Shown: positions 1-64,000 of the stretch, in pieces
Layout: each line of letters opens with the position of its first letter
Numbering within the stretch: position 1 is the first letter of the stretch
Source of the DNA: Mytilus californianus
Lineage: Eukaryota
Length of the DNA: 64,000 nt
NCBI RefSeq assembly: GCF_021869535.1
Contig: NW_026262615.1
Location: 35,216,001-35,280,000 of the forward strand
Direction of reading: 5' to 3'
Translations under genes and position numbers: made by a program
The notes under the pieces: generated by a model
What the model saw: the letters and a program-made list of their open reading frames with translations, nothing else
What the model was told of the DNA's origin: nothing
Databases searched by the model: none

Positions 1-179
1 GAACACGGTTATTTCTGATATAATGATGATGGGTCCCTATAATGTGACATGCACACCTCTAACTAATATTAAAAGCTTGGGGAGTATGTTAAGACTTGAT
101 TACCGACAAGCATTGCCAACTACAAACCGATTATCTAAGATATATGTCGTATGGTCTGAAGTGTCAATGGAGGACAATG
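1..179 (+). pseudogene. MIase-like gene copy 1, exon 3 (5'-truncated by window edge)
   Basis: Frame from nt 2 reads NTVISDIMMMGPYNVTCTPLTNIK...VVWSEVSMEDN-G and ends at G|GTAAAG (donor 180-181). Paralogous to exons at 28543 and 43318 with the same phase-1 donor. This exon is open; the gene lesion is in the next exon. Confidence 0.85.
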
Positions 180-2057
180 GTAAAGTGAAATTCTTATAAA
201 CATCGATTCATAACTTTGCGTTTTAAAAAAATCGATAAATATATATTTTTGTCTTAAGTAGCTGTGAGTACTCCATATCCGATACCCTGTGTCGTAAGGT
301 TTATTTTAGCCTTTTTTGTGCTGTTTTATTTCTGTGGTTTGCATCGATCAGATGATTTAAACCCTTTTTAACTGATTTTTAAAGTTTGATCTTGCAGCTG
401 AACAAACCTGTTATAGTGTAGGAGAAAGTATGGCGATAATATAATAAACACCGCTGCATTCTCTATATCCCAATCTGAAGCCAGGCACTTGCATGTTAGT
501 TGTTGTCGTGAACTGTTAAAAGTCTTTCGCTTACTATTGAAGGTCGAACAACTTCTTTGGTTGTTTACATATTTGCCTTTTTTGTCTTCTTGACTAGTTT
601 TTACATTGACAATGGTCATAAAACAAGACAAATACATTATTTCATAAGTTTTTATTCAATGATGTAAAAAAAAAGTTGAACGCTACCTTTTTCCACCAAC
701 TTCAGGTTCCGTTACAAATATGATCTTTTGTCAATGTGGTATTCTAAGATGATTGGATTATATCACAGAACCTGAAATAAAGAATACGGAAATACTGTTA
801 AAAATGAGGAAATGTGGAATAAAAATACCCTTGATGTCAAGGGTGTGTATAACTGTTAGTTTTCTCCATTGATTTAAATATTTATATAGGAAATAAGAAT
901 TGATAATTACTACCTTTCCGCCACATTTTTGACGTGAGCGCATGAAAAGTTTTGGAATTCAACAATTCATGCAATTTCAAAGATATACATGTGCATGTAA
1001 AATCATGTCGTTTACATTTTCTGACTGGGTTTAGCCTTGATCTAGGCAAAGACAGCACAGCTAGGCAAAGTGCGAATATTAATCGATTACATTCGTCAGT
1101 AATCGTACCTATCCCTGGTGTCAGTAGAAAGTGTTGACCCCTGAAGCAGTATTACATCATGTACATGAATCCCTTTGAAAAAAACTATTTTTACTTCGTA
1201 TTCCGACTAACCACTTCTGTGAACATGGATAAGCTTCGGAACGAACCATCATACATTTGTAACTTCTACTATATAAGCAAAGACATGGAAGAAAATGCTA
1301 CTGCTAGGGGATTGGTTGAGCGCTCACATACATGTTTTACCCCGTCACATTATTGATGGTCAGTGCTTGGCGTTTGTTCATGTTTATTTTTATTTTTCGT
1401 AAACTGTTTTGTTTTAAATTAAGTCGTTTATTTTTTTGGTTTAATTGCTCCATGTGTTTCAGTTTTGGCCTTTTAACGTGTACTATACGGTATTGGTTGT
1501 TATCATCGAAAAAGACCGTACTGTTGCCTCAGATAACTTTCATCTATGTTATTTAAACTTTGATGGATAGCTGTGTCATATATACAAAATTCCATTTGTT
1601 ATACCATTATTGCCTTACTGAAATTGATTGCATCTTGACCCTGAAATGTTGTAATATCTATGAAATAGACAATTACGGATTAGTTTCTGATGTCATAGCA
1701 GCAATTCTACTGCATGTGTCTCTTTTATGACATTTCGGAATCAGACTTAACCTCAGAATTTTACTTCCTATTTGCCGCCGTCAGAGCAATTTATATTTAA
1801 ACAGTTTCCCTTTGTGTACTTCGGGGTTTTTGTGGAATTGCCTTGATCATATTTATTTAGCATCATTTTCTGTGTAATGGTTTAGGGTCTTTGGTAGTCT
1901 GTTTGTGTTCTTTCATTTCCTTTTTGTCATAAGATTTTTTTTTTCTTTGATTTTTTGTTGTCCCTTAGACCTCCTACCATTATCTTTTTTAAGATTGTAC
2001 TTTGCATATCATTGAGTCATTGAATGATACAAACGTCATGTCTTATTGTTGTGACAG

Positions 2058-2160
2058 GTATTTCACCAGAATTGTGTGATGTTAAGATGTTATTTCAATC
2101 TTCCAAAAACGCCACAAAATGCTCGAGTTAAAGATTTTCAAAGTACTTGGGGAAAGACGA
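2058..2160 (+). pseudogene. MIase-like gene copy 1, exon 4 (frameshifted)
   Basis: GACAG| acceptor and |GTATAT donor. The 3' part reads KMLELKIFKVLGERR like copies 2 and 3, but the exon is 103 nt versus 116 nt in copy 3, so frame is lost. Confidence 0.8.
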
Positions 2161-3898
2161 GTATATTTATCTTTATAATTTTGTGTTATAAGCAACTATT
2201 GCAATTAAAAAACATCACCACCATTATGCAAAATACTTCTACATTTATTAACAAACAATTTCATTGCTCGACCACAACATCTAGTAATAGTGTTGCAATG
2301 AGCCTCACCACGTATTTATTTACTAAAATAACTGTAACAAAAAGTCTTTACTCCAACATGTCCAAGGCATTTCTTAAAAGGGAAAGTCCATAAAATCTGG
2401 CGGTAAATGGTATACCCGTCAGCTTTTTAAACTAAAAAAATGGAAAAAAGACACCGCCAAGTTTTGCAAAGGTAGCTGCAAGTGGAGTAAGAAACAGAGA
2501 AACAAACCAACCAACACGATTGTTGTACCATAATATCACCTCAGCTTAAACCATCATCACTTATATAAGAGCTTCTACTGATTATGTTACTTCCATTACC
2601 ACATGCACTCTATCGCAATTGCATTGTTGTTTATATTACCACTGCTTCTTTAACATATATAATTAGTAGAATAATACGTATACTACCCCAACAACACCGA
2701 TACATGTATCTACTCTGACTTGAACATAGAGGGACGTTTTTCAAATGCCGAAATAAACTGAATGAAATAACTTGTAAAGCTTAAATTATAAATTCTATAA
2801 CTGTTTTGTATATTTTTTATTCGGAATCGGAACAAGAAATATCAAGAGCGCTCATTAGTTTGTGAATATTTTAAGTGATCAATATGTGATTTTCTGTATG
2901 AATAAAGTATCATATTATCAATAATTTTACGTTATGTTTCATGCTAAAATATGTTTTACGCGTTCCTGTTTCTGTGTAAATTTCTACTATAGACAATGAT
3001 AAAATATTGTGCCCATTCTATACTAAAGGATTACGTCAAACACATTTACCATTATATTTTTTTATATGAAGACGATAACACATCTTGAGGGTCCATACAG
3101 GGTTATAGGCTATATAATAATGGGAAACAATAAATAAAAAATGGATAAAATAGCCCAAAAAATAAAGAAGGTGAAAAGGAAGATCCCTATCCAGCTCCTT
3201 ACTTAATAAGTCATACTTTAACTAATTTGGAAGTTCTCCCACTGAATGCCTTAAACATTATGATATTCTGTTCCTTATTTGACAATCAAACTGGGTAGTA
3301 GACTTAATAGTTCATGTTATTTGTTTAAATGCAACAAAAGATAAAAAGGTTCGATTTGCCAGTTCTATGTTTTCCCCAATATTTTCGGAATACGCACAAT
3401 ATTAAAATATAGCATTCTTCAGAAATTTGAGAAACTGAACAGCAAATGGGTTGTCATTAATGTATCAATATATAGAAAATGTGTTAATATATTTAATTCG
3501 TGTCTACGCAAGGTAAACATTTTGTGCTTTAACAGTCTATAGCATTTTTCAGTTTTTTTTAAGCAGTTTTCTTTTCAATTTATAAATACAAGACGTGAGT
3601 TAGCAATTACAAATAATGACAGATCTGCCTTATTTAGCACATAAAATGTCCATTTGATCAGTATAAACCAGGATCGTCTACATCAAAAAGTCTTGTTAGG
3701 CACTATAGTTTGAAAAAGCTCTCTCTTCTTTTATCTACCAAGTATACTGGGAAGATCCTAGGTCTTATAAATGAATGGTTTTTTTTTCATTATCTAAAAT
3801 GTAAATTGGAAAATATATTTGTTATACTGAGTATTTCATATTAGTATGTTCTTGTTCGTTCGTCTAATCAAATATAATAAATGTATGCAATCGTTGTA

Positions 3899-4120
3899 AT
3901 AGAGGGGCGAAAGATACCAGAGGGACAGCCAAATTCATAGATCGAAAATAAACTGACAATGCCATGGCTAAAAAAGAAAAAGACAAACAAACAAATAATA
4001 GTACACAAGACAAAAAATAGAAAACTAAAGACTAAGCAACAGGAACCCCACCAAAAACTGGGGGTGATCTCAGGTGCACCGGAAGGGTAAGCAGATTCTG
4101 ATCCACATGTGGCAACCGTT
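3899..4120 (-). mobile_element. Penelope-like element 3'-end fragment (family B)
   Basis: AGAGGGGCGAAAGATACCAGAGGGACAG... recurs many times in the window and is physically joined to RT sequence at 36985-37850. Confidence 0.65.
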
Positions 4121-4976
4121 GTTGATTTGTCCCCTTCTATGAAAGGTTACCTACCTGTTCTCCTAGGCCTTGGTGTTAGCGTCAGTATATATTAGTTTTT
4201 GATAATGTCTGCTACTACATTACTACTCCTATAACTTATACTCCTACTGTTAATGCTATAATGGAGAAACAACAAAGCTGTCAGTCGAAAAAAAAGACAC
4301 ACAAATACCTTTCAAAAAACCTTTTTACATACATTTTATGGATCTTTTGTTTAATGATAAATTCATTAAAAAAAAACAGTGATGAAGTTATCTGCATATT
4401 AGTAAGTTAAAAGAATTCTAATAATTTAGATCGAGACCAGACTTGTCGACAAAATATCGTCTTCTAGTATACATGCGTTACACGCAATGTGAATATAAAT
4501 TGAGTCAGTATGTCATAATCTTTTGTAAGACATAAACGGTAGAGTTATAGGTGAGACGACAACGTTGATCCAAAACTCCGAAAACGTGTCGCTAGTGATT
4601 AGACACAAAATCAAGTCATATATATAAATGAACATGTGAAATATTTGAGAGGTTGAATATCATGTCTATAAGACGTCCTAAAGTATCGATCTCAAAGTAT
4701 CAAGTTTGATCGCCAGTAGTAAACTATAGGATATTTGCAGGATTTGTTTTTAGTTTTGTTTTAGGAATTGGGGAGGGGGTTGATGGTTCCTGTTGAAGGT
4801 GAGTTCAGAAAATATATACCAAACTTATAAAGCGGCTTCATTATAGCTACGCTTTTATTTGGGTCATTTGAGACCATTAATATTATTTCATTTCGACAGG
4901 ATCAAACACATTTAAACTGTGCTTGAAACTTTAACTTTATCATGTTCATTATTAACCTGTATTGTTTTTCTTTCAG

Positions 4977-5078
4977 TTATATGTTTTCACCTGTGTACAA
5001 ACATATGAAGACTTGGAATGCAATATGTTGCAGCTTCCATTTGGAGACAAGTCTAAGCTTCTTACACATATATTATAA
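4977..5078 (+). pseudogene. MIase-like gene copy 1, last exon
   Basis: TTTCAG| then LYVFTCVQTYEDLECNMLQLPFGDKSKLLTHIL*; homologous to the copy 3 last exon (LYGFSC...KLPLGD). Confidence 0.8.
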
Positions 5079-6468
5079 TACAGGAAGACTAGAAAGTCGG
5101 TTTATCATTTAACTATGCTGAAATCTAACGTATTCATAAATTGATAATTCCATATTAAGTTTGAGGTTAGTTTTGTATTTTGGTTTCAAAAATTCATAAT
5201 ATTTGTAAAAATGAAAACAATACCACATGGGGTATTCACTCATGCCACAACATCAGTACATACACAGCAAAATCAAAAGCCAAAGAACAGCGAATGTATA
5301 TATTGCAAACAACATTAGTTGCAAATACAATCCCTTAATCATGTTAATCCACAGGAAATTAATTTACACATTTTCTTACAAAATACATTGTATCAATGAG
5401 TATGTTATATATGATGGAACTTGTTCATGAAATTTACAGTTTGTTTTATTATATTCGCAGTCAGTTAATGTGTTTTTGACCCTGGAAGGTTACAACATGA
5501 ACTTTTATACATACAAAACGTTTTTTCCCGAGAAAAATTTTGAACGTACGTCATCTTAGACGGAATTTGTAGTTTGAATGATATTGTTTTTTATGCCTTT
5601 AAACTGCTCATCATATATTTGAATAATTAATCCGTTAGGAACTGGAAATTACATGCTGGAGTGGAAATTCTTAACTTTGCTATTTGTCTAACAGATTACG
5701 CCATTCCACAGGGATCATAGTTCTTATTTGTCCCTTTCTGACCAACACGAAGATGCCATTGCTCGTTGGCAACCTGAGTATTCATATATAACAAAGCTTC
5801 CTTCTTAACTGTAAACTTATTGCTACTAAGCGTCTTCAACAAAACTAGAGCAAGTAGCGGGTTTTCAAATGAATGTTCGACAGTCAGAAAACAATTCGTC
5901 TGATACTGCACGTTTAGATAAATATTCTGGAAACTAGACAAAAAAGTGGAGTCACGGGAAAAGGTCAAAGAGCTACACGGAGAATGTAGCAAGTTTATTA
6001 AGGAGCTAGAGGCCCTTTTGGTCAGATAGAGAATCGCAGTAATATGTAGTATTAAAAGTCCTCCGCAACTGTTTTAACTATGGACAGACCTAAATGACAC
6101 GAAACATATAACTACATACATGTGCTATGCGAACCTGGTTATGATAATACTAAACAAGAATAGCCTCGCCCTGACAAAATTCGAGAAAGTAAAGAACAAA
6201 AAGATAGAAAACATCGGACATGGAAGTTCCAACGTCTTGAACCTGTATAGCGTAGTACAGAGGAAGTGTTCTATAACAGATGCTGCTAAATAAAAATTGC
6301 CTTTGACGAAAAATATTACCAGATTCTTACAAAAAGATTAGCTGTCATATTCATGATCACGGTTTGGTGTAGATTAGAATTCTCAATGTTTTTTTTTTTA
6401 TATTTTGTTTATATTTTTTCATACTTTATTGAAAAATTTAACAATTGTTAGTTAAATACAGTACATTA

Positions 6469-6567
6469 TGATCTAATTCATAACTTCAATCGAACATAAA
6501 TTATTTACAAAATAAACTCAACACTTTTGTATGGGATCAGCTCGCCTGACAGTGTGCAGCAAAGCTT
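6469..6567 (-). repeat. Split direct repeat B2
   Basis: CATAACTTCAA.CGAACATAAATTATTTAC...GTATGGGATCAGCTCGCCTGACAGTGTGCAGCAAAGCTT matches 7041-7130. Confidence 0.9.
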
Positions 6568-6807
6568 TATTTTTATTAAAGACAAATGCAATGTAATAAA
6601 TGTTCATCTGTTACTGTCTGCCTAGGCTGCTGCAGGTAACAAACACAAAAACCAATCTACAAAAATAAAAACAATTTTCATTATGTACGCAAATACATAT
6701 TATGAATTAAATAAAAATTCTGTTCTTACACACATTCTTATTCACATTAATCATGTTAATCAAAAATAACACAAGAAAAATACATTAAGTCGGGTGGGAG
6801 GGTGGGA

Positions 6808-7040
6808 AACTTTACTGCACCAAAAGCGAACCTCGAATGACAATATCTTTAATTTACAAAACGCCAAAGGTATAGCACGAACTATTTGAATTGACCTTAT
6901 TCAAATAGTATGGTCAGTTCTAATCTCGACCAATGAAAAACATTTAACCTATTATATACTTTCAACACGTGTAAATTTATAAACAAATACACGTGGTAAT
7001 TTTTACATACCGGTGTACATAACTTTAATAAATATATTTA
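6808..7040 (-). repeat. Split direct repeat A2
   Basis: ~230 bp matching 12332-12560 (about a dozen differences by eye). Confidence 0.92.
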
Positions 7041-7130
7041 TGTTCTAACTCATAACTTCAAGCGAACATAAATTATTTACTCAACACCATTGTATGGGAT
7101 CAGCTCGCCTGACAGTGTGCAGCAAAGCTT
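7041..7130 (-). repeat. Split direct repeat B1 (abuts A2)
   Basis: Matches 6469-6567; the B1/A2 junction is at 7040/7041. Confidence 0.9.
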
Positions 7131-7163
7131 CGAAAAAGAAAGAAAGGGTAAAAAAGTACATAA

Positions 7164-7714
7164 TTAAATTCCAATATTATTTGTTACAGAAAGTCGATCC
7201 TTCAAAGACTCTTTAACATAACCGTCTTTTGCTGTGAAAACTTTTCCATCGACCATGCTTTTTGAACAATATCTCCTCTACATCAGCCGCTGCAGCAGCC
7301 GATGCCCCTCCTGAACGGAGACTATGCAGTCCAAATTTTTTACTATCTAAGCCTATACTCTGTAAGCTTGAAAGTAGTATTTCCCGAGCTCTCGTGTATG
7401 ACAACGGACCTGTACTTCTAAGTTTATAAGAATTAAGAGACTTACAAAAATTAACAGATCTAAAAATAAATTCATCAAAATTTGATGTAATACTAGCTAA
7501 TTTGAGATATCGTTCTATCATAGAGACAGGACAAGTTACAAGGTTAGTTCTAGAAACAACCACATCCCTCCCTTCTCTGTAAAAATCAGTTTTACTCTTC
7601 GTCAAATATAAATTTGCGTGTGTAGAATAAATCGTTAAATCGATACCTCTCAAATTAACTAGTTCTGAAAACCTTAAAAGTAAGTCTTTAAGATTACTAT
7701 TAAGATGACTATGA
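7164..7714 (-). pseudogene. Tyrosine recombinase, catalytic C-terminal half
   Basis: LLRFSEL (Arg), KSKTD, GLHSLRSGGA (HxxR), HGRWKS and, after a frameshift, AKDGYVKE (Tyr): the R-HxxR-H/W-Y set of tyrosine recombinases. Confidence 0.9.
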
Positions 7715-8740
7715 TAAAATTGAGAATGGAAATGGGGAATGTGTCAAAGAGACAACAACCCGACCATAGAACAGACAACAGCAGAAGGTCACCAACAGGT
7801 CTTCAATGCAGCGAGAAATTCCCGCATCCGGAGGCGTCCTTCAGCTGGCCCATAAACAAATATATATACTAGTTCAGTGATAATGAACGCCATACTAAAC
7901 TCCAAATTGTACACAAGAAACTAAAATTAAAAATAATACAAGACTGACAAAGGCTAGAGGCTCCTGACTTGGGACAGGCGCAAAAATGCGGCGGGGTTAA
8001 ACATGTTTATCAATGTTTATGAGATCTCAACCCTCCCCCTATACCTCTAGCCAATGTAGAAAAGTAAACGCATAACAATACGCACATTAAAATTCAGTTC
8101 AAGAGAAGTCCGAGTCTGATGTCAGAAGATGTAACCAAAGAAAATAAACAAAATGACAATAATACATAAATAACAACATACTACTAGCAGTTAACTGACA
8201 TGCCAGCTCCAGACATCAATTAAACTGATTGAAAGATTATGTCTTCATCATATGAATATCAGGCACAATCCTTCCCGTTAGGGGTTTAGTATCATACCAT
8301 CATAACATATATGAGAAGAACATAACCCGTGTCATGCCAACAACTGGTTTTTAAATAAATGTGTTTAGTGCCGATGCAAAGACCCTATAAGTGAATCAAT
8401 ATTAACGCCAAAATATGCAATCTTTAATGACCTGACAACAGTATCGTAACTATATCCCTTCTTAATAAGTCTATTTAAAGGTTTTGTTAGCTTCAGAGGT
8501 GAATACTGACATTTTTGTGCTTTATAAAGAATATTTCCATAAAAAATTGGATGTGAAATACCTGAACGTATAAGAAGTCTGCATGTTGAGCTATATTTAC
8601 GAATGATGTCCTTATACCGATGATAAAATTTAGTAAATGTTTTGACTAGTTTGTGATATCGAAAACCCTGGTGTAAGAATTTTTCAGTAATACATAAATT
8701 TCTCTCGTTAAAATCTAAAACACTGTTACATACACGAGCG
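7715..8740 (-). mobile_element. 5'-truncated Penelope-like retroelement (family A) inserted in YR, TATGA target-site duplication
   Basis: TATGA at 7710-7714 and 8741-8745. Stop-free 125-codon frame 8739-8365 (ARVCNSVLDFNERNLCITEKFLHQGFRYHKLVKTFTKFYHRY...), typical of the PLE RT C-terminus, followed by ~650 bp of 3' non-coding sequence. Confidence 0.82.
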
Positions 8741-9165
8741 TATGAACAATTTTTCGCAAAATGTCTGGTGTAATAGGATCGTTCTTAGTGATAAAATGTC
8801 CCAATTTTCTCTGTGCTCCTTCATAAACAAACGTTACTAATTCAGATGTACAAAGATTATTAAATCCAGCAAGTTTATGTGCCCAGCTAATGGCGTATAT
8901 TACTTCATTTATCTTGCTAGCCGATTTTGCATTGTGTGAAATGTGAATCAAATATAGAGAAACTGTATACTCAGATGAAGGTAATGGAGTAATATTATGT
9001 ATTTTAGTCCACTTACAGAAAGCATTAAAGGCATACTGGTACTTTTTACAAGTGTTCAGAGAACGTGAGCTCAAGCAGTACTCTGGTAATCTAGCTTTCA
9101 ATGTAGAAAGTTCATCCGAATTATCTGAATTCTGTTTCCATCTACCAAGTCGAAAAATATCTGAA
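8741..9165 (-). pseudogene. Tyrosine recombinase, N-terminal (core-binding) half
   Basis: DIFRLGRW...LPEYCLSSRSLNTCKKYQYAFNAFCKW...VSLYL...AISWAHKLAG...KNDPITPDILRKIV. Joins the C-terminal half in frame when the insertion is removed. Confidence 0.88.
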
Positions 9166-9378
9166 AAATGTGCAATGTTGAAACAAACATTATAAAATGT
9201 CAAAATATTAAAACTTCTACAAGTGAACCATGCCACTGTCAAAATAACAGGACCGTGTCCAATACTTATTTTGACCATGACAGCTACAATGCTATATACA
9301 TTAGTGCCGTGTTGAATAAAATAATGCTTTCTACAATGTATATACACACTAGGGCCTTAGCAATAACAACCGTGCCTG

Positions 9379-9507
9379 CTACAATACACATTCGTGTACT
9401 AGGGCCTCGTCACTTTAACCTCGCCAGCTACAATACACATTCGTGTAATAGGGCCTCGTCACTTTAACCTCGCCAGCTACAATACACATTAGTGCACTAG
9501 GGCCTTG
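9379..9507. repeat. 49-bp tandem repeat (~2.6 units) inside the Ngaro element
   Basis: CTACAATACACATTCGTGTACTAGGGCCTCGTCACTTTAACCTCGCCAG starts at 9379, 9428 and 9477. Confidence 0.95.
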
Positions 9508-11400
9508 TTATCCTTGTCGCATCTGATTTTACTGCCAATACTGGAGCAATAAAAGGCGCAGTGCCAAAAATGGATTTTCTATTAGAACCACTGACAAAAA
9601 TACCACTTGTATTTTTAAATTCAATAACATCAGATATGTAATCTCTGTCATTTTTATTTTTATCAAAAATGAATGACCAATAGGTCGCAGATATCCATTT
9701 TGGTACAATTAAAGTACCTCTAGCTTTATAAGCAGTTACATGTTTTATAGCTCTCAACACTAAGTAAATAGGTGGTACAATCCAATTGTTTTCACCAGAC
9801 CAATTCTGAGTAAAACAGTCTACAGCTTCTGTATTTACATTCCAGAATAAAGAGTTAAATCTTTCTTATTTTGTGTTACGAGAACTAGCAAAACGATCGA
9901 CTGTATAAGGAACCCAAAGGTCGTTAATACAAGTATAGAAAATTTCTGAAAAACCCCAGTCTTTATAATCAGTGACTTTACTGATATAATCAGCTTTCGA
10001 ATTTTCGCCTCTCGGAATCCATTGTATGTTTATGGAGATTCCTTTTGTAAACAAATAGAAAAATATGGAAATTGCTATATCTTGCAGTTTTTCTTTCATG
10101 CTTCCTGCTTGAACAATTCTGACACAATTTTGGTTATCAGTTAGCCATTTTAAGAATTTTCTAGCAAATGCATGTTGATAAGACATCAACGCAAATTCTA
10201 TGGCCTCAGTTCCCTCCACGTGGAACTCTCTAACATTTCAGTGGATTTCCACATTATGTGATAAATTTTACTTTCCAACTCTACTACTCATAGCTCTGCT
10301 GCTAGCATCAGAATATATCATTACATGCGACTGACTATATTGATTTAATGTTTTAAAATTGACATATGCAATGTTATCAAGCCAGAACTTTAATTCTGAT
10401 ATTACAAAACTTTTACTTTCTAAAACTAAATAACTATCCCATGACATTTTACTTTCAATAGACATATAGCAATATCTAGTCATTATTCTAGTAATATTTC
10501 CGATCACAGGAGACATACTTATAATTCTACCCGTTACCTGGGCTTAATGTCTGGCAGAAATATATGGAATTTCTTTGAAAACATTATGAATAAATTGTTA
10601 TAATTCGTCAATTCTTCTTTAAGGAATGCATAAAGTGAAATTACATGAATCCCAAATAATTTGCAACCACTCCAACTTCTGTACTGGAGTAAAAACTGAT
10701 TTTTCTTCGTTTAGAAGAAAACCCGCATTCAAAAGTGATTGTTTCACGAATTCAGCATCTTTTATACATTCATTATTGTCGTTATTCATACCAAATCCAT
10801 GGTCAAGATATAAAACTATTTTTATACCATTATTTCTCCAATACTTGACCAATGGTCTGAGACACTTTGTAAATATGTAAGGACCCATGGAAAGACCAAA
10901 TGCTAAAACAGTGAAACAATAAAATTCATCTTCCCACGAAAAACCCAGATACGTGTGCTGCTGTGGACATATATCCAAATGAAAATATCCAGATTTCAAA
11001 TCAAATTTATACAGATAATCATTTTTCTGAAAGTATTGCACAGCTATTTTCCAATCTTCAAATTTAATCTTTTCCGTTTTCACCGATAAATTCAAAGTGC
11101 TCAAATCTAAAATTAGACGCCTTTTCCCAGAATTTTAGGTAGCTACACTGAGCAGATTGACGATGTAAGGTTGAAATGGGACCTCAATAACGCAACCTGA
11201 AAGAACAAGTTCATTTACAGATTTGCTTACAAATTCATAATTCTTAAGAGCAGATTTGATATTTTTCATGTACATGCTCGAAGGACTATCAATAAATGGA
11301 ATAAGATAACCATTTTTCAATGTGTCTAAAATAAAAGAATTAGCACCAATATGCTCCCAGTACTGAATACCTTTTGCTAACCTTCCCTTTACACCAGAGA
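9497..11400 (-). pseudogene. Pol: reverse transcriptase, RNase H and DIRS-type methyltransferase-like domain (fragmented)
   Basis: RLILDLS, FDLKSGYFHL, LAFGLSMGPYIFTK and YLDH (for YLDD) in RT; IYSDAS, WLTDNQ and QWIPRGENSKADYISK in RNase H; VDRFASSRN, VPP and GTLIVPKW in the MT-like domain. Split over several frames. Confidence 0.92.
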
Positions 11401-11589
11401 AAATACCCGTGTTAGATTTGAAATTTTCAAAAAATCTTACTTGTCTTAGCAAAATCTCAATATCATGATTTAAACAATAATCACTATCAAAATCAGAAAA
11501 TAAATATAAATACTTATCATTAACTAACTGTTCGTTGTTAATTGTTCTGTTGTGTATTGCTGAAGTTGAACTGGTTGAGTTTGAAAAGT

Positions 11590-12323
11590 GGACAGTTCTT
11601 CCTCCAGTGACCAAATTGGTTTACAGGCATGGCACATGTCGAGCTGGGACGGCTCACGCCGCCCGCTACCAACTCAAAAGGGCGGCGGGTTCTGACGCTG
11701 ATACTGATTGTCATAATAAGGATTAGAACAGTTTTAACAGGAGCTAGTCTAGAAGTTGTCTTGTAAGGATGTGGGCGACGGGATTTATCTTTAGTCGAAC
11801 GCATGGCTCTAGACTCCGCCTGGCGGATTTTCTTTTCATCTTTAGAGTCTGAAGCGATAACATTTGCTTCATATTTACTGACAGTAGCCCAACCACCGGC
11901 TGAAGTATCTGATATGCGTATCAATTTGTTTCTGCCCTTAACCTTGTCTATGAGGTCTATTATGATACGTGAAACCTTGGTCTCGGAACGGGGAACAAAG
12001 CTATAAACCTTGTTTAACTCGGTAATAGTTTCCTCGTTAAATTTGTACTGCATTTTTCTGCCCTCGTGCTTGAATTTTAGGGAAACCTCTTCTTTTAACT
12101 TTTTGGAAATTACGTCCTGTTCACGGACCAAATCTGATTTAAGATCTACTAGCTTTTTGTCAAAATACACTGTAAAAAGTTCAAAAGTATCGGCTAAATC
12201 ACGGCGCTCTTCTACTATGTGTTTGCTAGTTTGTGATTTACCAGTTGAAATGTGTGAATATTCAGTCTCACCTTCAGACATTGGACTTCCTTCTCTTATC
12301 TCTGACATACTCAGGTTAAGCAC
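11590..12323 (-). pseudogene. Gag-like ORF1 with CCHC zinc knuckle
   Basis: RNKLIRISDTSAGGWATVSKYE...SDSKDEKKIRQAESRA. CHAC-x-QFGHWRKNC knuckle at 11592-11634, disrupted by a 1-nt frameshift. Confidence 0.85.
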
Positions 12324-12331
12324 AAGCTTAC

Positions 12332-12560
12332 AACTTTACTGCACCAAAAGCGAACTTCGAATGACAATATCTTTAATTTACAAAACCGCCAAAAGTATAG
12401 CACGAAATATTTGAATTGACCTTATTCGAATATTATGGTCAGTTCTAACTCGATCAATGAAAAACATTTAACCTATTATATACTTTCAACGCGTGTAAAT
12501 TTATAAACAAATACACGTGGTAATGTTTACATACCGGTGTACATAACTTTGATGAATATA
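12332..12560 (-). repeat. Split direct repeat A1 (5' end of element)
   Basis: Matches 6808-7040 and, inverted, 14277-14508. Confidence 0.92.
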
Positions 12561-12660
12561 TGTTACCTAATTCCGTCATCGTTTAACTCTAAATTGTATA
12601 TTTAAATAAAAATGGCTATATTATATAGTTGTTAGTTAATTCTGAAATATCCATTTTTTA

Positions 12661-12763
12661 AGCCATGATTTTTTTGTTTGTCTTTTTATTTTTTAGCCAT
12701 GGCGTTGTCAGTTTATTTGCGATCTATGAGTTTGACTTTCCCTCTGGTATCTTTTGCCTCTCT
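12661..12763 (+). mobile_element. Penelope-like family B 3'-end fragment
   Basis: Reverse complement of the 3899-4000 sequence. Confidence 0.6.
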
Positions 12764-13289
12764 GTTACTTGATTTTCAAATAGTTTTGTTTTATGAACAT
12801 GATTAAAACGTATTATTAAATTTTATATTCTATTAATTATTTCCTGTATTTTTCTAAATTCTCCAATTTGGTTTACAACATACCAAAACATAAATCCAAA
12901 TCACAAAAAAAATATTAGAAACAATCAGGAATGCATGGTTTCCTTATAATGTATGACCATGTTGTTTGTATTTTAGACTAAGCGCCGTATAACTAACTAT
13001 AATAGAATTTATCTCCAAACACTACCGAAAGTCAAGTACGCCTGTGTGAATTCGAATTGCAGAGCTCTGCAGGGATCATATAAGTGTAAAATCTGGTGCC
13101 AAGGTATTACTTTTTAATGTGTATCATACTGTATACTGTTTAATTTATATGTTCCACAAATCTTCCTTCAAAATATTAATCATCTACTCTAGCAATTATA
13201 TACAAAAATTAAAAAAATCGATTTATTACTGGTATCAATCATATATCAATTAAGTGTTGATCTTTCTTTTTCCATGGAAAAAGGCCCAA

Positions 13290-13630
13290 AAAACAAAACA
13301 AAACATAGTCGTCTACAAAACTCCACAAAGCCAAAAAACAAAAGAAGGTGGAACAATTTCCACACAAAAACCGAGAGTGATGTCCAGTGGTGCTACAGTA
13401 GGCTAAGCAGATGCTAATCCCCACATGGCATCCGTTATGTTACTCATGCGGGCGCACATTCAATGATAAGCCTAATTCGGGTGTGGCATATTTGCGAAAA
13501 ATAAGACTGGATTGAGGTTACAACAACTTTGAAATATCAGTCCTCAGGAAAGAGATTTTCGAAAACGGTCGACCATCTCGTGGTTGTGACCGTAATATTT
13601 TTGAAATGATGGCATCAACCTCACCACTTG
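13290..13630 (-). mobile_element. Penelope-like family B fragment (diverged)
   Basis: Similar to 18745-19185 and 26725-27050. Confidence 0.55.
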
Positions 13631-14276
13631 TTATTCTTAATTTAATACATTCCTTGTCAGCTGCGTTAAAACCTTCATTATAAATTACAGTAGAGATGGC
13701 AATGAGTACTCACTCAGATAGCCTAATACTCTAGTACTAATTTTTGTGCTCGGATCCTTGTTTGCCTTTTAACTATCTTCAATCATTTCTATTTACATTT
13801 CTCCTAACTTTAGTTCCCTTTGAAATATCCCATTCGTAACACGTACGTACATATATTGACAAAGAACATGGTTTATCTATAAAGCGTGTTTAATCAGCAC
13901 CGAAAGTTCCTGCCGAGAGTATTTTTTTTATGTGTATGACTTTTTTTTAAAATACTTTAATATAAAAGTGTGGTTCAAGTGATTTTCTGAACAAGACAAA
14001 AAACGAATTGTACCCACAAAACTGATTAGAGACATTTGTAATGGTATTTGTACACGGATCAACACTTGCATGGATCCATACTTCACAAACCTTAAACTTA
14101 CCTTTGATTGTTAATCAAGAGTTCTCTGCAAGCTTGATTGGTGTGATATATGTGAAGTTAGCAGCCGATCTGATATTCGTTATTCGATAGCAGTCGGTTC
14201 CATATTCAAAATTTCTTAGCTGAATATAATAACAAAATCAAACATTCAATACCATTAAAAGCATGATAGTAATAGT

Positions 14277-14834
14277 TAAATATATTTATTAAAGTTATGT
14301 ACACCGGTATGTAAACATTACCTCGTGTAATTGTTTATAGTAATACACGTGTTGAAAGTATATAATAGGTTAAATGTTTTTCATTGATCGAGTAAGAACT
14401 GACAATAATATTTGAAAAGGTCAATTTAAATATTTCGTGCTATACTTTTGGTGGTTGTGTGAATTTAAGATATCGTCATTCGAGGTTCGCCTTTGGTGCA
14501 GTCAAGTTTTCCACCCTCCCACCTGACTGAATGTATTTTTCTTGTGTTATGTTTTTATTAATGTGAATAATAATGTGTGTAATAACAGTATCTTTAATTT
14601 GATTCATAATATGTTTTTGCGTAACTAATGAAAATTGTTTTTATTTTTGTAGATTGGTTTTTGTGTTTGTTACCTGCAGCGGCCTGGGCAGACAGTAACA
14701 GATGAACTTTTGTATTGCATTTGTCCTTAAAATAAAGCTTTGCTGCAAACTGTCAGATGAGCTGATCCCATACAAAGGCGTTCAGTTTTATTTTGTTAAT
14801 AATTCATTTTCGCTTGAAGTTATGAATTAGAACA
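14277..14834 (+). mobile_element. Solo A-spacer-B remnant of the same Ngaro family, opposite orientation
   Basis: Reverse complement of 6469-7040: A (14277-14508), spacer (14509-14734) and B2-type B (14735-14834), with no internal ORFs. Confidence 0.9.
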
Positions 14835-15854
14835 TAAAGGGAGTAAACAAGTGATGTAGGAAATTTTTTTGTGACCAATTCAAATATAAATAATATGTAA
14901 ATCGAATATTTCTCTGTATGAAATATAGATTTTTATCAAAAAGATACAATCATAGATGTACATTTAAGAGATAATATTTCAAGACACAAAAACAAAAGAC
15001 ACTTCAGTAAAAGTCAAAAATATCAATAGAAACAACTATGAAAAAAAAGATATTTTCGGTAGAATATTAAAACTATATTACCGGAAAGAGGGCCAAGGGA
15101 ATTGGCTAGAACTTCCTGATCTCTCAATCTACAAAATAGTATGCATATGGTCAGTTATATGAATGGCATCAAACGGAATTTGGGCAAATTTAGGTATATC
15201 CTAGTATGTTTACGGAGGGCTCAAAGTTCCAGTTTGATTTTCAAAATATATATAAAAAAAACCTACCGGAGAATTCTGAAAAAAGCAAGACCCGCATGGT
15301 TTTTCAAAATCTTTAAAATTAAATAATATTGTAGAATTCCTATTAATATAGGTGTTATCAAAAGGATTTCATAGGAAATTTGTCATTTTCGTTATGTACG
15401 GAGGGCTATTATGAAGGTTATTTTTATAAACGGTGATAGGGTATTCGTTGTTCAATCGACAGACAAAGTAAAGGTGCGATACACATAACTAATGATTAAG
15501 TTATATTTTCTAGTCGTACAGTTTGAGAATTTTAATTTTGTGGTATAGATTGACGTGCAATTTTACACGTGTTCCAGTAGGTTCAAAACTGCATCAACTG
15601 CTAAAACAAGACACAAAATCAAAATTTAGAATACAAATATCAGTCAGTCTGGTATTTTTATCATGTCCAAGGAACACCTTGAAGACGTTATTTGGCACAT
15701 ATATGATACCCTTTAATTTTCGTATGATCAGGCCAATTTTTCTGCCCCCTGACGACGAAAATTAAAATGTATAAATCTGACAAATAACATCCTCTGCCTT
15801 TTATCTGGTAGTAAAATATGTTTTAGAGGTGACATACTAAAACAAAAATCATCA

Positions 15855-16225
15855 TTTATAAATTTTGAATTTTTCGAAAGACTAAGGGTCTTGCCTTTGA
15901 ATAGATTACCTTAGCTGTTTTTTGCAAAACGTTTGGAAATTTTGGGTCCTCAAAGTATTTCGTTCTTTACTTGGCCCTTTATTACTTTTTTGTTAGAGCG
16001 TCTCTGATGAACTAATTGTTTACAACCACTGCGTTAACATGGTTAATACCACTGCCGGTTGCATTTATCTCCCCAATGGGTCTATAAGCACAGTAGACAG
16101 CGCCAGCACTTCTGTGTTGACATGCATTATCATTGTTAAGGTCATAATTATAAATCAACGGTGTCCAATTTCTCTAACTTTTTGAAAGACTAAGAATATT
16201 CTACCTTAGGAATAGCTTACCTTAC
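15855..16225 (+). mobile_element. Decayed retrozyme-like ~310-bp repeat (one unit plus the start of the next)
   Basis: TTTT.GAAAGACTAAG...AATAG.TTACCTTA occurs near 15870 and again near 16180. GAGCGTCT-CTGATGA at 15996-16010 is the hammerhead first box; the rest of the core is deleted. Confidence 0.55.
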
Positions 16226-16496
16226 GGAACAACCATTTTTAACTTCAAGGGGAGGGGTTATCATGTTGGTTTTTTTCAGTTTTTCGACGCTATCAATCTT
16301 TTTTTTTTTCTTTAACACGATAAAGATATGGGACAAATCTGGATGCAGAACATATTTTTTCATCTGCTTTAACACAAAGTGTTTAGGAAAAAAACATATC
16401 CCTCTATTTGAAGTTCAATTGTCATTTCCTTAGCTTTATTTGGCTTAAGTGCTGTTCAAAATCGTACTCTATTTGACCTTTTATTAGAAAAATTCG

Positions 16497-16541
16497 AGCG
16501 TCACTGAAGAGTCTTTTGTAGGTGCAACGCGCGCCTGCCGT
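16497..16541 (+). ncRNA. Degenerate type I hammerhead ribozyme motif
   Basis: GAGCGTCA-CTGAAGA-GTC-TTTTGTA-GGT-GCAA-CGCGC-GCC-TGCCGT. Topology is intact but the GAAA and GTC boxes are mutated. Confidence 0.6.
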
Positions 16542-16758
16542 CCAAAATGTCAATTCTCGGATCTATGATAAATTATTTTTTAGTAAACATGTTCGTTGTG
16601 TAGGTGTTTAGGGCAGATGTGGATGATGGTCATATAATAATAAGGAGATGTTATATAATTGACAATAAAGCAACTGTCCATCTTAGTTCAAATTAAGCGC
16701 ATGTAAGCATTTATAGACGAACGTACGACCTTCAACAATGCTAAACACCCAAACCGTA

Positions 16759-17530
16759 TAAAATTGAGAATGGAAATTATGAATGTGTCATAGAAACAAC
16801 AACCCAACCAAAGAAAACAGCCGCCGAAGGCCACAAATAGGTCTTCAATACAACGAGAAAATCCCGCACCCGGAGACGTGCTTCAGCTGACCCCTAAACA
16901 AAAACATATACTAGTTCAGTGATAATAGACGTCATACTAAACTCTGTGATATATAATGGAAACTAAAATTTAAAATAATACAAGATTAATAAAGGCCAGA
17001 GGCTCCTGATTAATGTAGCGGGGTTAAACATGTTTTTTGAGATCTCAACCCTCATCCTATACCTCTCGCTAATGTAGAAAAAACAAACACACAGCAATAC
17101 GCACAGTAAAACTCAGTTTAAAAAAAGAAAAGGTTGGCCAGATGAAAGCAGAGAGATGCACAGTTAGTTCCCATGTGAATACCGACAACCTGTTGTTCAA
17201 TTCTGCCTCTAGATGAAAACAATATGTTGTAAATGAAAACTCCAGCAAACTGATCCCAATTGCAAGGATGAAAATAGCAATACAAACATGGTCTTCATTG
17301 CACGTCTATCGTCCTAATATAATACGTGTCGCAATGGTTTAAGTTAGTTTGGCTGCATGGGATGCACAAATACGAAGCGACGTCTTGTCGAAACGGTAAA
17401 ATTATTCTCGGTCTTTTAGATATTCGTAGCTAATCTTTCACAGGTTCTATGACACTATCAGGCAAACCAGGGGCTTTTGTTTTTGCAATGGCTAGCTTGA
17501 TTTCCTATTGACGTGCCTTGCGTACTATGT
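16759..17530 (-). mobile_element. Internally deleted Penelope-like element (family A 3' end plus RT fragment)
   Basis: 16759-17120 matches 7715-8100. Minus-strand 17130-17230 reads GRIEQQVVGIHMGTNCA, resembling the PLE RT motif GIPMGTNCA. Confidence 0.7.
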
Positions 17531-18062
17531 TTGTAACTAAAATCGATTATTACGTTTTATAGATTTTATATAAAGAATATGTCTGTTTGTTTTGTTCACA
17601 CATCGGTGTCAATATAATGGAATTTTATGCGACTGTCATACAAGAAACGAGAGGTTTAGCTATAGATAAAACCAGGATCAATCCACTATTTTCTACAAAT
17701 ACAGGAAGACGACATTTGTTTTCCATTCTTTTAATGAGTTTGAACCTTTTTTTTTTGTCATTTGATTTTACGTTTTAAAATTTCCTTGAGTTCGGTATTT
17801 ATTTTATAAACTTTTTATTCATTTATCTATATACCTGGTTGTGACAAACACATCCAGTTTTACAAAATACAGATTGTAGTATGTATCTTTACCCGTGTAG
17901 ATGACAGGTGGAATAGTGCATCATTTTTCTTCTAATAGCACTTTGTTTTTGCTCATTATAATGGAATTTTGTTTATATCGTCAACATATTTGGAAGAACT
18001 CGATTTTACACCAAACAAACAAAAAAACAACGAATCTTTAGGAAAATATTTTATCTTAATAG

Positions 18063-18214
18063 AAGGAATGGGTACTGGACTCCTTTTAGCATGTTTAGTA
18101 GTTATTGCCTTAATCTATTTTTGTTTTGCTTTTTCGCGGGAATCTAAAGTAGAAAGAAATAAACCGCAAACAGCAAAATATGAACGACAAAACATTACAA
18201 ACACGAAATGTTAA
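18063..18214 (+). other. Candidate orphan terminal exon encoding a transmembrane helix and short tail
   Basis: TTTATCTTAATAG| then (E)GMGTGLLLACLVVIALIYFCFAFSRESKVERNKPQ...KC*. No partner exons identified. Confidence 0.3.
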
Positions 18215-18744
18215 CACAATGTAAACTCCCAAAACATCACTTAATAGCTTAAATGTCATTCTTAGATGATTTTAATTAATTATTGTCATTTGTTTTTGCC
18301 AGAGTTATATGTTAAGTAGAATATAATAAACTGTAAACAGCATTGCAACTAGACAAAATTTTACAAATAGGTCGAGACAACCCCAAATCGTCAGTCGCTT
18401 GCTGATAGGATTAATTGCACTTAAATAACGGTCAGCTTGACAAATATACAAATAATTCGATATATTCTGGAGAATCATAATGTATTACAAACAGGGAATT
18501 AAATCAAGACGTATTTCAAACTAACTGAAACAGCTGCCCCCTGTGCTCTCTATTTTTCTAAGCATCCTTCTTCAGTTTTTATTTTTCAGATTTTAATACT
18601 TTAAATGTAAGTTCAGAAGTTGCGTTTTCTATATAAAAAACTTGTAATTGTGCATTTTATTTTTTTTTTTTTTTATTCGATTGATCAATAATAATCAAGG
18701 CAAAACATATGGTACAATCGGAATAATTTTTCAGCAATATATTA

Positions 18745-19185
18745 AAAAAGAAGGGTGAAAAATACCAGAAGGACAGTCAAACTCATAGATCGAAAAGAAA
18801 CTGACAATGCGATGGGTAAAACAGAAAATGACAAACAGACACATAATAGTACTCAAGTAACAACATACAAAACTGAAGCCTAAACAACACGAACCATACA
18901 CTGGGGGTGATCTCAAATGCTCTGGTAGGGTAAGTAGATCCTGTTCCACATGTGACATCCGCTGTGTTGTTCATGTTATTACAAACCCGGTAAATAATTT
19001 AATACGGTAGGTCACATTAGTTAAAAGGGAAGGGAATTGTAGTTACGACATAAGGATCATATCCGATATCATTTGTGAAACGGTTATTCCATAACGGTCA
19101 ATCAACTCGTGATAGCGTCCTTTATTTACGAAGGAATTATTTCAACTTCACTATTTGAAACTCTTGGTTTGACAGCTATTACTGT
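18745..19185 (-). mobile_element. Penelope-like family B fragment
   Basis: Same constant end as 3899 and extends further into the element. Confidence 0.7.
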
Positions 19186-19599
19186 TTACTATTAGGACTG
19201 TGTATCGGAAACAAAATGTTATTTTATATTAACTTTCAATTAACCTGTGTTCTATACAAATACAGGTTGACAGATGGCATATAGTGCAAAACGTATAGTG
19301 TATCCTGGTATCTCGCTTCTGTTCCGAGCCAACGATTGCGTTAAAATGTACATTTATATTACAGTTAAAAATGCGGTTCTCAAAGCGTTCTAGTCATGTC
19401 GATTTCATCAATACAAAACAATATCAATATGGAAGGGAAAATACTAATCTTGCAAGATTCTATGGTAAACTTCAGGAAACAAACAATATTTTTACATTAA
19501 ACATAACTTTGGAAACATAAAATGTAAAATTTATCGAAATCAAAAGGAAGATTTCGTCAATATATATAAACAATTCACCAAAGTTTAATGAAAATTGGA

Positions 19600-19712
19600 G
19601 TTTTTTTTCCGAAGCTTTGACGACGGATGGACGGACGGACGGTCGGATGAACAGACAGACGGAAAATTATATACAAAAATAACCACAAACGGGCGTATAC
19701 AAACAGTATGTA
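19600..19712 (-). mobile_element. HINE-type element 5'-end fragment
   Basis: (GGAC/AGAC)n microsatellite followed by ACGGGCGTATACAAA, as at the end of the 27262-28060 element. Confidence 0.5.
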
Positions 19713-21329
19713 CTCTCTATGAAACAGGATACACGGTCATTTATATCTCTGTTCTAAAGCTCACTAGATAAGTTTATATTTGCAAATACTGTACAAGTAC
19801 AGTTAATTTGAAAAAAATAAATATTGAATAAAACATGAAAAAAGTGTTTTCTATAGTATTGCTGATAACAACTAACCAAAAATGTAATGTCAATTTCGGA
19901 ACACAACACTAGAGAAAATGATTCAACTGATAATAAAAAAATCTCCATCAAAAAGTTTATCACGTGTCATGAAATAACGACAAAAACTTCAAGACTTTTA
20001 ACTTTAAGATTAACAAAAGCGCACTTTTAAATAGTTCAAATTAAATTTGATACTTGGTTTTACAAAAAAAAAAAAACTGTACATAGAACACTGCTCTTTG
20101 ATAGATTCATTGTACTGTTGCATTGTTTCATGTTAGAACATGTTAGATCAGAGTTTAAAATGAAGCCGAAAATCCACGCTATCGCTCGGGCAAAAATAAT
20201 CAAGAATATAATGCTTACCCATGTTAAAACTACAATAAAGTATAGCTTGCTTCAATTATTTCTTAATTTATTTTAGATGCACCAAATGCATTTACAAGAC
20301 AAAATAAAAAAACTACGTTTCAATTATTCAGAAGTTGATACTCAAAATGGTGGAATAGTAATAATAAAAAACCACTTCAGATTAGGAATATTTTTCTCAA
20401 GATTTCATAATTGCTTGATATGTGTTCAATAATAAGGTAATATATTACTGCAACTGACCTCGAAAAAGACGCTTAGTTAACGAGTTTAATGTTCCGGAAT
20501 AACACACGGCTGCAAATTGTTTTAAACGATAGAATGATATCTATATTTTAATTTTTGTCTGGTCGTAAAAAGTTTCTTTGGTCACATTTTTGTATTTTAG
20601 CCTTAAATGGGGTACCCCGCAATTTACGGTTTTGGGTAGTCATCTTAAAATCCAAAAACACAATTATTTCATTAAATTCCCGGCTCTTTTTGTTAATATT
20701 TTCGATGCACATATCATCAAGGATCATCGGAATGATAGAGACATAAATATAATACCATCATCGAGTAAAACTTTTAAACTTGAAAGTTGGCCGTTTTTAG
20801 ATGGAAATTTTACACATTTGTCTTTGAAAACGAGAAAACGTATGATTAAAAAACAGTATTTGACATTTGAGAGGACAATATATGTTATTGCAATACTGCA
20901 TGCAAATTTTGTTGGGCAAAGTTCAAACAATTTTGTCAAAAACTAAAAAATAAAAACATTATTAATACCCTTTTTTCTTACGAAAATTTCATATCCGTCA
21001 ATCAACTCCATCATTTATTTATTCCTTCACAATGAATTTAATAGTTTCGATGTGATTATGTTCATTTTCGTGGATAAGTTGATTAATTTTGAGTTTTTTG
21101 GAGTGGAATTGATTATATATAGTAGTTCTTTCGTGTATTTTCTGTAAATAAGTTATATTTTTGTTGATAAAATTTTGACTTTTTATAAAAGTTAACCAAA
21201 CTTCGGATAAGATGTTTTTCCGGATAATGACTAGCTGCGGAAGTCCTTTAAAATTTACTAATACAAATCCCAAAAGTAGAAGGCTTGATATTGTGTGGAA
21301 AAAAATACATTTTATGTCAATGTTCAACC

Positions 21330-22900
21330 TCAGAGCAATTGATATTCATGCAAGCGATCTGTAGTTTTGCAGAGATTTGGTGTGTGACAAGGTGATGCTA
21401 CCACTAACTTCTCTTGATTGTCTGCTTTCTTTGGACGAAAGAGTTGTGAATCGTCAGTGATGTTATAAGACTTACACCAGTAGCGTCTTTAAATTATAAA
21501 CAACAGAAAGCCAAATGTGTGATCAATCTGATCCACATGTATCCTCACAAACTGACAGTTTTATACGATCTCGCACAGTTTCCTCCTTGTAGTTGGGATA
21601 TGAAAACATGTTTTTTTTTTTGTGTAAAAGCAAAACTTTTAAAGGGGACAGAAAACAACACAATATTGAGTCGCCTGAACGTGTTGACAGTCTTTTCAGG
21701 TGTGCTAATGCTAGTAATCATTTATCCATGGTAAAGATAATCGCGAGTACAGATTTATTTTCAAATGCATAACCATTACTCATTGAAGTCAACACTTGTG
21801 CAATCAGGTAAAACAGTTACTGAAGAATTTGAATTTGAACTTGCTTTCAATTCACTGATAACGATCGTTAATGATGATATGTTCTTCCAGAAAAAGGCCT
21901 TTCTCATGGAGCACATCCTCGACATATACCGATTACTTTTACCCAAGAATGTCTCTGATGCTTATCCAACTGCCAAACTCCAGAACAAACTAGCTATAGT
22001 TATTTAACACCTTACAATTCAGACACAGCGGGGACAAGGGATGTCAAATATAGAGTTTAGCTCTGGATTCACTATAGGGGATGCCATATCTGCTGCAGGA
22101 AAATTAAATTATATGTTCGTGTTGCTTAGTCTTTAGTTTTCTATGTTGTGTTTTGTGTACTGTTGTTTTTCTGTTTGTCTTTTTATTTTTTTAGCCATGG
22201 CGTTGTTAGTTCATTTTCGATCTATGAGTTTGACTGTCCCTCTGGTATCTTTCGTCCCTCTTTTAAGACTTTTAGAATTACAGCAAGGTGTGTCTGAAGA
22301 TATCAAGGATACATTAAAAGAGGATCAATTACTCCACTCTGCCGCTAACGCTCTTTGGAGCTCTGTCCTCGTCGGGTGCTTCTATGAAAAAGATGCCCGC
22401 ATCGTTTTTCAAATTTATTTGTTAATTAATTGATGAAAAATCACACAAAGGCTCTTCTGAACCTCGTGTTGTCCCTAAAGATAAAAAAAAAATCGTAAAT
22501 GTATCGCTATTACAAAATCAATCGTTGCTGTAGCAAAATATAAACATTTGCCCCATTACATTTGGGATTGGCCGTGCAGTTATATCATGAATATGGTAAT
22601 ATGGGTCACGAACATCGATAGCAACTTTTTACTCGCATGGCTTTTGTGTTTCCTATGCAGATGTAAGACTTTACCTGACAAGCATTCCCATGCACGAGTT
22701 TGACCAAATTAAGACGGTATTTACGCTCCAGATGGCATTGTTTCAAAACACCAAAGGGGTTGTGGGGGTTGGGGTGTTTGATAATTTTCAAAATTTTCCT
22801 GTTTAGTCAGAAACGTTTGACCATCAAGTTATTCCATTTAAGACCGGATATAACAACTCATTCTGACTTCAGGCTTGAATTTTTGGCCGGGAAGACAAAA
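21330..22900 (+). pseudogene. Degraded transposase (AcademX-like)
   Basis: AFNSLI...YRLLL...YPTAKLQNKL, GQGMSNIEFSS...AISAAGKL, QLLHSAANAL, LHLGLAVQLYHEYG and SHGFCVSYADVRLYLTSI. Many stops; interrupted by a family B insertion. Confidence 0.65.
22110..22265 (+). mobile_element. Penelope-like family B fragment nested in the transposase
   Basis: Reverse complement of 3899-4050; transposase-like sequence resumes after it. Confidence 0.75.
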
Positions 22901-25900
22901 ATGGATAAAACCCAACATTTTTCAAGGGACAAATGTCCTCAGATTACTTACAAGATTAACTTTGTACCTGCACAGGTAAATCTTTGTGCTCAAAAGCTGT
23001 GTTTGCTTTGTACAAACTCTGTCCTGCACCGAACTTGTTTTTGTCAAGAAAAGGAAGTGTGTTGTAATGCTAATACGCGTACTGAATCCGCATACGATTA
23101 CGAAGAGATTGATTCATATCCTTATTTAATGAAGACTAAAAGTATTGTATGTAGCTTTAATTTTGATTCACAGGTGTTATGGAAAAGTTATATAAGGGTC
23201 TTGACCAATTTTAAATTACAACATTAGCAAATTTGCACTACATTGTATTTTCCATTACTTCCATAAAACATTTCTACACTTTTTTACCAGGATAATCGTA
23301 CTAAGAGGTTCATGCACCAAACTGAGTTTGTTTTACACTGAACCAACCGCTAAATCAATGCAAGTCACAGTTATGATTTTTTTTTGAACCTCGCATTCGC
23401 CTCGGTTGATTATATTTTTTATGTGTTATAAATGATCTGTCCAGACTTTGCAAATACACAATAATTATTTATCTATACATAGAAACTAATTTCCCCCAAA
23501 TTCAATATATTTTAGATGCAAAATTAAAAACACTGTTTCGGCGCTTGAATTTTGTTTTTGTCAAAAATAGAAAAAAATATTAAAATAATTCGATTATCTG
23601 TCGTATTATTGTTCAGAAAAAAATTCCGTTATATACTGTAGTGAAAAATTATAAGCAATATGAAAGTTAATGGTTCTGATAAGGTTAAGGCCACTTCTAC
23701 TTTTGCTATGTCATAAATGGAAAATGATCAAAAGGATCCAGATCAACGCCATTTTGTAACGGAAGCTCTTCATATAAATAGTCAAATTTGTCGTTTTAAT
23801 ATTCTTTGCAGCATATGCTTATGATTGAAACATTTTTGTAGCATTCTAATGAATATATATAAGAAAATTTCTCCTTTTTGTCCTTGTGGTTAAAATATTG
23901 ATATTTATAGGCCTGACCTTTGACCCAAATGTCACAAAAATGTGACCACTCTGGATTTTTACGACCAAACGTTTCTTATCGTACACGTTTTCCTCTTTCC
24001 ATTGATATATAAATTAGGTGTGTGTTCTTCCGGAACATTAAAGTTTAAAAAAATGAACTCTGGTTGCAGTACTAATATACAAATACGTTAATTCAAATTA
24101 CAGTTTGTAGACGATCAGAAGAGGAATGCCAAATAATAGATTCTAAATGTTTTAAACCACATTGCTATGCTGCATGGGTTTGGTCATTGCTGTAGGCCAA
24201 ACGGTCACATATATATGATGCCTTCTACGTCATTTGGTTTAGGCAAGTAGTTGTCTCATTGGAATTCTTACCACATCGTCTTATTCTTATATCATATTTA
24301 TGAAGTATTGTTGTATTATTGTCGCATATAAGATGTCATGAACACATTTTTTTTCTTCCATTTCTATTGAACGTAATAAATAATCTGTCTTCGGGATCAA
24401 TATTCGATACGAGACCGATGAGATCAGTTTATGATACTTATTGTTTCACAGTTATCTTCCCTTCGAATGTTCTTTTTAAGGAAATACATTTCGGTAGAAC
24501 CTAAATTTAGGTATAAAGGGAAGAATTGAAACATTCCACCGTCAAATACACGTTTCGATACAAGTACTAGTAAGTTCTTATTTTGTTCTTTGTGCTTGGA
24601 TAAATTGGATCACACATATAATACATGTTATAAATGTGATTACATTATTTTCATCAGTATTATCGAGGTTTCTACTTTCGCTGTTTTTTCGACCTAATCT
24701 ATATTGTTAATAATGTCCGGGTACATTATTAATTATTTTAGGATTTGCTTTCAATTTATTATTTTACCGCGTTCCTAATGAAAGTCAATTTGAAAAATGC
24801 GTAACAACTCATGTCTTTTTATCTAGATTAACGCCTTTTGAATCACGATTTTCAATTAACATAAAAAGATGTGATGAGGCCCCAAAGATGGCAAGGAAGC
24901 ACAGTTTACTAAAAAGGGATCATTGATCACCTGCTTTCATTTCGTATTTATATTTATAAGTACATTTATGACTTCACAGTACAATATATCAAGTTCGATG
25001 ACTACAGATATAAAATTAATTTTTGATAGATAAAAAAAAGAGCAATGCAAGAAAGATCAAAGTAGAAAATCCCAAGTTAAGAGAGGGTGAGCGCTATAAC
25101 CCCTCTACAAATCAAGAGCTTTTACTTTTACTTTTACTTTTGTAGTTGTAGTTAGTGTTTGCTGTTGTATAAGGCTTTAGCAACATTTACACAACTATTC
25201 ACTTATGATTAAATACAAAATAGGTTCATTACTTGACATCCTAACAAATCATCGATATACGGAACTGTTTTAATCTATGTTGTGTGGTAACACCACTGCC
25301 ATATGGTTAAGTGTTCACTGATGTGTTAACATTTAAACTGTAAATATGTCTAAAACAAATTCATCAACGATTTGTCATATCAACTGAAAAGTGCTGACTT
25401 CGGGTCTTATGATACCCTTGAGGACGGAATGAATAATGGCATCGGCCCAGTGATTTTAAAATCTCATTAGAGATACCATGTGTAAAAGATGGTTCGCCAG
25501 ATGCAATTTCCTTCTGCATAAAACAGTTGCGCTGTGATTCAATTGTGTGCAAGGCTAAATCATTTGCAAAGTTGAAGAGCATTAGGAATTTAGGAAGTAT
25601 GAACTAAATACCTGTAAGACCATCTTTGCCTTGTGGTAAAAAAAAAATATTAATGTTGCGAGTTATTCAACATTTTAAATCTATGGATGTGTATCATCTT
25701 AAAAGAACATCTGTCACAACAAGGAATTGAATGCACCGTCATTTAATTAACTTCTTCCTTATAGCATTTTAAACGAGGAATACTTAAATCTAAAACTATT
25801 GAATGCTGTGTTTGAATAGTTGTTTTAATGGAACAACATCATTGGATTTTAGTTGTGTACTGGTTGAATTTGGATTAATTTTGCTGATATTATCTAAAGA

Positions 25901-26724
25901 TGAATGTATGACTAGAGACTTCCATTTATATTTGCCTGGAATTTAAAATTTAAATTTTCAGTCCTTTCAAATAACGTTTTATTTATTGGTAAGATATTGA
26001 TAAGATATAGGATGATATAATGTTGACAGTTACTAAGGAATCCAGGAAGATATTATTAACAAGTAACTGTAAAATCATAATCATTTTCACTTGAATTCTA
26101 CACATACTTTCTGATAAAATTTGATACACGGGCATGAACTTTAATCAATATGACATTTTACAATCATCGACATGTTTGTTTTGTTGAAAAGATCATTTGA
26201 CCAAGGATTTAACTCATACCTAGATGTAAATAACGAAATACGCAATTTGATTTTTTCGGCAGTGTTTGCAGTACTACACGGAAGCTATGAAGTTTCAAGA
26301 CGAAAAATAAAGCAAACATGTGCGACAAAAAATATAAGGAAGTTAATCGAACTAATAATTTAACTTTTTAATTTTTGAATATATAAAACATTGTTTTAAA
26401 AAGTGTATGATTTATGTCATAAAACCACATATGAACAATTCGTTAAAATTGTAGGCCTATCAAATCCACAATCAATATTGTTTTCAATTACTTTAAGGAA
26501 TAATTTCCTTTTAAAGACGATATTTCCGCTTTTGGCAAATATCTGTACAAACTTTATTTTAATAGATGAACAGAAACTTGTGTTTGCTATTACAAGGCAT
26601 TTCCCGTGGAGCAGAATATAATTTTGATTGTTGTGCTTTGTTATTTTAGAATGTCTATGTTAAAAGTGGTAATAGTCTTGTCTATCCTTTGCAATGACAC
26701 TACTTTCATTTCACAGTTTAAAAA

Positions 26725-27050
26725 AGAAAGACAAATGCTACCAGAGATAAAATAAACTTACAACGCAATAGCTAAAAAAGACAAAAGGACAAACAACAGT
26801 ACACGAAACACAACATATAAAACTAAAAACTAAGTAACACGAACCAAACCAGAAACTGGGGTTGATTTTATGTGCTACGGAGGGATAAGCAAATCAAGCT
26901 TCACATTTGGCAACTGTCGTGTTGATCGTGTTAGTTCGAACCTGGTAACAAGTCTAATTCGGTGGGACACATTCTTGAGAAAGATGACGGGATTGAAGTT
27001 ACGACAATTTGATCATATTCGCCATCATCTGTAAAACGAATATTCCATAA
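26725..27050 (-). mobile_element. Penelope-like family B fragment
   Basis: Matches 18745-19100. Confidence 0.65.
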
Positions 27051-27056
27051 TGATCA

Positions 27057-27205
27057 TAAAATTGAAAATGGAAATGGGGAATGTGTCAAAGAGACAACAC
27101 AACAGTCCGACCATAGAGCAGACAACAACCGAAGGCCACCAATGGGTCTTCAATGCAGCGAGAAACTCCCGCACCCGGAGAAGTCCTTCAGCTGGCCCCT
27201 AAACA
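27057..27205 (-). mobile_element. Penelope-like family A extreme 3'-end fragment
   Basis: Begins TAAAATTGAAAATGGAAATGGGGAATGTGTCAAAGAGAC, as at 7715. Confidence 0.75.
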
Positions 27206-27261
27206 AATGACTAATGTCAAACCTTTTAAACGGGAAAACAAACGGTTTAATCTATATAAAA

Positions 27262-28060
27262 ATAAACAGTTGCGCCTTGCGCGTATGATACGCCCGTCGC
27301 ATTTTCAAAGAATAACTTCTCAATGGCATATCAGTAATTAAAAAAAAAAACTAAAGGTAGGTGATCTTAATAGATATAAATCAGTCACTAAAATTTTTAG
27401 AAAACTGCTCAAAGCACTTTAGGACATAGATCGAAAACTTGAAAATCACCTCAGTCTCTTTTATTAATAAAATCCCATAACTCGGAAAATTTAAAATCTA
27501 AAATTTATATAAATTGAATGGGAGCTTACAACAACAGATATCAACAATTAAATAAAGTTTCAGGAAAAGTGCTGAAAGCATTTTTGAGTTATTGTCCGAA
27601 AACTGGAAAATCACCCTTTTTGTAATGAATAAAGCCACATAACTCGGAAACGTAAAATCTAAAATTTATAAAATAAAAACTCAATAACTCTAAAATAAAA
27701 TTTTGAATCATCACCAAAAAGTATACACGAATCTTTAGATTAATATAACTTAGAAGTGTGTAAAGTTTTAAGCAATAATCATAAATCGTTTTCGAGATAC
27801 GGTGCGACATGTGAAAAAAAACACCCCCCTGTTTTAGTTACAAAGTCCAGTAACTCAAAAAGTTTTAATCTTATTTTCACTAAAAAGTGTACAGATCGTA
27901 TGACCATCATAAGAAACAACTTTGTTAAGTTTCATGAAATTTAGATAAGTTGTTCTCAAGTTACGGTGCGACATGTTTACGACGGACAGACGGACAGACG
28001 CACGCCGGACATTTGTATACCATAATACGTCCCGTCAAAATATTGACGGGCATATAAAAA
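27262..28060 (-). mobile_element. HINE/Helentron-type non-autonomous element (DINE-1/pearl architecture)
   Basis: Sub-terminal inverted repeats (ATACGCCCGTC / GACGGGCATAT), 5' partial inverted repeat, (GGAC/AGAC)n microsatellite, internal tandem TAACTCGGAAA...AAATCTAAAATTTATA repeats, and a short GCGC hairpin at the 3' end. Confidence 0.75.
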
Positions 28061-28165
28061 GAGTAAGTTCCTCAAAACATATTTAGGACAGTCATATCAA
28101 CGATAAAATTATGATTCAAATCTAGAAAAATAATTCGTTTTAATAGGTATAACATCTACTTTTAG

Positions 28166-28193
28166 GTTATTGGAGAAGCAAAGACTGTTGCAA
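28166..28193 (+). pseudogene. MIase-like gene copy 2, 28-nt exon 2
   Basis: TTTTAG|GTTATTGGAGAAGCAAAGACTGTTGCAA|GTATGT = VIGEAKTVA; same length and phase as 40279-40306. Confidence 0.85.
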
Positions 28194-28542
28194 GTATGTT
28201 CTTTGCGTTAAAGTTGTTAATAAAAAATCTCCATACATATATTCACTAAAAAGATTGGTTTAATATTCTTATTATTTCTTATTGTTCATGTTGTTGAAAT
28301 TGTTCTATAAACTATCATTCAAAAAAGGGTATGTTGAAAAATATAAATGTCTAATGTTAATTGTGATACCATGCGATGTTTTTTATCATTCATTCAAAAG
28401 GGGTGGACAGGGGTTTTCTCAGCTTGAAGAAATTATCTGGCTAGTTTAGAATACTTTTGGATTTTTAATGTCAGGGGTCTAGTCTTTTCCAGTATGTGAC
28501 GCATTCGTAAAGGGTTGTTTTTTTTTGTTTTGTTTTATTAAG

Positions 28543-28767
28543 TTTTTGAAGCATACGAAGATTCCGTTATACATATTGTAAACACGGTTACCTCTGATAT
28601 TATGAAGCTGGGTCCCTATAATGTGACATGTACGCCACTTACTCGTTTGGATATTTGGGAGAAGCTTTTGTGCCTTGGTTGCAATTATCACGAGACAGCT
28701 CCAGGAACAGTGAATATATTCACAGATTGTGCCGTATGGTATGAATTAAATGTAGCACTTGCCAGTG
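28543..28767 (+). pseudogene. MIase-like gene copy 2, exon 3
   Basis: Open phase 1-1 exon, 225 nt: (I)FEAYEDSVIHIVNTVTSDIMKLGPYNVTCTPLTRL...AVWYELNVALAS-G|GTAAAG. Confidence 0.88.
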
Positions 28768-30966
28768 GTAAAGTATATTTCTTATAAACAACGATTGACG
28801 TGTTTTCAGTTTGACAAACAATTGATGTTTAATATGTTTTATATGTTTTATACGTTTGCTTTAATGTCTAAAGAGTGGATGTAAACAACAAGTAAAATCC
28901 CTTTAACCTGCTCTCAGTAACGAATATTGCCAATGAGGGAACTATCCATTAAAGAACTAAGTACAGTTGATGTTATTGACTGCGGGTCACCGTACGAGAA
29001 TCATCAATGACGGTCACCCTTACCAAAATAACAAGCTATAAAAGGATTCTTTTACATTACAAAGAGTGAAAACAAATTCAAAATAAAAAAATGAAAGTCA
29101 AATACAAAGAAAAATAAACAACGGCCGGATTCATGTAGAAAAAAAAATAACGAAAAGAAAATATTAAAGCAGAAACAAACGATAACTACTGATTAAGAAG
29201 ATCCCGACTCGGACTTCATGTACAGTATTAACTGAAGTTATACATGTTTGCGGCTACAAACCCCATAACCTAGTACATTGGTATAACAGCACAACAAAAG
29301 AAAACACTAAAAAAATCAAAGCATCAAAAAAAAAAAAAAAAAAAAATCTTATAAAAAACATCAGAGAGTACCCGTTCCTACTCGCTTATTAGTCGGAAAA
29401 TTGGGAGTAAAATTCATAATCCAGAGAGGGGGACCGACTAATATACGAGATCTAGCGACCAGAGGAAAAACCTTAGCTTGAGAAAAGTGGTCAGGAGTGA
29501 ATTTCCTGGTCAAAACAACGTTTTTGATTGCAAAACCTACATATATCAATAAATAAAAACGTTTTTGTTGAAAATAAATGACTACAATACTGTCTTTGTG
29601 TTTTATTTGTTCTTTGGTAAACATTTTCAGCAAATTTGTGTTAAAATTCTACTGTATCTGGTTTGTGTATTGATTTTCATTGTCATAAAAGAAGAGCCAA
29701 GAACAAAAAATGAAAAGGAGATAACAATGTACCAAATATGTAAAAGGATGCATTCAGCGGAGTTATTGTGTCATTATTGTGATATCATGATATCAATTCA
29801 ATGCTTATAAATCATATAATAATCAAAAATTTATTTTAAGATTCATTCCCAAAATCAAAATATTATTCATTAAAATGTCTCAGGTAAACAAAAATTACAA
29901 AATTGATTGACAAGCCAATATAATCCATTGATAACCCCAGTTAAGAGACAACGAGTTGTATTCACTAAAGGTGTGAAAACTATCAGTGATAGGTAAACAG
30001 ATGACACTAATGAGTTGGAGTTAGTTATTTTAATATATTGATTAGCTTCACTAAATTTGTTTAATCCTTTAATCATCACAATATAATAAGAATTATGAAG
30101 TGTACATGCTCATTTAACACTGAGTAATATATGCTGTGAAAAAAAATTTCATCAAGTGTTGATTAACTTTAAATCTTCCAGGTTCATATTGGTTTATATT
30201 CGCTTTTCTCAAACAATAGGTTGATAGTCATACCCTACAAAATCATTGATGCATTACGTTAACAACACATGGCTAATCAAACATTTGAACAGTGAACAAA
30301 AAAAGAGGAATGAATACATCTTTATTATTAACAGTAATATAAATTATCATGATGAGCATCAACTACATTCAAACCTAACAAACATTCAATCAGATATGAA
30401 TATAATTCCTGGATTTGCATTGGTTTTAACCGCGTACAGTTAGTGTCAGCTGAAAAAAATAAATGCCCAAATTTTGTCCGACTTATACGAGGGTCAAGAC
30501 TAAATCCGTAGAATTTGGAGCTGGAAAGGGCAACCGACCTATAGTCGGATCGACTTATACTTGAGTACTCGCTGTTACTGAAAGCGATTTCAAATCAAAT
30601 AACAACAAATAAAAAATCATGTTTTTAAATCTACCGAGACCAAATATCAATAAGAACACATAAATCATGATATTGTGCAAAAATAAAATATAAGTCTCAA
30701 CAATGAAGTTCTAATATCTGTATAGCAATTAATTGTGTTATTTGTTGACTTGTATATTATAAAATCAATGTAAGTACCGATGAAAACAGTTTCACACATG
30801 TCATTGTATTGAATAATTGATAACCTTTTTGAAGAAGTGTTGTGCAAAAAAATGGTGCCCTTACATTGATCGCATCTTAACTTAATTCCTTTGCTGAATT
30901 TAGTTGATAGTACAGTTTAGTCTACTGGTATTCAAATAATGAAACTAGTGGATTTTTCTTTGACAG

Positions 30967-31089
30967 GCATGTCAATTGATGAATGTGACAGAACTTGGAG
31001 AGAGACAGCTTTGTCAATATTATAACAGCGCAAAAAAGATGGAATGATGAAAATAGAAATTTTCAAAGTACTTTGGGAAAGACGGCCCG
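30967..31089 (+). pseudogene. MIase-like gene copy 2, exon 4 (nonsense codon and 4-nt excess)
   Basis: (G)MSIDECDRTWRETALSIL*QRKKDGMMKIEIFKVLWERR. TAA at 31023-31025; CCCG between RR and the GT donor breaks phase. Confidence 0.82.
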
Positions 31090-34000
31090 GTATATGTTTT
31101 TTTTTTCATGTTTTGTGTTCTGAGCAACAACAACAGCCGAACCTCAAACACAACGGCTTATTATACACTATAAATTCTAAAAAAAACATCACACTATGAC
31201 CCCTGCTATCACTATTAGTACCTTCACCTGTACCACTGATACTACAAAACATACAAAACTCGAAAATAAACTTCTGGTAACCTTGATGGTGTAAGTTTTT
31301 CATCTCCAGCGATCATTAAACTGCAAATTATGAGGTATGGACTTTGCACCAGATCTGATGTCTGTGTGTTTTCTTTATAGGTTTCATTCTTTTATATTGT
31401 CAGTCCATGTGGCGTTAATATTTTTTGGAGCAATTATATTGTCTGAATACATCTAGTTCCCGGGGAACACCATTTTGGGGTCGATGTCTTTGAAGCTACG
31501 TCTCATTGTCTGTCGCCAATAATATCTAATTGAGGTCAATACAATTGTGTGTACACAATCAGCCTACTAGCTTTTTGTTGTTTTGTTTACCTGTATTCCA
31601 TTTGTCACTGACAAAAACTATATTCATGACGATAACGCTGCCTTGTCAGAATTGGACTACATATCTTTGGTTCTTTAATGAAGTCTTTTATGAAGAATGA
31701 TGCCAAAAAAGACGAGTACTGGGCTAATAAAGTTTCTTAAATAAAATTTGTCATTCGCAATAAAATCGGTATCACAAGCTTATTATACTCAGTGAAAATT
31801 TTTCATTGAGATTTCTTCACATATTATAAACTACTTTTTTATAATATTAGTTGGTAAGCTTAGTAGTTAATTCGATTATCATTCAAGTACATTGACAATA
31901 GCTTATGCAAATGATTGTCAAATTAAATATGAGGCTCAAATATTAAGCTACAAAGTGTTTTAATCAATTCCAACATTTTTCAAGGAAATATGTTGCTACA
32001 GAATATCTGTTCGTGAGTGGCGCAGATCTAAATTAAATTGATGAATGAAAATTATCATGATAAACAAACCTATGTCTTATCTATGGCAGTATTGTTAGAA
32101 ATATTAACAATAGTTTTGTATTTTAACTCTAAGATCGAAAGAGTGGCCTTACCAGAAATTCGGTTAATTAAAATGATTTTATTGTTTTCATTTTTGAACG
32201 ATTCTGATTGTTTAAATTAAAACGGCAGTAATGTCTAACAGTGCTTTGATGTGTAAGAAATCGTAAGATTCAAATGGGATATTCAATAACGATTAAGATT
32301 GATATTGCATGTGTTTGTGTTGCGTTGCATGTTCTATTCATTACAAAATTGTAATCTCTTACCAATATTTGCCTTTTCGATCAAAAATGAAAGACTTGTT
32401 TCTAAAGACAAAGAATACACTTGAGTTAAATTTTATGAAATGGTGAAAATTGAATCAATTTTTGCTGCTATTAATAATGTTATCTTGATTTTTCAATATT
32501 CTTGCAAAATTTAAAGACTAAATTTCATGAACATTTAAATTCGAATCTAATTAAGATCATGAACTTATTCATAAAACCTTCAAAATCCTTTTTTTGCCAA
32601 ATTTCAAAATAGTTTACTTTAAAGATTGCTTTCAACATGCTCAATGTTCAAAATCTATCTTTCCTAAATAAAATGACAAATGGTTTTGCGTTAATGTACA
32701 CGGACGTTTAATAGACCTACTTTGAAATAGGAAATACAGTCAGTGTTGAATTTGAAGAGATGTTTACGTTCAAACGCAGTACTGTTATTCTTTAATCATG
32801 TTAATATCGTGCCTCGTATGACTAAATCGTTTCAAATTGCAATAAGATCGTAATAAAATAAGAAATTCAAAACGGTGACACAAGAAAATGTTCATAAAAC
32901 AACATATTTGCTATTAGAGAGGTGAGCTTTGTCTCTCGGACACCTTAAAAGAAAGGCAACATATACCAAAGGGATATTCAAACTCATAAGTCGAAAACCA
33001 AGCATAAAATGCCATTGCATCAACAAAATCGACGAAAAGACAAACAGTTCTAAACTGCAACAAAAAAAATAAAGACCGAGCAAAATAATCCCCACAAAAA
33101 CTATAATTTCATTAATCCAAAAGTTTCAAGTTTGTTTGCGTTAAATGATCAACAGTATTTGCAGACAGGTGTGTTAACACATGTTAAACACATTTCTTTG
33201 TTTTTTATTTAGTAACACACTATGATTTTTGAACATATTGTTTGTCTTTAATCTTTTGTAAACATTTAGCCGATAAAAAGTGTCACCAAATCCACTGTCA
33301 TACATAGAAAAGCAAATTGAAAAAGATAGTTCCGACTTGATTGAAAAAAATATACGATTTCTTGTAAAATTAATTCTAATTTTTTTTTTTTTTTAAGGTA
33401 TATGTCTTCTCCTGTAAAACACTGTTTGAAAACTGGGATAATTGATAAAGAAGACAGGATATACAAGAATGCAAAACTTGTTACAAAGATATAAGAAAAA
33501 CTGGAAAATACGTTTTTATCAAACAATGTTTAATTTGAACATTGTTGTAATTTCAAACGTACAACACAATTTTAGTTTATTTGTCAAATTGCTTTAATTG
33601 TTTATGCAATCAAATGATACCAGGCTTGCGGCAATCGTAATTTTAATCATTGATTAGATGACATTAATGAAATGCAATGTTTTAAGAATTCATTATAATC
33701 ATCAATTAGCAAAAATTTTATAATTTAGTTTGATCAATTACTTTTCAAAATACCGTGTATTCTAAATTATATTTTTTTTTTAATAAAATAAAAGAAATTA
33801 AAAAATTGTCTTTAGTGTCAATATATTATATCTTAAAACATGTTAAAAACACATTTCTATTGTTCACATTAACTGAACAAAAATGGTAAGAAAAGTTTTG
33901 TGTACTTCAAGCATGTAAAGATATTATGAAATATGGATAAACAACATTATACAAAGATATTATGAAATATGGATATACAAAATAAAACACACACAATAAT

Positions 34001-35344
34001 ATTTTAAAGATTTTGTAAACCTTTGTTCAATTACATCGTTCAAACTTTTTTTTAAATTCATTGTAATGAAATGTTATTATGCTAACTGGCCAATGTAATC
34101 ATTGATTTAATTAATTACTTTTAGAAATTGTGAAATCATATTTTTTTATTTCATCGTACAAGTGATAGAGTTTTTGTAATTCAATCAATTACATTGGAAG
34201 TAGTCAGACCCGTCTATTTTTCTATCCTTCAATCCACATTAAACATGTTTTTTTTATGTCTCCTGGCAAACCACGTGTTATCTTTGTGCTTGTTCTACTC
34301 TCTACGAAATCTTTTTTATAAGAGCAAACACATATTCTATAATTACTCAAACGTGTTCTAAAGCGTTCCATCTAGAATTCTCAATATACCAAAGATATAT
34401 TTCATAAACCTCTAGTGATTCTTCAAATATCAAATGATCTGTTAAGAATTTGAAGTCTGCTTTGTCTTTTACAAATAAGTAGACATAGTATCATGATTGA
34501 CATCAACATCAAAACGGTCAACAAGACATCATAATTCAATTTAGGAGTTATTGCCCTTCAATTTAGGAGTTATTGCCCTTCAATGGCCTATTCAATTATT
34601 GTTTCTGGTTGTACTCTTGTTTCCTAATATGTTTTTAAAATCATAGTTAAGGTAAACACCAAGAATACAATAACACAACTTGTAACAATTTAATGCTAAT
34701 ATATATTGTGGAATAATGACGAGATGTGATAATGGACCAGAAAGTCCAGATATGTTTCAAGTCATAATATCCCTGTGTAGAGTACTTTAGATGTAGATGA
34801 AAATGGTTTTGAAACGCTCAATGGTAAATTGTTGCTGTCTGATGTCGCACGCCTTTAAAACAGTTTCAATTTTTTTTTTTCGATTCTTACTTCATGTACT
34901 TTTGAAATATCAACCCATTTCTAGATTAATTTTGTCATGTACATTTCCGATATGAATGTACTACTTGCAACTGGACATATCACAAAGCAAGTGGACAACA
35001 TCGATAAGTTTTACGTGTCTGTAGCAAACTGGATAAAAACATGATTATATTTAACAGTAACCTTATTCAGTATTCATCTTTACCACCTCTTTTATTAAAC
35101 AGTATTAAAAATGTAACATATGGAACATTTAAATAGACCGAAAAAGTCACCTCGGTCATTTCTTCTCCTTTGACTATCTGTTCTAAATCTAATACATGTA
35201 ATAGTAGTGTAGAAACTATCAAGTAACGCTTAACCGTATCAACACTACTGTATCATGTACATCCACTTATTTCACTTATTTGATAATGTTCTCAAATACA
35301 ACATTCGTCTATACTATACTTAATCCATGTTCTAAATTTTAAAT

Positions 35345-36290
35345 TTCAAGCGGATATGAAAAATAAAGGCAACAGTCGCATATTGCTGTTCAAAAGTCTT
35401 AAATTGGTAGGGAGAAAACAAATCCGGGTTACATAAACCGAGGGAAACACATGAACTATAAGTGAAAACAAAGGAACAGAAGGAACACTGAAGTGCAACA
35501 AAAACAAGTGCCAACACACATAAAACGATATATCTGAAAACAACTACAATATTCCTGATTTGGTACAGGGAAATTTAAGAAAAAAATGGTGGGTTGAACC
35601 TGATTTTATGGCGAGCCAAACCTACCGCGTATATGACAATGTCATAAAATATCGCTAAAATGACAACATCACTTACTTGGGCGGGAAAAATCATTGCAGA
35701 GAAACGGACAAACACGTTATATAACAGTCAAAACAGCATGGAAACCGTACGTATGCATCAAATGTGTAACCTTGAACTCCATGGGATTATTTTCACAATA
35801 CCAGTGCAAACAATTAGCATGGCAATGACGGTATTGAAATGCTATTATTTAATTATTAGGACTACAAACGATAAGACAATATCAGATTGAAAACCATATC
35901 AGAAACATCAAAATAAATACACGAGTGTGGGATGTATAAAATACCGAGACACGTCGTATAGCAATGCAAATTCACACTCGGTAAAACAGTCATATTTAGG
36001 ATTAGGTCACGTTCAGTACTTAGCAGAGAGACGACAAAGATCTTCAACCACAATCTAAGACGTGGAAAAAATATCATAAGATAGACACAGAAACATCGTA
36101 TGGATCAACCAATTTCTGATGTCGTCCATAACTTTACGGAGTGTTATGTTTAATCTTTCCTCCTTATACCAATTGTCAGTGAGGTCGATTTCTGCGTAAG
36201 GAGCACTCCTGTAAATCAAGTCCGTATATTGTGAATAGGCACGAGCATAACGTATCAGTTGATACAAACGGTTACATAAAAATACATCTT
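35345..36290 (-). mobile_element. 5'-truncated Penelope-like element (third family)
   Basis: Minus-strand QLIRYARAYSQYTDLIYRS at ~36267-36200 resembles the PLE RT C-terminus; followed by a long non-coding 3' region. Confidence 0.65.
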
Positions 36291-36305
36291 AAGCTTTAAA
36301 TGATA

Positions 36306-36772
36306 TTTACTCGTATGGCCAACACAGGGGAATTTTGTTTTTCAGTCTGTGCGTCTGTTCGTTCGTCTTACCATTCGTCCTTCCGTTCGTCATACTGTCC
36401 TTCGTCCGTATTTCCCTCTTCATCTGACAGTTTTTGGTAACAATTGTGGTCAAGGTAGTTTTTGTGTAAGTTGAGGTCAAGTCAACTTGATACTTTGTAC
36501 ACATGTTACCTATGATATGATCTTTTTAATATTAATAGCAAATTAGAGTTTTAAACTCAATTTCATGGTTCACTGAACATAAAACACGATTGTACCCGCT
36601 TAAGATTAAATTGTTTGTTAAATGTAATATTAACTTGAAATCAAATCAACTTGAAACTTAGTTCACATGTTCCTTATGACAGGATAATTCTAGTTTAAAT
36701 GCCACGGTCTACTGGAATTAGAAAATGATAGTGCGAGTGGGGCATCCGTGTACTATGGACACATTCTTGTTT
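36306..36772 (+). mobile_element. HINE-type non-autonomous element
   Basis: (GTTC/GTCC)n microsatellite near the 5' end; 3' TGGGGCAT followed by the hairpin CCGTGT...GGACAC and a T-run. Confidence 0.6.
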
Positions 36773-36984
36773 CTTTAATTTTAATTATCGAATAAAAGTA
36801 TTCATAATTCAAAACTAAAAGACAAATTGAAAGAGTTGGTCTTGTATTGATTCATGAAATAGAAAATGGCCGACGTAAATACACGTAGCTATTATCATCT
36901 TACGGAGAGATAAATTACACTGTGTAAAAAATCAATCTGTATCGAAAAAAATGTAATTTGAACAGACATTACCACGATGCATGA

Positions 36985-37850
36985 ATTCTAAATTGACAAC
37001 ATATTTGTGATGTTTTTAGGATTTGTGTTTTCATCAAGCAATGGACATTCCAATTGGAACTAACTATGCTCCTCTTTTTTGCCAACTTGTTTCTATTTTT
37101 ATATAAGGATGACTTCATACTTGAAAGATAAAAGAAAAGAAGAAAATAGTATCTTTTGACCTCAATTTCCGCTATATAGAAAATAAATTATTATTTAGTT
37201 GAACTCACCTATCCCATCGAACTTGAGATAAAGCATACAATAGTTCAGTCTGCATCGAATCTGGACTTACATCGAGAAATTGTCAATGATGGTCGGTCGA
37301 AAAAAAAATTTACAAAGAAAGAGTTGATTTCAGCTTCTGAATTGTGAACTTCCAATTTCCTGGTAGCAACAATACAGCAGGATATGCTTATAGAGTATAA
37401 ATTGCCTTGTAAATACGATTTACAAGGCCTGGTTATTCTTTTCATGATTTCCTTAATAGAGTATTGCTGATCTGAGAGAGTTCCAAGTGTTGAATTAGAA
37501 ATGGTCCTATCGTAAATTTTTGTCGAATGTCCATTTCACAGATGACAGCATATAACAACCCCGTCCCCTTTTGCTGAATTCGACCTACTGAATTAAACTT
37601 ACCACTGGGTTTGTTCTAACATAAGTTACACGACGGGTGACAAATGTGGCGTGAATCTGGTTACTATTTTGGAACACCTGAGATCACTCTCAGTTTTTGG
37701 TGGGTTTCGTGTTGTGCTGTTTTTGATTCAATATGCTGTGTTTTTGTACTTTTTTTGTCTGTTTGACTTTTTGTTTCATTTGAAGCCATGGCGTAATTAG
37801 ATTTTTTTTCGACTGACGAGTTTGAATGTATATTAGGTACTCTTGCCTCC
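36985..37850 (+). mobile_element. Penelope-like RT fragment continuous with the family B 3' end
   Basis: IDNIFV...DIPIGTNYAPLFANLFL...TYPIELEIK...ASNLDL...RVDFSF.IVNFQF, frameshifted, running into the reverse complement of family B. Confidence 0.78.
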
Positions 37851-39464
37851 ATCATATTTCTTTTTGATATGTATTCAACATAAGGCAACAATTAAAATAA
37901 GTTAAAACATTTAATATTTTGAAGATTTTAAAAAGGTATGAAACTTTAAATGTATGTGATGCACAAATAAAATATATCGATATAAAAAAATATTGAATTG
38001 AAACCTTAAGTAAGTTATGTCGTTAAAAGACTGTATTTTACAATTTTCTGGTCTTGTTTTGCAATTGTATTGAACCCTTTGGTGGATAGTGAAACTGTAA
38101 AAAAAAATGATTAGCAAACGAGCATTTACAAGACAGCTAAAAACATAGAAAAGGTTTACCAGTTAGCACCAGGTTTTATTCGCCTCTGGTCTTGATATTC
38201 GATATTTAGAATAGAATCATAGAAAATTATGTAAAAAGATAGCATCAATTTTATTCTAAAAATGTATTTTAGATTATATCAATAACTTTAATTTTACTTA
38301 AAACACACACTTAATACTTTTTTTTAATAAACGTGCCATGGGGAGAATCACTCTAGATATATATTTGAATTTGTGAGGTAATTGAGTTGTTTTAATCATT
38401 TTTGTATTTGTTTTCGATCGATCGCGATAACAAAAATGAAACTACAAAAAAATGTTTTTCAACTCCATAACTTCTTATAACAAGCATGTGATTTTCCTCA
38501 TGAAAACTGGTTGTTTCATTGTTTCCTAAATCATTTAAAAAACAATTCATTCACTGAAGTTCACTGCAAGAAACAATACGCCTTCTTGATCAACGGTCTT
38601 GACGTGGGTAATAAGATAAGTTTATCATGATTCAATTCTGTTTTAGAGTTATCTTTCTTTCTTATAATCTAAACATAGACAATATATTTCGGAAGAGTCT
38701 AAACATGGATATTAATTTTATAGTTTGAATCATTTTACCGTTGTATTGTAAGTACATTTGAATTTGATTGATAGCGATTAATCATTATATTATTTGTATT
38801 CCATATAGGTGTATGGCATATAAAAAGAAACTGTAAAATATTTGCATTAAATTTAGTGATTTTTAACTGTGAATTCTATTTTCGTTTTATGCTCGAATAA
38901 TTCTATAGTATAAAACATTAATGCATTGCAACCTTTTGACCGTACATATCATCAATATCATTTTTGACATAAGGAAATTGCTGTACAAAGTCATGAAAAT
39001 GACAATTGTTTAGTATTTAGAGTTTGGGTTGCTTAATTTACCTTTTGACAAGGAACTTTCCAATTTTAATTTCGTTATTTTTATTATTTTACTTTTTATA
39101 TTAATATTAGATAGGAAATATATTTTTATTTTAACAAAACGTTTTTCGAGTCTACTATCCAAGAAAACACATTATTTTACTAGTTTGACATACATTATAC
39201 TTACTCAAAATCTACGTTAATCTGAAACATTTCAATACGTTTCAACTTTCAATGTGCTACGTTGAAAGACGACTTATATAATTTTGCGAAAATAGAGTAA
39301 ACTGAATGGTCACAAATAGCTTTGTTCGAAAAGATGTACATTTACATCTATACCATATGCATTTGATCTGACTTGCTACTGCAATGGCACTCAATATTCA
39401 ACAAATCAACAATAAATCAGTAAGCTGAAATATGTTTTATATCATTTTATATTTTAAGGTAGAC

Positions 39465-39587
39465 ATGACACAATTTTTGCCGTTTTTAATATCTATTGAA
39501 AGAAGAAATGACAACGGGATAGATGTTGAATCATTCGTAAACAGTGCTAGCTGTGCCATTGCAGACAGAGCAAAATATAAATTTCGG
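39465..39587 (+). CDS. MIase-like two-domain protein, copy 3, coding exon 1
   Basis: TTTTAAG|GTAGAC-ATG; MTQFLPFLISIERRNDNGIDVESFVNSASCAIADRAKYKFR|GTGAGA (123 nt, phase 0). Confidence 0.8.
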
Positions 39588-40278
39588 GTGAGACATGATG
39601 TAATTGTAATTGTATCAATTATTCTAAAAATCAACAAATTAAATATTAAAAAGAAAATGACACAGAAGGAGGGTTCGGTGTAAACATAAATTAAGTAAAA
39701 CTTTCTTCTCACGCAGAGGAAAACAAATTAGGACTTAAAACAAGACTGGTAAAGAACACAAATATAATAAAGTTTATCGTTATAACATGTTCGAGTGCAA
39801 TGTAAGTACTAAATCAAAAGAAAAGATGAATGAACAATAACAGATCCATTGTTGACAATAGCATGCCAAAGTAGAGGTACAAAAACAGAACAAAAAATCA
39901 AAACAAAAAAACGTATGTCCACAAAAGAGTAATGAGTTCTGTTCTTTACAGATGGAGCTCTAATTTGTTGATTGTTTCTTTTATAATTGTCCTTTTCTCT
40001 TTGTTTTTTTTTTGTTTTATATGTTGATGTTGTCTGATTATATTATAACTAAATATTTGTTTTGGTCTGATAAAAATACTTAATATGCATAAGTATTTTC
40101 TAAATCTGCTTTTTTCCATTTAAGCAACATATTTTCCACAAAAGAATTCGGTTTGTAAATTTACTACATGATGAATTTGTTTACATAATAAATGTATACG
40201 CCGTTATCAAAGTCATCAATTTAATCATAATGAAGTTAAGAAAACAATTTTTTAGAACGTGCTTATCAATATTTTCAG

Positions 40279-40306
40279 GTAGTTGGTGAAGCAAAGGTTA
40301 TTGCAA
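40279..40306 (+). CDS. Copy 3, exon 2 (28 nt)
   Basis: TTTTCAG|VVGEAKVIA+A|GTATGT. Confidence 0.88.
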
Positions 40307-40859
40307 GTATGTTTTTAAACTAGTTAATAGTAACTGACCCATATTTTCATATCTAAAAACGAAACGATATCAGGTATATAAATCACATGTTATATTTTGT
40401 TCTCGTTTTTTTTTTTTCGATTCAGCAGTGTTTTAGACATATCAACGACGTACCAACAAAATGTATGTTGTTGAACATATGCCTTATTGTGGATTCGAGT
40501 GCAACAATGTTCGTGGATTAAAGAAATTTAGTATTTCAGTGAATATTTGATTTGTTGTCTGCATACAATATATATACATTAAGTGTACTTCGTTGAACAT
40601 ATTTATTAGTGATTTTCCTACATGTAAATACACGATATACACGATAATTGCCTTCTCAGGAAGATAAAAAAAAATACATAGTATTTTTTTTTCGATATCT
40701 GATTTTTCCGGATGAGTCGGCTAATGGTGGTTCAGATGGTTTACTGTACTCTACAATATTATTATCGGTAATGAAAAATGCTCAACTATTTCTATAACTT
40801 TAAACATACCGCAATCGGTATGGTCAACCGTACCTTAAAAGGGGTACTTTAATAGCATA

Positions 40860-41012
40860 AAACAGAGATGTGGTATGATAAATGGAACAACTTACCACCA
40901 AAGTTGAAATGAAGTGGATGTTAGCAATCATAGTCAACCGTACGGCAGTCAATAATGAGATAACTCCTTATCTTACAGTCGGCATTAAAAGGCCCTGACA
41001 TGAACTATATGA
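40860..41012. repeat. Short interspersed repeat (GATGTGGTATGA...CGTACGG...AAAAGGCCC family)
   Basis: Related copies near 16645, 24170, 52235, 56075 and 58830. Class not determinable from the sequence. Confidence 0.6.
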
Positions 41013-41539
41013 AACAGTGATTAGGTCCATTTTTGTACTTGCCGATTTATTAATATCAATTGTTGAAAACTAAATTTAGTGCAATATTTGGTAGAAGTCT
41101 ACACATTAAGTCTCTTTTGAGTCAGCCAAAGCTGATTGAAATGAAATAAATCGTCAAATTGACACTAACTGGTATGACTGTAAATGCATCCAACGTTGAG
41201 CGTGACTGTTACATGTTAAAGTGATATCGGTTAACACATAGTGTTCTAGTTTGTATACCTAGTCACGACGATCGGAAACGATTGAATGTTATCAGTTACA
41301 TTGTATATCACAATCTAAATAAGAAGCTACTTTGTGGAAACAATTTTTACGATCGATATTATGTGAACTCTACAACATGTAGTGCTACAGTCACTATACA
41401 CCGATTGAGATTTTCTTACCTATCAATATTTGTTTAATTAAATATTTATAACATATCGGATCAAATACTGGTAAACATGTAACCCTTGTGATTTATTCAA
41501 TTCTGTATGGCCGTGTTTTACAAAAGTCAATTGAATACA

Positions 41540-41740
41540 AGTGACAGGTTTAGCTAGCTATAAAACCAGGTTTAATCCAACATTTTCTACATAAGAAAAT
41601 GCCTGTACCAAGTCAGGAATATGACAGTTGTTATCCGTTCGTTTGATGTGTTTGAGCTTTTGATTTTGCCATTTGATTAGGGACTTTCCGTTTTGAATTT
41701 CCCTCGGAGTTCAGTATTTTTTCGATTTTACTTTTTGAGA
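41540..41740. repeat. Interspersed repeat shared with 17590-17810
   Basis: GGTTTAGCTA..TATAAAACCAGG.T.AATCCA...TTTTCTAC...GAGTTC.GTATT is present at both sites. Confidence 0.6.
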
Positions 41741-42015
41741 CTGTTACAGGATATGTGTTACACAACATATTTATTTTAACTGTACATGATACATTTTACT
41801 AGTAATTGTTATTTTATGGTTATGTATATGTTTTCATTTTAAATGTACTTTAAGACCTTCAAGAAATCGGGGTTATGTGCATTAGAATATCGTGTTGCTT
41901 CTAAATTTTATATATTGACAACTGACAAATGCCATTTGGTAAATGAGAAGGTTTACTTATTCGTCATTTTAATTTGCCTTATTCTGGTTGTCGAATACAA
42001 ACAAAAATGCTAGTC

Positions 42016-42950
42016 TTTAATTGTCTCCTGCGAAACGCATTACGGGGGACATAGAAATGCCGGCGTCTGACCGTCCGTCTGTCTGTGCTTCTGTCCGTCC
42101 GGTCTTGTTAGCGCTCTCATGTGTACAATTCTTTCCGTATTTTCATGAAACATAAATATAGATTAGAGTCAGCAATGTCTTGGAAGAGTTCAAAAACCAA
42201 TAACGATCAATTATTTTAAAGAGTTATGCCCATTGGAAACATTAGTTATATCGAAAATTTCAATGTTGGCGCTCTCATTTGCACTATTATATCACACACA
42301 TATCATAGGTTTTTATCTGCAATGTTATGGACGAGTTCGAAAATCAGTGCCGAGCAATCATTTTTAAAGAGAGTTATATTTGTCCCTTTGAAATATTTAT
42401 TATATAGAAAACCGACTTGTGTGAGCTCTTATGTGTACAATGTGTCCGATTTTATAAAGATAATTTTGCAAGTTTATATCATCAGTATCTTTGACAATTT
42501 CGAAGATAAGTGCCGATCAAGTATTTTTAAAAGAGTTTTTTACAGCTTTGAAATATTGCTTATATGGATAACTGCATTGTCAGCGCTTTCAAGTTCAATT
42601 TAAGTCAGATTTTATGACATTCATATTATAGGTTTATATTAGCAATGTATATTACAAGTTAAAAAACCGGTGCCGATCAATTATTTTCAAAAGAATAAAG
42701 CCTCTCGGAAAAATTTATTTTATAGCAAATTGCATTGTTGGCGCTCTCATCTGTACAAATCTAGCCAGAATGTTATGAAACGTATTTCATAGATTTATGT
42801 CGGCAATGTCTTTAACGCTGTCGTAAATAGTGCTGATCATATATTTTTAAAGAGTTATGCATTTTATCTTTTTTTCAGTTATTGTCCTTGTACATTGGAA
42901 AGATAAAATATGTGCAATGAGGGGGACATTGAAACTCTGTTTAGTTTATT
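42016..42950 (+). mobile_element. HINE-type element with ~160-bp internal tandem repeats (~5 units)
   Basis: 5' TTGTCTCCT...GGGGGACAT, (GTCC/GTCT)n microsatellite, GATCAATTATTTT..AAGAGTTAT recurring near 42206, 42353, 42518, 42675 and 42836, and 3' GGGGGACATT. Confidence 0.72.
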
Positions 42951-43317
42951 TATCGTCCCTTACAGTGCCTAAATATTAGGGTTAGTTTTAGGAGATATGT
43001 TGGTTCATTGTAGACACTCTTTGGTGCGGTTTTAATCATTTTTTTCTGTTTTGCTTGTTATTGTTATTGCCTAAATATATGCGTACAGATGAGAAGACTA
43101 AGTATTGAAAAGTAAAGAGAATAATTTGTACGTGGGACTGATAAATTTAATTTGAAAAAAGTAGAATCGTCACATACGAGCATGTGTTATCGTGTAGTAT
43201 TCAAATTATCAAATATTAATTGTTCAAAGTTCGCATTCGTAGATATTATTTAGATGCATTTGTTTGGATGTAGCAGTAAAGAGAAAAATGAAAATAAAAA
43301 TCTGTGTTTACTTTTAG

Positions 43318-43524
43318 TTTTAGAGGTACAAGATGAATCAGTTGTAAATGCAGTTACTTCTGATATTATGAAGATGGGTCCATATCCTGTGATTTGTACA
43401 CCTCTTACCCGATTAGAATGGTTGGCACAATTGTATGGCATTCGTTCAGAGCACATAGTACCAGCTCCAAGCAAATTATCTGGAAAATTTGTCGCATGGT
43501 TTGAAATATCACTGGCGAAATATG
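43318..43524 (+). CDS. Copy 3, exon 3
   Basis: CTTTTAG| 207 nt, phase 1-1: (I)LEVQDESVVNAVTSDIMKMGPYPVICTPLTRLEW...KFVAWFEISLAKY-G|GTAATG. Confidence 0.9.
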
Positions 43525-45016
43525 GTAATGTAAATTTGTTGATATCTCCAATTTATGATTTTGGTACCTTTGATAACTATCTGCAGTTCTGAAAAACGAC
43601 TGATACGTTTTATACTTAATTGCGCTTATTGTAATAGTTGATTATTACATAATATTTTTTGTAACTGATTGATTGAACTATATCAACTCTTAAGTACGGC
43701 AATATATAATATTTAGTTAAACGGCATGAGATAAAGCGATTATAGATCCTTGAACTAAATCTCATTTATGATTGTTAATCCGATACGGTACTTCAGGGCT
43801 TTTTTGTGTGCCGTTGATGTTTTGGTTGCAAAATCAATATTGTTTAGTAAATAAACGTTTTCCATGGACCTTCTCAATGTTGTAGTCTGCGAATTCTTTG
43901 TTACTACACGATATTACACGATATAATGTTTTTAAACAATTAAAATAATTAAAGCTCGTAACATCAAATAAGTTGACAAACACAAACTGCTGGTGTTTTC
44001 TTTATCCATAACGTAAGAATTGTTATTTTCAATAATATAATAAAAGGTATGAGTCAACGTTATATTTGTCAAGCTATAAGTCGTGCAAAATTGCCCAAAT
44101 TGTTCATGAAAAAATCACGTTTGTTTGTGCATAGAAAGAAATCTATGAGATAAAATATGAGAAGATAGGTTTTATAATATGCTTTTAGAAAATGAAAAAT
44201 CCAGAAGTCATCTCTGGTGATCCGCGTTATGTGCACGGTTCGGTTTTTGATCATAAGTGAAGGTCTTATGGTAATATAGGGCTGTTAAACAATTATCTTT
44301 CAGACAATGAAGATTTTGTTAGTCTATGGTCAAACTGATCAGTTGTTGGTATTTACCTGAACTCATCAACATAATAATGAATTGTTTAAAAAGCTACTGA
44401 AAAGTACTGAGCTTCTCCATGTTCACTACTTTAGTTTTTTGATCGGGTTGTTGTCTCTATTCAACAAATTGTCTGAAATCTACTGCAGTCTGCAAATTGA
44501 AATAAAGACTGAATATGACTGAAAATTGACAGATAATGTGAGATCAACAGGATCGTTTAAGACTTAAGTTTAAGAACAAGTAGAACATGAAGCAGGAGTC
44601 ATCTCTTTAAAAGTAGATCATGATTTATATGACACTATGACAAAACTATGTCACAGATGATCACGGATATGAACAGTTCAAAAAGCAACATATTGGTTTT
44701 CTGCGGTTCACCAAACGGAACTTATTCCCAGAAGTTTTAATTGTCATAATTAACTCCGCGGATGCCTTTATAAGAGCAAGGAGAACCCTTTTATATGAGC
44801 AGATGACTTAAGACAAGGACTTTATGTTAGGTTTCATGTAAATCACAAATTTTCGTCGTGTTGGTTTGTGGCTTTTGTTTGGTTGTTCATGTATTTTTTC
44901 TACTTATCATAGCATGGTCTGGTTTTTGAGGCCATCAATTCTGTAATGTTTCATTCTTTTAAGTTTGTACAATGCAACTCAGTGCATCCATTAAATGTTA
45001 ATACCTTTTAATACAG

Positions 45017-45132
45017 GTATGACACAAGCACAAGTTGAATTTCAATGGACGAACTATGCTGCTGCAATCTTCGAACAACGCAGAAAAAAAGAAATCGAGA
45101 TAGACATTTTCAAAGTTCTTGGGGAAAGAAGG
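45017..45132 (+). CDS. Copy 3, exon 4
   Basis: ATACAG| 116 nt: (G)MTQAQVEFQWTNYAAAIFEQRRKKEIEIDIFKVLGERR|GTATTT. Confidence 0.9.
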
Positions 45133-46929
45133 GTATTTGTCGTTTTAAAGTGAATTTACCCAATCAAACACTAATGCTACTAACATTAAATCACCAACAT
45201 CAACTACATTAACAAATACTAACACAACCAGATCAACAATAGTATTTACTCTATTAACGACTGACAGATCTACACCCTTCGTACATGTACACCCTGTACG
45301 CTTCCATAATTAATATACAAATTGAATCAGTTTTGACGACTACCCCGTCAATTACGCTGGACGTCAGAATTGATTTTAAATAAACAACATATTATAAATA
45401 ATATACATTGTTTGAGTAAACTTCCATACATTTATAAATCACTTATTTTTTTTTAATAACTTAAGAAGGTTGCTCCACGTACCAACGACCAAGGCACGCT
45501 CAGGGAAAACTAGAGATTAAACCGTATAGTATTTGAAGGTCAAAAAAGCTCTAAAACCTGTGTTCTCTAGTAAAAATACCTTCCGACAGACCGTCTCATA
45601 GAGACAACACGAGAACTTGCTTTGGTAATAAATTTTCATTCTCAATCAAACTATGCACTTTTTACTTGTATAAAATTTTATAACTGAAATTCAGAAATAC
45701 AAAAATATTCTACGCCTACATGTTTTCAATATAAAATCTGTTATAAAAATGTAATTTTGGTGTGTACGCTTCAAAAGACTGTTAGAAAGTGAGATACATT
45801 CACATGCCTATATTTTATCTCTAATCAATTTTGATTACAAACAAATCCTGCTTGGACAATACCTTATTTACAAACCGTTCATACAGACACTTTTCCTCTA
45901 TAACTGTCCGAAACGCTGGAAAATTCATTTATAAGTGCTATCACTGTCGTTAATTGCACTAATATCCTTATTATCACTATTGCAGCAATCTGTACTGCTA
46001 CTGTTCCTATAACATGCAAAAACTATATTAAAGATAAATACCACTTCTTGAAATTCCTGCAATAGAAAACTGGCGGACCAGGCATTTGTGACATTTCAAA
46101 TGATCAATAAATTATTGCGATTTACAGTATTAGCAGGATTTGTTTTATTGATTAAACTTCTATAATGTATAGTTCGTTATTCGTTCCTCATAGAGGTAAA
46201 TCAAGAAAAGCGCTTAGAATCCAACAAATGTATAGTGTTATTTCCATTTTCTGGGTCGAAACTTTCTGAATCTTATGAATTGTTTCTGCCCTAGTGCATC
46301 ATCCGATCATTATTCACTGCATCTGTATTAATAACGAATAATAATACGTTATGAAATCATATCAAGGGTCCGTAAATGGGTTTATATACATAACAGAATC
46401 AACTGAGAGGAATTTTAAGGATACATTACATATATATTATTAACAAATAAATGTAAATCCTCCTTGTCAGAAGGTGTATGAAATTATTAAAGATAATACA
46501 TGTATGAATACTTGTTGTTCTACATGTAAATACAGCCATGTCACTCGTATCTCTAGTCATTAGAACCATGGAATATGGAATATCATTCTTCGATTCCCCC
46601 TCGATACATTTAGACATTATTATGTAACTACGGATCAAAATTGAAGTCTCTCAGCGAATTTGAGTTTAGAACGAAATAGATATTTATACATTTATAAGCT
46701 TTTAGCTGTCTATGGGCTATTGTATGTCTACATCATTGTCCTTTTAATTTTGTTGTATCAGCGTACAATTGTTGCTTAATCAACTTAATTTGTTATCTAT
46801 AATAAGGGCGGAGAACAAATTATAAAGGGTAATTTATTTAAACTTTAACAGGCCGAACACATCATTCGTTATTTAAAATAAAACTCACTATACGATAAAC
46901 ATTTCTTTTTCTTTCTTTTTCATAATTAG

Positions 46930-47043
46930 TTATATGGTTTCTCCTGTAGAGGAGCGGGTGAAGAAAACTGGGAACATCATCTATCGAAACTTCCATTGGG
47001 AGACAGAATATACGAGAAGATGAAACTTGTTACAAATATGTAA
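46930..47043 (+). CDS. Copy 3, last exon
   Basis: ATTAG| LYGFSCRGAGEENWEHHLSKLPLGDRIYEKMKLVTNM* (114 nt). The five exons total 588 nt, giving 195 aa plus stop. Confidence 0.85.
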   Translation, partial: LYGFSCRGAGEENWEHHLSKLPLGDRIYEKMKLVTNM

Positions 47044-47352
47044 GAAAGGCTAAAAAGTCGCATTCTCGTCAAACTTCGCTGAACTTTTGCGTTTTTTTTA
47101 GTTTTTGATTACATAATAAAGTCTGAGATTGATGTTTTCCTTTTGCTTTAATTAGTTACCAGATGTTGTATAAACGTATGTTTGTATGAAATCAATTTTG
47201 AAACATTGCATTGTTTAAAATACCAAGGACTGTCTACCCCTGTTATATATCAACTGTTAAGTAAGTTGTATTTGGTAAAAAAACCTTTGGTGTGTGTGGT
47301 CCTGAAAGCTATTCTATTTGTTTTGTATTTGGCTCTTAAACTTTTTAGTTCA

Positions 47353-47397
47353 AGAGTAACTAATGAGCCTTTTGATGACGAAACACACGTCTGCCGT
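47353..47397 (+). ncRNA. Degenerate type I hammerhead ribozyme motif (best-preserved copy)
   Basis: CTAATGA-GCC-TTTTGAT-GAC-GAAA-CACAC-GTC-TGCCGT; one core substitution relative to CTGATGA. Confidence 0.65.
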
Positions 47398-49768
47398 ACA
47401 ATATTATAAGCCTTGTATGTTTGATGAATGTGTTTTTTAAATACAATCACTTAATCCACATGAAATCCATAATTAACATAAAAAAATCACATTAAATCGA
47501 TCGGTATGTTATATGCTCTACACGCCTCTTTCAAAATATCAAAACTCAAAAGTTACACTGACATTACTCATTTATGGGCTGGTACAAATCAAACTAAATG
47601 TATATGGATTTTAAAAATATAATATGATCCTTTTAATTATGATCTTTCATTTACCAAATAAACAGAAAATATGACATGAAAATTTGTAAAACTAATCATA
47701 GGAGGAAAGCAACGGCGAGTCTGTACCATACAATAAACTAAGGACGTATGTTATACATCGACCAACGACTAACAGTAAAGGACAGGCTCATGACTTGGGA
47801 CAGGCATGTATTGAATATGAATGGTGGAAAATGCAAGCCAATTACAACTTGTTTTCAAATAACATTCTTTTGAAATGCAAGATATCGTTTCTTTTTAAGA
47901 CATGTAAGAGGTTTTTTTTTCTTTATCAACATTCAAATATGTCAAGTCTGAAACCAAAATTGTCTTTCATACTATTTGTAATGAATATAATATTAAATAG
48001 CTGAGTAATTTAAACAAAAAACATTTACTATACAAAAAAGCAAGTCAAAAAGCATATAAAAAAGAGCTGAATATATCAAAGAGATATAAATACTCTTAGT
48101 CGAAGCCAAACTGACAACACCATGACAAAAATTGGAAAACGACAAGAAATTTGAAGACAAACAACAATCTACCAAGCAAAACGTAGAATACTATCAAAAA
48201 AAACTTAGCAATACGTTTATTGTATTGTTTTAATTTTCTGATATATCATTAGAGTATATAAAGTAATAAAAAAGATTGGGCTTCAGAAGTCGACAAAATT
48301 AACCAATTAACATACGTTGTTGGTAAACAATATACATTGTGTACATATACAAAGCAAAGTCTTTTCCTTAAATATATTGCATCAATCGCTTTCTCATTGA
48401 TACAGCAGTGGGGCCTTCAGGCACAGCAAAGCAAGTTCTAAATACGATAGTATTCATTTAAAATCAGATTGAAAACTATAGGTGACTCACATATATATTG
48501 GTATAACTGAAATCGATGAACGCCTATTCAATAAAATAATGCTGGTAAAACACGATTTTACCAAATAATGTGTTTTGACACTATTATTGAATCCTTAAGA
48601 AGATACAGAGACTGTGAACAGAAACAAATAATCAGCAAACCAGGATGCATGTATATACCAAAAAAAAAACGTCGTTAAGAAAACAAAATGCGATTGTTTA
48701 ACAAGTTAGCAGCAGGGTTCATTTACCTCAATGGTAGCCTTTTTTGGTTCTGCGTTTTCCCTATCAAAGATCCACTGAAAAAAATGTCGAAATCTGAATT
48801 ATCAACACCTTTCGGTGTAATTGAAACTGCAAAACACATATGGTGCCGCAGCTTTTTTGATAGAAAAATTGCATTTTTTAAGGGTACTCAACGGTTCCGG
48901 AATTTTCGAAAAAGTATAAATGAAGAACACCCCTTGCTAAATTTGGCACAGAAAATGTTTCTCGTCACAGAGAGTTTTCTCTAAATTTCTCGCTATTTCT
49001 ACACCAATGGCCAACACTCATTTCTCACTATTTCAATTTTGATTTCTAATTACAAGGGCAGCAGAAAATAAATTTACTTCTACCTATTATCTTGGATGTG
49101 AAATCTAGGAGGCGCCAATCATCTTTATTTACTTCCTTTTGACCTATATATTGATATATAGGTAGAATTTTACACATTCCACCATTAACATGATTAATTA
49201 AACGTTTAAATATACATGTAAGTGTTAGTAATTAATCATCAGGTGCTTTGAACTTCGTTCAATTGGATTACACATACTGTAAATGAATAGAACTGAACAT
49301 TAATTGCTGCAGTAAGTGTCTTTGGTTTTTTTTTACCTTCGTTTTTGCTCGACTTAATCTGCATTGTAAATTATTTATGCATTAAACTATTCGTCCATGC
49401 ATGTGATAAATTAAGTTATGTCAATTAATTATTGTTTTACCACGACATTACTCAATTTCATCATTTTCATCTGCTGGAATTTAAAGAAAATGTTCAACCA
49501 CGGAGTTGTTTCATTTAACTCCGTCAAGATTACAAAGAATTATTATTATGCTTTATTATTACTGTACGATGACTCAAGTTCGTAAATCTGGTAATCTTCA
49601 AAACGTCTTAGGTTTCAATGTTTTACCCTTGAAACTCGACTGCCTTGAAGCAACTGTAATTTTATTCGTTATAAATAGGTCTTGTCGAAAACATGTACAT
49701 AAAAAAAAAAATCCATAATGAAACTTCAACTTGATTATATTGAAAACGCTTTGAATTTTAAGGTAGAT

Positions 49769-49893
49769 ATGTCTAAATTTTTGCAGTTTTTTATATATCC
49801 GTTGAAATCAAAAATGAAAACGGGATTGATGTTGAACCACTCATTAACTGTGCAAGCGGAGTCATTGCAAACAAAGCAAAATATAAGTTTAGG
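49769..49893 (+). pseudogene. MIase-like gene copy 4a, coding exon 1 (+2 frameshift)
   Basis: TTTTAAG|GTAGAT-ATG...ISVEIKNENGIDVEPLINCASGVIANKAKYKFR|GTAAGA. 125 nt versus 123 nt; extra AT in ATATAT. Confidence 0.8.
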
Positions 49894-50084
49894 GTAAGAT
49901 ATGATGTAATGACACTTTAATTGTACAATTTGAAATATCAACAATTGAATATAAAATGTTCGCTTATTAAATAATAAAAGGTAGTGGAGCTTACAACACA
50001 CGTAGTCAAAGAACAGTGTCGTTGTAAAAATTAAAGCAAGAAGAGTAAAGAACAAATTTAGTATTCAGATAATTATTATAACAT

Positions 50085-50931
50085 ACAAACATCTTTTAGG
50101 TATTTCACAAACAATCTTTTATGGTTATATCCTTTCCAAAGCAATTGAATGTAGGCATTCTCCTCAAAAGCTAACCAAACCTAAACAGACATATTCAGAA
50201 AGGGATATAGTTACAATACTGTTGTCACGTTATTAAATATGGCATATTTTGGTATTAATATTGATCCACTCATAAGGTCTTTGCATCGGAAGTAAACAAA
50301 TTTATTCTAAAACCAGTTGTTGGCAGGATACGGGTTATGTTCTTCTCATATATTTTTATGATGGTATGATTCTAAACCACTAACGGGAGGGATTGTGCTT
50401 GATTTTCATATGATGAAGACATAATCGTTCAATCAATTTAATTGAGGTCTGGAGCTTTCATGTCAGTAACTGCTAGTAGTATTTTGTTAATTTATATATC
50501 ATTGTAATTTTGAATATTTGTTTTTGTCACCTATTTTGACATTGAACTCGGACTTTTTTTATACTGAGGTTTACTGTACGTATTGATGTGTGTTTGTTTT
50601 TATCTACATTGGCTAGAGGTATAAAGGGAGTGTTGAGATTTCACTAAACGTGTTTAACCTCTCCGCATTTTTTGCGCCTGCTCTAAGTCCGGAACCTCTG
50701 GCTTTTGTTAGTCTTTTATGATTTTAATCTTAGTTAATTTATATGTTTTGGAGATTAGTATGACGTCCACTTTCACTGAACTAGTAGACACTTTTGTTTA
50801 GGGGCCAGCTGAAGCCCGTCGCCGGGTGCGGGATTTTCTCGCAGCGTTGAAAACCCGTTGATGGCCTTCTGCTGTTTTCTGCTCTTTAGTCGTGTTATTG
50901 TCTCTTTGACACATTCACAATTTCAATTTTA
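50085..50931 (+). mobile_element. 5'-truncated Penelope-like family A copy (duplicated at ~53935-54783)
   Basis: Reverse complement of 7715-8570, more diverged. Confidence 0.8.
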
Positions 50932-52756
50932 TTGAGAATGATACAGACTGTGCAAGACCCTTATCGTCAAATGATAAAATGACTGAAATATAAGACGATG
51001 CTAAAATGATAATAAAAGATCCGGAGTATAAGACTGACAACGTTGTAGCAAAGAGAAAAATTTCGAAATTACGAAATTAATGTCCTTAAAACGGAATGAG
51101 TTTTTTTCCTGTTCAATCGGGGTCATTCTATGTTTTTGTTAGATTATTTGTAGACTGTTAATTTTTTTTCTTTTGTGTGACCGTGTTTCGTCTGTATATA
51201 TAAGTCTAATGATTTATTTCGTATTTTTCTTTTGTCTTGATAAATACTCAATATGCTTCTTTATTTTAAAATCAGAAATTAAGGACAGTATTGTAGAAAA
51301 TAAAGTTCAGTTCGTTTAACTTATCTTATTACTGTCGTCACGATCGCTCGCTGATCTAGAAAACAGATTATGTCTTACGTTGAATTTAATTAAATATACA
51401 AATAATGAGATGTGGTATGATTGCAAATTAGACAATTATCAAACAACGATAAAAACATAGTGGATGTATATGACAAACTTAATTTTAATTTAAAGAAATA
51501 CAAATAATGTTATAATTGAAAGATATTTAATCTTTTTATATCTTATTGCAGACGATATAAAAACATCTAGTTATAGTTGCATGCTCTTTTATAATTTTAA
51601 CGTGTTATAGAGGTGAAATATGAAAAAAATGGGGATGCGTTTTGTTAATGCGGGTACGATCTTAGTGTAAACAGTTCAAAAGGATTATAATAATTCAATT
51701 GCCTCAATACTTATTACTTTATTTTTATAGACGTCAAATGAGACTAAATTTTATTTTAATGTGATTAAAACCAACATTCATATCTGTTTAGCTATGTGTG
51801 GTTGAACATGCGTCGTAGCAACCACTTTTGTTTTTGTTTTTGTTTTTGTTTTTGTTTTTGTTTTTGTTTTTTTTTTTTTTGGTGCTTGTTCATTTTTAGT
51901 GTTACTATTACTGTTAAATTAAAGAGTATAAATATAGAACAAAACTACTTGGAATATTTATTAGGGAAGTGGAAAACAGTGGCCAGAAAAAGAAAACACA
52001 ACAGCCGCTTACAGAAAATAGACAACAATAAAAGACGCATCTATATATGTGGCAATCAGGACAATCCTCTTGTATTACTGCATAGACATCTCTCAATACA
52101 ATGTTGACTATATAACAACATACTCGATAACCAAAATAAGACACCATTTATTTTACTCTTGTTGGTACCTGTAAAACAGAAAGAGCAGCATAAAGCCTCA
52201 TACATGTATTATTTTCTTATCAATATCATTGCCTTTTATAGCGGACTATAGGAATCCCGCCTCACTCTTTATGTTCATGTCCAAAGTCAACATATTGTAG
52301 TTCAGTGGTTGTTGTTGGTTCATGTCTGTCATATGTGTTTTTCATAAATTGTATTGTTAGAAGTTATGCCGTTATTTCACATTATTCTTAGCTTCTTGAC
52401 TATACTGTACGGGTTTTTTTCTTATTGTTGAAGGCCGTATGGTGACCTATGTTTACTTACATCCACGTCTTTCGAACTCCTGTGGAGAGCTGTCGCATTG
52501 GCAATCATACATGTGCCACAGCTCCTTCTTATGGATAATTATTCATTGAGTAAAGGGCACTGCAAAGAAGATACTGATAAAGATATGTAATAAAAATTTA
52601 CGTATAGCTTAAACAACTAACCAGAAGATGACTGAGTCGTTGTCACATGCTCCTCGGTCAATTACTGTTGTTGTAAGCCATTTACAACCAAAATAATATA
52701 TGTTCAATAATTCAGTTAGATAAGACTTCATCAAAAGTGCACACGTAAAGCTGGTT

Positions 52757-53125
52757 TAACGTTTGGTCTTTAAATCTCTTCATCATAACTTCGTTATCGA
52801 ATATGCCTTTCAATTGGCTAATTCAAGCGCAACTGGTAAGTCTTGTGTAGATGAAAAGCGCATATTTTGCGTACTGAACTATCAGCCTTGTATCTTTGAA
52901 AAGAATTCAAAACAACTGGGTCATGCAATTGCTGGTGAACGTTTCGTTCCGATGGTAATCAGCGAAGTAGTTAGCACTCGAGTGCTGATATGAAAAATCA
53001 TTGGCTCGACCATTTTCCATAAATTTGTCGTTTATACAATTCAAAATCATTTGAAACACTCAGGATTTTTCCGAAGCATAAATGGCAAGATTTGGAACAA
53101 CATTTTGGAATTAGTGGTTATCTTA
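52757..53125 (+). mobile_element. Decayed retrozyme-like unit with eroded hammerhead (duplicated at ~56598-56965)
   Basis: CTGGTAA-GTC-TTGTGTA-GAT-GAAA-AGCGC at 52833; flanks resemble 15855-16225. Confidence 0.5.
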
Positions 53126-53620
53126 CTTCGTAAAATGAATTTACCTTTAAAAAAGTTTATTCAAGCACCATGTTTGATCCATGTGTACAACAAATGCAAG
53201 CCTGTCGTGCTTAATAACAAACCTCGTGGAACCCCACCACGTGCACATTGTGTGCCTGTACCAAGTCATGCTTTCTGTGCCGCGTGTTGTTCGTTGTTAT
53301 TTCCCTCTATTTGTCATTTCATCATTTTCATCTGCTGGAATTTAAAGAAAATGTTCAACCACGGAGTTGTTTCATTTAACTCCGTCAAGATTACAAAAAA
53401 TTATTATTATGCTTTATTATTACTGTACGATGACTCAAGTTCGTATATCTGGTAATCTTCAAAACGTCTTAGGTTTCAATGTTTTACCCTTGAAACTCGA
53501 CTGCCTTGAAGCAAATGTAATTTATTCGTTATAAATAGGTCTTGTCGAAAACATGTACATAAAAAAAAATCCATAATGAAACTTCATTATATTGAAAACG
53601 CTTTGAATTTTAAGGTAGAT

Positions 53621-53745
53621 ATGTCTAAATTTTTGCAGTTTTTTATATATCCGTTGAAATCAAAAATGAAAACGGGATTGATGTTGAATCACTCATTAAC
53701 TGTGCAAGCGGAGTCATTGCAAACAAAGCAAAATATAAGTTTAGG
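53621..53745 (+). pseudogene. MIase-like gene copy 4b, coding exon 1 (+2 frameshift)
   Basis: Duplicate of 49769-49893 with the same lesion. Confidence 0.8.
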
Positions 53746-56700
53746 GTAAGATATGATGTAATGACACTTTAATTGTACAATTCGAAATATCAACAATTGA
53801 ATATTAAATGTTCGCTTATTAAATAATAAAAGGTAGTGGAGCTTAAAACACACGTAGTCAAAGAACAGTGTCGTTGTAAAAATTAAAGCAAGAAGAGTAA
53901 AGAACAAATTTAGTATTCAGATACTTATTATTACATACAAATATCTTTTAGGTATTTCACAAACAATCTTTTATGGTTATATCCTTTCCAAAGCAATTGA
54001 ATGTAGGCATTCACCTCAAAAGCTAACCAAACCTAAACAGACTTATTCAGAAAGGGATATAGTTACAATACTGTTGTCACGTTATTAAATATGGCATATT
54101 TTGGTATTTATATTGATCCACTCATAAGGTCTTTGCATCGGAAATAAACAAATTTATTCTAAAACCAGTTGTTGACAGGATACGGGTTATGTTCTTCTCA
54201 TATATTTTTATGATGGTATGATTCTAAACCGCTAACGGGAGGGATTGTGCTTGATTTTCATATGATGAAGACATAATCGTTCAATCAGTTTAATTGAGGT
54301 CTGGAGCTTTCATGTCAGTAACTGCTAGTAGTATTTTGTTAATTTATATATCATTGTAATTTTGAATATTTGTTTTTGTCACCTATTTTGACATTGAACT
54401 CGGACTTTTTTTATACTGAGGTTTACTGTACGTATTGATGTGTGTTTGTTTTTATCTACATTGGCTAGAGGTATAAAGGGAGTGTTGAGATTTCATTAAA
54501 CGTGTTTAACCCCTCCGCATTTTTTGCGCCTGCTCTAAGTCCGGAACCTCTGGCTTTTGTTAGTCTTGTATGATTTTAATCTTAGTTAATTTATATGTTT
54601 TGGAGATTAGTATGACGTCCATTTTCACTGAACTAGTAGACACTTTTGTTTAGGGGCCAGCTGAAGCCCGTCGCCGGGTGCGGGATTTTCTCGCAGCGTT
54701 GAAAACCCGTTGATGGCCTTCTGCTGTTTTCTGCTCTTTAGTCGTGTTATTGTCTCTTTGACACATTCACAATTTCAATTTTATTGAGAATGATACAGAC
54801 TGTGCAAGACCCTTATCGTCAAATGATAAAATGACTGAAATATAAGACGATGCTAAAATGATAATAAAAGATGCGGAGTATAAGACTGACAACGTTGTAG
54901 CAAAGAGAAAAATTTCGAAATTACGAAATTAATGTCCTTAAAACGGAATGAGTTTTTTTCCTGTTCAATCGGGGTCATTCTATGTTTTTGTTAGATTATT
55001 TGTAGACTGTTAATTTTTTTTCTTTTGTGTGACCGTGTTTCGTCTGTATATATAAGTCTAATGATTTATTTCGTATTTTTCTTTTGTCTTGATAAATACT
55101 CAATATGCTTCTTTATTTTAAAATCAGAAATTAAGGACAGTATTGTAGAAAATAAAGTTCAGTTCGTTTAACTTATCTTATTACTGTCGTCACGATCGCT
55201 CGCTGATCTAGAAAACAGATTATGTCTTACGTTGAATTTAATTAAATATACAAATAATGAGATGTGGTATGATTGCAAATTAGACAATTATCAAACAACG
55301 ATAAAAACATAGTGAATGTATATGACAAACTTAATTTTAATTTAAAGAAATACAAATAATGTTATAATTGAAAGATATTTAATCTTTTTATATCTTATTG
55401 CAGACGATATAAAAACATCTAGTTATAATTTGATGCTCTTTTATAATTTTAACGTGTTATAGAGGTGAAATATGAAAAAAATGGGGATGCGTTTTGTTAA
55501 TGCGGGTACGATCTTAGTGTAAACAGTTCAAAAGGATTATAATAATTCAATTGCCTCAATACTTATTACTTTATTTTTATAGACGTCAAATGAGGCTAAA
55601 TTTTATTTTGATGTGATTAAAACCAACATTCATATCTTTTTAGCTATGTGTGGGTGACCATGCGTTGTAGCAACCACTTCTGTTTTTGTTTTTGTTTTTG
55701 TTTTTGTTTGTTTTTGTTTTTTGGTGCTTGTTCATTTTTAGTGTTACTATTACTGTTAAATTAAAGAGTATAAATATAGAACAAAACTACTTGGAATATT
55801 TATTAGGGAAGTGGAAAACAGTGGCCAGAAAAAGAAAACACAACAGCCGCTTACAGAAAATAGACAACAATAAAAGACGCATCTATATATGTGGCAATCG
55901 GGACGATCCTCTTGTATTACTGCATAGACATCTCTCAATACAATGTTGACTATATAACAACATACTCGATAACCAAAATAAGACACCATTTATTTTACTC
56001 TTGTTGGTACCTGTAAAACAGGAAGAGCAGCATAAAGCCTCATACATGTATTATTTTCTTATCAATATCATGGTCTTTTATAGCGGACTATAGGAATCCC
56101 GCCTCACTCTTTATGTTCATGTCCAAAGTCAACATATTGTAGTTCAGTGGTTGTTGTTGGTTCATGTCTGTCATATGTGTTTTTCATAAATTGTATTGTT
56201 AGAAGTTATGCCGTTATTTCACATTATTCTTAGCTTCTTGACTATACTGTACGGGTTTTTTTCTTATTGTTGAAGGCCGTATGGTGACCTATGTTTACTT
56301 ACATCCACGTCTTTCGAACTCCTGTGGAGAGCTGTCTCATTGGCAATCATACATGTGCCACAGCTCCTTCTTATGGATAATTATTCATTGAGTAAAGGGC
56401 ACTGCAAAGAAGATACTGATAAAGATATGTAATAAAAATTTACGCATAGCTTAAACAACTAACCAGAAGATGACTGAGTCGTTGTCACATGCTCCTCGGT
56501 CAATTACTGTTGTTGTAAGCCATTTACAACCAAAATAATATATGTTCAATAATTCAGTTAGATAAGACTTCATCAAAAGTGCACACGTAAAGCTAGTTTA
56601 ACGTTTGGTCTTTAAATCTCTTCATCATAACTTCGTTATCGAATATGCCTTTCAATTGGCTAATTCAAGCGCAACTGGTAAGTCTTGTGTAGATGAAAAG

Positions 56701-57279
56701 CGCATATTTTGCGTACTGAACTATCAGCCTTGTATCTTTGAAAAGAATTCAAAACAACTGGGTCATGCAATTGCTGGTGAACGTTTCGTTCCGATGGTAA
56801 TCAGCGAAGTAGTAAGCACTCGAGTGCTGAAATGAGAAATCATTGGCTCGACCATTTTCCATAAATTTGTCGTTTATACAATTCAAAATCATTTGAACCA
56901 CTCTGGATTTTTCCGAAGCATAAATGGCAAGATTTGGAACAACATTTTCGAATTAGTGGTTATCTTACTTCGTAAAATGAATTTACCTTTAAAAAAGTTT
57001 ATTCAAGCACCATGTTTGATCCGTGTGTACAACAAATGCAAGCCTGTCGTGCTTAATAACAAACCTCGTGGAACCCCACCACGTGCACATTGTGTGCCTG
57101 TACCAAGTCATGCTTTCTGTGCCGTGTGTTGTTCGTTGTTATTTCCCTCTATTTGTTGGTGGTTGGCGGCCGTCTGTTGTACTGGCCAATACTTCTGTAA
57201 GCTTTTTATGTGTTAGCTAAAGATTTAATCTTGATTCAGATGGAGACCTTTGTAATTAATAAAAACATCACTGAAACGA

Positions 57280-57500
57280 CGGGTGCCACATGTGAAGCAG
57301 GATCTGCTTCCCTTCCAGAGTATATGAGATCACTCACGGTTTTTGGATAGGATCGTGCTGCTCAGTCATTAGTTTTCTATATTGTGTTTTGCAAACTGTT
57401 GTTTGTCTTTTTGGTTCTTTCTTTCTTTTCCTTGGCATTGTCAGTTTATTCTCGACTTATGAGTTTTAATGTTCCTTTAATATCCTTCGCCTCTCTTTTC
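57280..57500 (+). mobile_element. Penelope-like family B 3'-end fragment
   Basis: Reverse complement of 3899-4120. Confidence 0.65.
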
Positions 57501-60500
57501 CTCTCTATGTTGAACGAGCGTTTGAAAAAAATATGATGATATTTAGCTCGAAATATTCGGCAAATTAAATTCTTATAATTATATTTTAACTTTAAATGAA
57601 ATCAGAAATCGTCCGAGTTCTCCATAAATAATGCCATTTGGTGTTGTCTGCTTTAGATTAAATATGATCAAAATCGCAAATGTAATTTTACTAAAATATC
57701 CAGATTTTCAAAACCCAGGACCTCTGAACTGTAAGGTAATACTGGCTAAATGGCTTTATCAAACATATCTAATTACAATTCAAAAGATAAATTATGTCTT
57801 CGACATTCCTTAAATAAACTATGCATAGCTTTTGTTCCCCGATCTCTTAAATCTTTTCTAGTTGTTAAAAAAATCCACTTCTAGTAAAAAATACACCAAG
57901 ATACTGGTAGTCTTCAACTATTCAATTTCTATATTACAAATATAAAACCTTTTCTTTTTCTGAAATTCTACTTCTAGAAAATATAAGAATTTTTGTGTTT
58001 TTAATTTCAAATTTTAATTCAGTTTCCAATTTTCACAATTAATTGCAAACGTATCTAACATAAACTGTAAATCATTTCTTGATTGTGATAACACAATTGT
58101 ATCGTCAGCAGACACAAACAAAATAATTTTAAGATAAACCATTAACTCATTTTCTATATCGCAACTGATAGATTCAACCCCTGTAATTACTTTTTTTTTT
58201 AATTTAATTTTTATTTTTTTTTTTTATTATTAATTTAGTCAGAGTACTTTTTGTTAATTCTTATGTTTTCATTAATTTAGTCAAAGTACTTTTTGTTAAG
58301 TAAAATTCCCTTTCAAAACAAATTTCTATCAAACCAATTAATGCATAAGAACAATATGAAAATGTATGACCGAGTCGACTGTGGCTGACACGACTGTGAC
58401 CGAACTAGTAGTGATGCCGAAACGTCCCAAAAGCAAAAACATGAACATAGTACAATAACACCATCTGTGGGATGTATCAATACCGAGCCACGCCAACAGG
58501 ATATTACAAAAAAATGGACTAGACAGTAAAGGTTAAAAATATACAAAGATAAATAAAAAAGAAAACGTTTAATTTAGGAACCCAACTCGTACATGGAAGA
58601 GGAAGAAGAAGAATACTACCACGTAATTAAGATGATAAACAACGTAATTACAACCGATATTACAAAAGACCTGGATTCACATACGTTTCCCTTAGTCAGC
58701 AAACTTCGATGCGATAAAATGTAAATTTCCTAAGTATTGAGATGACTGTCAATGAGTTCCCGACATGCATATTGATTTGTTGCGGAGTGTGAGTAAGCAT
58801 CTTTACCCTTTGGCGTATTCATATAAAGTGATGTGATAGGATCTTTATTACGAAACAACTATCCACCAATTACTAAAGAACGAAAATAAAAACTGCAGGT
58901 CATCGTACGGCCTTCAACTATGAGGAAACCCACACCGCTATGCATAGATAGTATACTATAAAAGTGCCCATGATGACAAGATGTGAAATTATGTGTACCT
59001 TGATAAAAAAAAATGAATGCAAAATAAAAGTCAACCAAGAAAAAAAACTTTCTAACTAATACATGATATAAAGATAGAAGATACCGAACACTTTATGTTA
59101 AAACCAAAATATTCCTATCCGCGCACATAAAGTGTCCGTAGAAGGCATATGTCGCAATGTCCACCACTATCCAAAACGTATCATATTTTCTCCTATGGCA
59201 ATGCCAATTTCCCGCCCTTCAATCAATCAATCATATCACCAAGTCACCAAGTTGATTACGTAAAACCTGTTTTCAGTAACAAGGAGCCGTCTTAAATACG
59301 GTATAATTTATGATTTTTTTTTTTTTTTTTTTCTATTTAGTACTTAATTTAGTAGCATTGTACAAATGTTGACAATAATCTATAAAATCATTGAAAAAGC
59401 ATATTGATTATACATACAAGCTGTTGCCATCAAATAAAATGCGTGTAATGTAAACATTCATATACGTTCTTATTTATTTCCGATACTATTAGTTGTGTAA
59501 GTATTATATCCTTTTAAATGTTTGAATTATATATTTTCTGTGCAGTATTTTTTTTTTTTTTTACTTATTCTAATCGCCATTTTTAGTCGTACTTACTGTA
59601 TTCTTGCCTATACAAAGAAAGTCAAACGAGCATGATGTTTTGAATTGGGTCTGGCAAAATCTTATACTTCATGCATGAGTACATTCAAATTGCTGTGTAT
59701 GGTAGAAACAGGAATGCAACATAGGTGATGACACTTTGAAAATTAATAACAACTTACTTTTTAAATTCATCAAGACATTATGTTCATTGAGGATTCAAAA
59801 GGTGTGTGTGTGTGGAGGGGGGGGGGGGGGGGGGGAGGGTCCTGGTGTTGGACCCCCTTTTCCGATTTTTAGTTTTTAATTATGATAACGTTTTATGGTG
59901 TTGCGGGAGTTGGAAAACCCAATTTTCAAAATGGCTGGATCTGCGCCCGCTCTTTAAATTCATTTTGAATAGCAGGGATACAAAAGTGATTACCTTGGTG
60001 TTGTTTCCACAATAAAGCGTCAACATATTACCGTATTAAGATTTATACAATCCCCGTTAAAATTTCTTAGCTTAAAAAGTACGTGTACTTTACTTGGTAT
60101 TAATATAGTTCCACAAAGGGTTTATTTGTCCCATTATTATGTCTTAAAACACAAAATTGTGGAAGGTATAATATTTTTACCTTTCCGGCAGTTCGTTTGT
60201 CCGTCTGTCAGTCTTTTTTATACGTCCATTATCCCTCAAATATTAGGGATATGAAGAATGAATAAATGGAGATAATGGTCAACCTCGATGTGACAGCAAC
60301 CAAACAATATTACCAAAATGCATCTAGACTGAACATGCAGTATTCAACGTCTATAACATGTAAAAATGACGTCTGAAAAATATAGTTCAGCTGTTTAAAA
60401 AATGGCAATGATTGCGATCAATACTACACCTTCACACTGACAGCAGCAATCGCAGGCGAGACCCGGGGTTCAGCAGAACCCTTCATGGTTTCTAAAAAGT

Positions 60501-60610
60501 TATACCCCTTAATATATGTCTTCCCCATTAAAACTTTGAATTAATATTGTTACAAATTACCAATAACCAGTATTATAATTCGTTAAAGATTTTACTTTTA
60601 TCAATTTCAG

Positions 60611-61228
60611 GTAGAAAATGTAAAACAACTAATAGATTACAGTACAGTTTTCTTTAAACAAATTTTACAACGAATTGTTTTATAGTTTTGTTTATACTGT
60701 TCAAATGTTTTAATCATCTTTGACTTCAGGGGCGATGGATCATAACACGAGAATGAAGACAGAACTCCAAGCAATAACTCCGAGGACGTTAAGAAGTCAG
60801 AACTTACATGATATTTGTTTGTTCTCTCGTTGTATGCTGCTTGTATCCGTATCATTGAGCGTTTGGCAAGTTCTAGTAGATTTGATAAACTTACAACTTT
60901 TGGCACTGGTACAGGTGCGGTTTTTATAAGCATGCATTGTTCACTGTCTAACATCATTTTGCCTGTATGTTTTTTTATAATTTTGAATACTATTTCAACG
61001 TCATGTTTAGATAGCCTGTCCATTTTGGGACTTAAATTTGTTTAAAGAAAACTGTACTGTAATCTATAATGAGTTTCCCGGCATGCCAGGAGAAAAGTTC
61101 AAATCTGTGAATATATTGTTGTCATATTTAGTCCACACGTCAGAAGATGACCGTGAATTGTGTTACAACATAACACAGCCGACAGAGATCTTAAAAGGAG
61201 CAACGCAACTACAATACTTGAGCAGTGG
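60611..61228 (+). pseudogene. Large coding exon broken by an internal inversion (helical/ARM-like protein)
   Basis: TTTCAG| at 60610 and |GTAGAT at 61229. 60611-60666 + revcomp(60667-61033) + 61068-61228 gives 584 nt with no stop in 194 codons. Confidence 0.8.
60632..61067. repeat. Perfect 34-bp inverted repeat (60632-60665 / 61034-61067)
   Basis: ATAGATTACAGTACAGTTTTCTTTAAACAAATTT and its exact reverse complement. Confidence 0.97.
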
Positions 61229-62539
61229 GTAGATCCTTACTTTAGTGAATGAAACGAGCAGGTAATGCAGAACAAATCACAATGTATGAAGAACAAATAA
61301 AGTTAAATTGATTTTTTTCTTTTTAATTTTCAACCCTCCCTAAATTCGTACTATGGAATATTGTAACCTTCACTCTAGACGCATACTGTGTTTGGGATTT
61401 CAAATTCAAAACCATAATTGCTGTTTTCAGAACAGACTACACTAACAAGGTCAATTGTGCATGCTGACAGTCCCACAAGTAATGCCGACCTAAGATGATA
61501 TTTCTACCTCGCTTGTTTAAGAGGGTTCCCCGGAAATTTACACCACTTTATTTGTTCTTTACTCAACGTCGTTAGGTGTCTGTCAATAAGACAATTCTAA
61601 ATCGAGAATGTTTGAAATTATTGATAAGTGTACATTTCCGTATACCAGGTTCACGTGACCTTGTCTATATTTGTATATATGCGGTATTGGTTTTCCCCAT
61701 TATTAAAGGTCGTGCGGTGCCCACTAGTTATTAACTTCTCTGCATTTTTGTCTTTGTTAGAGAGTTCCCTCATTTGCAATCATACCTCATCTTCTTATTT
61801 TTATATATAAATTATTGATTTGATGTATCGCTAAAAGTAACTAAGCATTGCTTTATTTATAAATCCTAATATACATAGTGATATATACATGATTGGCCGC
61901 AAAAATACATTTTTTTGTTTGGTATCATACACTTAAGCATATTTATCGGTCATTTCTAATTGTTTAGGCGAAACTTCATTGCTTGTTCAAGGTTTTCTTT
62001 AATTTCTATTTCGTATTTCTCGTCACTAGAGAGTCCATTCACAGATTGGTGTTAACATTTTGGTAACGACTAATATTTTGTTTCAAATATAGATTTATAT
62101 TTTTAAACGTTGATATTATAAATTTATTTTCAAAGATGATGGAAGGTGCAGATATTCTTGAACTACTTTGCCGTTTGCTATACTAGAAGATGCCCGCGAA
62201 GTCACGGTACAATTGGGCAAATATTGAAACAAAGAGCACCCGACATAAAATTTTAAAGTACATTTTGTATATTACATACAGTAACTAATTATTATTACAG
62301 TGATACCAGTCTAAACTGAATAAAATCTTCAGTCCTAGACGTTTTCGGTTCAGGCAAGTTTCACTGTATATAATATTTATTATACTGAAGTAAGCTTGTA
62401 TGCTTGAGCATCCACATGTTTCTAGTAGAAAGTAACCAAAATTTACCACCCCACTTTTTTCTTGTAATGGAAAGTATACACATTATTTTACCCCTAGCTA
62501 CGCCACTGATACTCCAAACTGTCGGCTCAGGTGTAAAAT

Positions 62540-62995
62540 GTCTAGAAAATTTAGTCCGCAAATTTATATAGAGGAGGTAATTTAGGTTACAACATTTCAG
62601 CATGCGATCGTCTGGTCAGAGGCCTATTTCAGCACATAGCACACAAATTTATATAAGGAAGTAATTTTAGGTCATGACATTTCAGCCATCGAGTGTCTGA
62701 TCTTAAGTATACGTGTATTTAAGTCCGCAATTTATATAGGAGGGGTAATTTATGGTCACAATATTTCTCCCCGTGTTTGAGGAGGGTGCACCACTAATTT
62801 TCTATGGTTTCAGTATGAGTGCTTCAGTCCCAAATATGTTTGGGGGACGTAATACGACAACTTCAGGCCCAATTTTATGTGGGGTACGTATTAATAGGTA
62901 TCGACATTTCAGCCCGTGTTTGAGGAGGTAGCACCACTAATTTACAACAGATTCAGTCGCAAGTTTATGTGGGGGAAAGGACATTTCAACCTGCA
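62540..62995. repeat. Degenerate tandem repeat array
   Basis: Recurring AGTCCGCAA.TTTAT.TAG..G..GTAATTT.GGT...ACATTTCAGC and CCCGTGTTTGAGGAGG..GCACCACTAATTT blocks. Confidence 0.7.
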
Positions 62996-63427
62996 TTTTA
63001 ATGACAAATATTTTGAATTTATGACATGTATAATATGATTGTGATGTATGCCATGGACATTGTGTATGTGACAAATTGTAAGCGTTGGCCAAGGATGCCA
63101 TGCCCCTAGACCTAAAAAAAAATCTTTGTTTCCGGTAACATCATTTTGAAAAATATAGTCGGTAGGTCGGAATTTTTTTTTTTTTGTGACATCGTTAACG
63201 AAATCTAGAAAATTATCATGGTTTTTCCAGGCCTGAGTCCGTAATAAGCTTCAAATACCGGAAGTGCGTATAAGACACGGATCGATAACGGTCTCCGAAT
63301 TTTGATATTTTTTCAAAAATTGTCGTTTTCTGTGGAAAAAAGATTGTTTCATAGACAAATTTAGGAAGTACAAAACACTACATTTATACGTCATATCACA
63401 AATATTTCTGACTTTGTATGGTTTCAG

Positions 63428-63751
63428 AGAACATTCGGCTCAATGAAAACGGTCTCTTCCTTTAGTAGTATAGATATAGTAGCCACGTTCGAGGAAAACA
63501 TTCAAAGAAATCAAGATGTAAACTGTATTAAATCAATGAAGCCTTATCTAAATTCAGACGACAGCGGAATTCGACTTCTCTGTTTATCAGTCCTCAGTAA
63601 TATAGCGAATGAATCTGAAATTCAGACTTTGAAAAGTGACGATGGCATGAACAAGTATTTGGTATGAGCAGTATCAATGGCACTTAAGACTGAATATGAA
63701 GTTTGGGACATTTGGTCACTACTGGGACTTGCAAAAAGTGAGAATAACTAA
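63428..63751 (+). pseudogene. ARM-repeat-like exon with nonsense codons
   Basis: After GTTTCAG(AG): ...CIKSMKPYLNSDDSGIRLLCLSVLSNIANESEIQTLKSDDGMNKYLV*AVSMALK...WSLLGLAKSENN*. Resembles ARM regions of invertebrate ARM/TIR-type proteins from memory. TGA at 63665-63667 and TAA at 63749-63751. Confidence 0.6.
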
Positions 63752-63817
63752 TCTAATGTGTATGAATTTATTATGGAATTAATTAAACGAAATAAGAAAT
63801 AAAGAAGGAGTTCATGG

Positions 63818-64000
63818 CAATTAATTACTCTCCTCAATTAATGGCTCTTCTCAATTAATGGCTTTCTCAATTAATTACTCTTCTCAATTAATGACTCTTC
63901 TCAATGAACATGATGAATGACTCTTCTCAATTAATGACTCTTCTACATGAATGACCCTTCTCAATGAATTACTCTTCTCAATTAATGACTCTTCTCAATT
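63818..64000. repeat. 17-bp minisatellite (AATTAATGACTCTTCTC)n, runs off the window
   Basis: About 10 imperfect units visible. Confidence 0.95.

What the first reader, a model, noticed from the sequence alone, without database searches (positions are those of the whole stretch)
60611..61228. Exon inactivated by a 367-bp inversion with a 34-bp inverted duplication; undoing it restores 194 open codons
Seen: a perfect 34-bp inverted repeat flanks a segment whose ORF is on the opposite strand to ORF pieces either side. Joining 60611-60666 + revcomp(60667-61033) + 61068-61228 yields VENVKQLIDYSTVFFKQILSPKMDRLSK...SSELLLGVLSSFSCYDP...KTIRC-NEFPGMPGEK...QLQYLSS(G) without a stop, between a canonical AG and GT. 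Established: inversions flanked by inverted duplications arise from staggered breaks or template switching. Inference: a very recent single-event knockout, or a polymorphic or flippable segment. The repeats now form a 34-bp-stem hairpin and a substrate for re-inversion, although flipping between the repeats alone would leave the extra 34 bp and not restore frame.
Basis: partly seen in the sequence, partly recalled or inferred. Interest (0 to 1): 0.72.

Follow-up and report, generated by a model that had tools for sequence, protein, structure and literature searches.

The report
Small inversion inside a dead mussel gene
About 400 bases of the first coding exon of a mussel gene have been flipped, with a 34-base inverted duplication, but the gene carries at least five other disabling mutations, so this is a clear example of a known mutation type in a decayed pseudogene and not a fresh knockout or a genetic switch.

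Summary

Five collinear homologues show the segment really is inverted. They are four tandem paralogues on the same chromosome and a Mytilus galloprovincialis locus. Each has the 34-nt stretch once and the middle segment in the flank orientation.

- The gene is a Mytilus-specific protein with an N-terminal domain, ARM repeats and a TDP2-like nuclease domain. It is on the + strand.
- Translation starts at the ATG now at 61023 on the minus strand.
- The conserved donor is at 61262, not 61229.
- This copy alone also has a 42-bp junction deletion, a 5-bp tandem duplication (frameshift), three nonsense codons, a 2-bp insertion and an undetectable exon. It is a decayed pseudogene, not a single-event knockout.

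The anatomy matches a "3-1-2-4" template switch. Staggered breaks with end joining is the rival mechanism.

An assembly artefact or a polymorphism could not be tested, because no reads were available. Interest is low.

The parts
60609..60610 (+). Splice acceptor AG of the first coding exon
   Evidence: The polypyrimidine tract and CAG|GTAGAAAAT are conserved in paralogues L002 and L003 and in the M. galloprovincialis locus L014 (TAG in L004). Similarity drops upstream of it.
60611..60631 (+). 5'UTR part of the exon, left of the repeat, in ancestral orientation
   Evidence: Aligns collinearly with the homologues. It lies upstream of the start codon used by annotated proteins P0001-P0003.
60632..60665 (+). 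Left arm of the perfect 34-nt inverted repeat. It keeps the ancestral junction with the upstream 5'UTR.
   Evidence: The stretch occurs once, in this orientation, in L002, L003 and L004 by fuzzy scan; in L014 only the alignment shows it, and in L006 only its 3' part aligns.
60666..60672 (.). Novel junction J1: 7 nt of uncertain origin, either filler or a remnant of the deleted segment
Evidence: These bases do not align convincingly to any homologue.
60673..61033 (-). Inverted segment. On the minus strand it holds 10 nt of 5'UTR, the start codon at 61023-61021 and about 117 codons of exon 1.
   Evidence: It matches the paralogues only in reverse orientation, at 76-81% identity. It is 62% identical to residues 1-117 of P0001 and P0002.
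61034..61067 (-). Right arm of the inverted repeat. It is contiguous with the inverted segment exactly as in the ancestral order.
   Evidence: Revcomp(61020-61067) aligns without a gap to the homologues.
61067..61068 (.). Novel junction J2. The 42 bp (14 codons) present in all five homologues between the inverted segment and 61068 are missing.
   Evidence: P0001 and P0002 also carry these 14 residues. A possible 2-4-nt microhomology is inferred from the paralogue sequence just before the AATGAG.
61068..61261 (+). Remainder of exon 1 in ancestral orientation
   Evidence: It is 55-67% identical to residues 133-179 of P0001 and P0002 and collinear with the paralogues.
61200..61209 (+). Tandem duplication of 5 bp (GCAAC twice). 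It causes a frameshift leading to TAG at 61230-61232.
   Evidence: Absent from all five homologues.
61250..61252 (+). TGA in the ancestral frame, where all five homologues have AGA
61262..61263 (+). Conserved splice donor (CAG|GTAAT), phase 0
   Evidence: Conserved in L002, L003, L006 and L014. P0001 leaves the exon-1 reading frame exactly here.
63428..63736 (+). Exon 2 (first ARM-like repeat region) of the same gene copy, carrying TGG>TGA at 63665-63667
   Evidence: It is 72% identical to residues 207-298 of P0002 with one internal stop. The paralogues and M. galloprovincialis have TGG at that position.

Best explanation
The region is the first coding exon of one copy of a tandemly duplicated, Mytilus-specific gene on the + strand. 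The encoded protein has an N-terminal helical domain, ARM repeats and a TDP2-like endonuclease/exonuclease/phosphatase domain. This copy is a decayed pseudogene.

A single rearrangement replaced the ancestral order A-X-B-D-C with A-X-[7 nt]-rc(B)-rc(X)-C. X is the 34-nt stretch, B is about 361 bp containing the start codon, and D is a 42-bp stretch that was lost.

The most likely mechanism is a replication template switch and return of the '3-1-2-4' type. The nascent strand copied A-X, jumped to the complementary strand near the end of B, and copied back through B and X. It then returned to the original template at C, probably on 2-4 nt of microhomology, and skipped D.

Shown: the inversion, the duplication, the deletion and the extra lesions. 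Inferred: the replicative mechanism, and that the inversion is one of the younger lesions. The product has no function. The 34-bp stem is a by-product.
For: - Inverted repeat and ORF geometry.
- In four paralogues on the same chromosome, the flanks match on + and the middle matches on -. In the copies whose left flank aligns (35.657 and 35.678 Mb), the two matches overlap by exactly the 34 bp.
- Alignment of the un-inverted sequence with L002, L003, L004, L006 and M. galloprovincialis L014 is collinear. X is single-copy and the 42 bp are present in all five.
- L002 and L003 have open frames of 207 and 205 aa (L002's begins at the ATG; L003's opens seven codons upstream).
- Annotated Mytilus proteins P0001-P0003 start at the same Met and are collinear.
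- Extra lesions unique to this copy.
- Branch dN/dS is 0.73 (0.43-1.4) against 0.41 (0.25-0.61), with P about 0.95.
- There is no pre-existing quasi-palindrome between X and D in any homologue (p 0.15-0.98).
- The assembly size and contig count match the PacBio HiFi/hifiasm assembly of M. californianus less 16,730 bp. HiFi data make a local mis-assembly unlikely.
Against: - No reads or second haplotype could be examined, so the reality of the two junctions rests on the assembly alone.
- The copied fragment (about 400 bp) is much longer than the tens of bp typical of published short template switches.
- The 7 nt at 60666-60672 are not explained by a clean four-point event.
- The microhomology at J2 is inferred from paralogues that are only about 80% identical.
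- The order of the inversion relative to the other lesions is only weakly constrained: P(no difference between the arms, if the inversion came first) is about 0.1.
Confidence: 0.78

Rival explanations
1. The same one-step rearrangement arose by breakage and end joining instead of replication. The left break was a pair of single-strand nicks 34 nt apart, and its overhangs were filled in, which duplicated X. The right break was resected, which lost about 42-48 bp. The fragment was then rejoined in reverse by non-homologous or microhomology-mediated end joining.
For: Inverted duplication of ancestrally unique sequence at inversion breakpoints is the signature of the staggered-break model (PMC1885836). 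The 7 unexplained nt at J1 and the short possible microhomology at J2 are typical of end joining.
Against: It needs two breaks that were processed in opposite ways, fill-in at one and resection at the other. A single switch-and-return gives both outcomes at once. The published cases are kilobase- to megabase-scale inversions. The sequence alone cannot separate the two models.
Confidence: 0.3
2. This is the reader's reading in its weaker form: the inversion was the first, inactivating hit on a working gene, and all other lesions accumulated afterwards.
For: The inversion separates the start codon and 117 codons from the rest of the gene, so it would be sufficient on its own. The order of events is not directly observable.
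Against: The two arms are identical over 34 nt, while the copy has collected five or more further disabling lesions and shows relaxed constraint. If the inversion opened the neutral phase, about 5 differences between the arms would be expected. The averaged P(0 differences) is about 0.1. Three changes specific to this copy inside X are shared by both arms, so they predate the event.
Confidence: 0.15
3. This is an assembly artefact: the animal's DNA is collinear and the assembler created the inversion.
For: No read-level evidence was available. The assembly holds no second copy of the locus.
Against: The structure has two precise junctions, a junction deletion and collinear continuation on both sides. 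It is not the full palindrome that a missed-adapter read produces. The genome statistics match a 45x HiFi/hifiasm assembly with QV 59. In PMC5453318, every candidate template-switch event that the authors inspected in human resequencing data was confirmed as reliable assembly.
Confidence: 0.05
4. This is a reversible or recombination-born inversion between pre-existing inverted repeats, that is, a flippable segment. Alternatively, it is a transposon with 34-bp terminal inverted repeats inserted in the exon.
For: Perfect 34-bp arms lie 368 nt apart, and a TA dinucleotide adjoins each arm end. The stem dominates the predicted fold.
Against: No homologue has a second, inverted copy of X or any significant complementarity to it at the site. 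The interior is the gene's own exon sequence, not foreign DNA. The arms occur nowhere else in 1.65 Gb. Flipping would leave a 34-nt insert and an immediate stop.
Confidence: 0.02

Closest known systems
Short-range template-switch mutations, four-point model, event type '3-1-2-4' or its mirror '1-3-4-2' (Loytynoja & Goldman 2017, PMC5453318)
   Same: [quoted passage not shown] No prior repeat is needed.
   Different: The copied fragment is about 400 bp, against tens of bp in the published human-chimp set. Seven nt at one junction are not accounted for. The event hit an exon of a pseudogene in a bivalve.
Inversions flanked by inverted duplications from staggered breaks (Ranz et al. 2007, PMC1885836)
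   Same: Ancestrally single-copy, non-repetitive sequence is duplicated in inverted orientation at the two ends of an inverted segment.
   Different: The scale differs: 0.4 kb here, against chromosomal inversions there. Only one breakpoint is duplicated, and the other carries a deletion.
Mytilus ARM-repeat / TDP2-like proteins, for example 'uncharacterized protein LOC134690973' of M. trossulus (P0002) and 'tyrosyl-DNA phosphodiesterase 2-like isoform X2' of M. galloprovincialis (P0005)
   Same: The window copy has recognisable counterparts of their exons in the same order: the N-terminal domain, the ARM region, the linker and the start of the Exo_endo_phos domain.
   Different: The window copy is broken by the inversion, one frameshift duplication, three stops and a 2-bp insertion. 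One exon is not detectable.

Membership tests
Template-switch event, four-point model type 3-1-2-4 | A fragment of the derived sequence is the reverse complement of adjacent ancestral sequence | tested here: met
   60673-61067 matches all paralogues only in reverse orientation, and the flanks match forward.
Template-switch event, four-point model type 3-1-2-4 | [quoted passage not shown] | tested here: met
   Point 3 is the start of X, point 1 the end of X, point 2 the end of B and point 4 the start of C. X is present twice in inverted orientation and B is inverted.
Template-switch event, four-point model type 3-1-2-4 | One event explains the whole cluster of differences | tested here: inconclusive
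   The duplication, inversion and 42-bp loss are explained. The 7 nt at 60666-60672 are not clearly explained.
Template-switch event, four-point model type 3-1-2-4 | It arises during replication within one fork | not testable with these tools
   The sequence outcome is the same as for staggered breaks with end joining.
Staggered-break inversion with inverted duplications | The duplicated sequence is unique and non-repetitive in the ancestral arrangement | tested here: met
   X is single-copy in L002, L003 and L004 by fuzzy scan (in L014 by alignment only; in L006 only its 3' part aligns) and is absent elsewhere in the genome.
Staggered-break inversion with inverted duplications | Duplications are present at the breakpoints, often at both | tested here: inconclusive
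   One breakpoint is duplicated (34 bp) and the other is deleted (42 bp).
Inversion by recombination between pre-existing inverted repeats / invertible switch | An inverted repeat is present before the inversion | tested here: not met
   No second copy of X exists in any homologue. The complementarity of X to the site is at chance level.
TIR transposon / MITE insertion | Foreign interior, multiple genomic copies and a target-site duplication | tested here: not met
   The interior is the gene's own exon. The arms are unique in 1.65 Gb. Removing the element does not restore the frame (from the sequence).
Mytilus ARM / TDP2-like gene family | Homology to the family's N-terminal domain and ARM region, in the same exon order | tested here: met
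   Identity to P0001 and P0002 is 62-72% over exons 1-2. Further exons lie downstream.
Mytilus ARM / TDP2-like gene family | Pfam Arm and Exo_endo_phos domains above threshold | tested here: inconclusive
   Arm passes in P0002 and P0005, and Exo_endo_phos passes in P0005. The window pieces on their own hit nothing. The downstream exons of the window copy are broken.
Processed or unitary pseudogene status of the window copy | Several independent frame-disrupting lesions that are absent from homologues | tested here: met
   The lesions are the 5-bp duplication, three nonsense codons, a 2-bp insertion, a missing exon and the inversion.

The most novel reading that the evidence does not exclude
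The inversion is a segregating structural polymorphism in the mussel population: the other haplotype of this very heterozygous animal would be collinear. The 34-bp perfect hairpin arms might then make the site a recurrent fragile or re-arranging spot. Alternatively, the minus-strand 128-codon ORF, which keeps the original start codon, might be expressed as a truncated N-terminal-domain protein.
Probability: 0.06. Interest if true: 0.4.

Novelty: new member of a known kind. Interest (0 to 1): 0.2.

Why it matters
This is an unusually legible natural example of a one-step 'inversion + inverted duplication + junction deletion'. The ancestral state can be read from five homologues, and the copied fragment (about 400 bp) is far longer than in the published short template-switch catalogues. 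It is useful as a teaching or benchmarking case for template-switch callers and for pseudogene annotation in Mytilus gene clusters. It has no functional consequence, because the gene copy is dead on several other counts.

Tried and rejected
- Pfam on the separate pieces and on the intact paralogue exon found no family.
- An exact-sequence look-up of the junction-spanning 128-aa minus-strand ORF in public assemblies found nothing on record.
- A word-based homologue search with the 119-aa middle piece found nothing. Its length window excludes the 298-485-aa relatives.
- The MITE reading was rejected. The arms are unique in the genome, the interior is the gene's own exon, and excision leaves a frameshift.
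- Quasi-palindrome correction of a pre-existing imperfect repeat was rejected. Complementarity between X and the deleted segment is at chance level in all homologues.
- A tRNA or SINE origin for the dispersed repeat upstream was checked. ARAGORN found no tRNA.
- The joined (un-inverted or spliced) protein was never sent to any database or fold tool. Searches used the pieces by reference. The join was only translated and aligned to the paralogues inside local scripts.
- The contig is not human. It is Mytilus.

Full report
**What is in the sequence**

The window is AT-rich (about 32% GC) and has no N. At the finding there is a perfect 34-nt inverted repeat, 60632-60665 and 61034-61067, with 368 nt between the arms. 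No match was expected in shuffles, and the own-genome DNA search found this repeat nowhere else. Between the arms the only long frame is on the minus strand: 128 codons from an ATG at 61023 to a stop inside the left arm.

At this base composition a random 130-codon frame is very unlikely, by my calculation, so the middle frame is real coding sequence.

**Is it really inverted?**

A DNA search of the window's own genome (1.65 Gb, 175 contigs; window = C35:35216001-35280000) found four paralogous copies 150-400 kb away on the same chromosome. In each, the flanks match on the + strand and the middle matches on the - strand. In the copies whose left flank aligns (35.657 and 35.678 Mb), the left-flank match and the middle match overlap by exactly the 34 bp.

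I aligned the un-inverted window sequence with these four copies and with a Mytilus galloprovincialis locus (L014, from GCA_900618805.1). The alignment is collinear from the splice acceptor to past the donor. The 34-nt stretch X occurs once (a fuzzy scan finds it once in L002, L003 and L004; in L014 only the alignment shows it, and in L006 only its 3' part aligns). Two paralogues have intact frames of 207 and 205 aa.

An annotated M. galloprovincialis protein (P0001, 298 aa, partial) begins at the same methionine. It runs collinearly through the whole exon and leaves it at the conserved CAG|GTAAT donor. The window copy is the derived, inverted state.

**What the gene is**

Relatives were found only in Mytilus: M. 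galloprovincialis, M. trossulus and M. coruscus. The full-length M. trossulus protein (P0002, 485 aa) has three parts:
- a roughly 197-aa N-terminal domain with no Pfam family, which is this exon;
- ARM repeats (PF00514, above threshold);
- the start of an Exo_endo_phos domain.

An M. galloprovincialis model named 'tyrosyl-DNA phosphodiesterase 2-like' (P0005) carries the ARM region plus a complete Exo_endo_phos domain.

In the window the gene lies on the + strand:
- acceptor AG at 60609-60610;
- exon 1 to 61261;
- donor at 61262-61263;
- exon 2 at 63428-63736;
- further exons just beyond the window end.

1. The coding sequence starts at the ATG now at 61023 on the minus strand. The stretch from the acceptor to that ATG is 5'UTR. 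Paralogues L002 and L004 have an in-frame TAA immediately before the ATG.
2. Base 60666 is not ancestral. The ancestral X-to-B junction is preserved intact, in reverse, at 61020-61067, and it aligns without a gap to the homologues. The 22 upstream codons are therefore open and in frame by accident.
3. The GT at 61229 is not the donor. The conserved donor is 33 nt further on, and the frame cannot reach it.

**Other lesions**

Compared with all five homologues, the window copy alone has the following:
- a 42-bp (14-codon) loss at the right junction;
- a tandem duplication of GCAAC (61200-61209) that shifts the frame into a TAG at 61230-61232;
- AGA>TGA at 61250-61252 in the ancestral frame;
- TGG>TGA in exon 2 at 63665-63667.

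Beyond the window, in L013, compared with the two paralogues L011 and L012:
- another TGG>TGA (L013:5978);
- a 2-bp insertion in the Exo_endo_phos exon (about L013:6987);
- no detectable counterpart of the exon encoding residues 336-392 of P0002.

A three-taxon decomposition gives the window branch a dN/dS of 0.73 (bootstrap 0.43-1.4). The two intact paralogues together give 0.41 (0.25-0.61). The window branch is higher in 95% of bootstraps.

This is a decayed pseudogene in a tandem cluster. Two other copies, L004 and L006, are also broken. 'A very recent single-event knockout' is not supported.

**When did the inversion happen?**

Three substitutions or indels specific to the window copy lie inside X and are shared by both arms, so they predate the event. 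Since the event, the arms show no difference over 68 nt in total.

If the inversion had opened the neutral phase implied by the dN/dS excess, about five differences would be expected. Averaged over bootstraps, the probability of seeing none is about 0.1. This favours the inversion being a late hit on an already dead gene, but only modestly. Gene conversion between the arms could also keep them identical.

**Mechanism**

The ancestral order was A-X-B-D-C. The present order is A-X-(7 nt)-rc(B)-rc(X)-C. Only two junctions are new: J1 at 60665/60673 and J2 at 61067/61068.

[quoted passage not shown] The sequence between points 2 and 4 is lost. The end of rc(X) and the paralogue sequence just before C share 2-4 nt, a possible microhomology for the return switch. 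This is inferred from paralogues that are only about 80% identical.

No homologue has a prior quasi-palindrome at the site, so this is not correction of an existing repeat or recombination between repeats.

The rival is the staggered-break model proposed for Drosophila inversions (PMC1885836): nicks 34 nt apart with fill-in on the left, resection on the right, then end joining. The 7 unexplained nt at J1 fit that model a little better. The combination of a duplication at one end and a deletion at the other fits a single switch-and-return a little better. I put the odds at roughly 55:30, with the rest on an artefact or other causes. The sequence alone cannot decide.

**Artefact?**

I could not see reads. 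The genome's size and contig count (1,651,950,171 bp, 175 contigs) equal the published M. californianus primary assembly (1,651,966,901 bp, 176 scaffolds) less 16,730 bp. That difference is about the size of a mussel mitochondrial genome, on my own knowledge. That assembly is 45x PacBio HiFi with hifiasm, QV 59, from an animal with 2.73% heterozygosity.

This identification is an inference from the numbers, not a tool result. If it is right, a two-junction local mis-assembly is unlikely (about 5%). An alternate-haplotype assembly and the reads also exist, and they would settle both the artefact question and the polymorphism question.

**Other readings rejected**

- A MITE: the arms are unique in the genome and the interior is the gene's own exon.
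- A flippable switch: there is no ancestral repeat, and flipping leaves a 34-nt insert and an immediate stop.
- The predicted single-strand fold is dominated by the 34-bp stem (z = -4.1), which is a trivial consequence of the duplication.

The joined or spliced protein was not sent to any search or folding tool. The pieces were searched by reference, and the join was used only in local scripts to translate it and align it to the paralogues. The contig is molluscan, not human. The blank results do not speak to the existence of a collinear allele.

**Verdict**

It is one of at least six disabling lesions in a pseudogene copy of a Mytilus-specific ARM/TDP2-like gene. It is best explained by a one-step template switch, or by staggered-break repair. 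It is a known kind of event and a tidy example, of low biological interest.

Noticed in passing
window 7213-12323, minus strand: A run of long minus-strand ORFs looks like a DIRS-like retroelement. It includes a gag-like ORF, a reverse-transcriptase-like ORF, an RNase H-like ORF and an ORF with a tyrosine-recombinase-like C-terminus. This was judged by eye from the translations only.
   Followed up: no
window 60418-60495: A segment of about 70 bp in the intron upstream of the exon matches dozens of places on many chromosomes at 80-91% identity, so it is a short dispersed repeat. ARAGORN finds no tRNA in it.
   Followed up: partly
window 53051-53455 and 56893-57216, + strand: Two ORFs 3.8 kb apart have nearly identical first ~90 residues. 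This is a local duplication or two copies of a repeat.
   Followed up: no
G000:C35 35.43-35.69 Mb (L002-L012) and window 60.6 kb onward: There is a tandem cluster of at least five copies of a Mytilus-only gene. It combines a roughly 197-aa N-terminal domain with no Pfam family, ARM repeats and a TDP2-like Exo_endo_phos domain. Two copies look intact over exons 1-2 and three are broken. More distant members lie on C68, C132 and C99.
   Followed up: partly
L012:3948-3955 (paralogue at C35:35.68 Mb): In the otherwise intact paralogue, the position of the exon-2 donor reads AT. The window copy and the other paralogue have GT there. This copy may therefore also be impaired, or it may use another donor.
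   Followed up: no
whole genome G000: The assembly size and contig count equal the published M. californianus xbMytCali1 primary assembly less 16,730 bp, about one mitochondrial genome. The species assignment is inferred from these numbers and from Mytilus-only protein hits.
   Followed up: partly
It is unrelated to this finding and I did not examine it.
   Followed up: no
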